Notes: generated by a model not told the origin, from the letters alone. A DNA stretch of 64,000 nt from Monocercomonoides exilis PA203 (GCA_001643675.2 LSRY02000012.1:1426001-1490000); one strand, 5' to 3'; shown: positions 1-64,000, counted from the first letter of the stretch. A program made the numbers and translations.

Positions 1-89
1 GATCTGATTTTCAGATCAATTAATATTTTGTGACTTTTCAAAAAAAAATACCCATATGTTGATGATGTAATTATTAAATGATAGATTCT

Positions 90-222
90 TTTTCTCAGCA
101 GCTAATTTATGCAAGATTTTGATCTTATCCAACATAATTCGGAATGTTTCATGAACTCATATTTTCCTGACGAATTATGTTGGATAAGATCAAAATCTTG
201 CATTATTCAGCTGCTGAGAAAA
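90..222. repeat. Short inverted repeat/hairpin: 52-bp arms (90-141 / 171-222), 29-bp loop
   Basis: ATGCAAGATTTTGATCTTATCCAACATAATTCG (109-141) is the exact reverse complement of 171-203. Outer TTTTCTCAGCAGCT (90-103) pairs with 209-222 after a 5-nt imperfect patch. Confidence 0.9.
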
Positions 223-347
223 GGCTTCTGTATATTTATTAGAGAAGTGTCATTTTTTTAAGAAGAAACAGAATATCTCTTTAATAAGAACAAGAATTGA
301 CATCTTCTTCGTTTTTTGGTAAAATAAAACTTTTTGGACGATTCACA

Positions 348-1151
348 ATTTATTATTCAAATTTGGTAAACTTATTATTCGAAATTGGTCAACTAATTAT
401 TCGAAATAGTTAAACTTCTTATTCAAAATTAATAAAATTCAGTATTTTTTATAAAAAAAATTTTTGATATAATATGATCACTGGTTGAGAGTCAGAAAGT
501 GATTAAAATGTTTTGTTTTTTCATTGTTCTTAAAAAGGATGAAAAATTGAACCCCAATTTTTATTATTTGTGAATAAATATGAAATTTTTTGATTTTTCA
601 GACATAAATCATCATCATGGAAATCGGATAATTTTCAAACGAATAAACCTCACATTGTTTGATAACACTTCATTCAATCAAACTGTATTATTTGTATCAA
701 TTTTTCAAACTGGAAACAAGAATGTTTTATTCGTGAATAAATCCATGAATGCACATTTTGAATTCTTCATCAGTTTTTATTGATCTTCTGAATATATTTA
801 AATATAAATAAAACATTTTGATTGAATGAAGTGTTATCAAACAATGTGAGGTTTATTCGTTTGAAAATTATCCGATTTCCATGATGATGATTTATGTCTG
901 AAAAATCAAAAAATTTCATATTTATTCACAAATAATAAAAATTGGGGTTCAATTTTTCATCCTTTTTAAGAACAATGAAAAAACAAAACATTTTAATCAC
1001 TTTCTGACTCTCAACCAGTGATCATATTATATCAAAAATTTTTTTTATAAAAAATACTGAATTTTATTAATTTTGAATAAGAAGTTTAACTATTTCGAAT
1101 AATTAGTTGACCAATTTCGAATAATAAGTTTACCAAATTTGAATAATAAAT
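348..1151. repeat. Long perfect inverted repeat (fold-back): 335-bp arms (348-682 / 817-1151), 134-bp unique spacer
   Basis: Read base by base, the arms are reverse complements (paired coordinates sum to 1499). The outer end of each arm has four degenerate 22-bp tandem units (350-437 and its mirror). Confidence 0.95.
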
Positions 1152-1218
1152 GGTGTATTTTTATTTTCCCTTTGAAAGTGATCACTTGTCGGATGTTTTC
1201 TTAAATATTAATTTTGCG

Positions 1219-1278
<60 letters not shown>

Positions 1279-1283
1279 TTTTT
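1219..1283. repeat. Poly(A) tract (~56 nt) followed by T9
   Basis: Homopolymer visible directly at 1219-1274, then T9. Confidence 0.9.
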
Positions 1284-1639
1284 CACATGATAGAGAATAA
1301 AGATTTTTTTAATCTGAAGAAGATTAATTATGATATTGAAAAATGTTCATTTTGACTGCTAATTTTTTATTTTATATGCAAAAATTACTATTTTGAATTA
1401 TTTTTGGTGTATTAAATTGAAAGCAATTCGAAAGATAGATTAATTTATGTGAATTGAAGAGAAAAGCCACGCAAAGTTAGATTTCAATTATAACAGGAAA
1501 AAGCAAAGAAAAATTAAAAAACTATTTTTCGTATTATCAAATTTCACTATAATTTCACCAGCTTCTGAACAAAAAATCGGAATATCACACTTCTTTTTTT
1601 TATCAATTATTTAGATAAAAAATTTTCATACTCTGTTTC

Positions 1640-4600
1640 TTAAAATTCATTAAGAAATAGATTAATAATGTTTCTTCGTGCAACAAATCGCCCCTTCTGA
1701 TACTCAGACACATAAGGGCTCCGAAGCAAGCGAGTGATTCTCTCTCTTTCATTCTTCAAGAATGTGAAATCAAGCGGAGGAAGTTTCAAAAAGTCATTGT
1801 CCACATCCTCGTCTTCAAGATCTTCTTCGTTTTCTGTCTCATCGTCAATGCCTTCTGCTTCGCCCGATCTCTTCCTGCGTATCTCCTCTCTCCTCTTTTG
1901 CCTCAGTTTCTCAAGCTCCACTTCACACAGATTGACAACATAAGTATATTCCTCAACTTCCGTTTTGTGTTCCAATTCTTTCACATGATCCATCAGCTCG
2001 CGCAAGGCATCGCTGTGCAAAACAGGAATTCCTACTTCTTCTTCCTTCTTCTTATCGTCTTCATCCTCATCTTCATCATCCTCATCCTCATCCTCTTCGT
2101 CCTCCTCGTCTTCTTCGTCCTTCTCTTCCTCTGCAACATTCTTCTCAAACTGAACTCCGTCTTCTGGTTCCTCTTCCTCCACTTTTGGTTCTTCGTGTGG
2201 GTTGATAAACACTTTCTCGCTCCTCAAAACAGCAGTGTACCTCTGAACAGGATCAAACAGATGCTCCAAAATCACTGCTTCCACACCAGCATCTTCAGCC
2301 AAGCCACACAAACACATTCCCTTCTTTCTCATTTGCTTGTATTTTTTCATAAACTTTCCTTGATAATCATTAACAGATTCTTTGCTTCCGCGTTTTCCCT
2401 TGGTGCTGGTTACGTTTGCCTCTTTTTTCAGCTCGTCTTCCAACTCCCACATCTCTTTTTCTGTGATGCCATCAACACATTCTCTGTTGCATCGTTCGAG
2501 CCTTTCTTGCTCTTTCATTACAAACTCGTCCTCAATCATCTGCATTCCTGGGCTCTTCCGCTCCAAGTCTGCCATGACTTTCTTCTTTTTGTCTGCATCT
2601 TCCTTCGTCTTCGGCTCGCTCTCCTTGAATTTGAAGAATCTGCTCAAAATCTTTTTTATCCCTTTCCCGTTTCCTTCAAGCTCTGCCTTCTGCATCTCCA
2701 TAAAGTCGTAGTGCTGCTTCAGATATTTTTCTGTTCTCCTTTGCTCTCTTTCCTTCACGCTGCTCATTTTGAATCGCGGATCGCTCGGAATCTTATCCTT
2801 CCTGTTGCTCGACGCAAAGCGGTCATCAGGGAATGCTCGCTGAGGTCGGAACAATCCAACTTTCAAGTTCATCCAGTTCAAAAACCCTCTCACTGTCCTT
2901 CGGCCATAGTATTTCTCCACTTCGTTGTATCTCTCCAACAAGATGTCCTTTTTGTCTTCTTTCGAAATCTTCGCTTTTCCTCCCTTTCCGCTTTCTGCCT
3001 GTGCTTTGGCTTCTTTCTCTCTGCGCTCCTTCTCCTTCTCAACACTCCGGACAACACTCTCATCCACAAGGCCAATACCTTTGTGTCTGATAGACGAACT
3101 CGACTCAATCTCTGGCAGCGCCCGGCGGAAGCGCTTGTACTCAGGAGAATACAAATCCTGCAGCTTGGCAATCCTCCTTTTGATGGCAGCACGCTCGTCC
3201 CGTCGCTTTTGCAGCGAGCGAATTCTGATTCTGCGCAGTCTGCGCTCTTCAATTGCTTTTGCACGAGCAGCTTGTTCGATCTCCTCCAGTGTCATTTTCT
3301 TTCGTCTCCTGATTCGCTTTTGTGGTTGCTTCTCTCCTTCTTCTGTTGTGCCTTCAGTGCTGTTTGCGCTTGTTCCATTTTGTGCAGTTCCTGCTTTTGA
3401 TTTTTTTTCAGCATCTTCTGCTGGCTTCACCTCTTCCTCTTTGTCTTCTTCTTCATATTCTCCTTCATCATCATCGTTCTCTTCACTGATTTCAGACTCC
3501 TCTTCGATTTCTTTTCCTTCTTTCTTCATTTTTTCTTTCAATTTCTCTCTTTTTATCTTCTTCCATCGCTGCTCTTGTCTTTTGTTTTCTTGCTCCACCA
3601 TCTTCGCCTCCTTTTTGGCATCCCATTCTTCATCAGTTTCATCGCCTTCTTCTTCGCTTCCTTCTTCTTCCTCAAGAAGAAGTGTTTCATCTTCTCTATT
3701 TTCCTTGTAATTAATTTCCTTTAATCTCTGCTTCTCTTTCTCATATATTTCATCATCTTCTATTCCTTCTTCATCATCCTCATTGTCTTCATAATTGCCA
3801 CTGCTCAAATCATCTTCTTCATCATCTTCATATAACCACGCCCATTCGTCCTTTCCTTCTTTTCGAGAACGTTGTTTCATCCTTTCAATTCTCTGCTCAA
3901 AAGCCAAATCCATTTCATGAAGAGTTGTAATATTATAAATTGATGGAAAATAAAGAATTGTTGGATATCCGTTTGGATGATATTTTCCGCAATAAGTATT
4001 GTACTTTTCTCCATCGATGTATGCAAAAATAACATGATCCGAAGGATCGAAAGAAGCAGCAGCAGCCATCATGGATGATTTAAGATTGTGGCAGTAAGTA
4101 CACCATTCAGCAGTCATAACTAATAAAACATTTTGAAATGGATCCATGATAGTTTCAGTGAGATTCTTATCTGTTAAGTAACGAAATGAAGAAAGAGGAG
4201 GTCGATAAGTTAATCCATGAACTGTTCCGATGAAATTTGCTATTGCCGTTTCTGTTCGATCCTCAGAAAAAAGAGTAAAGTTTGATGGATCTTTTGCATG
4301 ATATTTGAATGTTGGATATTGAGCGACAGGACCATTTCGGCAGGTTTCAAAATATCTGGTGCAATCAAGTTCTGCAAAAGTTAAATTGTGGCGAAACTGT
4401 TTATAATCATTTGCCATTTTGTTCCAAACAGGTCCCATTGCAACGGATGTGTAGTCAGAATGCGACCAGCTGTTAATAAGTTCAATTATTTATAAATATA
4501 AACATAAAGCGAAAAAACAAACTATCTGATGATAATGTTTCCCTTTGCAACGTAATCATTGTAATTCTGTTTTGTTAGTTTTACAACCAAATCTTCATAT

Positions 4601-4641
4601 TGGGCATATACCCCAATTACTAAGGAAAAAAAAAGCAACAT
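1640..4641 (-). CDS. Protein disulfide isomerase, PDI-D/ERp38-like (Trx-Trx-ERp29C) with large charged insertions; exon 1 4641-4523, intron 4522-4470, exon 2 4469-1640
   Basis: Signal peptide MLLFFSLVIGVYAQ. First Trx fold lacks CxxC (RYWSHSDYTSVAMGPVW...AELDC...YPTFKY). Second Trx has AEWCTYCHNL...GYPTILYFP...KYYGRRTVRGFLNWMN. C-terminal FLKNERERITRLL...RRNIINLF resembles the ERp29 D-domain. Ends LNEF. Confidence 0.8.
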
Positions 4642-4826
4642 AATTAATCTGATCTCAATTACCAATATAGATATATTTTCACATAAACTTGAGAATAAGT
4701 CTTGAAAGCAACTCCGTGAAAGTCAAACTTATGTGTGATGAAAATTTGGAAAACTTGCAAAAAATATTATAGAAAAAAATAATAAATAATTTTAAAAGTA
4801 AACTTTTCATAAACAATTAAAATTGC

Positions 4827-11157
<6,331 letters not shown>

Positions 11158-11648
11158 ATTTTATTAGATTTCAGTTTATCTTGTTTGAATCCTCTTACAC
11201 TGTTTATGCTCCATTGCTTTTGAGATTTTTGTTTTCGACATTTTTTATCCTCCGCAAAGTTATGCTCAAATGTGATTGTTAGAAGAAGATTATTTTATTT
11301 GGCGTTTATCAAAAAAACAACAAAATTACATAAAGACGAATGAATAACATCTAATATTAATGCATTAAACCACAAAACATAATAACTGCAATAAAAGACT
11401 GGTTAATGATGAAAAAAAAGTAATAAACTGTTAATCTTTCAAAATTGATAAATGTGATTCAACATGGTTCGTTCTGATGAAATTGTGCCAAAGTTAATGA
11501 TGAATATATTTTTGCTAATAAAGTTGTACTTATAACAATAACTCAAAGCACAAAGCACAAAACTGTCATATCCATTTTGAAAAGGAGGAAAAAAAATATA
11601 CACCACAACATAACTAACTATCTGAAACAGCACTCACATCTCTTCCTT

Positions 11649-13909
11649 TCAGTGTTGCTGAACCAAGTTCTGCTGGTCATCACCTTCTTCTCCGTCTTCT
11701 TCGATTGGTATCTCATCCAGTTCATCTTGCTGTCTGTTCCTTCTGGTTGCACATAGCGAGCATGCGCACATGACAATCATCAACAGCAGAAACAGCCCAA
11801 CCACAATGTATACCACAATCATCATCACATTCACTGGCACCGCTGCTTTGAACTGGTTGAGCGTCACCCGTACACTCGAAGTCGTCGGCTGTGTCGTGTT
11901 GATGACTTGCTGCATTGCCAGGAAGAACAATCCCTCTGAGGGCGTCACATACAGAAGCTCTTCAGCATCAGCCCCGCCGCCAATGATCATCGCATTCTCC
12001 ACAAACTTCCCGTTCCGCATTCCTTCCTTGTCCTCCTTCAGCGTCGTGTTGAAATAGAATCGGAAATTAATGCCCCGCGTCGCTGCGTCTGCACCACTGG
12101 GAATCACTCGCTTGTCTTCTGCAATCAGATTGGCCTTTCCACCTGGAGCTCCCACAGACAGCACAGTTGCTGCGCTGTCAAACGAAAGCGACTCGCCAAA
12201 GCGGCAGTGGATCTCCTTTTCGCAGCCAGCGCTTGGCTTCAGCGCATAGTTGTCGCATTCCACAGGAGCAGAGGAAAGGAGATGAAAAGGCATTTTAGGA
12301 GAATTGTGAGAAGAAGAAGAAGACTGAGATTCTGCAGTAGAAGATGGTTGTTGATGATTGGGCGTTGTGAATGTTGAAGATTGAGCTTGATATGATTCTG
12401 TGGAAGAAGAATGCAACTGTTGATTGAAAGAATCTTCGTTTGTGGTTGGAGGGCATTTCATTGAATTCAACAGCACATAAACTAATCCTTCGCCTTCGTT
12501 CATTCGCGGTGCACCAACAAAAACAGACTGTCCATCAAGTGTGCTAATTGTAGAAACACCAAACTGGCCTGCGACAAGTGCATCTGGTGCGATTGCTGAC
12601 AGTCTATGTGATGTGGGAGGAATATTTTGATTGTCTGACTTGTGGAACTTCAAATGAGATGGCTTGGCTTGATATGGAGAAGAGGATGATGAGATGATAT
12701 TGCTTCCGATTCCATTTGAAAGAGTCGAGAATTCAGTTCCCGAAAAGTCTAAAGACGATGCCACGTTGTCCTTTACAGTCAGATATTGGACGGCACACAG
12801 CAAAGATGGAGCAGAGAAAGAAGCGGATGATTTGTGAAATGTATTTTCTTTGCGAAGTGAAGCTTGTGATGTGTGTTGAGTCTGCACTTCAGACGAGTAC
12901 TGAGGTTGAAGTGATTTTGGATCCATCATCAGAAGAGCAACGACAGGCGAAGCATATCCACCAACAACAAGCCCCAATGAATTTCCACTGACGCTTGCTC
13001 CGAATCGCGTAGACTGAGCACCATCGTACTTCAATATTACATCCAAAGAATGGCTTGTGTCAGCTAATAAAATGTAAAACCAACAAATAAAAAAACCAAA
13101 ATAATATAATTTGAAAATTCATTAACAACGCAAATAAAAATGTAGCATACAATCACGAATGTTATACACATGCACTGCCCCGACAACATTTCTCGCATTG
13201 GACATGAAAGTTGTTCCATCGTTTTCTGCAGGGGAGCCAATTCCAAGTATTCCATTAAATGTGCAAAACACGCTTGTTCCAAACATTGCATGTGGGTAAT
13301 TATATTGTCTAGTTAATGTTGTTTCTAAAATCATTTGGTACGAAAATGATTAAAATTCATTTGAAAAAAATAAGTTAGAAAACTTCCAGTAACTTCATCA
13401 AATGTATATACAAATACATATGACATTGTCGCATCTTCAGTGAGAGCTTCTGCTAAGCCTCTTGTTGAGTTGACATCGCATTTTCTTGTTGAACCAGTAA
13501 TTCCAGATGGAGCACTAATAACAACGATACGCGAATTAAGAGCTTCAGAAAAACAGGCATGAACGCTAAATCCAAATGACGTACATGCAACATTATCTGG
13601 AGGAACAATTGTTGTTGCGTAATTAAAGCTAGGCTGCTCCTCTTGATAATAATAAAGATGAACACATCCTTTTCCATTATTACTCCCATCTTCAAATATT
13701 AATAAAAATAAAACTATTAATTGAACAAGTTATTAACTAATGTCAGGCATACGATCACTAACAGCAATCCAATAATAAGATAAGAACTGTAGATTATCCC
13801 CAAATGAAACACTTGGAAAGTCAGCTGGTGGAGAAATATTCCATGTTACAGTCTCGCTAAAAACATTCATTATGACAAATAATAGAATTTCCATGCATAT
13901 ACTTAACAT
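11649..13909 (-). CDS. Type I membrane protein with FG-GAP (integrin-alpha-like beta-propeller) repeats; several 5' introns; start at 13909 or 13894
   Basis: Hydrophobic N-terminus MEILLFVIMNVFS. Repeats: AMFGTSV..LGIGSP..GAVHVY; RFGASVS..LVVGG; QFGVSTIS.DGQSVFVGAP..GEGLVYV; RFGESLSF....LSVGAPG. One TM segment VMMIVVYIVVGLFLLLMIVMC, then an acidic cytoplasmic tail. Confidence 0.72.
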
Positions 13910-14147
13910 ATTTTTTGTTAGAAAATGAAGAATTTGTCAAAATGAAAAGATAAAACAAAATTATGAGTGATTTTGATCATTTGTAATGATAACACCCTTC
14001 AATGAACTGTAAAGAGAAAGAAAGCCCACAAATAAATACAAGTTATCGTTGTGAAGAGTAATAATTTAATTAAGAATCCAGAATACTTATATACAATAGG
14101 ATGTTAAGAGGATTATAAATATATAAATTTGTATTACATATCACTAA

Positions 14148-17100
14148 TTAAATCTGAACGATTTTGAAAAGAAGAGTGTTGACGAGCACTTTGTTGCCAG
14201 TCTTCACAAACACGCCCATCACTTTCCCGTCAAACGGCGCCTCCAGCATCACGTCCATCTTCATTGCTGTGATCTTCCCAATCACCTGCCCTTTCTTCAC
14301 CGCATCTCCAACTGCCACCTTCACCTCGCTCACAATCCCTGGCATCGGCGCTGCAAACTGTGTCTTGTCCTTCAAGTCTGCTTTTGTCCCCACAACAGCT
14401 GCCTCCAACTTTGCCTCTGTCTTCACCACAAACTCCACCCCGTTCACTTTGATGATCACCTTCCGTGTGGAGTCTGCATCGATCGGCGAGATGCGCTTCA
14501 GCTCCACATTCAGCTCAATCGTCTCTCCACTCTTCACATCACTCTCTGTTGATGAGGATGAGGATGAGGATGAAGCAGATGATGATGAAGGTGCCAATGA
14601 AAGAGCAGCCTTCAGATCCTCGTCGATTCTCTCTGCCGGCAGACGGATGACTGCCTGCTGCCCAACCTCCATCCCGTAGAAGAACAGCGGCGTCGGCACA
14701 AACGTCGCCATCGTCCCGAACTGCTCCACAAACTTCAGATACCCCTCAAACACAGGCGGGTACATGATGTGCGAGATCACGTCCCTGTCCGTCGGCTCTC
14801 TCTTCAGCCGCTCCCGCAGCATCTCCCGAAGCTTCCCAAAGTCGATCGGCGGCAGCGCCTCTTCTGCCCCGCGCACCTTCTCTCCTTTCAGCACTCGCTC
14901 TCTCAGCGCCAGGAACTCCGGCGACAGCTTGTACGGCTCCTTCCAGTGGTGCGGATACCCCAGATTCCCCTTGAACAGCCCCTTCACAGACTCCGGGTAC
15001 GTGATGTCGATCTTCCCCTCCATCACGTCCTTCGTCGTCAGCCCCTTCCCCAGCAGGAACAGCGCCAGGTCCCCCACACATTTCGACGACGGAGTCACTT
15101 TGATCAGATTCCCCAGCATCTTGTTGCAGTCTCTGTACATGTCGAGTGCTTGATCCCACTTGTCCCAGATGTTCAGCGCCTTGCTCTGCGACAGCAGGTT
15201 CGTGTACTGCCCCCCGGGGATCTCGTGCTCATACACACGCGCAGTCGACGCCAGCTGCCCGCTCTCCAGATGCCGGTAATACGACCGCACCACTCCGAAG
15301 TAGCTCGCCAGCGGCTCAACCGCTCGGAACGGGATCAGCGCTGGCCGTGGCGACCGCTCTGTCGCTGCCAGAAACGCATTCAGTGACGGCTGCGACGTCA
15401 GGTCAGACATCGACGACACTGCCAGGTCGACGATCTCGCACCCGTGCTGCGCCATCATCAGGCACGTCGCCAGCGCATTCCCCGACGTGTTGTGCGTGTG
15501 GAAGTGCACCGGCAGGCTCGTCGCACCCCGCAGCGTCTTCATAAACGCCTCCGCATTCTGCGGCTTCAGCAGCCCCGCCATGTCTTTGATCCCCAGGATG
15601 TGTGCCCCGATCCCCTCAATCGACTTCGCCAGCGACGCATAGTACTCCAGCGTGTACACCTTCTCCTTCGGATCATTGAAGTCCCCCGTGTAGCAGATGC
15701 ACACCTCTGCAATCTTGTTCGCCTTGATCACCGCACGCGTCGCCGACTTCATCTTCTCCACGTCGTTGAAGCAGTCGAAGATCCGGAACACATCGATCCC
15801 TGCCTCCGCTGCCACCCGGCAGAACTCCTCCACCGCGTTGTCGGGGTAGTTCGTGTAGCCCACCACGTTGCTCCCTCTCAGCAGCGCCTGGAAGCACACA
15901 TTCGGAATCCGCTTCCGCAGCTCCCGCACTCTTTCCCACGGGTCTTCCTTCAGAAACCGCAGCGCCACGTCGAACGTCGCCCCGCCCCACATCTCCAGCG
16001 AGAACGCGTTGTTCATCACTTTGCTCATCTCCTCTGCTGCCCCCACCATGTCGCTTGTCCGCATCCGCGTGGCCAGCAGCGACTGATGCGCATCTCTCAG
16101 TGTGGTGTCTGTGATCAGCACACGCTTCTCCCGGTGCGCCATAATCCACTCCTTCACTGCGCCCGGCCCCTTCGCATCCAGAATCGCCTTCGCATTCTCC
16201 TTCGTCAGCGCCTTCTGCTCTGCTGTGAGTGTCTCGTTGTATTCTGCCAGCGCCGCCGTCGACTTCTCGCACGGCAGCACAGGCAGCTTCTGGAACGCCA
16301 CCGACTGCCCTGTCTTGAACTGCGACTGAGGCGCATTCATAATCAGGTCGCACAAATACTTCACAAACTTCGGCGCTTCCAGCGATGCTTTGCGCGCAGG
16401 ACGCTCAACCGCTGGCTTTCCTGCCTCTTCCTCCTTCAGCTGCGCAATCACTGCCGGGTCCACCTTCAGAAACGGCCCCATCTTCCGGAAGCGATTGTAG
16501 CGGTGCTCCACAAGCTCATTCTGGCTCATCCCATCGTACTTCTCCAGCTCTGTCCACAGCCACGCCACCAGACGCTTCTTCAGCTGCGGATATTCCTCGT
16601 ATGTCTCTCTCGCCCTGCCCAGATCCTCCTCTTCCCAGATGATCCCGTCGATCGCCCCTTTCTCCAGCAGCTGGTCTGCGTAGATCTGCTGCACCTTCGC
16701 CAGCTCCGCCACATCCTTCGGGAACTGCTCTGCTTTGTGCGCCTCGTCCTTGTACCGCCCCAGAATCGACGCTGCCCCTTCAGGCGAGATCGCCCCGTAC
16801 CACGCAGACGAGCACATCGCCACGCTGTTCCCCATCCCCAGCCCAAGCGCCCCGCCGCTCCCGCCTTCGCCCAGCACACACGTCAGCAGAGGCACCTTCA
16901 GCGATGACATCCGCTGCAGATTCGACGCAATCGCCTCGCTCTGCCCGTCTGTCTCTGCTGAGAACGACGGCTCTGCCCCGACTGTGTCCACCAGCGTCAC
17001 ACACGGCAGCCCAAACTCCTCCGCCAGGTCAAACAGCCGCCGCGCTGTTCGGTAGCCGTGTGGCGTGGCCATCCCATACCCCATCGACGCAAACTCTCCT

Positions 17101-18197
17101 TGTGTGTGTGCCTTGAATGTTCCAATCACAACAACGGTTCTACCACAGTGGCACATCTTCTTCTCTTCCTTCTCTTCCTTCTCTTCTTTTTCTTCCTCGC
17201 CTTTCTTGCAGCAGCACTCGCAGCACACTGGAAGGCGGGCAAGTCCGCCGTGGATGCACGAATCAGTCCCTATTTTGCCATCTCCGTTCAGCTCCACATA
17301 ATCCTCAAGCACATTGAAGCAGATGTCTTGTGCTTGCACACGGTCAAGCATCCTCCCGCGGTTGTGGTCCTTCTGCTCAATAACCCTTTTTGTCGTGAAC
17401 TGCTCCTCTTCGCTCAGCGCCGGGAGCTCCTTTGGCTTCACCTCCTTGTTCGGGAAAACAAGCAGGCTGAATATTTGCTCAGCAAGCTTGATGGCTTCTT
17501 CCTCCGAGTCCACAAGAAGGTCGAGCTGTCCGTGCTCGTACAAAAATTGTGCCGACTGGAATGCAGGTGGGCACGCTTTGTCGTATTGGTTTTGCTTTTG
17601 GTTGTACATTGTGTTCAGAATAACGCCTGGCCCAGCAAACCCGATTCTTGTTCCCTTGATACCGATTCGCACGTCTGCCTGCATCGCATATGACGCGCTC
17701 ACACCGCCGTATGTGGGGTCTTCAAAAACGGTGATGAATGGGAGTCCTGCCTTTTTGTGTGCAGCTGCTGCAACCGAGACTTTTGCCATCATCATCAGCG
17801 CAACTGTTCCTTCTTGCATCCGGACGCCCCCTGATCTTGTCGAAATCACAATCCCAAGCCTGTTTGCTGTTGCATACTCAAATGCAAGTGTCAGCTTTTC
17901 TCCTTCTGCGCACCCCAGCGAGCCTCCAAACACTTTGAAATCCATGTCTGCCCGCACATATTTCAGACCCTAACGCACAAGCATTCGCATAAGCATGCAA
18001 AAACGTTATGATTCAACAAAAGACTGCTTTCATACCTCGTGCTCCACAACAAACGCTCGAACACCGCAAAGTGTTTCTGTTTTCGCTATCTCTGTCTTTA
18101 ATGCTGCCTCATAGGGCTTTGCACCAAACGAAAACTTCAGAAAATCAGTCGATGCAATGTCCTCAAAAATTGGTTTCTTTATCACTTCTGCTGTCAT
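14148..18197 (-). CDS. Acetyl-CoA carboxyltransferase beta+alpha / pyruvate carboxyltransferase / biotin-carrier fusion (putative transcarboxylase), ~1327 aa; exon 1 18197-18036, intron 18035-17970
   Basis: AccD motifs SGGVRMQEG, PTYGGVSASYAM, IGFAGP. AccA motifs GMATPHGYR, TLVDTVGA, GEGGSGGALG, ISPEGAASIL. PycB/OadA motifs DTTLRDAHQSLLATR, EMWGGATFD, IKDMAGLLKP, HFHTH, HEIPGGQYTNL, KVTPSSK. Biotinylation site AMKM. No ATP-grasp biotin carboxylase domain. Confidence 0.93.
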
Positions 18198-18447
18198 AGC
18201 CGATCAAATATTCAGGTGATCAACGTTCCCTTATTCATAAAAACCAGAAAAATTGCAAAGACATCGAAAACATATTAGTAAGACAGTTGCATTAACAAAT
18301 TATATAATTTCTCACATAATTGAATTTTTCGTTATTAATATAATTGTGGTTTCCAGAAAAATCGAATATTACCATTGCATTTTGAAGAAGTGTGAAATTT
18401 TATCACTCACAAACAGATTTTGGATTTTGAAATATTTTGAATAATAG

Positions 18448-20148
18448 ATGAAAAATCAAAAAAGCAATATGATTGAGACAGGTGCGGTGATGATTGATGT
18501 AGGAAGTTACACAACAAAAATCGGTAATTGTGGAGATATTTCACCGAAATTTATAATTCCATCTGTGTGTCATTTAACATATATTTATTATTATAAATTC
18601 TTTTTTTCTCTATTACGAAAAAATTTTTGAAATTCAACATCTTCATAAAAGTGTTCTGGAATTAAAGGCAAACGAGAAATTGATGCTTCAAAAGAAAATA
18701 CAACGGAAACAGCAAAATCTATAACCTCTCAAAGGGACAGGTTGCAAGATTTCGTCTTTTGCCACGAAAATTTGACATATCCACATCAACAAATGGATAT
18801 TATTTGGGCAATGGAAAATGGAAGCATCAAAAATTGGGACGTGTACGAATCGCTTTTGCGATATGGCATTTATCATAGTCACGCTTTAAATTTTGAGGAT
18901 CTCGAGAGGCATCCTGTGATTATTTCAGAAACTCCATGGAATAAAGGACAGTCTCGAATGAAACAAATGGAAATATTGTTTGAATCGCTAGGAACGAAAA
19001 TGGGTTTTATTGCACGAGCATCGTCACTTGCTGCATTTTCTGCTGGAAGGCCAACAGGAATGGTTCTCGATATCGGACATCATTCAACAAGCATTTCACC
19101 TGTTGTTGATGGCTTTACCCTTACGAGAAATGTTGAACGTTCTGCAATTGGAGGAGAAATGCTTTCAAAGGCACTTACAAAATGGCTCGAAGCGAATGAT
19201 ATTGAAATTGATCCATTTTATGATCGAAAAGGTGGGGATAACACGAAAGGAAAGACTGGAACAATGCACTCTTCATCATCAGCTACTCCTTCATCATCTT
19301 CTGCATCCGCATCTTCCAACCAACCGTTGAACCAACTTCATGACTTATCACAATTCACAAAATCATATCTCACATATCAGACATCATCCACAATCGAAGC
19401 TATAAAGGAATCAACAATATCACTGAAGCCATTGCCAATAGACCCAACAACACTGGCAGATTGCGAAATTCCCTATGAATTACCAGACGGACAGGTGATT
19501 GACATCAACAAAGGAGCTTATCTTGTTAGTGAGACATTGTGGAACCCTTCGTGTTGGGTCTCGTTTGCTGAGTATACAATGAAAAGCGGCATATCTGGTA
19601 CTCCAGATACATTCGGTTCAGGTGCAGGTTAGCAATTGAATCATTAATCAATTTTATTTATTTAATGTTTTTATTTCTATTTTTTAATATATTTAATATG
19701 TTTATCACTATTATTGTTGTTTATTTATTTATTTTCAGCCTCTGCCACTCCTCAGACATCACTTTCCTTTTCGCCAACGAAGCTTCTTTCGTCTATCGAG
19801 GAAATAGGTCTATCCAAGAGCAAAAGTGTCACCTCAACACTCATATCCTGCTTTGAGAATGTCGACCCGACAATCCGAAGGGAATTGTGGGGCAATCTGC
19901 TTGTGGTGGGCGGAGGGTCGTGTGTGAAGGGCTTTTCTGAGAGGTTTGTGCAAGAAGTCGATACACACGCCCCTGCCTCTGTGAGAGTGAAGGTCATTGC
20001 ATCTACCATCCTCGAGGAAAGAAAAGTCGCTACGTGGATCGGGGGATCGCTGTTGGGCTCTCTTGAAAGCTTTACTCAGAAATGGGTGTCAAAGGCAGAG
20101 TATGACGAAGTTGGTCCATCAATAGTTGAAAAGAAATGCTTATGTTGA
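18448..20148 (+). CDS. ARP4: Nuclear actin-related protein ARP4/ACTL6-like (2 introns)
   Basis: GAVMIDVGSYTTKIG..G...PK, HPVIISETPWN, AFSAGRPTGMVLDIG, SPVVDG, YELPDG, IRRELWGNLLVVGGGS, WIGGSLLGSLESFTQKWVSKAEYDE.G..IVEKKC (ARP4-type C-terminus). Confidence 0.85.
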
Positions 20149-20338
20149 TGCGTTCATTTCATCTTCTTTCACATTTCAGAAAAGCACTTCGCCACTTCTT
20201 TTAAAATTTTGGATTTTGATTCTATAAATGTAATATTCATATGACTATTAATATAAATAAATTTTTTTTGATTTTTCGACCCATTATGATTGCTTTCTTT
20301 GTGTGATCTGATCAAATTTTTATTTGAACTTGTTTGTC

Positions 20339-21361
20339 ATGAGCACAGAAAAAATTATTCCAGTTGTCCTTCTTTGCGCACTTCCAGCAAGCGGGAAAAG
20401 CGAATCAAGAGCGTTTTTGCGTTCACTACCTGTGGAAAAGTCACGAGCAGAGTTCAAAATTGGTTTCCCAACAATTCAGCTTGATGACTATCCTTATGTT
20501 GAAATGATGAAATTCTTTGATGCTGAGTTGGAGAAGCAAGGCCAGACAAGACCTTTTTATTACAGCGAGCTTTACACCTTCAAGAATCCATATGTTTGGG
20601 GTGTTCTTGTTGAAATGTTGAATGAAGATTATCATGACGTTATTAACAAGCGTACAATCGAGACAACTACTCCAACAAAATGGATGCTCGAACGTCTTGA
20701 TCGTATTTCTGCTTCAAGAGGGTTACCAAAGCCTTTCGAAAACTATTCCGCTGATGTTATCGCTAAACTCTGTGCTCGCTTTGATGATCATTGTGGCCGT
20801 TTTCTCAAGGAGAAGAATGACTATGCAAAGTCATACTCACCAGAACGTACAATCATCATCGAATTTGCACGTGGTGGAGGATGTGGTGCTGAGCGGTATC
20901 CTGACTTCTTCCCACTTCCAGAGCCTTTTGGTTATCAGTACTCTCTCAAGCAATTTTGCCCAGAAATTCTTTCTGTGTGCGCAATGTTGTATATTTACGT
21001 TACACCTGCACAAAGCTTTGAGAAGAATTTGTCTCGTGCTCCTCCTGTTGGGTGGACTGGATCGACTGATATCTTCCATTGCGTTCCAGATGTTGTTATG
21101 CACTGTGATTATGGCTGCGATGATTTTATGTATTTGCTCAAGCAAAGCGATAAGGACAACACACTTAAAGTACCAGGAAAAGACGGAAAGACTTATTACA
21201 TTCCGGCTGGTATTTTCGACAACAGAGAAGATCTGACAACATTCTGCAGAGGAGATGTGTCAACATGGCCAAAGGATAGTGTAGAAAAAATCTATGCTGC
21301 AATGACAAAAGCTTTCCAGGGTCTTCTGCAGCAATATAAAGTTATTCATCCAGAAATGTAA
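20339..21361 (+). CDS. Uncharacterised P-loop NTPase/kinase-like protein, intronless, 340 aa
   Basis: N-terminal strand plus Walker A-like VVLLCALPASGKSE. Further motifs QLDDYPY, TIIIEFARGG, MLYIYVTP, HCVP..VM..DYG.DD, FDNREDLT. Clean ORF with ATG at 20339. Confidence 0.8.
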   Translation: MSTEKIIPVVLLCALPASGKSESRAFLRSLPVEKSRAEFKIGFPTIQLDDYPYVEMMKFFDAELEKQGQTRPFYYSELYTFKNPYVWGVLVEMLNEDYHDVINKRTIETTTPTKWMLERLDRISASRGLPKPFENYSADVIAKLCARFDDHCGRFLKEKNDYAKSYSPERTIIIEFARGGGCGAERYPDFFPLPEPFGYQYSLKQFCPEILSVCAMLYIYVTPAQSFEKNLSRAPPVGWTGSTDIFHCVPDVVMHCDYGCDDFMYLLKQSDKDNTLKVPGKDGKTYYIPAGIFDNREDLTTFCRGDVSTWPKDSVEKIYAAMTKAFQGLLQQYKVIHPEM

Positions 21362-21682
21362 TTGCTCTCAGCATTGTTAAGAGTGAATTTAATCATTTGC
21401 CCATATATTTCTTACAATAAAAATTAGTGCACGCACCGATTTTGTTTGTATGTTTTTTATGATATATGTAAGAGCGTTTATCCTGTCAATACTTTATTTT
21501 TATCTTTTCATGAACTTTTTATACAAATTAAAACAAAGCACCAACTGAGTTCAATATATTTTCAAAATTTTTTTCTATATAATTGATTTTAATGTCTGCG
21601 GATGAGCTATTTGTTTATCCAAAGCATTCCCACTATAATTTTCATTTTTTCTTGAAAGATTTATCATAAATTTTTTGAGGAA

Positions 21683-22691
21683 ATGAATCAACCAATAACT
21701 GGAAATCAGAGTTCCGATAGTCAGCTTTATAGCGGGGGTTACGGACAGCTTGGAAATGCGAATGAAATTGCTCAACAACAAAGTTTTGGCGGAATCGGAA
21801 CATCAACTGCTCCAGTCTCAAATTCATCAAATAAAAATCTGAATAAAGATAAAATTATGCAGATATTATCATTGGTTATGATGATATGGATGCTTATCAC
21901 TTCTACCTTGTTTTTTACTCACGGAACGTTAGCTTTGATTTTTTATCGTGATCATCTATTCGCGACTCTATTGCTTGCTTTTATTCTTCCGTATGTACAT
22001 TCTAGTATTTTTTCACTCTTTGAAGACATATTTTGTATAAAAAAATTAGAATCGGAAGTCTCATATTATTTGTTTCATGCTTCAACATAAAAAGGATTTA
22101 CAAAGCCTTTCCATTTTTGATGACGAGGTTCCATCGAACTACATTTTCAATACTGTTTGCCAATATTTATACAATTTATGAACCTTTCTTTCTTTATTTT
22201 TTTCTTTTAAAGACTCACTTTTATTGCAGCTGATGTTCATGTACCAATAGCACCAATTTTAACACCATTTTGCGCATTTTGGGGTTTGGGGAGCGCAATT
22301 TTCCAATATGTGTTTTTGTGTATTGTTAAAAGTCCTGAAGAAAAACAGAGATTTGATGTGTGCATTTATAAAAAAATATTTTTTTGAAAATCGCTTTCTG
22401 TTACAAAAAATTTATCTTTTGTTCCTTGTTTAATTATTATTTAACAATTTATAGGACTATAGACTGGAGATATTCTCAAAATTGGAGCTTGTGAAAGAGC
22501 CTTTTACAATTCAACAGCCAGCAGCACATGCATCATCAGAGATTCCACAACAATCTAATGCTTTTTCATTTTCTCAGCCAAATGAAACATTTGGAAATAG
22601 TGGATATTCTCAACCATTCACTTCATCACCAAGTTATGATATTTCTTCATCAAATGCAGCTCAAGGTGGATATGAAAGGCCATCATTTTAA
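21683..22691 (+). CDS. Small multi-pass membrane protein, possibly COPI-associated/Tvp15-like (about 3 introns)
   Basis: Polar N- and C-tails flank 3-4 hydrophobic segments split by GT-AG introns. IYKAFPFLMTRFHRTTFSIL loosely resembles the COPI_assoc F.FL....GRG.F segment. Family assignment is tentative. Confidence 0.45.
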
Positions 22692-22830
22692 TTCTGTAAA
22701 ATGTTATTTCTCTTTTTAATTAATTTTTTAAAGATTTTTATTGACAATTATGAAAATGAATAAACTGAGATTTTCTCGATTTTTTCATTTTCTGTTATGG
22801 CTGTGAGAATGATCTCGGATCGAATAAAAG

Positions 22831-23764
22831 ATGATGTTCAATATCTTTCGTCTCGCTGCAGATTTTTGCCATCTTACATCAAGAATGCTTTTGTTGTATC
22901 AAATATATAAAAGGAAGTCGGCCGATGGTTTTATTTTTTTGTTTTACTAATGGAGATTACAAATCTAATAATTTGAAATTTTTTGCATATGATGCAAAAC
23001 TTCTTTTTTAATTTGTTCAGGCATTTCATTAAAAACGCAAATCATGTATTTGATTGTGTTTTTGACACGATATCTTGGTTTGAATTTGCCATTTTTCAAG
23101 ATAATATTTTTTATGAATATTCTTTATTCAATAACTTCCCTGTCTTTACATTATATTTGCATTTTGCATGCGCTTATATGCTTATTCTTTTATCTGCAAA
23201 AGATCTTTTTTGGAATCATGCTTATTTGTACAACACCATCTTCAAGATTCTTTACATTGCAACAACCATGATAACTGTTTACCTAATCGCAATAAAATTT
23301 AAAAGTTTGAATTTTTGTTGAAGAGCTTTCATATGTGTATATTGAATTTTGATTAAACTTCAGAAACATACAGAAAAGAATTAGACCGATTCCCATTTCA
23401 ATATCTTCTTCTTGGAGCATTCATTCTTTGCTTTATATTCAATTCAAATCATAAAAAGTGGTTTGAATATGTATATGCCTTCTCATTATATGTAGAATCG
23501 GTGTCAATTATACCTCAGCTTGTGCTGCTTGTCGAACAAAGTGAAGTATCAAATCTTACAAGTTATTATATTCTATTTCTTGGTGCATATCGGGGATTAT
23601 ATATCTTGAATTGGATTGTGAGAATAATTACTGAAAGGCATTATAAGGCATGGATTTCATGGGTTTGCGGAATAATTCAAACAGTTTTGTATGCAGATTT
23701 CTTCTACGAATTCTTCAAAGCTAAAAAAATGGGGAAGAAGATGGAATTGCCAATACCAGAATAA
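22831..23764 (+). CDS. ERD2: ER lumen protein-retaining (KDEL/HDEL) receptor, 3 introns
   Basis: MFNIFRLAADFCHL, GISLKTQ.MYLIVFLTRYLDLF, YNTIFKI, FSLYVESVSIIPQL, LGAYRGLYILNWI, GIIQTVLYADFFY, C-terminal KKMELP. Confidence 0.96.
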
Positions 23765-24368
23765 GTCAAATATTCGTTTAAACCTTAATGTTACAACAAC
23801 ACTTGTTTTCATTGAACTGAAATTCACCGTGAAGATAGAGAACTCAAATTTTTTGTTTTTTTTCGTGATTAATTTGACACAAGGAGAAAATAAAAGAAAA
23901 TATTTATACAAATATTTTTCACTCAAGTTCAATCTCTTTTTTTTTTTCTTTTTGCTGCCTTTAACTGCACTTCGCTTGTATATTTTTATTGATTGCATAT
24001 CAGTTTATGCGTTTTAACCCATTATAACGACAATTAACATTTTGTTTTGAAGAAAAACTATTCGACTTGAAGCGAGTGAAATAACACAATCAAGGAAATT
24101 AGGAGTAATCCAACATGCTCACGAGTTTTAGAGCATGCTGGAGCTAATTTCAGAAAACAAAAAAACAAAAACAGATATAATTTTGAAATGTGGAAAAAAA
24201 TGAACTTAAAGGAATTTGAAAAAAATCACAAGAATGATTGCAATGTAACAACTCGAATAGGAAGATAGATTTTAAGAGATGAATAAGAATACGATGACGA
24301 ATTAGGGAAACGTGAAAGATGAAGCAAGAAATATTTAAGTGTTAGTGATGTGTTGAAGGAGATAAACG

Positions 24369-24982
24369 TTATGTTTTCTTCATTTCAGCAAATTGATCAA
24401 AAATCATTTGTCTTTCTTCTCGTTTCAGTTGCTAAAAATTCAATCGCACAAGCATCGAGAATATTAACATACATAATAATTAAAATCAGATGAAAAAGAA
24501 GAGTTGAAAGAGGATAATAGAAAGGCAGAGCGATTAAGAAAAAAAAAGAGAGAGAGAATGTTTAAAATACAATAATTTTTCAATAAATTATTAATTTATC
24601 ATTGAGCATTCAAAAAAAAACAATAATCACACCTTCAATTCGCATATGCGTGTGAGTGTGTCTTTTGTCCCGTCTGGGAAGTATGCCAAAAATGTCTGCA
24701 CCAGACAGTCTGTTGGCGTGGTGACAAGCTGATACGTCGTCTTCGTCTTCGAGAAGCCTTCACGAATCTTCGCTTTGTAACTGCACCATCCAGAATATGT
24801 CGAGAGAAGAGAAGATTCAGACAGAAAATGAGTTATCAATCAATAATTTAAAAAAAAAAAGGTATAAAAATTTACAAAGTTATCCAATAAAATATACAGT
24901 TAATGAAAGAAAATAAAATTCTTTTTCATGTTTGTAATTTTTACCCCTCTCACAAAATCATTCAGTATTCTTCCTTCCTTTC

Positions 24983-25019
<37 letters not shown>

Positions 25020-28000
25020 GTCTTTCTCTCTCTTTCTCTCTCATTCTATCTCAACATACGCCAAATCCGCCGATTTTCCGAGGCTGTCAGGCAGATTAAT
25101 CAGAATCGACTGGATGTTCTCCAAGTCCACCATCACCTGCGACACCGACACCTGGTTGAGCTTCTTGATTTTGCTGAGTATCTGCACAAGCCTGTTGATG
25201 AAGTGGCCCACAAACACGCCCAAAAACCTTCTCCACCGCAAGTCATACAGCGTCGCTGCGCTCTTCGCAAACACGACAGGCAGCAGCTGCGCCAGCTGGT
25301 GCACAAACGGCGACTCCGACGAGGCAGACGAGGAAGCTCCTGAAGAAGACGCGGCAGCTGATGAGTCAGTGAGCTTCGAGATGACACTCGGGATGGTTGC
25401 GATCAGGTCATCCACAGCAGATAAACAGAAGTACGCCAGCCCCTCTTGCCCGACGGAGATGATTTTCGACGCCTTGTCCAGCGGTGCGGTCGCATTCAGC
25501 ATCTCTGCGAACTGCGGCTGGATGTTCTTGGCGATCGTCTGGATGAGCTGCTCCGTCGTCTCGTAGCAGTACATCCCTGTGTTGATGATCACACACGTCA
25601 GTTCTTCTTCCTCCTCAGTCAGCTTCACCAGGTCGTGCTGGTACGGCATCAGAATCGGGCCTGCTGATGACACAGACGCAGAAGAGGCAGAGTTGGAGGT
25701 GGTTGTCTGGAGAAGTCGTTGGATTGCTCTGGAAATTGTTGATAATCATCGTAAAAGTTAATTAAAAAAAAGAAAAAAGAAAAAAGAAAAGAAAAAAAAA
25801 AAAAAAGAGAGAGAGAGAGAGAGAATTTTTATTGAATAATGAGAAATCAATTGATTACAAATGCATGTAAGTTAGATTTTTATTTAAAAAAATGCAATTC
25901 TTAATAGAAGCACAGACCTTGGGTATTTCGCATAGATGTTGTCGAGATACGAGCACAAGTGCAGCATAAACACCAGAGAGATATCTGACATCGTCTTCTC
26001 CCTCGACAGCGACTTTGTGCGTGAGTAGCTCGTTTTGATCCTCTTGAACAGCTTCGCCGCGCTCGCCAGCACTGTCCCTTCTTCGTCCTTGGCTGTCTCT
26101 GAAGAAGACGACACCTCAGTCACCAGCTGCATCAGCTCTTTGTCTTCCTGCTGCACAAACAGGTTCAGATACGGCAGGAACGACGACGACAGCACTCCCT
26201 TGAATGAAGGCGCAAATGGCTCAATCACCTGCTCCCCTGCTTTCTTCGCCCGCTCTGTCCGCGCCAGTCTGGCCAGGCGCTTCTCCTCCATCTCCTTCTT
26301 CCGCTGCTGCATCAGCGCCTTCTCCTTCCTTTTCTGATACTTCCGCCTCACTTGCTCCGCTGTGGTGGCGGGCGCATTCATGTCGATGCTGTCTTCGGAC
26401 TCTTCCTCTTCGTTCTCTTCTTCCCCACCTGCCCCTCCTCCTCCCATTCCTCCTCCTCCGTCTCGCATCGCATCCAGCTTCACCATCACACGCGCCTGCT
26501 CCATCCTGTTCTTCCATTTGTTCTCAGCCTCCTCTTCTTCATCACCACTCCCTCTTCCTTTCCTCTTCTCCTTCCCTTCTTTCCCCTTTCTGCTGTCCTT
26601 CTTTTTCTTCTTCCGCCGAAACCTGCTTTTGCCTGCCAGCGCTGCAAAGTGGCCGTCATCGTCGTCTGAAAACGACCCTTCGTCCGAATCTTCCTCTCCT
26701 TCGTCATTCATCTCGTCGTCGTCGTCAAATCCCTGGTTGTCCTCGTCGCTCTCCAGCTGTATCAGAATAGACTTCATGTAGATGTCCAGGTCCTCCTCAA
26801 ACTCCAGCGTCGTCAGCAGCACTTTCACCAGGACGGCGATGTCCAGCCCTGCCCCGTCGCCGCCTCCGCCTCGCCCGTCGCTCCCGTCTGGCCCGCCAGC
26901 CCGGTGGAGCACGAGATCCAGGTCTTTCTTCGTCTTCTGGCAGAACTCCCACGCAAGATGCGCTGGGATGCACCACAGCGGGGGAAACACGGCTTTGTGT
27001 CTGGGTTTTGGAAGGATTGATGATTTAAATAAGAATTTAAAGAGATTTTTATTTTTTTGAATGGCAAAGCGAATGGAATTATTTTTGTATATTTTTTGAT
27101 TGATTTTATATGAATAAATATAAACGGGGTTTTCAAACCTGTCAACAACTCTGATTGTCTTTTTCAGCCACACGTATCTTTCAGGCACATGCCGAAGATC
27201 GTTCTTCGAACCGCCTGTAAGATAGTCTTTTCCGTAACTCCTCAAAAGATCCTCACATAAAGAATTAGTAATATCCATCCTATTTATTAGGTTTAACAAA
27301 ATATTGGCATACAAAATATAAGTTATGAAAAATCGTTTTGCATAAAAAAATAAGCACACCTTGTGGACTCTCCAAGGAGCGTTGCGCAATTAAAAGCTCC
27401 CCTCATTCTCTTTTCTTCTGATTCTTCTGTGATTTCATCCCAATCTCTAACACTAAAAAAAAAAAGATAAAAATTTACCAAATGAAATAAGTGTTATATT
27501 GAAAAGTATGAAAAAGAAGTCTGAGTGCACCTTCTAATAGATCCTACGATATTTCTCTCAAGCTGTCTCAAAACATCAGTCGAGTCATCAACAAGAGCTG
27601 TTATTTGCGGGATTCTGAACTGTTTGAAAAATGAAATTAATGATTTCATTTGCTAAAAATAAATATTGTTTTTAATATTAAAATATATAGACGATATAAA
27701 TTACAAATGTTTACCTTTAATTGCTCTGGAAGATCCTCATATTGCTGTTTTTCAACAAGTTCTCGAAAAACTTCAAGACCGGTAACTATATTCAAATGGT
27801 TTTCTTAACAAAAATAACAAAGCAATGAAAGGCAATACCGAGCATTTGCAGTTTCTTAAAAGCAGATATAGAGTTTGCAAGACTCTTTTTTTCAAAATCC
27901 AATTGACTGATTTCTACACAAATGCTTTGAACCATTGTCTCCGATTCCTCGCTTTTCGTTTTTATATCTTGTATTTTTTGCCTTAAGTCCTATGTTATGA

Positions 28001-28281
28001 AAGCATATTCGGTGAACAAAAATTACTATAATAAACTGAATAAATACATCAATTGCAGTGTGTGCTCTTTCTAATTGTTCTTTTCCCTTTGAGCGAGACA
28101 GAGATTGTTTTCTCACAGCTTCCGACATCTCGCTGTCAAGTTGGGATATTTTCTCACGCAGAGCACGAGATACTTTATCAATTTCACTCAAACTTTCTTC
28201 AGAAGGAAAAATGCTGTTGACAAAGGCAATGGCATCAAAGTCGTCATTATCAAGGGCAGCCCATGTTACAGATGTTTCCAT
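24369..28281 (-). CDS. VPS53: GARP/EARP complex subunit Vps53, multi-exon, with acidic/basic insertion
   Basis: N-terminal LDNDDFDAIAFVNSIFPSEESLSEID, PERYVWLKK, VFPPLW....LAWEFC..TK.DL, TLEFEEDL, FKGVLSSSFLPYL..FV.QED, CVIINTGMYCYETTEQL, SQVMVDL. Last exon QLKREERQMIFDQF, stop at 24371-24369. Confidence 0.9.
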
Positions 28282-28470
28282 TCTGCCCTTATCTGCGAAA
28301 CGACAAAGTTTGTTAAAAAATCTAATAAAAATATGGGCTGAAATATTTTGTTGCATCTTTCAATTTATTGTTATTTTTAAAGAAACAAAGTCAATTAATT
28401 GAAATGAATGATTTTCGAAAATTATCATGATCAAAAATAACCATTAATTGTTAAAATCGTTAAAGATCGA

Positions 28471-31400
28471 ATGTCTGGTCTGGATAATCCATACTATGCT
28501 GATTTCACACCAGCAAAGGTATTCTTAATATAATTCATTAATTTAGCTAAATAACTCACTTATTAACTCTTTTAATGTTTCGTTAGATAAGTGAAATCAA
28601 ATATCTTCTTGATTCGCTCGAGCCAAACAAAATGTTCGAAGCTTTGAAAAGATTATGCGCATTCACCGTTAAAGGATTCGATGTATCACCTGTTTTCCCT
28701 CAAGTTGTGAAGGCAATTTTAACTCCATCGTTGGATGTCAAACGACTTATTTATCAATTCATCGTTATGAACAGTCGAAAGTCACCTGATTTGTGCTTGC
28801 TGACTGTTGACAAACTTCACAAAGATGCAACTGAAAGCGATAATCCGTTGATCAGAGGACTTGCTTTAAGGACACTTTCATCTCTTAATGTGCCAGAAAT
28901 TATCCAGGTTTTATCTCATGATATTTCAAAAGGAGCAACAGACGGTTCTCCATATGTTCGCAAAGCTGCAGCATTTGCAATTCCAAAGTTGGTCAAGCTC
29001 GAGCCATCAATGAGAGAGACAATGATTGAACTTATTGGAACAATGCTTAAAGACCAGAGTACAGTTGTCCTTGGACCCGTAATTTTTGCATTCAATTCTG
29101 TGTGTCCAACAGAATTTAGATTACTTCACTCAAACTTCCGAAGAATTGTATTGTTGTTGGTCGATTTTGATGAATGGTCTCAGATCTTGACTCTTAACGT
29201 TCTTTTGAATTATGCACGAAATCAATTCCTGTCACCTTTCGGAGATTCCAAAGAGAAAAAAGAAAAGAAAGAAAAAGATGATGAAAAGGCCGAATCAGAA
29301 ACCGAAGAAGATGAATTTGAATCATTTATGATGAGAAAAGACCCTCTTCCTTCAACTGGTGGATTTTTGAAGGGGAAAATGAGCTCTATGATTGATGAAG
29401 ATTTGCGCTACATCATCCAAAACATAAGCCCTCTCTTGCAATCTGCCAACAGCGGAGTTGTGCTGTCTGTGGTAACCTTCATGTTTTATTGCGCACCCGA
29501 GCAGGAATTCCTGCCTGCAGCCCGTGCAGCCACAAGACTGATTTTCGGAGGTACTCCATCAGCTGATGTTGCACTGCGCTCAGTGGCAGCTATGGCTGTC
29601 CAGAGACCCAGCCTGTTCTCATCGGTCTACAAGGAGTTCTTCTTGTTCTCAGACTACACAACTTACGGAAAGCTGATGAGATTGACGATCTTGTCGCATA
29701 TTGCAAATGAGTCGAATGCAAGACATATTCTGCGTGAAATGCAAGTTTGTCATGTTTATTCTATTTAAAACAAATATTTATCTATATTTTGTGTTCATTT
29801 ATCTATCTATTCAAAAATTCAATAAATCACCTTTGTGTTAAACAAATGAAACAAACAGTCATATGTGCACTTCTCAGACAAAGCTGTTGTGTGTGCAGCG
29901 ATTGAGGCCATCACAAGGATTGCTCTGCTTGTGCCATCTGTCCGTCTGCAGTGCATGAAAGGCTGTGTGGGACTGCTCAGAAGCACTCACCCCGAAGTGG
30001 TTGGAGCAGCTGTTATCTGTGTCAGGAATCTCATCCAGTCGCAGATGGCGAATTTGGCTACAAGAAAGAGAAGACTCAGAGAAAAGAAGGAGAAGAAGCA
30101 GAAGAAGAAGGAATCAGGCGATGCTTCTGGCGATGAAAGCAACGATGATAAGGACGATTCAGACAAGAAAGACCAAAGCGATTCAGAAGAAGACACCAAA
30201 AAGAAGGACAAGAAGGGCAAAGGCAAAGGATGGTATGATTCCCTGTTTGACAGCATGGGTGGAGGCTCCAAAGGATTCTATGGCAGTGGCGAAGAAGGTG
30301 ATGACGACGATGAAGGATCAGTTGCTGAGCAGGAGAAGGAGATCAAAAAGGTTATGATCAACTTGGCGAAAATGCTGAAGGATATTACAACTCCCACAGC
30401 ACGTGCCTCAATCATCTGGCTGATTGGTCACTATGCTCATCTTATTCCTCACCATGCACCAGACTCCCTCCGTCTTCTCATTTCGTCCTTCTGCCAAGAG
30501 GAAGACGAAGTTAAGCTGCAAATCCTCACTTTTGCTGCCAAAATGTTCCTGCATGCCAATCCACCTGAGACAGACGATGATTCTGATGCTGGCTCTTCTT
30601 CTTCTTCTTCTTCTTCTTCAAGCCTTTCAGGATCAGCCTCAACAGAACCATTGTTCAAGGCGTCTGTGTGCGATGTGATTGACAAGCTGTTCCTGCAGGT
30701 GTGCAACTACGCCCGCTTCGACCGCAGCACCGACATCAGAGAGCGCTCTCGCTTCTATCGCGTGCTGCTCCCTTCGTCTGCAGGCTCTGACCAGCTGAAG
30801 GAGGAGCTGCGCCGTTCACTTCTGTCTGACAGGCCGAAGCCGTCTGCCTCCACAAACGAGGACATGTCACTCACTAAGTTCACTGTGGGTTCGATGTCGC
30901 ATGTGCTGGGCATGCCAATCAAAGGATACACACCTCTGGAAGACTTCCCAGAGACTGTTGATGAAGAAGCCAGGAAGCTCAGACAGCCACCTGTGCCAGC
31001 TGCGATTGAGGTGAAGAGGGGAGATCACCACAAACACAGAGGACGCAAGTCTCGCTCAGACAAGTCAGACGGTGGTGACTGGCTGGCCTCTGACTCTGAA
31101 AGCTCTTCTGATGGCTCTTCGACTTCTCGTTCACGCCGATCAAGCCGCTCTTCATCGAGATCGTCTTCCCGTTCCACACGCCGTTCGTCTGCTTCTTCGC
31201 GGTCGTCTGGTTCTCGCTCTCGCTCTCGTTCAAGCAGCCGCTCAGCTTCTGCTTCATCACGAAGCCCATCCCGCTCGCCTTCTGCATCATCCAGAAGCTC
31301 TCGTTCCAGAAGCAGATCTTCTTCACGTTCATCGTCGCGCTCCCAATCGCGTTCGGTGTCGCGTGCCCGCTCCAATTCTCGCTCGCCGTCTTCTTCCCGG

Positions 31401-32822
31401 TCTCCTTCACGCTCTGTCTCACGCTCCAATTCTCGCTCTCGCTCTCGTTCAGATTCTGGTTCCAGATCCAGATCCAGATCGAATTCTCGATCGAACTCGA
31501 ATTCTTCGTCGAGGTCGCCATCCACTTCAGAATACAACAGACGAAAAAGAGGTGGGAAGGACGATACAAAAGGAAAGAGTGGCAAAGGAGGTGACAGAAG
31601 TCGTAGAAGTGTGAGTTCTTCGAATGATGAGTCTTCTCGTTCACCAAGTGCATCAAGGAGAGGGAAAAGAAGAGACAAAGACAGAAAGCCAGAGAAAGAG
31701 ACAGAAAAGGACGGAAAGAAGAAGAAAGCACAGAAGGACAGCGGAGCTGATGATTTCTTGGAGCAGCTGAAATCTCTTTCGATGGGTTCTGCCACTTCTT
31801 CTTCTTCTTCTCAAAATTCGACTTCTCCATTTGCATCATCATCTTCTACACCTTCTTCATCATCCTCTTCTTCTCTTTCTGTTGATTCGTCATTTGTTTC
31901 ATTTGTTACAGCTGAAGATCCTCTTTCCAACTACTTCTCATCAGTCTGCACTCCTCTTTTGTCATCAACATCCTCCGCTGGAACTCCTTCTATGTTCCAT
32001 CGCCTGACTGCCTCCATTTCGCCATCAACAAAAGACTTCTCAGCTGAAGTGACATTTATCCGCAAGCAATCCTTGATTGACCCCACGATGATCACCACAC
32101 GCCTGTTCTTCAAGAACAACACCAGCGAGACAATTGACTCAATCACGATGCTTCCGCTGCAGCCGAGCAAATCGGGAGAGCCACAGCGCAATGCTCGCCC
32201 GTTCACCCAGCTGATGCTGCTGGCTCCATCGGCTGTGATGGACACAGCACTGAACGTAGACTTTGACGACTCGCCGTCCCAGTTCTCGTTTGAGATTGAG
32301 GTGAAAGGACAGAAATACACTCTCACATTCTCACCACCTTCTGGAGAGCTCTGCAAACCACTCACCTTGGACGAGGCCAGCTTCAACAAAGAAAAGGAGA
32401 AGATGGGTGGATTGATGGAGTCATCAACAAAGTTTGCACTTCCTGCGAATCTTGATGAAGAGGAAGGAGAGAAGAAAGGCGGATATGACGATGAAGATGA
32501 TGAGGAAGAGAAGTTGGAGGCAGAGAGACAGAAGAGAAGTGGCATAACTGTGTCTCCAGTGTTGAGGCATGTGCTGAAGGCTGTTGCATCCACTGTGAAT
32601 GTTGCACTTGTGCCTCTTCCTTCCATGTCTGCATCCTCACAACGTATTTCTGATCCTTCTAGTGCGACATTTTGCTTTGCAGGTGCTTTCGTGAAAGGCG
32701 GATCAAAGATTCTTGTGAGAGTGGATATGGCAAAGAAGACTCTTCATGTATATGCTGAAGACATTATGATTGGAGGCTCTGTTAACGATGAAATCGCACA
32801 AAAATTGAAGAGAAAGCTTTAA
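28471..32822 (+). CDS. AP3B: AP-3 adaptor complex beta subunit (2 introns)
   Basis: Adaptin-N: EALKRL...KGFDVS.VFPQVVK, DNPLIRGLALRTLSSL.V, SPYVRKAAAFAIPKL, DFDEWSQI..L..L.NYARNQF.SP, ARASIIWLIG.Y, APDSLR, EEDEVKLQILTFAAK, ARFDRSTDIRERSRF, GSMSHVLG....GY.PL.DFP. Ser-rich hinge and ear domain follow. Confidence 0.92.
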
Positions 32823-33275
32823 TTGCCCTGAAATTATCTTTTTAACTAATCATTTTAGGGTGTTAAAAGTCATTCAATTCAAATGTAATTTTCATTTAAA
32901 AGTTCTCACTTGACATTCTTTCTTTTTGTTTTTTAGCTTTTTAATATTTTTGTTAAAAGAGCGTTTGTTATCTTTAATGATTATTTTTTTGTTTTCCACG
33001 AGATAAAAAAAATTAAGGATATTAAAACTAATACCAAAATATTTTCAAGAAGACGCTTGTTGGAAAAAATGAAAATCAACTTTTTTTGATTGTTTCACAC
33101 TAACTTTAAATTTTTGAATTATTCATTATTCTAAACAAAATTCAATATTTAATTATTTGTGAATTCGGTGACATATTTTGAAACAATTTTATTCTGTCAA
33201 ATTGTTTCTATTTAAAATATTTCTTAGGAGTATTTGTATATTGTAATGAAGTGGTGATAACTTTCAAAAAAATCA

Positions 33276-33299
33276 TCTCTCCCTCTCCCTCCCTCTCTC

Positions 33300-33332
<33 letters not shown>

Positions 33333-33340
33333 CTCTCTCT

Positions 33341-33419
<79 letters not shown>
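33276..33419. repeat. (CT)n microsatellite, intergenic
   Basis: Directly visible; it explains the RERE/SLSL ORFs. Confidence 0.95.
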
Positions 33420-33421
<2 letters not shown>

Positions 33422-33876
33422 GTTTTTCCCACAACAAGCACTGGTTTTTCGTGGAATTGAAAAGAACTTCACATTTCAAAAATAAATATGCTTTCGAATA
33501 CAATAAATTTTCTTTTCTTCCAATTCACCGAAAAAAAATATGATTTCAAAAATTATCACACATGTGTTTTCTGTTTTGTTATTGTATATAAACTTTGATT
33601 GATATGAACAACAAATGACGCTTTCAAATTATTTATTATTTTTATTTTATATTTTTTTGTTAATTTTGTGAAAAAGCAGTCAATTGGAAAACAGGCATTA
33701 TTCGAACAAAAATTGAAAGTTGACCAGAATAATAGCATAAGAAGAACAGGATATTTCAAATATTCTAAGTTTTTTGAAAAATAAATATAAAATGATATAA
33801 AAGAGTACAAAGAAGTTTGATTTTGAAAAAAATGATTCTCAAATAATAGATTGAACACATAATAACGGACATCACA

Positions 33877-34100
33877 AAAAATACCTTTCAAGATCGATTT
33901 CTCAATAACTTCAAAAAGAATATTTCTGATAATATTCCTCAAAATACACCTTATCCATGCAAACTCATTTTGTATTCCAAACGTGATTATGAAATTCTGG
34001 AATACAAAATGAGTTTGCATGGATAAGGTGTATTTTGAGGAATATTATCAGAAATATTCTTTTTGAAGTTATTGAGAAATCGATCTTATCAGGTATTTTT
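33877..34100. repeat. Inverted repeat: 90-bp perfect arms (33890-33979 / 33998-34087), 18-bp loop, plus 10 more bp after a 3-nt mismatch
   Basis: AAGATCGATTTCTCAATAAC...TTTTGTATTCCA is the reverse complement of TGGAATACAAAA...GAGAAATCGATCTT. Confidence 0.95.
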
Positions 34101-34560
34101 GCTCAATCTGTAATGCAACTCAAATTTCATTTTGTTTCTCATGAAAAACTATTTATCAGAACAAAAACGTAATTTACTCATTTGTTTAAAAGAAGAATTA
34201 TTAAAAAGTTGATAAGTGAAATTACATGCTTGTTGATATTTGCACATTTATATCGAAAATTAAAAAATTACAATAGAGAAAAAAAGAAAAAAAATTAACA
34301 AAAAAAAGTTGTAGACATTAAAAAATAATTATGTTGAAAAGCATTTCCAACTTTTATAAAAGTTTGTGGTAAATTATTCACACAAAACACTAAATATTCC
34401 ATTATCTCCTTACAAATAATAGAATACTTTTTGAACAACTATTTGTGGCAAAAACATAATTTATTAATGAAAAATAAATAAACATACAAAACATTTTAAC
34501 AAAAAGAAAACATGAAAATGAAGTGATAACTTTATTAAAAACAGATGAAATGAATAAGAT

Positions 34561-37500
34561 TTATTTCTTTGAAGTGAGAGTTTCAAATAGTGAAGAGCGG
34601 CCTGTTGGAGTTGATGCTCTTTTTTGCCCTGCTGATTGCTTTTTCTGGGTAATAATAGGAGAGAAAACTCCTGGTCTTGATGTGATTGTAGACGTTAATG
34701 AAGATGAAGATGAAGGAGTTGTTGAACGTGAACGAGGATATCCACCTATTTGCTGCGAATCGAATGTTGATGAAGAAGACAACGTACGAGTTCCAGATTT
34801 GCTCTGCATACGGCCGATAGATGTAGGTGGAGAAGGCTGATATGATGACGGAGCATCCTTTGAAGAAGTTAATTTTATATCTGATTTTCCATCCTCACCA
34901 GAAGAAGAAGATTCTGTCTGTACTGCTTGCTTCTGTTCCTGCTCAGACATCTCACGAAGATGCAGAGGTAATCTTGAATTGCCACTTTCCTTAAACAACC
35001 CACCAACAATCACAGTTGGTGTTATGCGTTTTGGAGATGAGCTAGATGCTCCACCAGCTGCTGTTCCACTTTGCAAAGTAGATGCTGCACCAGTTCCATC
35101 TCCACTTGCAGATAAATACTCTAACCCTGACTTTGTTGCACTTGGCTGCTGTGTCAATCTTGTTTCCATTTCGCTTAACTTTTTCCGTAAATCATCGTTT
35201 TCCCTTCGTGCGGCCTGTAGTCGATCAGCCAAGCCATCATGTCTTCTCTTCCACATAACCAAATCATCCATCTGACTCTCTCGACTCATGCTTCCACTAC
35301 CACTGCTTGCAGGACGCATCGATAGTGACGAAGAAGGTCTGTCTTTTGTATCAGTTACTCCGCTAGCTCCTCTTTTCCTGTACATGCTCATTGAAGTCGC
35401 AGATCGTGTTGTGTGTGGAGTAGAAGCTCGAGTACGTGCGGGCGAACTAGATTGAGTGGAGGTACCCGAAAGCATTGAGCTTCCCTTTTGCTCATCATTT
35501 GAAGTTGCTGAACGATCAGGAAGATCTGAGAGTGTATCGAGGAAAGGAGAAGAAAGCTCATCTAACACTCCTCCACCCCTTCCAGTTCCAATACTAACCT
35601 CAGCTCTTTCATCACCTCCCGCTCCTCCGCCAATCCCACTAAGTCCTGTTGACTCAAGCCAACCACGAATCTCGTCTAATTTGTTCATTGCATCTTCTTT
35701 CACTCTTTTTTCTTGAGTGATAATTTTCCGTAGGCGCTGTATTTCTTTCCCGAAGTGTTCTTCAATTTGTGAAGCTGTCTTTTGTGCTTTCACTTCTGAT
35801 CCTTCTGCCACTTTCAATTCGTTTTCTTTTCGTTCCAACTCCAAATACAACTTGTCAATATCCACATTGCTCCATCGACGATACTTTGCAAGCTGTTCTT
35901 CAAGCTGTTTCAGCACACGAGACTTTGTTGCTTTCCATTCCATCAACTGTGTTTTGTTTCGACTCTGCACATCCAAATCGTACTGTACCGTTTCCAGCTT
36001 TGAAACAGCATCATTTAGTTTAGTATTGCTCTGTTCCAACTGCAGCTCAAGCATCCGAATCTTTGCATCTCGTTCTTGTATCGATTCAAAGTTCTGTTCT
36101 CTTTCGAACTCTATTGCCTTTTCCAATTCTTCTGTTTTCTGCGACATTTGCTTCTTCAGCTCAAACTGCGAAACACGCGATTCGTTCTCCAATGTGGCAA
36201 CTTGTTTTTCAAGCTCTGCATTACTTTGCCTAAGTTGAACTAACTCACGTGTAACATCACGATTCCCAAACACACTCGATGTTCCGCTGAGAGCACCGGT
36301 ACCAGAATTTACATATCGCTGCTGGACATGGCCAGATGCAGCAGTAGACGATATAGAAGGAGTAGCTCCTGGAGCAGGAGACGTTGTTCTTAATCCTTTT
36401 GCAGCGTCTTTGAACCCGCTACCAGGAGCATAAGGAACAGAACCCGCAGCACCAGAAGGCCCAGCCACACCTCCACCAACTCCACCTCCTGCCGCTCCAG
36501 TTCCAGCTGATGCAACACTTATCTTCTTCAAAGAGTCCATTGTGAGCTGATGCAGAGTCAGAATAGCACTGTTTTGCATTTCCCCTTTGTACTTTCTGAA
36601 GTTACCTTCAGCAGCAAGCAGCTCTGCCTGCAACTTGGAGATAAGATCGTCATATTCCGTTTTTACCTCTTTCCGTATTGCCTCATCTTGCAGAGTCAAT
36701 GTTTTCTCAAGTTTAGTTACCAGATTTCTCAATCTTTCTATTTCAAACACAAAATTCACTGCTCTCTCTGCTATCTCACTTTGCACTCGCCTTCTCATCA
36801 TCTGCTCTCGAACAGCTTCCTCCTTCTTCATCACTGTTAGTTCGCGTTCAGCATCGTTAAGACGCTGCAAGAAGGCCTCGCCCAACAGCTGAGCTGACAT
36901 TTGCCCTTGTCTCTGCCGTTCGTCTCCCCAAATGCACAGTCCCTGAAGCATGTCTTCCATTGATGACATAAACAAAGAGCGGGTGAACAGTATTGCACTG
37001 TCGTCGCTGTCTGTAGTTACAGATATTCCTCTTCTTAGAAGCAAAGATACAGCTTCACTCACAACTCCAACTTTTTCTTCCCATGCTGCATCTTCTGCTG
37101 CAGAAGGAAGCATAATGGCTGTTCCAGAAGGGAAGAACGGAATTATCATTGAGTTACCACTTGCTGAAGAAGATGGCGAACGAACAACAAGAGGAAGGAA
37201 TGATGCAACCAACGATGATCCGCCTCGTTTGCGACGAGGAATAAGTGAAGTTATATTCGAAAGAGTGTTTCTCTCGCCATCGATGCCTGATCCACCAGAG
37301 GCAGATGCCAATGAAGATGAAGCACCAGATTGTAACGCTGTTGTTGGAGCTATTGCTGCTGAAGCAACTGCAAGCTCTGATCCAAGCTCAACATCCTTCC
37401 TGGCTTGCTCTTCCACAATCTGAGCAAAGAGAATCTCGCAATTCATCTCCACAAGAACCATTGCATCAATAATTAGCATTTTGTCCAGTTCTCTTCGAAG

Positions 37501-40500
37501 CGCATCCAACTGCAGTAAAGTCCATTCTCTTTCTGTTACACCTTCTGGTCTTAAATCCCGAGATGATGAAAGCTTCATTTCTTTCCCATTCATTCCACGA
37601 AGAGGACCACCTGAGGAAGCCCCAACAATTCCTCCAGCAGAGCTCGTTTTCACCGATGCAATATTTGTCATTGATCTTGCTGCAGTTCCCCCTCTTGTTG
37701 AAGTTAATTCTGTCTGAGTTTGGTTCATTGGAGCGTCTTTTTGAATGTTTTCTTCTTCCTTTCGTTCTCTGTGTTCATCAAACCATTTCAATGCGAGTGG
37801 AGTGAGTATTGTTTCAACATAAATCTTCGAAGCACGCGCATATTCCTCATTCGTTGCAATCTCTCTTACTCCAAGAACACGTGTAAGGTAAGTCTTTTTC
37901 ATTTGCTGCAGTGCAATTGAATCAATCAGGGACTGAATAATCACATGAAGTTGTTCCAATCCAGCAGCACTGCCATGCCGATGAACTGCAGCCTGGTCCA
38001 GGCAGCTGTTCACAGCTATGTCTATTATCAGCATCTCTTGCAACACTGCATTGCGCTCATTCGCTGGAATGTGTGTGAACAGAGAGCGTAAAGCCTCAAG
38101 TCGGGAAGGGCTGTGTGTAGAGGCTCTGAGGAATGATGGGATTGCAGGAGATGGAGGAAGAGAAGGAGACGGTAAAAGAGTCGAAGGAGTTGACACATTC
38201 CAGAATGGGTTTGAAGGCAGCGATGAATTCAACAGTTGAGATGGAAGCATTACAGAATTTGATGAAGAGAGTGACTGAGGATTTGAAGAGGCATCGTAAG
38301 AAGAACGCGAAGAAGAAGCAGAAGTTGGGGAGATATCAATCAGCGCTTCGCTCATCATCGGATGGAATTGCATCTCTGTCATCTGCGCAACAGAGCGCAT
38401 CTGACCTGGATGTGCAACTGGAGAAGCATGCACAAGCTCTCCTTGAATGATCTCTTCCTCTTCTGGCCACAGAAGCCCATCAAGAAATGCTGTCTCGTCA
38501 TCATCGTCTATTTCTTTACTTGCTTTTCCTTTGCCCTTTGTGCTGCTCTGTTTCCCTTTCTCTCCTTTTCCTTCTGCTGCCTTCCGTTTCCCCAACATCA
38601 GTAATCGGTGGTATGTTGGTCCCAGTGCTCCTCCTGCTGCTATCTGCTGCTTGATCATTTCTGCCTTTGCAGCAGCTTGCTCTTCAGGCGACTTCTCATC
38701 TTCATCTTTATCTTCTTCTGTTTTATCAGATCCGTCTTTCTCTCCAAAGTTTGAGCCTTGTTTCGTTTTATCTGAAGAACTGGCATCACCACTCTTTTTC
38801 ACTGTCTTTTCAGCTCCAAAGTCCATTTTTCCCGATCTTCCAGTGTCACTTTTTATTGCACTCATCCTCCTTCTCACCTTCTCAAGAAATCGGTTGTCTG
38901 CAAACATTCGTGCTGGTGTAGCCACCAAAACATCTGGAACGCCAATTGCGTTGTGTTTGGGCAAGGATGATGTGGATACAAATGAAGGAAGCAACGTGAG
39001 TGTCGGAGGGAATGTGTAATCAGGAGATAATTTTGGATGAATTGGAGAATAAAGCGGGGAAGTCAGACAATGAGGTGATGAAATGCCAATAGGACTGTTA
39101 ACATTTGTGAGCAGTGTGGATGTGAGAAGAGAAAATGGTCCGCCATTGTATCGTCCGTATGGCCCGTACCAAATAAGTGTTTCAACATCATTGATGAGTG
39201 AGTCATAAGCTGATGAAGGTGGGTAATAATACGAAAGTGATGCTTGTGTTGTGCCACTTCCTGGAATAGATGAAATTCGTGCCAATTTCAAATTCTTTGG
39301 CTTTTGTGTGACTGGTTGGACTGTGAATTTCACTCCAGCATGTTCCCATTCTCCTCCTCCATTCTCTGCTGCTGTTCGAATTGCAGACAAAACAGCAAAC
39401 GAATTAGTTCCAGTGGCAATGCAAACAGAACCTTCATCGTCAATAAATACACCACCACCTCCTTCTCCCACCATCTCAGCAACAGACGGATTCCATCCCC
39501 ACACAGACAAACCTGCATGTCCAACACCTTTCCCTCCAAGCAACCCTTTCCCAACTGCCACCGGCCCATCGTTTCCAGGCCAAGGAGGGCTCATCTCTGC
39601 TCCGCTGCTCCCACTGCTTCTGCTTCCTCCTTCAGTGCCTGTCAGTGTGTTTCCACCACCATAAGTTCCATGACTCCCTCCGCTCATCCCACTTCCGTTG
39701 CTGTGGCTGACCCATCCCCCTTCTGCACACGGTGCTCCCCAGCCAGCGCATTGCATCGAATGTGCTGCTGATTCATAGCTGAGCGAAGGTGGACACATCG
39801 CAGCTGGAAGGTATTTCCGCATGATGTATAAGTTCTGAATAATAGCTTGATGCTCTAAATAAAAAAGAAAGAGAAAGATGATAATTAATGAGAACGAAAA
39901 ATATTGAAAAATATTGAAAATTAATGAGGGAAATTCTGATTATTTTCATCTTTGTCTCTTGCACACCGCCATTACTTGCTGCAGCTGAATTTCCAGTTGC
40001 ACTTCCGATGGCAGCAATCGTCAGTGAGGCATTTGGATTAGACACAGCACCCGAGCGCAGAAGATGCTGGATTTGTCTCTGTTGTGAGGCAATCAACTCT
40101 TTCAATGCCATTCCGAGTGCTGATGACTCTGCCTCTGCATCTGCCATGTCTGCTGAAGATGTTTGGCCTAAAAGGGTTTTCGCATACGAGATTCAATAGT
40201 ACGACAATAGAATAGTTTAACATTAAATTTGAGAAATGCACAGTTCATAACAATTATAAAAAATAAAAAGAATTAAGCGAAAGAACCATACCAACAGAGG
40301 ATGATGAAGAAGTAGTGATTCCCATTCCACCATAAGGAAGTGAAGAAGCAGCTGTACAAAAAAAGAAAAACCAAACAACGAAAAGAACAACGATATCGAA
40401 TCACAAATAATCATTTCACAGAAAGGCAAAAGAAATACAAACATATTCCAGAAGATGATTGAGCAGAACTCATCGAAGTGAACGACACGCCAGCCGCTCT

Positions 40501-43500
40501 TCGAGCTGCTCTGATGCGCAGCAGGGCGTCCTGATAAGGCGAAGGAGCAAGTGGCGGAGCTCCAAAAACAGCCAAGTCTGCTGGCTGGTAGATCTCCCTT
40601 CTCCGCAATATCTGTGAAAGCTGTGCTGATGCTGCTCCTGCATTGTTGCGCCCCATCCGCTGTGTGGCAAGACGAGCGGAAGCGAAGCCTGATGGTGTTG
40701 ATGGAGTGGATGTCATCTGATTGGAAGAAGAGCCTGTTGGAGTCAGAAGCGAAAGATGGGCAAATGTTCTGTTTGTGCGTGTACCTAATGGAGAAGGTAT
40801 TGAAGTTAATTCTGATTTTCAAGGAGTTCGTTTCAACAAAAAGATAACAAAAATAGAAATACAGAAAATTAGTCATTATCAATTAGTTAGAAACAATATT
40901 CATAGTAACTAGTCAGGAAAATTTAATTTGCTAAAAGAAACATAATCAACAGCAGTACTCAACATTTCAAATCTCAAATGAAAATAGAATTCATAAATTC
41001 ATATCTCTTCATACCAGTTCCAGATGACATGCCCTGCATCCCTTCGGATGCAAAAGAAGCTGTCGGAAACAGCTCAGGATGCCTCATCATGAGCTCTCTG
41101 CCAAACGGACCAGAAAGAATATCCATTCCTGATATTTCAGTTCCAGCAAACGGAAACGGAGGCACATCAAACGGAGACTGCATTGCTGAAGCTGAGTGGT
41201 GTACACCTGGACCCATCTGCCCTCTTTCACTGTCAATCACAGCCTGTGCCGATGAGAGAAAGTGTTCTGTACCTTCCATCGAAGAGAAGTTTGTAGCACG
41301 TGTTGACTGAAACACTCCCGGGGGAGAGAAAATCCGATGGATGCGCATCTTTGTCCGTCGGAGAAAAGAGGCCAATGAATGATTCTGTCTTGATAAAAAC
41401 GCCTCCTCCAGTTGGCTGAAGAAGAGTCTGAATAGCAGGTCATATCTTGTTCTCTCATCCAACAGAAAAGCGCAAACAAGAAATGGATCACCAGCAAACG
41501 GAAGCTGATCCAGTTGGACTTTCAGAGAGTCTAATTCTGTGGGAAGTTTGCTTGATGATTGGCCGCTCCCATTCATTCCTGTTGCTGTTGTGGATGTGGA
41601 TGACGAAGACATTGATGATGATGAACTTGAAAGCGAAGTCGAAGAAGAATAGTAATTCACATTTCGAGTATTAGCAAGTGAAGGAGCTGCCAAAGAAAGA
41701 GTGCTTTTCGAAGTTTGTATTCCACTTGCTGCTTTGAGTGGATTTAGCTTTGCAGCTGCTGCCTGCTTGTTCAAATCATCCAAATTCATTTTGTCAATAA
41801 TACTTGGATTTGCCACAAGATACAGTGCTGTTGAGTAGATGTGCAGCTCTCTCAGCACAAACAGTAGAGATACAGCAGCACGCATGTTGTGCAGCATCAT
41901 CACATCTTCTCCAATCCGGAAAAGCTCTCGCTCATGTGGAATGTACCACACATTTGTAAGATTGCCTCCAACAAGCAAGTTCTCAAATGGTGTTGAAACA
42001 TTTGCTCTATGATTTTCTCCAGTCCTTCCAATCAGATCATCAGCTGTCATTGAGCCGCACACAAACGGAGAGATATTCGGGGATTGTGCCAGCTCTATTC
42101 GGAACTCTCGCAGTATCTGTGAATGCTGCACACGAAGTGCGAACATTGCCATGTCCTTTGACATATCTGAGCAAAATCCTCTGATCATGTCAAACTTCAG
42201 CTGCCTCAGTCTTTTTGAAATTTCCCCTCTCCGCTCCAGCTTCAAGATCGAAGCAACACGCTCACTGTATCCTTTCAGCCTCAATTCTCGCACAGACAGT
42301 TTTCGCGAATTCAACGGAACGAAAAAGGAGGATGCTTCTCGAAGGGCCAATCGCTCCCAGCGATTCAGCTTTTTCATTTGCTCAGCTGTTGATAGCTGCA
42401 TAGCAGAAGCAGATGATGCTAAGAACATTTCTGACCCATCTTCAGTTATATTAGTAACACTACCTTCCACACCTGATTGCGTTGCTGCAACAGAAGTCAA
42501 GAATGTCTCATCTTTTGGTATCAACCCAACTTCCTCTTCTTTCTCTTTCAGAAACACGAAAAATTGATCCAAGGGAATCTGATTGTATTGAACAACAATC
42601 TCCAACATGCATCGCTGAAGCACTTGCACTTGAACTGCATGTCGAAGATCGGTCAGTCCTTGTTCTCCAAACACCTTCGCACATCCAACAAACGAGGAGA
42701 AATCGAAATCAGCCAAATCTGGATCGAACTCTGAAATAGCAAAGTTCACATGCACAGTTGATGTGAATCCCTGAACCAGAGAAGCGACAGGACTTTTTGT
42801 TGAAAGTGACTGTGGTGATGGACTACTTTGAGGAGAGTATGCATCTGTTCCCAGTGGCTGTGGTGCATTTGAAGATGAAAGTTGAGGTGATTCGCTAGGA
42901 GATGTTGGAGGAGAAGCGCCAAAACCTTCAATTTGCTCAATTCCATCGTCAGTCAATGCCAAGTTCCCAATCACCTTGGAAGGATCTCCACGATCACGCT
43001 GCCAAAACGGCGCAACGCTGGTGCTCCCGGACAGACCTGATCCTGCTTGTGATGGTGTTGTTGTTTGTGTGTTGACAGAAGCAGCAACAGCAGCGTTGTA
43101 TTCTTCAAAGTTGATTGGCTCCAATTCGAATCGTCGAACACGCAATCCAACACACTCTGCCTGCTGCTTGTATACACCAAAGAGCAGCTCTGTCACTTTG
43201 TGCGCATACAGCAATTCATGTCTCAACCTCACTGCTTCCAAAGCGTGTGTCAGCGCAACCACAGAAATCATGCTGATTTGTGTTAGTGATGCAAGCGACG
43301 CACTCGTCGTTGATTGCCCTGATGTGGTGTCGAAGTACGAAGAAAGCTTAAGCTTCAGAATCTTCATTGTATATTGCACTCGGTTGGCATCGTAGCTACA
43401 TGTGCTGCCAAATGAATGAAGAGCAGCGGATGGCGAGTCAGCATTCTGAACAAGAGATAAAGACGACGGAGTTTGCACTGAACCTGTTGTAATCCGTTCG

Positions 43501-46500
43501 GCATTTGCAGCGGTATCTCCTCCAGTTTCTGCTTCATCAGCTCCTTCCTCTTTTAATTTGTGAGTTGAATCTGATTGCACAGTGACGTTATCCTGTGTCG
43601 CAGAGCTAGCTTCAGTTTTCACTCCGCCAGCACTTCCTCCTTCTCCGACAGTCATTATTCTGTCCCGAGCAGTGCTTGCCTTCGATCCAAAAGGAGTGAA
43701 CTCAGAATCCAACGATGCAACAAAAGTATCAACTGCAGCGCATATTCCAACAGGATTTTCTATCACGTCCTCGTTTGAAGCAGCTTGAACAGAAGGATGC
43801 ACGAAAGCAGAACGGTCCAGCTCAACATATTCAGTAGCTCCTCCATTTGCATCCATTCCTTCCGGAGTCAGCGAAGGTGTCGTAGCTGGAGACACACTAC
43901 TTCCAGTTGCTTGTGAAATGTTGGGTTTTCTGGCCATATCTGCAGTGGTTAGGGTTGTTGATGGCGATGCCTCAGCAACAGCACTTTCATCCTTTTCAAA
44001 CCGCACCCAGCTCACAATCGCCTGCTGTAAAAGTGCTGCATGAAGTGACAGTGTTGCTAACATTGTTGCTGGATGATGCAATTGGACGAGTTGGTTAAAT
44101 GCTTCTTCCAACACTGCCGGAATGTGTCTCACCTGTGCGATGGACTGTGGAAACTCGAAGGGAGCAAACGGATGGCCACGAGGAATAAGTGTAATATCTG
44201 TGAGTTTATATACATCCAGCGGTGGAAGTGGAAGGCCAATTGTGGCATCTGTTGAAAGCTGTGAGAATGTCGAAGACACTTCGCGAGAAAAGCGCCGCTC
44301 GTCGTTGATCATACGTGACATCACTGCATGAAGCAAGTTGAACTGCATCTCCAGACAGATAATCTCTGTCGCATATGAGTCCACAAACGATTGTGCTGAC
44401 AAGTCAATTCGCGGGCGGAGTGCAAGCAGATCAATTATCAGTCGAGCGAGTGCCTTCCTCTCGTTCGGATCGCAGCAGCACTCGTACGCTTCGACATACA
44501 AATCAACAACCTTCCGCTTAGAACGCTGGAAGAGCGCCTCACATTCGAGAATGTCAGACAGCATAGCCTGTCGATCGAACAGCGATGATGTCTCTCCAAA
44601 CAGCTGCTCCTTCAGACGTTGAGGAAGAACTGGCCCACTTTTTGTAGTTGTCATGTGAAGCGAATCAAATAGATCATTCATTTCTTTCGAGATCTTCGCT
44701 GACAAGAAATGAGACACAATGCGAAGAAGTTCTGATTCCAAATGTGTCATCATTGTTATGGCTTCCTCATACAGAATAGTCACTCCATGGCAATCTCTCA
44801 CTATCATCCGCTCTTTCTCACCCAGCTCGCATATGTCGTCTCTGTGTATCAACCCTTTCAGCTCTCTCATTTGCAGAGCTGTCAGCTGTGGACAAGCCTC
44901 AAATGTTGCTGGGAGAACTGTCTGTATTGTTGTTCCTTCAGATGCAGAAGATCCGCTGCTGTTGATGTGGCAGGCTCCGCTGTATGTTCCCACACCACCA
45001 CCTCCTCCTGTGCTTTTGGCTTCGTTGAATCCAAATGTTGTCATTTCTGGTGTTGTGAATAAAGTGAATGCAGAAGAAATAGGAAGAGCTTTTGTGTTCT
45101 CTCTCGTCAGAAGCAGTGGTGTCTGAATGGCTGGATTGAGATTTGGATCACCAACAACATTAACATCAAGCGGAGCATGCAGCAGAAAGTCAACACTATC
45201 ATTGGAGATTTTTTGAGATGATGATGCACCACCAGCATTTCCTCCTCTTCCTCCGATAAATCTGTTCTCATTATTCTCATCCAGCATCTCATCTTCGTCT
45301 CCACTGTCTGAAGAGCCATCAATGTTTTTTCTTCGTCTTTGAGTGTTTGGATCAAACTCACCCGGTAGCTTCGTTTCACATTCCCATGGAAATCCCAATG
45401 CATCCAGTGTGATCTTTCTTTGGACAGACGAGAAGTAGTTCATCAGACTCAGCAGACGTTCCCTCATCTCTACACACCGTGCATGACGCAGAAGATACAT
45501 TGCAATCAACTTCCTCTTTTTGAGCCTCTTCACTGAATTAGCCGCTGTTTCTGCTGCTCCTGCTCTGAAAGTTCCTCTGCTTAGACGAGTACCACCTACT
45601 GAGCTTATGGCGCTGGATCTCCCACTCCTCCTTCCTCCACCTCCATCAACACCAAATTGGATGATAACGTCTTCTTCATCTTCTCCTTCTTCATCCTCTC
45701 CGGAAGCAGATTCAGCACCTTTGATGCCAGAGTCTCCTCCAATCACTGAATGAGAAATGGCCTGTGATGCAGTGTCTGTGAATAATCGTTGCTTCTCTGC
45801 AATAGACAAATTCTCTTCTAAATTTCTCCCCACAAACGAGATCGACGATCCCACCACTGACGAAGCAGGCGTTGCTGCTCCGCTTCCTGCCATTCGAGCA
45901 CTCTTACCGCGAGTGCTTGCTGTTGTCGATCCAGGTGCAGATGCAAGTGGAGAGGTGGAAACTGAAGTAGACAGCGAAGGTGATGAAAGTGGTGATGGAG
46001 ACAGAGAAGCCTGAAATGAAGCGAGTGCTGTCTGGCGCGCCATGATAGCAGTGGTAATGCGTTGGCCGTGTGTGTTTGCAAGAGATTTAGCCCGTGAAAG
46101 CAGCACATCCAAATCATTGATCTTCAACGACTCCATTTCCACACGCAGAAGCCCATCAATAGAGACTCGTGCCAGAATCCCCTGTTGATAGTCCTGCCTC
46201 TGCGAGACATGAGGCAGTGGGGCATATGGCACCCATGGTGAGGCCTTAATGAAAGTGTACTGCAATCCATAGCTCTGCACATGCTGCTCACCAAGAGGCA
46301 TCATTGAAGATGTGGGAGCTCCGCCTTGCCGCGACATAAACGAGTCTGAATGCACATGGCCATTCGTCCCATTTCTCTGAGATCCTTCTCCTCTGACTTT
46401 CCCACCCCCTTCTTCATCTCCTTCATCTTCACCGTTCTCATCTCCATCTTCTCTGCCTCGTCCTTTTCCTGCTCTCTTCCCCTTTCTCCTGCCACCTTTC

Positions 46501-48069
46501 CACCCACTTCCATAGCCACCATCTCCGTCGGCTGAAGCGCTCTCAACGCTCCGTGACAGCGGCACAAACAACTCACATTGAGAATACAATGGATAAGTTG
46601 AAGACCGCTTCTGTTCAGCAACAAGATCAGCAAATAATCTGGCTGCTCGAAATGAAAATCCTTCGCTCAAAACATCGCGTGGGGTGTCTGCGATGCTAAA
46701 TGCACGGCCCAGTTGATACAACACAGCATCGAGAGAAAGTGTGTCGCTGATGAGAACTGGAATGGGCGTCTCGGTTTCTTCTTTCATCTTTTCACTTGCT
46801 CTCTTTTGGGCGTTGTAGAAGTCGGATTCTGATCGATTCGGACGGATAACACCATCTGAAAATATTCAAAAAAAGATCAAAAAGAAGAAGTTTACACCAA
46901 AGCAGACAAATAATCAAGCAAACCACTTTCGCTTCTTTCATCTGCTAATCCGTTTAGACTTGTTTGACGAGTTCCTTTTGGCTGATTGAAAATCTGTTGT
47001 GCCCTCGAAACTACCTCATATCTGTGCGTATACGGTAGCCAATGCAAAACAGCCAGAAATGCATTTAAGCGCTTCGATGTTCGTGCAGAAAAAACAGTTT
47101 CTCGAAGCATGATTCGAAGATCATCAGGATGAATGTATTGAAGAAGGTTGTCATCCAAGTTGCCGAATGAAGTGGTATTTCCGCTGGATGACCCTGACGA
47201 GGATCCCGAAGATCCTGATGATTGAGATCCTCCTCCTCCTCCAATCTGACGGCCCATTCGACGAGACGATGTTTTGAGAGTTAGTTTTGGTGTTGATCCT
47301 TTTGGGTTGCTTGTATCACTTGAGGCAGATCCCTCAGCCAAAGATATTGGTCTGTAAAATCTTGCTGAAAGGGATCCTTCTAATCTCTGCAATCTCATCA
47401 ATGCATCTTCATATTCCATATCAAATCTTTCCAATCGTGCAACAAATGCAGGAAATGAACGCTGATGCATTGAGTTTGTAGTACAAAATCGTGTCCATCG
47501 CGCTAAATAATTGCATTTCTGTTGAATGATTTCAAATTTCCTACTTTGATAATACTGCAGCAAAATTTCAAAGATCGTATTCAGAGATATTTGTGGCTGA
47601 ATCGCTGATTCAATCTTAGAAAAATACATATTTTTTCATTTCAAGAGAAATATCATAGAATGAAACAAATAAATTATAAAATTGTAGGACACACTTCTTC
47701 TGCGTATAAATCTGATTCGATTACAGGAGGTTCTGGAAATTTGACTTGAGAAAGAGCTCTTAAACAATATTCACGGTCACCACGAAAACGCTTCAACTCT
47801 GGAAGTACTATTGGAGGTCTAGCTGATGCATTTTTCAATTTTCCATGTTGCTCATCTCGCTCTTTAAGCAACGTCTTGCAGTTGTTTGTCAAAGTTTCTA
47901 ATTTAAATTCTAGTTCTCGCTGGCTCAGTGACAATGCCTTATTTTTCCAATCTGTATAAGCAAGAGAGTTAGGATATTTTTCATGTAATATCCTTATCTG
48001 CTCCTCTTCTTTATCTGCTCTCATGCTGTTAAAAGATTTTTTAATTTTTGAACCACTGATCCTGCCCAT
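34561..48069 (-). CDS. Giant (>4,000 aa) coiled-coil protein, CCDC162/DUF4549-like; multi-exon (ORFs 47674-48075, 46892-47629, 40974-46787, ~40411-40790, ~39950-40190, 34561-39850)
   Basis: Same-strand ORFs separated by AT-rich GT-AG gaps. Blocks recalled from CCDC162-like proteins: YLARWTRFC, LLSLMNYFSSVQRKIT, VRDCHGVTILYEEA....LESELL.IVSHF, DRQAMLSDILECEALF...K.K.VDLY.EAYE...DP.ER..LA..I.DL...RPR.DL. Long C-terminal coiled coil. Start and internal junctions are approximate. Confidence 0.65.
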
Positions 48070-48306
48070 CTTCACGTTGAGTTTATCAACTTTTTTTCTT
48101 CTTTATTCATTATTTGATTTATAGTCCTTCATATTTTATTTTTTTATGAAACATTAAAACTGAATCAAAAATTATATGAATGATAAATTGTTTAAGGGCT
48201 GTTTCCATAACTTTAAAGTTATTTAACAGAATTAATAATAGTTTGAAAAGTTTGTTTTCGTTAAAACTCAAATTTTGTTTACATATTTTCATTTTTTAAA
48301 ATTTAG

Positions 48307-49211
48307 ATGGCTACACGACAACCAACAATTCCACCATCAAAAGTTCTTCATATTCGAAATGGCTCACCAGAGCCAAACGAAGTGGATCTGACAGTTATCC
48401 TTCCGTTTCTTTCTAATTTTGGAACGGTGATTTATGTTGTTACCATGCCGAAACTTCAACAAGCGCTCGTTGAAATGGATACACTAGAATCAGCACAGAA
48501 GGCTGTTTCATATGCCACATCTTCTCAAATCGAAGTTCAAGGACAACTCTATTTCTTGCACTTTTCTAAAAGTCAAAGTATAAACAGAGAGCCTTCATAC
48601 CGAAGAAGTTTGCAATTTTTTAAGTTTTTTTATTGAATATCAAAATTTGAAAAAATATTTCATCAGCACTTGTTGAACACCATGGAGAAAAGATCCTTCT
48701 TGCAACAGTGCATAATCCTCTTTACCCGATTACAATGGATATTGTGACAGCTATTTTGAAGCCATTTAATGTTCTTCGAATCGTTATTTTCCACACTCAC
48801 GGAATTCAATTTCTTGCCGAATTTGCCACACCAGAAGAAGCACGCACAGCAAAAGATGCACTTGATGGAAGAGAAATTTACTCGAATTGCTGCCTATTAA
48901 AGGTTGTTTACTCAACTCAAAGTACAACCTTAAATGTGCGCTTCAACACAGACATGACATATGATTTCACACGTCCCGACCTTCCTACGAAGTCTGCGTA
49001 AGAATATCGCTCTTCTAGGAATATGAGCACAAGGGTATTTTTCTCCGATAAGATTAGAAAAGATTCTGACCTTTTACGAAAAATGCTTTGTGCTTGTGGG
49101 ATCATTATCCATACACCCACACCATCAAACACTAACTCATCATCCATGTCAATGTCACCCCACCACTTGAACCATACCACCAGGCGCCACACGTCATCAT
49201 TCACGTCTTAA
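48307..49211 (+). CDS. hnRNP L / PTB-like RNA-binding protein with two RRMs (intron 48608-48666; probable intron 48998-49057, otherwise stop at 49001)
   Basis: PPSKVLHIRN...FGTVIYVVTMPKLQQALVEM (RRM1). ILLATVHNPLYPITMDI...VLRIVIF...GIQFLAEF...A..AK.ALDG.EIYSNCCLLKV.YS....LNV..N...TYDFTRPDLP (hnRNP L/PTB RRM2 signature). Confidence 0.88.
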
Positions 49212-49455
49212 ATAATGAATACTTTTGATGCCCTTTCATTGCCGATTGTCGTAACGCCGTTTTGATACTGTCCATCGTTCATTTATTTTTTTACACATTT
49301 TTATTCAACATTTTTCTTAAACAGTTGTTTTCCAAGTTATAATCCAACAAATATGTATGCAAGTTTTAAAAAAAAGATTTGCTTTGAGTTTTCTATTCAA
49401 AAAACATGGAATAATCATGCAACTTGTAAATGAGCATGTCACAAAAATTAAAATT

Positions 49456-52400
49456 CTATTGAAGCAAAGAAGACACATTTGTTAAAAATGAGAATGCATC
49501 TCTGAAGTCAGAATCAGGATAGAGAGGACTTCTTACTAAATGCTCCAGTTGAATGGACGGATCGGCTATTGTCGTGTCGATCCACTCCAAAGAATTCGGG
49601 GCAAGCTCGCCAGCTGGCTGAATATCATTTTCTGAAGCATCGTCGTCTTTCTCCGTCTTTCTGTCTTCATTTTGCTCTGTTTTCATTTCTGGCTGAGGAT
49701 GATTCTGTTTGTGCTTGACGATTTGGATGATCAGCGATGCCAGTGCAGAAGTGAAGATTGGGCCAAACGAAGTCAGAGAAACAGCACCCAGTCGATGGCA
49801 TCTGTTGAAGAGGAAGCGAAGTGAATGAGCGCAGATGTCAAAAAGAGTAACTGTAGTGTTCTTCCTTTCGTCGTCTTCTTCGCCCATTCCCATCTTCCCT
49901 GCACCGTCTTCATGAAGCGCCGAGTTGATCGACCAGCTCGGCGCGTCCTCGTTTCGGGGCTTCCGCTCAGTCAGGGGCCGCGCCAAGAGCAGCTTCAGCT
50001 TCTCAGCCTGCATTCTCTCCTGGTCTTTCCTCTTCTTCGCCTGCTGCTCTGTTGTGTAGAAGACGCTTCTGCGGTGCCCTTCCCCGCCTTCAGGGTCGAT
50101 CTCAAGTGGATCCAAAATGAATGGCGGAAGGACATACACAGACGATGCAGATGGAATATTGGTTGATGAAGGAGCAATCGGTGTATTCAGAAAAGTTGGA
50201 GCTTCGTATTCACTATTTGTTTTCTGGAAGGTTTCTGAAGAAGAAGAAGAAGAAGATGCAGATGATTGTTGCGAAGTGAATGTGAGTGAGTCTTCGTCGT
50301 CTTGCAGAGATTCTGATTGCATCCAGTCCTTTGGCGATTTTCCTTCGATATATTGAGAATCTTAAAAAAAAAAAAAACACGACAAAGAAAAATACACAAA
50401 ATGTTTGAATAAAAAATCAATAATAAAATGCATCATTCAGAAAAAAATAGCAAAACATATGAAAACGCTCACACAAATGGAAAAATTAACTTTTCTTCAC
50501 AATCAAAAGCGAAATAAATCTGTAACATGAATAACCCAACACGCTCATGTTTCAGTCTATCACATACTGCTTTCGTATTTTCTTCTAATTCTCAGCCGAA
50601 GACCTTGTCGAACAAAGCGGCAGAAATCTGAGTGAAGTAGAAGATGCTGCTGGATCTGCTCGTACGGATGGAGCAGAGGAAGGAGAGGTTGAAATGGTGA
50701 AGGAGGAAATTCGGAAGAAAGTTTGGAAGAAGAAGAAGAAGAAGAAGAAGAAGATAATGACGATGAAGCATTGGTGTGTTGGGATTGCTTCATATTTGAT
50801 CCATCTTTTGATGCATTCGTTAGAATAGCAGGACCAGTTGGTGCTTGTATTGATAGAGTTTGAAGAGAAGATAACAGCGAGCCAATTATCTGAAGCATAT
50901 CTCCTAAAATTCAATGAGCAATAATAAGTTCAGGAAAAAAAAATAATCAGAGAATAGGAAAAACAAATAAAAGGAGAAATAATTTTTAAGTATAAACAAA
51001 TGAAATGTCAAACCCTTTGTGAAAAATCCAGAGAGAGACAGGGCAGTCAGATGAGGCCAAGCGTGAATGAGGTACATGAGCACACGAGTGGGCAGAGGAT
51101 AAGGTGCTGGGAAGAGAGCCAAGAGCTGTGCAGAAGAATAAGCAGAGAAGTCTGTGTGAAGAGAAGAGAACAAGGGATTGTGCTGTGAGTTGGATGAATG
51201 AAGAGACGGTTGAGAAGAGCCAGGGATGAAGTGGGATGAAGGCGAGCTGAATTGAATGCCTGTCTTTCGCTTGTCAAGAAGAGCGAGAGAAAACGAAGTG
51301 ATGAATGGCGTCTGATTAGCAATTTCAGACAGAACATGCGAAAGAGATGAAATGAAGTCATACAAACAGAAAATAGGATTGTCTTTAATTGATGAGCTGT
51401 CAAGGTTATCTGATGAAGCAGCAGAAGAAGAGGAAGAAGAATGAGAAGAATGAGAAGAATGAGAAGAAGATGATGAAGAATGCATTGACCCATGGGCGTC
51501 TTTGCTTGCAAGCACATCAGCATCTGTCAAGTCAAACGAAAGAGACAAGGAAAACAAACGAGTCAATGAAGCAACATCAACAAGAGAAGAACACAAAGAA
51601 ATGGGAATGTGATGAAGATGCAGATGAGTCAGTTGATTGGCTGTGCTTAACAAGCGAAGAGGAGATATTATGAATGGAACTTTGTTTTGCTGATATTCAA
51701 TGGGATACGGTGGAACAGAAGAAGAAGAAGAAGAAGAAGAAGAAGAAGAAGAAGAAGAAGAAGAAGAAGAAGAAGAAGAAGAAGAAGAAGAAGAAGAAGA
51801 AGAGTTCAGTTTGTTGTGAGTGATAAAGTGAGTAATCATTGGAGTGAATGAGAATTTCAATGTTGAAGCATTTGGCATGTAATAAGGTGATACAATTGAA
51901 GAGGCTTTCGTTTGAAGTGCTTCTGCTTGTGATGCATTTTCTCCCAATGATTTGTTATCTTGCAACACATTCAATTGGCTGTTGGCAGATAAATATGGAT
52001 TCATATCCATCGGTTCATCCACCTTCTTCACTGAATCACTGCCTGAAGATGAGTTATCTCCAGATGACAACAGAGAAAGCGCCTGTTTCCTTCTGTTTGC
52101 AATCTCACTGGCGAATCTCTCTCCTCCTCTGATTTGTGTCAGCTTCTTCCTTTCAGCTGCTCTGGCAGACAAACGAGACAGCAGACAGAGCAAAGCAGGC
52201 GTCGATATGACTGAATACGTTGGAAGAGATAGAAGGTGAAGGAAAGGATGCCGTTCAATGAATGAATGAGAAACGAAGAAAGAAGAAGGCGGAAGAATTG
52301 TCGATGCAATGACACTTTCACAGCTGCTTTGTGAATGCAAATTGGATGCAGACATTTGATCACTCACTGATTTGAGCTGAGCGAATGTGTCTTCAAACGC

Positions 52401-53303
52401 CCTTGTGACAGTATTTTGCTCAGTTTCCTCCCACAACTTGATCTCTTCACTTGTCAGAGACAGATCATATACATCAGGAAGAGAGTTGTAATTCTCTGCA
52501 TTTCTTGTGGCTTCAACAATTCTGTCAATTTTTGATTGAAGAAGGCTTGGCAATGAATATTGATCCAACAGAGAAGATGTCTGAAGATGCTCAATTGTCA
52601 TAAGGAAATGATGAATTGGAGACAGAAATTCATTCAATGTTGAATGTGTGTAGTTCTCTTCCACAACAAGTGATGTTAAGAGAGGAAGAGGTGTGTACTG
52701 TTTCATCTGAGATGTTGCAGTGTTATCTTTCTTTTGCGGATTCAATGAAATCGGAGTGCGGGAGGATAGCAAAGGAAGCAGAAGAGGAAACACTGCTGAA
52801 GGAACAACAAGTGAATGCAACGAAGCCAAAGAGGGAGTCGCCAAGCATCGTGCGAGTGGAACAAACTGAGCATGATGATACGACACATGACGCTTCAACG
52901 CAGCCAAAGCAGGGCTGGATTTGGCATTGCCTGCTTCTGATGAAGTCTTTTGTTGTGGCTGCAGATGTGGCTGTGGCTGATTCTGTGCTCGTGTGGGGCT
53001 GATGAACTGCTTCATCATGAATGAAGGAGGCTGCTGCTGTGTCGGATGTTGGAAGGACATCTGCTCAGCTGCGAGTGATGGCTGGTGAATAGAAAGAGCT
53101 CGTTTGGATGTATCATCACTGCTTTGAGGAAGCATTGGCTGAACTTGTGGTTGAACTTGTTGCTGTCTTTGTGCCTCAAACTGTGGATTGGAATTTGCTT
53201 GGTTCTGATTCTGAACAGACTGAACAAGATGTGGTGGAAGAATCGATGTTAATCCTTGGAATGCCAATGGAGACTGCATCGTCTGCTTTTGAGGTTGCTG
53301 CAT

Positions 53304-53339
<36 letters not shown>

Positions 53340-56300
53340 AGAAATAGCCAGCATCGCATTTTGCTTCTGTTGTTGTATCATCTGCACTGGCGAGCTCAAC
53401 ACTTGCTGTGTGTATGACGAAAGCGCCTGCTGAAGCTGCTGCTGCTGTCTTTCAGGCGCATTTGCCTGACCCATCAGACTCTGAGACGACATCATCCGCA
53501 TCGAATGCAGCGAGTCGAGCCCTGCTTTTGCAGCAAGCTGTGCAGGTGTTGCTGGAGTCTGCGACGAAGACAGCTGCGGAGAAGAGGAAGCAGCAGCCAT
53601 TGGAGAGGAACCAGAGAGAGAGGAAAGCAGACCAGCAGCGAGAGAAGGCTGCTGCAGATTGAGTTGTGCTTGGCGGCTGGCAAACATCTGAGAGTTGGAG
53701 AGCTGAGATGCTCCAGGTGCATTGGGGTAGAACGAGGAAACAGGGCGATATTGAGAGAAGGCGCTTAAACCAGACGGCAGGCCAGTGGGTGTGGATGTTA
53801 AAGAAGCGTTCTGATACATTGGAGATGGTTCATCTGTTTGTTGGAGTGATGTTCTTTCTGAAGGCAAATGTTCTTGTGACACAGCTGGAGTCAATAAAGC
53901 TGGCTGAGTTTGAGACAAGTTCGGTGAAGGTGTGGAATAAGAAGTCATATGCTGTGGCTGCTGCTTCTCGAACTGAATGTTTGAGGTTGGCATTTTAAAC
54001 TGTCCTCCAATAGCTGGCGATTCCTTCTGTGGCAGCATTCTCTGAGCTGTCTGTGGAGACTGTTCATTTTGAGTGGGCGAAGGAAGAAGAGCAAGCTGAG
54101 AAATCTTGTTATGGGTGGTTGTGATGTGCAGATGGAACAGAGATTTCATCTTGGAAAGCGCATCTAATGAGGAAGATGTGGGCAGAAACGGGTTGTTTTC
54201 GCGGTTAGACACAAAAAAGAACAGAGGCAGACACAAATGCGTCAGATCAGAAAAGCTTTCATTCTTGTCTTTTTCACTCGTTCCAGTGATTTCAGATGTC
54301 ACTGAAGAAGAATAATGAGCAGAATCTGTTTCATCAGAAGATTGTTTCAAGAATTTATTCAAAATGTCACGAGACAGTCCATATTGCAACATAGGCTTTT
54401 CAGAAGGAATCAAAGAAGTAAATGTTTGCTTAGTGTCATTTTGGATAAAAGCGTCAGGAAGATAAAGTTCTTTAAGATTTGGAAACAGGCGTGTCATTCT
54501 TTCTATCACTTCATTTGTCAAATACTTGTTTGGTGCATTGTTATTGCCATTTGTATCTTCAATGCTCATCCCAGTGACAAAATTGTTCTCATGTTTTTGT
54601 TTTTCTTCAACTGACATATCAGTCGATATTTGTTGCGAATTAGACACGTTAGAAAGCTGACTCAGAACTTCAATTTGTCGAAGAAGACATAAATGTGGGG
54701 GCATTGATTCAGCAGAAGCAGAAGCAGCAGTTTCTGAAGGTGCTGATAGAGTATACACACCACGCTGCAATGGCACCGTCATTTTTGGCTCAGAAGCCAT
54801 CGATGGAATAAAAGAAGAGAGCGATTTTGAAGAGAAAAGTGATTCAGTCAGACAGGTTGATGAGCTGAGTTGAGTTGAAATGTTTGGTTTTTGTGAGTAA
54901 ATGAGAGAATAAGCATCGACAGAAGGCTGAAGAAGATTGAAAGCAGAATCAGAATACTCGTCTGATAACACTCTTTCTGTGGAGAACAATTGCGAAGTGG
55001 CTGAAGATGCAGGAGAGAACGGAAGAGGATACGGTTGATATTGAAGACATTGATTTCCTGACCGATCTTTGTCTGAAGAAGAAGAAGAAGAAGAAGCAGA
55101 TGCTGAATGATTCATGATACTATTGCTGACTTCAGCAATTGTTCTGTTAGCGTCTTCTGTTTTGCCTGGCATCTGCATCCCCACCGACATGAATGTCACA
55201 ACCACACTTTTTCCTTCCTTTTTCGTTGACGTCTGCACAATCTGCTGTGGGTCAAGCACAACAGCTGAGCAGCGGCGCCAGGAGCGGCACACTCTCCGAA
55301 CGACAAGCCTTTCTCTGAAGGAAAGAAAAGAGAGGATTCGCGGAAGCACCAGAGGCACCCACATCTCGACAAGTGCAAAGAATGGATGCTTTTCTCTCTT
55401 TGACGCCTCTTCTGCTGCTGAGATGATTGTGTGGAGTGGAACATATTTGCTCTCAGAAGCTGAGGAATCAACTGTGTTTGTGTCAGAAAACAGCATTTCG
55501 TCGCTGGATGTGAGTGACGATTGAGAAGAAGAAGAAGAAAGATGAGAATCTTTTTGCGGCTGAGGAAGTTGGACTTCACCTGGTTTGTACTTCTTTTGGA
55601 GCAAAAGAGCACAATAGACATCTTTTTGAATTGGAATATGAAAGAAAATTGATTCAATTTAAATGAATGTGCACACGTAAAGAAATTAATAGAAATTTTT
55701 TAAAAAATAAAATAAAATAAAATTAATTAACACAATAATAATGCCTTTATTGTAATCATACTGCATATTTCTTTTTCTTCCTCTTTCCACTCGTCGATTC
55801 GTCTTTCGTCATCGATATTTGCAGGAAACACATTCATTCGCGACAGAAGAGACAGAGCTTCTTGCTTCAATGACTCAAATTGCTTGGAATGGAAAACTTT
55901 CCCATAGAACACTCCAAACGGCTCATACAAAAGTTTTGTCAATGAAAATTTTTCAAACAATCTGAAAATGATGTGCAGCATTCGAAGCAAGGAAACAAAC
56001 ATAAGAGATAGGAAATATTAGTGCAAAAGATATGTGTTCAAAGAAAGAAAGAAAGAAACCTGTCAAGAACAGATGGATGCATTAAAAACTCGTCAGCATC
56101 CACAGACGTGTCCAAACGAAAGCGATATCTTGCACCGTACCTAAAAAATGTCAAAAATGAATGATTATCATAACCCACAAACAGTGAAAAATACAGAGAA
56201 TTTAAAATACAGCATCAAACCTGGGAAATCGTGGATGATCAAATGTCACACAAAAATAACGATTCCCAAAGAATCGTTGAGAAGGACTTTTTTCCAATTC

Positions 56301-56964
56301 TTTGCTGAAAAAGAATTTCTATGAAGTTGTTAAGATTTATGATAAAAACATACACCATATAAATTGCATTTGGAAAAGTGGCGACATAAAAATAGCCAGG
56401 AAGAAGAAAACGATCAATAGTTGAGAAAAAACGATGTGCGGTTCCAGCAGTAGCAAAAGAATAATGCATTGAGAATTGACAAGAGATCAAATGCATTTTG
56501 TGTGAAACAATTGATGTGAGACTTTGAGTTCCAAAGTCAGCATTAATTAATTGCAAAGAAAAATTGTTTTGATCAGATCCTTCGTTGTATCTATTCTTAC
56601 ATTCTTCAAGTGAAACATAACTGTTATCAGCACCAACAAGCGATTCAATTTCAGAATGTCTCAACTTTCCAAGATCTCCTCCCCTTCCAATACCCAATTC
56701 GAGAACTGAAATTAAAAATATATAAAAATTACAATTTGAAAAAAACAGAACATGCAACCAAGTTATAACAAAAATAAATGAAATGCACAATAAAATTAAA
56801 AAAAGTTGTATGCCATTTGCATGTGGATGTGGTGTTGCAAGTTTTATAAGAATGGATTTTATCCAATTGTTAAACGAAAGTTGATGGATGATCGGACTTT
56901 CTTCTCTTTCGCTGAGATCATACTTTTTTGAAGCAAGAGCATCATAATGCGCAACAGAAGCCAT
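49456..56964 (-). CDS. RNMT: mRNA cap guanine-N7 methyltransferase (RNMT/Abd1) fused to an F-box + dispersed LRR protein, ~2,200 aa; exons 56964-56814, 56705-56354, 56304-56221, 56140-56060, 55961-55762, 55621-51014, 50903-~50568, ~50350-49456
   Basis: RNMT motifs VAHYD..R.ESPI..L.FNNWIKS.LI, VLELGIGRGGDLGK, SCQFSMHYSF, L.PG.F.AT.PN, FGN.YF.V.F, YG.RY.F.L..SVD..EFL, EKEICNVYCALLLQK. The last motif is in the same frame as the 1566-aa ORF carrying the F-box LPRILSFLSFRERLVVRRVCRSWRR. The final junction is uncertain. Confidence 0.8.
51718..51803 (-). repeat. Coding (TCT)n trinucleotide tract encoding poly-Ser
   Basis: Pure GAA run on the + strand inside the F-box/LRR ORF. Confidence 0.9.
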
Positions 56965-57152
56965 TAAGCTTCGTTTGCAATAAAATAAAAAAAGTAAAAA
57001 TTTGCGAAAGCTATATGGGTCTGTTAGAAAAATATTTGTTAATTATTTGCCATAAGAAACATCAATAATGATTTATGCTGAGTATCATAGAACATTTTTC
57101 GAAAAAAACAAAACTATTTTGGAATTATTTTTTTGTTTTTGAATTTTTCACT

Positions 57153-57172
57153 TTTCCAAAAGCTTTTGGAAA
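57153..57172. promoter_or_regulatory. Perfect 20-bp palindrome TTTCCAAAAGCTTTTGGAAA in a divergent promoter region
   Basis: Self-complementary and nearly midway between the ATGs at 56964 (-) and 57387 (+). A regulatory role is inference only. Confidence 0.3.
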
Positions 57173-57386
57173 TCATTGTCAACCGTATTCTGTTCACTTG
57201 AATCCATACAAATTATGATGAAAAAATAAATGAAATTTTTTTTTCAAAATTTATAAATTTTTGATTTGACAATTGATCACAATGTACCCATTGGGAATTA
57301 ATTCATCTTGAATTTTAATTTTTAAATTCGACCATCCGAATTTATTGTTTTGTCCCGTTCAACCAAAATAAATTTCCGTATTAGAT

Positions 57387-60300
57387 ATGAACTTGACATC
57401 AGATTATCTCGATGATATCCCTCTAGAACTTGATATTCATGCAATTATTCAATCATTACTTTTTTCCGCAAAAAATCCTCTTTCTTCATCTTACAAGATG
57501 AAGGAAGCCGATATAAAAGGTAATACAATATTCTGTTAATTTAAATTGCAAATACGACTGTCCAATTTTGAATTATTGCATTTTCAAGGAATAATAATAA
57601 AATCCAGAGAAATTTTTTTGGCACAGGACATTGTTTTAGAGCTAAATGGTCCAATGAACATATGCGGAGATATACATGGTCAATTTCATGATCTTGTTCA
57701 ACTTTTTGAAAAAGGAGGAACACCCCCATATTCAAATTATTTATTTCTTGGAGGTTTGATAATTCAAATGTATTCAAATATTCAAATATATTATATTGCT
57801 GTATGATTTATATATAATTTATAGATTATGTAGATCGAGGTTCTCAATCAATTGAATGCATATGTCTCCTTTTAGCCTTCAAAATTGCTTATCCAGAGAA
57901 TTTTTTCTTATTAAGAGGAAATCATGAGACGCGTGCTGTCAATTGTTCATATGGTTTTTTTCAAGAATGTATGCATTTTTATGTTGCGAAAATTATGTGT
58001 AATTTTTGAATTATTAGGTAAAGATCGTTACAGCGAACAACTATGGTGGCTGTTTAATGAACTTTTTGATTGCCTTCCACTATGCGCGGTTTGATTTCAT
58101 TTTATACAATTAAAAATATTTAAGATTAATTTAACTATTTTTCATTGAATTTTTTTGCTATTGTTTAGATTGTGAAAAATAAGTTATTCTGTGTTCACGG
58201 AGGAATTTCACGTGAACTTCCAAACCCTTACGTGCTACGTCAGTATCAGCGCCCACTTTCAATACCGCTTCGCGGTGCGTTGTGCGATATCCTATGGGCT
58301 GATCCAACAGACAAAATTGCAACATGGATGGATAGTCCTCGAGGCATTTCCCAAAGTTATGGAACAATGGCTGTTCATGCTTTTCTTCAAGCAAATGGAT
58401 TCGACGTTTTAATTCGAGCGCATGAAATGACTCAAAGGGGCTATCATTTTTTTGCGCAGAATCGTGGAATAACAGTGTTTTCTGCAGTTCAGTATTGTGG
58501 AAAGTATCAAAATGATGGTGCAATAATAAAAGTGTCTTCTGATTTGCTTTGCTCCTTTGTTCTTCTTAAGCCGCAAAAAGAATTTATTGAATTGTGTAGT
58601 CAGGAGCACGAACAGCAAAGGCTTGATGCTCAATCAACATCCACCATGAAAGATGTTGAATGCCAAGAAAATCAAAGCATTGATGAAAAAGCGAGTAATC
58701 AAACGAATGAAGAAAGCTCACCAATGCTTAGCGAAGCTGTTTGTCTTCCAGGAATGATTGGTGATGACATTGTTCGGCAATTTCATCCCCATCCCACGTT
58801 CACTTTTCCACCTTCACCAATTACACGTAAAGTGAAAGATTTGCCTCTTAGTGAAAATATATCGACTTCATCTGACAACTCCAGTAAGCATCATCCTCAG
58901 CTGTCACCACTTAGGACGACTTATCCGCCTTCCTCCTCTCCAGAAAGCAATTGCTCTGATGAAATCTATTCTCCCAAACAAATTAGCCATTTAATTCCTC
59001 CTCCGCCTCTCTCGCTCGCAGCATCATCGGCAAATGACGACGGTGCAATTCCATTAGAAACCACATCAATTAATGTACTTTCATCTCCACTTTCCACGCC
59101 CACTCCACACACTCCTTCTTCATGTCTAGAGCGTTCCAATTCATTTGATCCATTCAATTGTGTTGCCTCTCCAATCCAAAACAAAGCTCACAACACACAT
59201 TCACAGATTAGAAACCCCTCACCCACAGTTTCACCATCTATAGATATTCCCTCAAACACTTCCTCCACCTCAATCTCTGAATTGCTCGATCATACACCCA
59301 ATTTGCTTGCTACTCCCAAATCTGATATTACAAATTCCACATCGATGTCTATCTTCTCTTCTCCTTCGACATACGCAACCTCTCCTTTTGTCACATCAAA
59401 CAGCCACCAGATCACAATCTCTGCGCCACGGGCATTTGCATTCCGCGGGGTTCGTGTTGCTGTGATGACCGCACTCAACAATCCGCAGCAGGAGCATCAT
59501 TCGACCCCGCGAAGCAGAGCAGGAATTGGATTCCAAAGAGAAAGAAGCATCATAAGGATCACTTTGAACTCGAGGAAAATGCGCACTCAAAGTGATGATT
59601 CAAATCTCTTGGAGACAATAAGCGATATCAGTGCGAAGATTAAGAACAGCAGGACCGAGAAAGAAGTGTGCAGTTTCACAGATTATAAACTTGTCTCAAG
59701 TCAGCACGGAAAAATGGAGCAGGATGAAAACGATTCTGGAGATAATTATGCTGACAGCTGTAGCAGCGACAACATGAATTATCACTCTGCTCACCAAATA
59801 AACGATAATCCAGAATCAGAAAAGGCTTTAGGCACGATGCAGTCATTTCCTTATGATTGTGGCGAGATTTGTCACGGAAACATAATGCTTAATGATGAAA
59901 GCGAGCGCGGCAGCGTTTTCCAGTCTGAGCCTGTTGGATCGCAGTGGTATTCTTCAACGAATTCAGACAAAGAGGCACTTTCACCGAAACTGTCTGGCAT
60001 TTGCAATGAAGATGGCGCTAATAAAATGGATATTGAACAAGAAACAAGGCAAATGCCAGCACAAAATTCTTCTTGCTCGATTGACTATTCGGATGGTTGT
60101 ATTCCAATCTTCGGTCAATCGTCTTCTCCATACCATTCCCCTTTCACTTCGGCTGCGAATCTTTCTTCCCCTGCACATTCACTTTCATATCAGTCTGTTA
60201 TCCAATCTCCCATGCAGCCAGCTTACAATGAATCTTCATTTCCACAATCTCAAAACATTTCATCGTTTTCGTTTAGCCCAGCGAGGCAAGCTAATGTTTT

Positions 60301-60454
60301 ATGTGCGTCTTCACTTTCCTCGCCATATTCTTCGAATTTTTTGCCTTGTTTTGCGGATCCTTCTTTGAATGTGTACTCTCAAAATGTCTCCCCATTCCAC
60401 GAAAATAGAACGCACCTGTGTTCTTCTTTCTCTTTGTATAATCAAAGCGATTAA
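57387..60454 (+). CDS. PPP-family Ser/Thr protein phosphatase (PP1-like) with a long Ser/Pro-rich C-terminal extension; 4 introns in the catalytic domain
   Basis: [15 protein letters not shown]|[55 protein letters not shown]. Confidence 0.92.
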
Positions 60455-61590
60455 TTTTTCGTTATGTATTTTTAAGTGCTTGGTGTATAACTATCTTTTG
60501 ATTATACTTGTTTATGTCTGATGAATAGAAGCAAAAATGATTCTGTTCAAATTGTTTTGTTTTACAACGGGTGCTAAAAGTTTGATTAAGATGCTCAAAG
60601 TTCTTGCAAAGAATACTTACTGCATGGACTTGCCAAATCTGATCATCACGCAAAGATGAATTAGCAAATTCATTTTTAGTGATTTGATTGAAATACAAAT
60701 TCAACCAACAATCAGTTCTTGTGATGTACGAAGGGAAAAAAGAATTTGTCCTCTTGAAAGTCATCAGCTGCCATATTGTGAAGATGACACTGACTTATTG
60801 CTTTGCATTGTATTAGGATTTATTTCTTTTCTTTTCTTTATAAAGTTATTGATACGTTTATTATAATTATAATTATTATAATCATTTTTAATTTTGCGTT
60901 TCAATTATAAAAAAAGAAAGCTTTAAATCAAAATCCAAAACTATTTACTACTTGTTGTGAGTTGTTGCTAAACAATTAAATTTTCCTTAGATATTTCACG
61001 CATTAACAAATACTCCACTGTAAAAAAGTTATGAAAACAACTAATATAAAGTCGAAAATGAAAAAATTATAATGAAGTTATGAAATTATTTTTTAAATAT
61101 TCAAAAACATCAGTATGCAAAAAATACTCTGAAAAAAAAAGTTGCTTTTGAAAAAAATCTTTTAAGGAACTAAGCTTTAAAATTACATTAGTTGAACGAA
61201 AGAAAAAGGATAAATATTGATATGAAAAATAAAAACATGCAACACAAAATAATTCGTATGTGTCTCATTGAATAAGGGCAAGTTGAAAAAGAAACAATAG
61301 TTCATCAATTTACATTCAATTCACAACGAATTAAAACTGGAATATGTTCAACACACATTTTAATCACCGATAAAAATAAAAATACACAAACATAAGCTTA
61401 TGTACTGAAGCAAGGCGTTGAATCAACAAAAAAAGAAAAATGAAATTGAAAAGAAAAATAAAAATGACTCTTAGAAAATGATTCAAATGTCTTGCTAAAA
61501 TTTTCAAAATATTCAATCTTCACTTTTGTGCTGTCTGGCTCAACCAGCATGGAGATTCTCGTTCTCCAAAACAGACAGCACAATGAAGGC

Positions 61591-64000
61591 TTAACTCCAA
61601 GACACTTCACTTAAGCATCTGTCTCTTTTGCTGTGCTTGGCTGAATCCTTCGAATGAGCAGACGAAAGAAGCACTTCATCATCTGCTTCTTTCACACAAC
61701 TGCTCAAAGAATCCTCAGCTGCATCACAAGCACCGTCTCCTGCATCAACTAGACTGAAGAACTGTTCTGCCTTTTGCTCAGCTTTTTGTGTCTGAAGCTG
61801 TTCTGCTGAAGGCAAATTACCTAATTCTTCCTGTTGTGGCGAAATGGCATCGTCCTTCGGCGCATCCAACGCGCCCAAAGAAGGCGACGAAAACAGGAAA
61901 GAAGAGATTGGTGAATAAGGGAATGCAAATGACACATTGCCTGATTCAAACAGTTCTCTGACGTCTTTATCACTCGAAAGCAGTGGAAGCGGAGACAGAT
62001 AGCGCTGAATGTCCATTTCGTTCTTTGTGGAATCGGAAGTCAATTCATTTCCGTTTTGAGCTTGTGGCTTCAACAGTGGAGAGGTTGTTTTTGCTGCTTT
62101 CGATGCATCTGAAGGCAAAGCAGCCAGCGGAGAGAATGCATTCAAAGGTGGTTCAGCAGACATATCAAAGAACGGTGAACCAGTAAAGGAAGAAATTGGG
62201 TCTGTTGGCCACTCAAATGAAGAAGAGGAAGAGAAAAGATAAGGAGACGAGGAAGCTGGCAAGGTAGTTGGGGCGACTGCAGAAGGAGGAGAAGGTGGAG
62301 AAGAGAAATCTGGCATCGATAAAGGAGCAAAAATGGAGCTCCACGTACCTTTTAGGTCGTCTGAGTGAGACGGATGGCAGTTACTCTGCTCTTCCATCTT
62401 TACAATTGAAATTAGAGGACTTGTGTTTCTTTGGGACGTATCTTCAGCTACGCTCCACAATTTTGTGCTTTCTGAAGGAAGCGACTGAGTTGATTCCGGA
62501 GAGAGATTAGCAATGGCCTGGGAAAATGCACTCAATGGTGATTGGATGGAAGAGTTTGAGTGGATCTCTTGTGAAGCTGCGGGTGTGTTGTTGATATCAG
62601 TCGACTCTCCTTCTGACGCAGCTTTCAAAGACGATGAAAGCGAGGGAGGAAGATTTGAAGATGAATTGTCTGTGTTTTCAGTCTTATTCGCGTTTTTCTT
62701 CTTTGAACGAGGAACAAACTCGACTGGTTTGAAAGACAGTTTTGATGTCAGCTCAGCCAGTGGAGATGAGCTGGGAAGCTTAAGAGTCTTTGAGGATGAA
62801 TTTTGATTCGGTTTGGAAGTGCTTGTGTTTGCGTTCGTGCTTGTTTCAGAGAAAGCAACGGAAGAGTTGATGGTTGCTGAAGAATGATTGCTAGCATTGT
62901 CTGGCAACGAGGTCAGCGGAGGAGAATTGAAGCTGAACGATTCTTTGGAAAATGGAAGATTGTCAGAGGCAAATTGATGAAACTCTTCATCTTGTCTCTT
63001 CATGTAGTCTATTGATCCTTGACTGACATTGAAATTTGTACCATGTTCAGGACTCCGATAATTCATTGAGCTATTTCTTTTATTCATCCTTGCTTGTTTA
63101 AAAGGTAAAGTCTGATATGCCTCATCATTTGTCTGCTGCTGCTGCTGTGATTTCAATGGAGAGCAATATGCTTCGCCCCCAGCATTGTCTTGTCTTTCTT
63201 TCCTTGTTTTAATGTTCTCTTTGAAGTTGGCTATTTGTGCCATCATTTCCCGTTCGAATATCTGCTTAAACTTGGCAAACGGTGACAGTTCAGCTTTTGA
63301 CTGTGTGTCGCCTTGTTCCATTCTGCTTTTGTCGTCTTCTTCAATTTTTTCTCCTTTTGTTCCAAACGGCATGCTCAAAGAATTATTCGCTGTAGATTGA
63401 GGACGTTTTTCAAGTGGGTTTGTGCTTGGTTCCTGCAATGAAAGAGTAGGCACTTTGGAATCAAAAGGATTAATTCTGTTGCTTTCTGTTTGTCGTGTGT
63501 TGTTTTTCTCGCGCTGGAGAAAAGAATAAGGATTGCCTGGATTTTTTGTGTAAGATCGATGAGAACCCCATCTTTTCCCTGCAAATTGAAAACTGTAGTT
63601 AGAGCTTCCTTGTGGTTGTTCCGCATTGTTGAATGGAGCAGTTGTTTTAAAGCTGCCAGAGTTCATTCTTTGTTCATCTGATGAAGATGCTGAAGCGAAA
63701 GGATATGAAACAGATTTCTGCACAGGAAGAACATAAGATCCACTTTCATATCCTTGTGCTTGATTGTACTGCTGTGTGCGAGAAAACAATGAAACTGAGT
63801 TTTGGGCAGGTTGTGTTTTGTGCAACGGATCGTGACTTGTCTGAGGAAAAGCAGAGAAACGAAATGATTTCATTCTTTGTGTAAGTTTCTCATTCCATTC
63901 GTTGATGTTGTTTTGGTAGGCTGCGCCTGTCAAATGGTTTGTTTCGATATTTACTGCAAACTTCTCAGGCGAATCTGATTTTTCAGAAGTTGATGAAAAC
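61591..64000 (-). CDS. Hypothetical Ser/Pro/Asn-rich disordered protein with a PAM2-like motif; 5' end probably outside the window
   Basis: 780-aa ORF that starts at a non-ATG codon near the window edge. Contains SKLSFKPVEFVPRS. No globular domain recognised. Confidence 0.6.
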   Translation of the reverse strand, partial: FSSTSEKSDSPEKFAVNIETNHLTGAAYQNNINEWNEKLTQRMKSFRFSAFPQTSHDPLHKTQPAQNSVSLFSRTQQYNQAQGYESGSYVLPVQKSVSYPFASASSSDEQRMNSGSFKTTAPFNNAEQPQGSSNYSFQFAGKRWGSHRSYTKNPGNPYSFLQREKNNTRQTESNRINPFDSKVPTLSLQEPSTNPLEKRPQSTANNSLSMPFGTKGEKIEEDDKSRMEQGDTQSKAELSPFAKFKQIFEREMMAQIANFKENIKTRKERQDNAGGEAYCSPLKSQQQQQTNDEAYQTLPFKQARMNKRNSSMNYRSPEHGTNFNVSQGSIDYMKRQDEEFHQFASDNLPFSKESFSFNSPPLTSLPDNASNHSSATINSSVAFSETSTNANTSTSKPNQNSSSKTLKLPSSSPLAELTSKLSFKPVEFVPRSKKKNANKTENTDNSSSNLPPSLSSSLKAASEGESTDINNTPAASQEIHSNSSIQSPLSAFSQAIANLSPESTQSLPSESTKLWSVAEDTSQRNTSPLISIVKMEEQSNCHPSHSDDLKGTWSSIFAPLSMPDFSSPPSPPSAVAPTTLPASSSPYLFSSSSSFEWPTDPISSFTGSPFFDMSAEPPLNAFSPLAALPSDASKAAKTTSPLLKPQAQNGNELTSDSTKNEMDIQRYLSPLPLLSSDKDVRELFESGNVSFAFPYSPISSFLFSSPSLGALDAPKDDAISPQQEELGNLPSAEQLQTQKAEQKAEQFFSLVDAGDGACDAAEDSLSSCVKEADDEVLLSSAHSKDSAKHSKRDRCLSEVSWS

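Follow-up and report, generated by a model that had tools for sequence, protein, structure and literature searches.

Monocercomonoides exilis, a protist without a mitochondrion, encodes its mRNA cap guanine-N7 methyltransferase (RNMT) and an F-box/leucine-rich repeat (LRR) protein in one gene, located on the minus strand of the 64,000-nt stretch of DNA analyzed here (the window), and the product is probably tethered through Skp1, its most likely role being to receive substrates for an SCF ubiquitin ligase. We take the two halves to be one frame and one protein because the reading frame is continuous, the splice between them is found in RNA, and the same architecture is present in relatives. 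Cap N7 methylation is essential and its usual enzyme is small, standing alone or joined to other capping activities, and the F-box/LRR module is what ordinarily connects a protein to Skp1-cullin ubiquitin ligases. An earlier interpretation made from the DNA letters (hereafter the sequence-only reading) had called the combination unfamiliar, and indeed no description of an RNMT plus F-box/LRR architecture was found in the literature searched.

The full gene model (Table 1) has 8 exons, encodes 2238 aa and ends with a stop codon at 49458-49456. The five small exons to which the sequence-only reading assigned the RNMT domain do total 868 nt, end in phase 1 and, in exons 1 and 2 and below threshold in exon 4, match the Pfam profile PF03291, but exon 1 and the GC-AG intron that follows it are not covered by any RNA contig; exon 1 is homologous to Blattamonas exon 1 in the alignment. 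The removal of intron 5 occurs as predicted, with the exact joint found in RNA contigs of three runs. After this intron the frame reads ...EKEICNVYCALLLQKK... and, as had also been claimed, stays open past the last RNMT strand, for 1535 further codons up to the next intron at 51013. Exon 6 places the last RNMT strand, a Ser-rich linker, the F-box and LRR-like blocks split by low-complexity inserts within one stop-free exon. Further downstream, exon 7 aligns to Blattamonas residues 1109-1127 and exon 8 matches residues 1242-1319 (E=0.01). Two AATAAA motifs lie beyond the stop codon (49305-49300 and 49287-49282), and the poly(A) signals in M. exilis are AAUAAA and AAAUAA (PMC8767320).

Table 1. 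Features of the RNMT-F-box/LRR gene, in window coordinates.
Feature	Position	Strand	Basis or remark
Exon 1: start codon and N-terminal RNMT helix (NNW.K motif)	56814..56964	-	PF03291 E=4.7e-8
Intron 1, unusual GC-AG type	56813-56706	-	Directly after exon 1
Exon 2: RNMT core	56354..56705	-	PF03291 E=8.1e-25; covered by RNA contigs
Exon 3: RNMT domain	56221..56304	-	Splice sites and frame fit; aligns to Blattamonas
Exon 4: RNMT domain	56060..56140	-	PF03291 E=0.069, below threshold; aligns to Blattamonas
Exon 5: RNMT domain, phase 1 end	55762..55961	-	Gene model; RNA joints
Intron 5, GT..AG, 140 nt, 18% GC	55622..55761	-	Removed in RNA contigs of X1, X2, X3
Exon 6, 4608 nt, single open frame	51014..55621	-	ORF; RNA contigs over most
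Last RNMT beta-strand (NVYCALLLQKK)	55590..55621	-	Aligns to Blattamonas C-terminal strand
F-box and next segment, predicted Skp1 contact surface	55191..55364	-	Pfam core 55269-55349
First conserved tail block, LxxLxL units, model aa 640-810	54060..54572	-	Blattamonas 674-726, E=0.09 (weak)
Gln/Ser/Pro-rich low-complexity insert including poly-Gln run	52923..54059	-	Translation
Second conserved tail block, model aa 1190-1480	52050..52922	-	Blattamonas 886-914, E=1.0, short, weak alone
Third conserved tail block	51015..51692	-	BLAST 3e-20 to Blattamonas 957-1127
Exon 7: LRR unit continued (GDMLQIIGSL..LQTLSIQ), then poly-Ser	50568..50903	-	Splice sites and frame fit
Exon 8: C-terminal region, conserved end (LEW.D ... 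YPD), stop codon	49456..50360	-	Gene model

The RNA comparison took in exons 1-6 and consists of assembled contigs, in which the 55621|55762 joint comes from three runs of one study at about 5x depth; such contigs are blind to transcript ends, and rare isoforms are dropped from them. This joint, a 140-nt skip bordered by CT..AC on the plus strand, is present in the contigs of X1, X2 and X3, while 56304|56354 is present in X1, X3 and X4 and 56140|56221 in X1 and X3; record 7 of X1 spans exon 6 to exon 5, with the same contig depth at the upstream joints. Within exon 6 the contigs leave holes at 54334-54532 and 51349-51746.

These contigs bear on the possibility that the locus yields two separate products, an RNMT-only protein and an F-box/LRR protein, which would leave the fusion with little significance for function. 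Such products could arise by retention of intron 5, by intronic polyadenylation or by cleavage of the linker, together with an internal start such as ATG 55496. Intron 5 does hold an AATAAA (55751-55746) and its retention leads to an in-frame stop (55729-55727), the linker is disordered as well as Ser-rich, and transcript ends or rare isoforms would escape the contigs. However, only the spliced form, and not one retaining intron 5, was seen in the contigs of the three runs, and those with the 55621|55762 joint extend beyond the internal ATG, in X3 to 55405. An RNMT translated from the retained form would also be without the last strand of its fold, since that strand lies in exon 6. Finally, three genera, among them the only distantly related Paratrimastix, retain the single exon that joins last strand, linker and F-box; unless the joined product is under selection, this conservation would be difficult to account for. 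We regard two products as improbable.

The case for one joined protein is extended by its orthologues. The sequence-only reading had proposed a search for the same architecture in related protists, and HMMER with exon 2 led to Blattamonas nauphoetae KAK2946444.1 (1336 aa) and Paratrimastix pyriformis KAJ4461317.1 (929 aa), both of which have an N-terminal RNMT, then an F-box(-like) match and then a long tail. Residues 1-405 of the joined M. exilis model align to Blattamonas 1-368 (E=6e-76), and the blocks of the tail follow in the same order. The three species have intron positions in common, including one directly before the last RNMT strand, and in all of them a single exon contains this strand and the F-box (in Paratrimastix, only the first half of the F-box). 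The F-box lies 50-80 residues past the RNMT domain (about 70 in M. exilis), and the tails carry the pattern ..HAWP.L..L.. in each case. The orthologues are far shorter than the 2238 aa of the M. exilis protein, which, unlike them, owes its length to low-complexity inserts (poly-Gln, poly-Ser and others) that separate its conserved blocks. Its presence in two distant relatives marks the fusion as an old architecture under selection, and its persistence through deep divergence speaks for a joint function of the halves. An artefact of assembly or gene modelling that joined neighboring genes would have precedent, as earlier M. exilis gene models were sometimes wrongly fused according to the genome authors (PMC8767320), but it is effectively refuted here: RNMT and F-box are joined within one open exon and not over a predicted intron, RNA contigs cross the join, and it recurs in two independently assembled genomes of other genera.

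By their sequence, the first 300 residues are a complete RNMT/Abd1-type cap guanine-N7 methyltransferase with its motifs intact. Scanned exon by exon, PF03291 gives 88 bits for exon 2 and 32.9 bits for exon 1 against a cut-off of 26.6. Exon 2 carries SAM motif I (VLELGIGRGGDL), the conserved Asp and Arg, and the SCQF..HYSF cap-binding motif, and it matches human RNMT structures (E=5e-12) with the SAM and cap motifs kept; the changes relative to human RNMT in this alignment include Asp to Glu, Cys to Ile and Lys to Arg in motif I. The roles of the motif residues come from studies of Ecm1, Abd1 and RNMT. As the M. exilis exons were scanned singly, the completeness of the fold, including the C-terminal strand, is read via the alignment to Blattamonas, whose PF03291 match extends to profile position 314 of 315 and whose domain is 43% identical across its full length. 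The M. exilis domain begins at residue 4, with no N-terminal extension. A stand-alone RNMT paralogue had also been suggested as something to look for, and in a PF03291 scan of the 82.3 Mb M. exilis genome this locus (91.8 bits) was the sole candidate; the guanylyltransferase is encoded by a separate gene.

These results make it very improbable that the domain is no longer the cell's cap methyltransferase and works instead as a sensor that binds the cap or SAM, making it a pseudoenzyme receptor like the LOV domain of plant ZTL/FKF1. An N-terminal sensor domain ahead of an F-box is a known layout, and the motif I substitutions are departures from the human enzyme of the kind that such a reading would invoke. 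Against it stand the lack of any other PF03291 locus in the genome scan, the retention of the SAM-binding Asp/Glu and Gly, the conserved Arg and the SCQF..HYSF motif, and the full-length conservation with Blattamonas.

The F-box that had been placed after the RNMT domain is recognized by PF00646 at 55349-55269 with 23.2 bits (cut-off 20.5), over profile positions 8-34 of 43 (27/43), and PF12937 reaches 21.6 bits there, under its cut-off of 24.3. In Blattamonas the PF12937 match has 28.9 bits, and in Paratrimastix the F-box(-like) match has 16.9 bits, under the cut-off. A profile built from the three orthologues matches solved F-boxes, with KDM2B best (E=0.002), followed by FBXO22, Skp2 and FBXL17. 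When modelled with M. exilis Skp1 (P0151, 100% identical to locus L003), the F-box gives a complex score of 0.74, vs. 0.02 for the best of 3 controls; the mark for this score is reached by 51 of 78 solved complexes and 2 of 108 mismatched pairs, and among eukaryotes by 39 of 65 and 2 of 126, respectively. At least 83% of the contacts agree between runs, the partner pLDDT is at least 57, and the contacts are between Skp1 residues 91-147 and the F-box helices, which is the canonical Skp1 surface. The F-box is thus predicted to dock on the C-terminal helices of Skp1, where the model score, which may reflect memory of solved Skp1/F-box complexes, speaks for likeness and not for binding. Besides Skp1, the genome contains several cullin loci.

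The tail is where the sequence-only reading fared unevenly. The poly-Gln run is located where first described and the poly-Ser runs likewise, as judged by translation. The large insert that contains the former has no collinear match in the Blattamonas orthologue, where it is absent, and is covered by RNA contigs except for its repeat core. Of the roughly ten LRR-like units that had been claimed, the LRR fold is supported for the block of an orthologue, but no LRR is significant in Pfam in the tails of M. exilis, Blattamonas or Paratrimastix; the best matches, all below cut-off, are LRR_4 in the first tail block of M. exilis (E=0.056), LRR_4 in Blattamonas (E=0.0084) and LRR_At5g56370 in Paratrimastix (E=0.42). 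The bare LxxLxL core is enriched in the M. exilis tail (12 vs. 4.1 expected from shuffles), and the canonical LxxLxLxxN/C motif shows no enrichment over shuffles. The third tail block is 41% identical to that of Blattamonas (alignment A6), has one copy in the M. exilis genome, and terminates in a AWPHLTALSLSG motif common to all three species.

An AF2 model of Blattamonas 950-1130, built from a 3-row alignment of this block and extended to M. exilis by homology, forms five strand-helix repeats (pLDDT 76.4, pTM 0.76). With VIA-align, 50 of the 50 matches listed for it are LRR domains, with Z up to 11.8, led by D3 (Z 11.8, rmsd 2.8 A over 133 residues), FBXL17 (10.6) and Skp2 (10.2), although a Z of 10-12 for repeats "may mean only a common arrangement"; RNase inhibitor, RanGAP1, Rad7 and NLR LRRs are also among the structural matches. 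The nearest Atlas shapes are mostly F-box/LRR clusters. An FBXL-type LRR fold is supported for the conserved tail block by the modelled fold of the orthologue and not by sequence.

Comparison with known systems makes clear which parts of the protein are conventional. Human RNMT, yeast Abd1 and Encephalitozoon Ecm1 (PDB 3bgv, 5e8j and 1ri1) belong to the same PF03291 catalytic family and share with the M. exilis domain SAM motif I, the Asp, the Arg and SCQF..HY. These three enzymes stand alone and end directly after the last strand, whereas the M. exilis protein adds an F-box/LRR tail of about 1940 residues, and it is without the N-terminal recruiting region of human RNMT. Other RNMT fusions, such as the guanylyltransferase-methyltransferases of the trypanosome CGM1 and poxvirus D1 types and those with WW, dsRBD or SAP domains, also join RNMT to further modules, but their partners are capping or RNA/Pol II-binding modules, unlike F-box/LRR. 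Among the best 150 HMMER matches, RNMT occurs with GTase plus SAP, WW or dsrm domains, and an F-box is absent from every long match checked among these. In the FBXL class (Skp2, FBXL2, FBXL17, plant D3/MAX2 and TIR1), an F-box for Skp1 is followed by helix-strand LRRs, and the same is predicted here. FBXL proteins, however, have no enzyme domain before the F-box, where the M. exilis protein has RNMT, and their LRRs are recognized by Pfam and adjoin the F-box, whereas those of M. exilis are Pfam-negative, split by long disordered inserts and, unlike in Skp2-type proteins, separated from the F-box by a long disordered stretch. The layout of an enzymatic or sensor domain before an F-box and a repeat domain is found in KDM2A/KDM2B (FBXL11/FBXL10) and in ZTL/FKF1, which are the closest analogues for a possible mode of action. 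This is an analogy only, as their N-terminal domains (JmjC demethylase and LOV) are unrelated to RNMT and the homology seen with the M. exilis protein is limited to the F-box and a generic LRR fold.

These analogues also lend some substance to a tentative alternative, in which the fusion is real and the tail acts as a Skp1-dependent scaffold or recruiting arm for the methyltransferase, or as a control on its stability, and not as a ligase receptor. Within PRC1.1, KDM2B, which among solved structures best matches the F-box profile, employs its F-box/LRR and Skp1 in this manner, and Skp1 also has non-SCF roles in yeast, with Ctf13 and Rcy1. The start of the RNMT domain at residue 4 leaves no N-terminal region for recruitment, the F-box is weak (below cut-off in Paratrimastix), and its distance from the LRRs would suit such an arm. 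No result counts against this alternative in particular. Assembly into an SCF is equally possible, however, because the predicted Skp1 interface is canonical and cullins are present. The two readings are not exclusive and can both hold, and a non-degradative Skp1-dependent role fits the data equally well.

Under the preferred reading, a methyltransferase that is at the same time an SCF receptor, the enzyme would methylate GpppN caps as usual, while its F-box/LRR module would act as a tether, by way of Skp1, to a protein partner that the LRRs hold. Most likely it would receive substrates for an SCF (Skp1-cullin-Rbx1) ligase that acts close to the 5' ends of nascent transcripts; candidate targets are the machinery of Pol II, factors involved in capping and the protein itself. 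A stronger version, which we offer as a speculative possibility, is that Preaxostyla use their one cap N7-methyltransferase as an obligate SCF substrate receptor, which sends a transcription or capping factor, or itself, to ubiquitination; Pol II, Spt5, the guanylyltransferase and the enzyme itself would be example targets. If true, cap completion would be wired directly into protein turnover at a promoter-proximal checkpoint.

Domain fusions are common in protists, which tempers the biological weight of this one. The finding is nonetheless unusual in that the only detectable cap N7-methyltransferase of M. exilis is joined to an F-box/LRR module and that the fusion spans oxymonads and the free-living Paratrimastix, where the database names ("putative mRNA cap guanine-N7 methyltransferase" and "mRNA capping enzyme") mention the methyltransferase alone and conceal the fused architecture. 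It extends the short list of enzyme plus F-box plus LRR proteins, such as KDM2A/B, and provides a testable handle on the recruitment, checking or turnover of cap completion at transcribing genes.

The cap methyltransferase and the F-box/LRR-like region are encoded in one reading frame by a full gene model of eight exons (6717 nt, 2238 aa), of which the first five total 868 nt, the fifth ending after the first base of a codon. After intron 5 (55761-55622) the frame opens with NVYCALLLQKK, the final beta-strand of the methyltransferase, and remains open for 1535 codons inside exon 6, so that the enzyme's C-terminus and all downstream sequence belong to a single open reading frame, joined without splicing. 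With lengths of 49-140 nt and a GC content of 18-33%, introns 1-5 are short and AT-rich, in keeping with the published mean intron of this genome (119 nt, 27.6% GC; PMC8767320), and four of the five have GT..AG ends. AATAAA motifs lie 150-170 nt 3' of the stop codon and agree with the poly(A) signals reported for M. exilis (PMC8767320), and the flanking genes, both on the plus strand, leave space for one transcription unit. The joined model was used only for translation, BLAST against two orthologues and motif counts; family scans, database searches and folding used separate exons.

Coordinates of the fusion gene model and of its neighbours (window positions)
Feature	Position	Strand	Remark
Exon 1	56964-56814	minus	ATG at 56964
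Exon 2	56705-56354	minus	
Exon 3	56304-56221	minus	
Exon 4	56140-56060	minus	
Exon 5	55961-55762	minus	
Intron 6	51013-50904	minus	model
Intron 7	50567-50361	minus	model
Stop codon	49458-49456	minus	model
RRM-type RNA-binding protein gene	48307-49001	plus	convergent with 3' end of fusion gene
PP1-like Ser/Thr phosphatase exon (GDIHGQ motif)	57546-57806	plus	about 600 nt upstream of fusion-gene start, opposite strand

Two of the introns have features of their own. Intron 1 (56706-56813, minus strand) carries a GC donor (GCATAC) in place of GT and is 108 nt long, in frame and without a stop; reading through it would add 36 hydrophobic residues, and the Blattamonas nauphoetae donor at the same position is an ordinary GT. 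Retention of intron 5 would bring in a stop at 55729-55727 and give a product without the last RNMT strand, and the same intron holds an AATAAA (55746-55751, minus strand) that matches the poly(A) signal of the species. A truncated RNMT isoform of this kind is conceivable, with none present in the RNA contigs.

The RNA data consist of contigs assembled from four metatranscriptome runs of one study (X1-X4), compared with 51150-57100, a region that ends short of exons 7 and 8; at their depth of about 5x, RNA ends and rare isoforms are not visible. As a check, the sequence-only reading had proposed RNA spanning the 55762/55621 junction and reaching 49456. The junction is indeed present, with splice-type ends, in contigs of X1, X2 and X3, as are the joints 56140|56221 and 56304|56354 in RNA contigs, and the span to 49456 extends beyond the region compared. 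One X1 contig runs from 55503 through exon 5, with equal contig depth at the upstream joints, and an X3 contig crosses the 55621|55762 joint to 55405, beyond the internal ATG at 55496 and near the start of the F-box; that the locus yields separate products seems unlikely. Exon 6 is mostly tiled by overlapping contigs when the four runs are combined, and contig breaks coincide with Ser, Gln and GAA/TTC repeats. Contig cover is zero across the four runs at 54334-54532, 51349-51746 and exon 1. The first of these is non-repetitive coding sequence of exon 6, and both it and 56722-57100 (exon 1 and the region upstream) have zero depth in every run beside neighbours at about 5x; with no joint reported in either, they probably reflect low depth or a filter, not an intron. 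A further joint, 55548>55766, occurs in all four runs and skips 217 nt. It has 22 letters on one side, lacks GT-AG ends and connects GAA-rich sequence of exon 5 to a TTC-rich run of Ser codons in exon 6, and we set it aside as probably an artefact of repeats or of another locus.

An exhaustive search by HMMER, with exon 2 as the query, returned two long proteins whose RNMT domain lies at the extreme N-terminus, from B. nauphoetae (KAK2946444.1, 1336 aa; P0006) and Paratrimastix pyriformis (KAJ4461317.1, 929 aa; P0005), and no close stand-alone relative. In both orthologues PF03291 matches to profile position 314/315 and an F-box or F-box-like match follows 50-60 residues on (PF12937: Blattamonas 28.9 bits, Paratrimastix 16.9 bits). 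The joined M. exilis model aligns with the Blattamonas protein in one segment through the F-box (1-405 to 1-368, BLAST E=6e-76); the tail blocks of the two are collinear (e.g., 1611-1846 to 957-1127, E=3e-20), and the ..LHAWP.L..L.. block is also found in Paratrimastix. Introns 1-5 have counterparts at identical positions in Blattamonas, where a single terminal exon of 3162 nt encodes last strand, F-box and tail together. The Paratrimastix gene has 13 introns, three of them at positions common to both oxymonads and one of these directly before the last strand, and the exon that follows this intron runs from the strand across the linker to midway through the F-box. The architecture that had been suggested as worth seeking in related protists is thus found in two of them, by domain order, collinearity and shared introns. 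Since the same join occurs in three independently assembled genomes, an artefact of assembly or gene modelling is unlikely, and the fusion is older than the divergence of Paratrimastix from the oxymonads. Other long proteins among the best 150 RNMT matches carry GTase+SAP, WW or dsRBD modules, and an F-box is found in none of them.

Four metagenomic fragments (P0001-P0004, from Logan, ENA and JGI contigs of 1.6-2.7 kb that end short of any tail; L008, L009) are 54-65% identical to exon 2, nearer to it than Blattamonas, and probably come from uncultured oxymonads; P0003 is translated through the same intron 1. Beyond Preaxostyla and such short fragments, the next-best match is P0007 (45% identical to exon 2; gene 5435-6355 on an 11,973-nt Logan contig, L011), which is a stand-alone enzyme of 306 aa. 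Its contig is densely packed with small intronless genes, with hints of a kinase and of DUF5901/DUF5754, and its gene arrangement resembles that in large DNA viruses.

The enzymatic half is predicted from its sequence to be an active cap methyltransferase. Scanned exon by exon, PF03291 (mRNA guanine-N7 methyltransferase) matches exon 1 (E=4.7e-8) and exon 2 (E=8.1e-25), and exon 4 weakly (0.069), and exon 2 aligns with the crystal-structure chains of human RNMT at E=5e-12. The roles of the RNMT motif residues, such as the acidic residue contacting the ribose of SAM, are known from work on Ecm1, Abd1 and RNMT. In the alignment to human RNMT, exon 2 keeps SAM motif I, the SAM-ribose acidic residue, the conserved Arg and the SCQF..HYSF motif, and a pseudoenzyme role for the domain is unlikely. 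The search for a stand-alone RNMT paralogue, also proposed earlier, found none: the fusion gene is the single PF03291 locus in the M. exilis genome (82,301,135 bases, 101 contigs), and the guanylyltransferase is a separate gene.

The F-box read from the sequence holds up in profile searches. In the exon-6 translation it occupies residues 91-117 (55349-55269), and it scores 23.2 bits against PF00646, above the cut-off of 20.5, and a profile built from the three orthologues matches solved F-boxes and little else (KDM2B at E=0.002, then FBXO22, Skp2 and FBXL17). Modelled as a complex with M. exilis Skp1, a 106-residue segment containing the F-box scored 0.74, compared to 0.02 for the best of three controls, with at least 83% of contacts shared between runs and a partner pLDDT of at least 57; among 78 solved complexes 51 attain the mark used for such models, as do 2 of 108 mismatched pairs (for eukaryotes, 39 of 65 and 2 of 126). 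The predicted contacts, between the C-terminal helices of Skp1 (residues 91-147) and the F-box helices, are those of the canonical interface. Solved Skp1/F-box complexes are numerous, so that the score is to be read as likeness, not as binding, and the F-box is predicted by the model to fit Skp1. The product of the Skp1 locus is 100% identical to the NCBI entry 'SKP1-like protein 1A [Monocercomonoides exilis]'. The genome contains three Skp1-like loci (L003, L004 and L005, on contigs C11, C25 and C36 of G000): the canonical gene with three exons (P0151), a copy at L004 that is partial or divergent, and an intronless divergent paralogue of 162 aa (L005:1480-1965, minus strand).

For the tail, the evidence for leucine-rich repeats is weak from sequence and better from predicted structure. 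No Pfam LRR family is significant in the tail of any of the three orthologues, and the bare LxxLxL core is the only LRR motif enriched relative to shuffled sequence. The most conserved tail block (Blattamonas 950-1130, 41% identical to M. exilis 51015-51692) gives a model with five strand-helix repeats (pLDDT 76.4, pTM 0.76), whose Foldseek matches are nearly all LRR domains with weak E-values. VIA-align places it closest to the plant F-box protein D3 (Z 11.8, rmsd 2.8 A over 133 residues), with ribonuclease inhibitor at 11.4, FBXL17 at 10.6 and Skp2 at 10.2; all 50 matches listed are LRRs, a Z of such size not being decisive for repeat proteins. The closest ESM-Atlas shapes belong almost exclusively to F-box/LRR clusters, and a language-model look-up with the whole Blattamonas tail points to F-box/FBXL clusters, as a lead only. 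For the LRR units proposed from the sequence, support comes from the predicted fold of the orthologue block and not from Pfam. Single-sequence AF2 of the Paratrimastix tail was unusable (pLDDT 39.8), and MAFFT alignments of whole tails or exon fragments put blocks in the wrong places and were left out of folding. Word searches found no match for the 1571-aa exon-6 translation and only itself for the Blattamonas tail; phmmer with the Blattamonas and Paratrimastix tails found no match among PDB sequences, none of 57 pattern matches to the tail block in metagenome contigs was confirmed, and no paralogue of the block was found in the M. exilis genome. Compared with its Blattamonas orthologue, the M. 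exilis protein has about 900 extra residues, made up of low-complexity inserts (poly-Gln, poly-Ser and others) that separate conserved blocks.

RNMT and F-box/LRR proteins are each textbook families; to our knowledge, their combination is absent from known RNMT fusions, which join the enzyme to the capping enzyme or to WW, dsRBD and SAP partners. The orthologues are already public under database names that mention the cap methyltransferase only. In the full-text literature covered, which includes the Preaxostyla genome papers and few subscription journals, neither the fusion nor a capping/F-box architecture is described, and this silence is no proof of absence. The main new result is the conservation of the join across three genera.

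A single reading frame, splicing seen in RNA and conservation in three genera are established. The enzyme would methylate caps in the usual way, and the F-box/LRR arm would link it via Skp1 to a protein bound by the LRR. The most likely single reading is a role as SCF receptor, favoured by the presence of cullins and Skp1 in the M. exilis genome and by an F-box-then-LRR order like that of FBXL receptors. A non-degradative scaffold or recruiting role through Skp1, similar to that of KDM2B, is nearly as likely and is compatible with the SCF role. KDM2A/B and ZTL/FKF1, which combine an enzyme or sensor with an F-box and repeats, are the nearest functional analogues, by analogy only. In human RNMT the N-terminal region serves recruitment; since the M. 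exilis enzyme has no N-terminal extension, its tail may supply this function instead.
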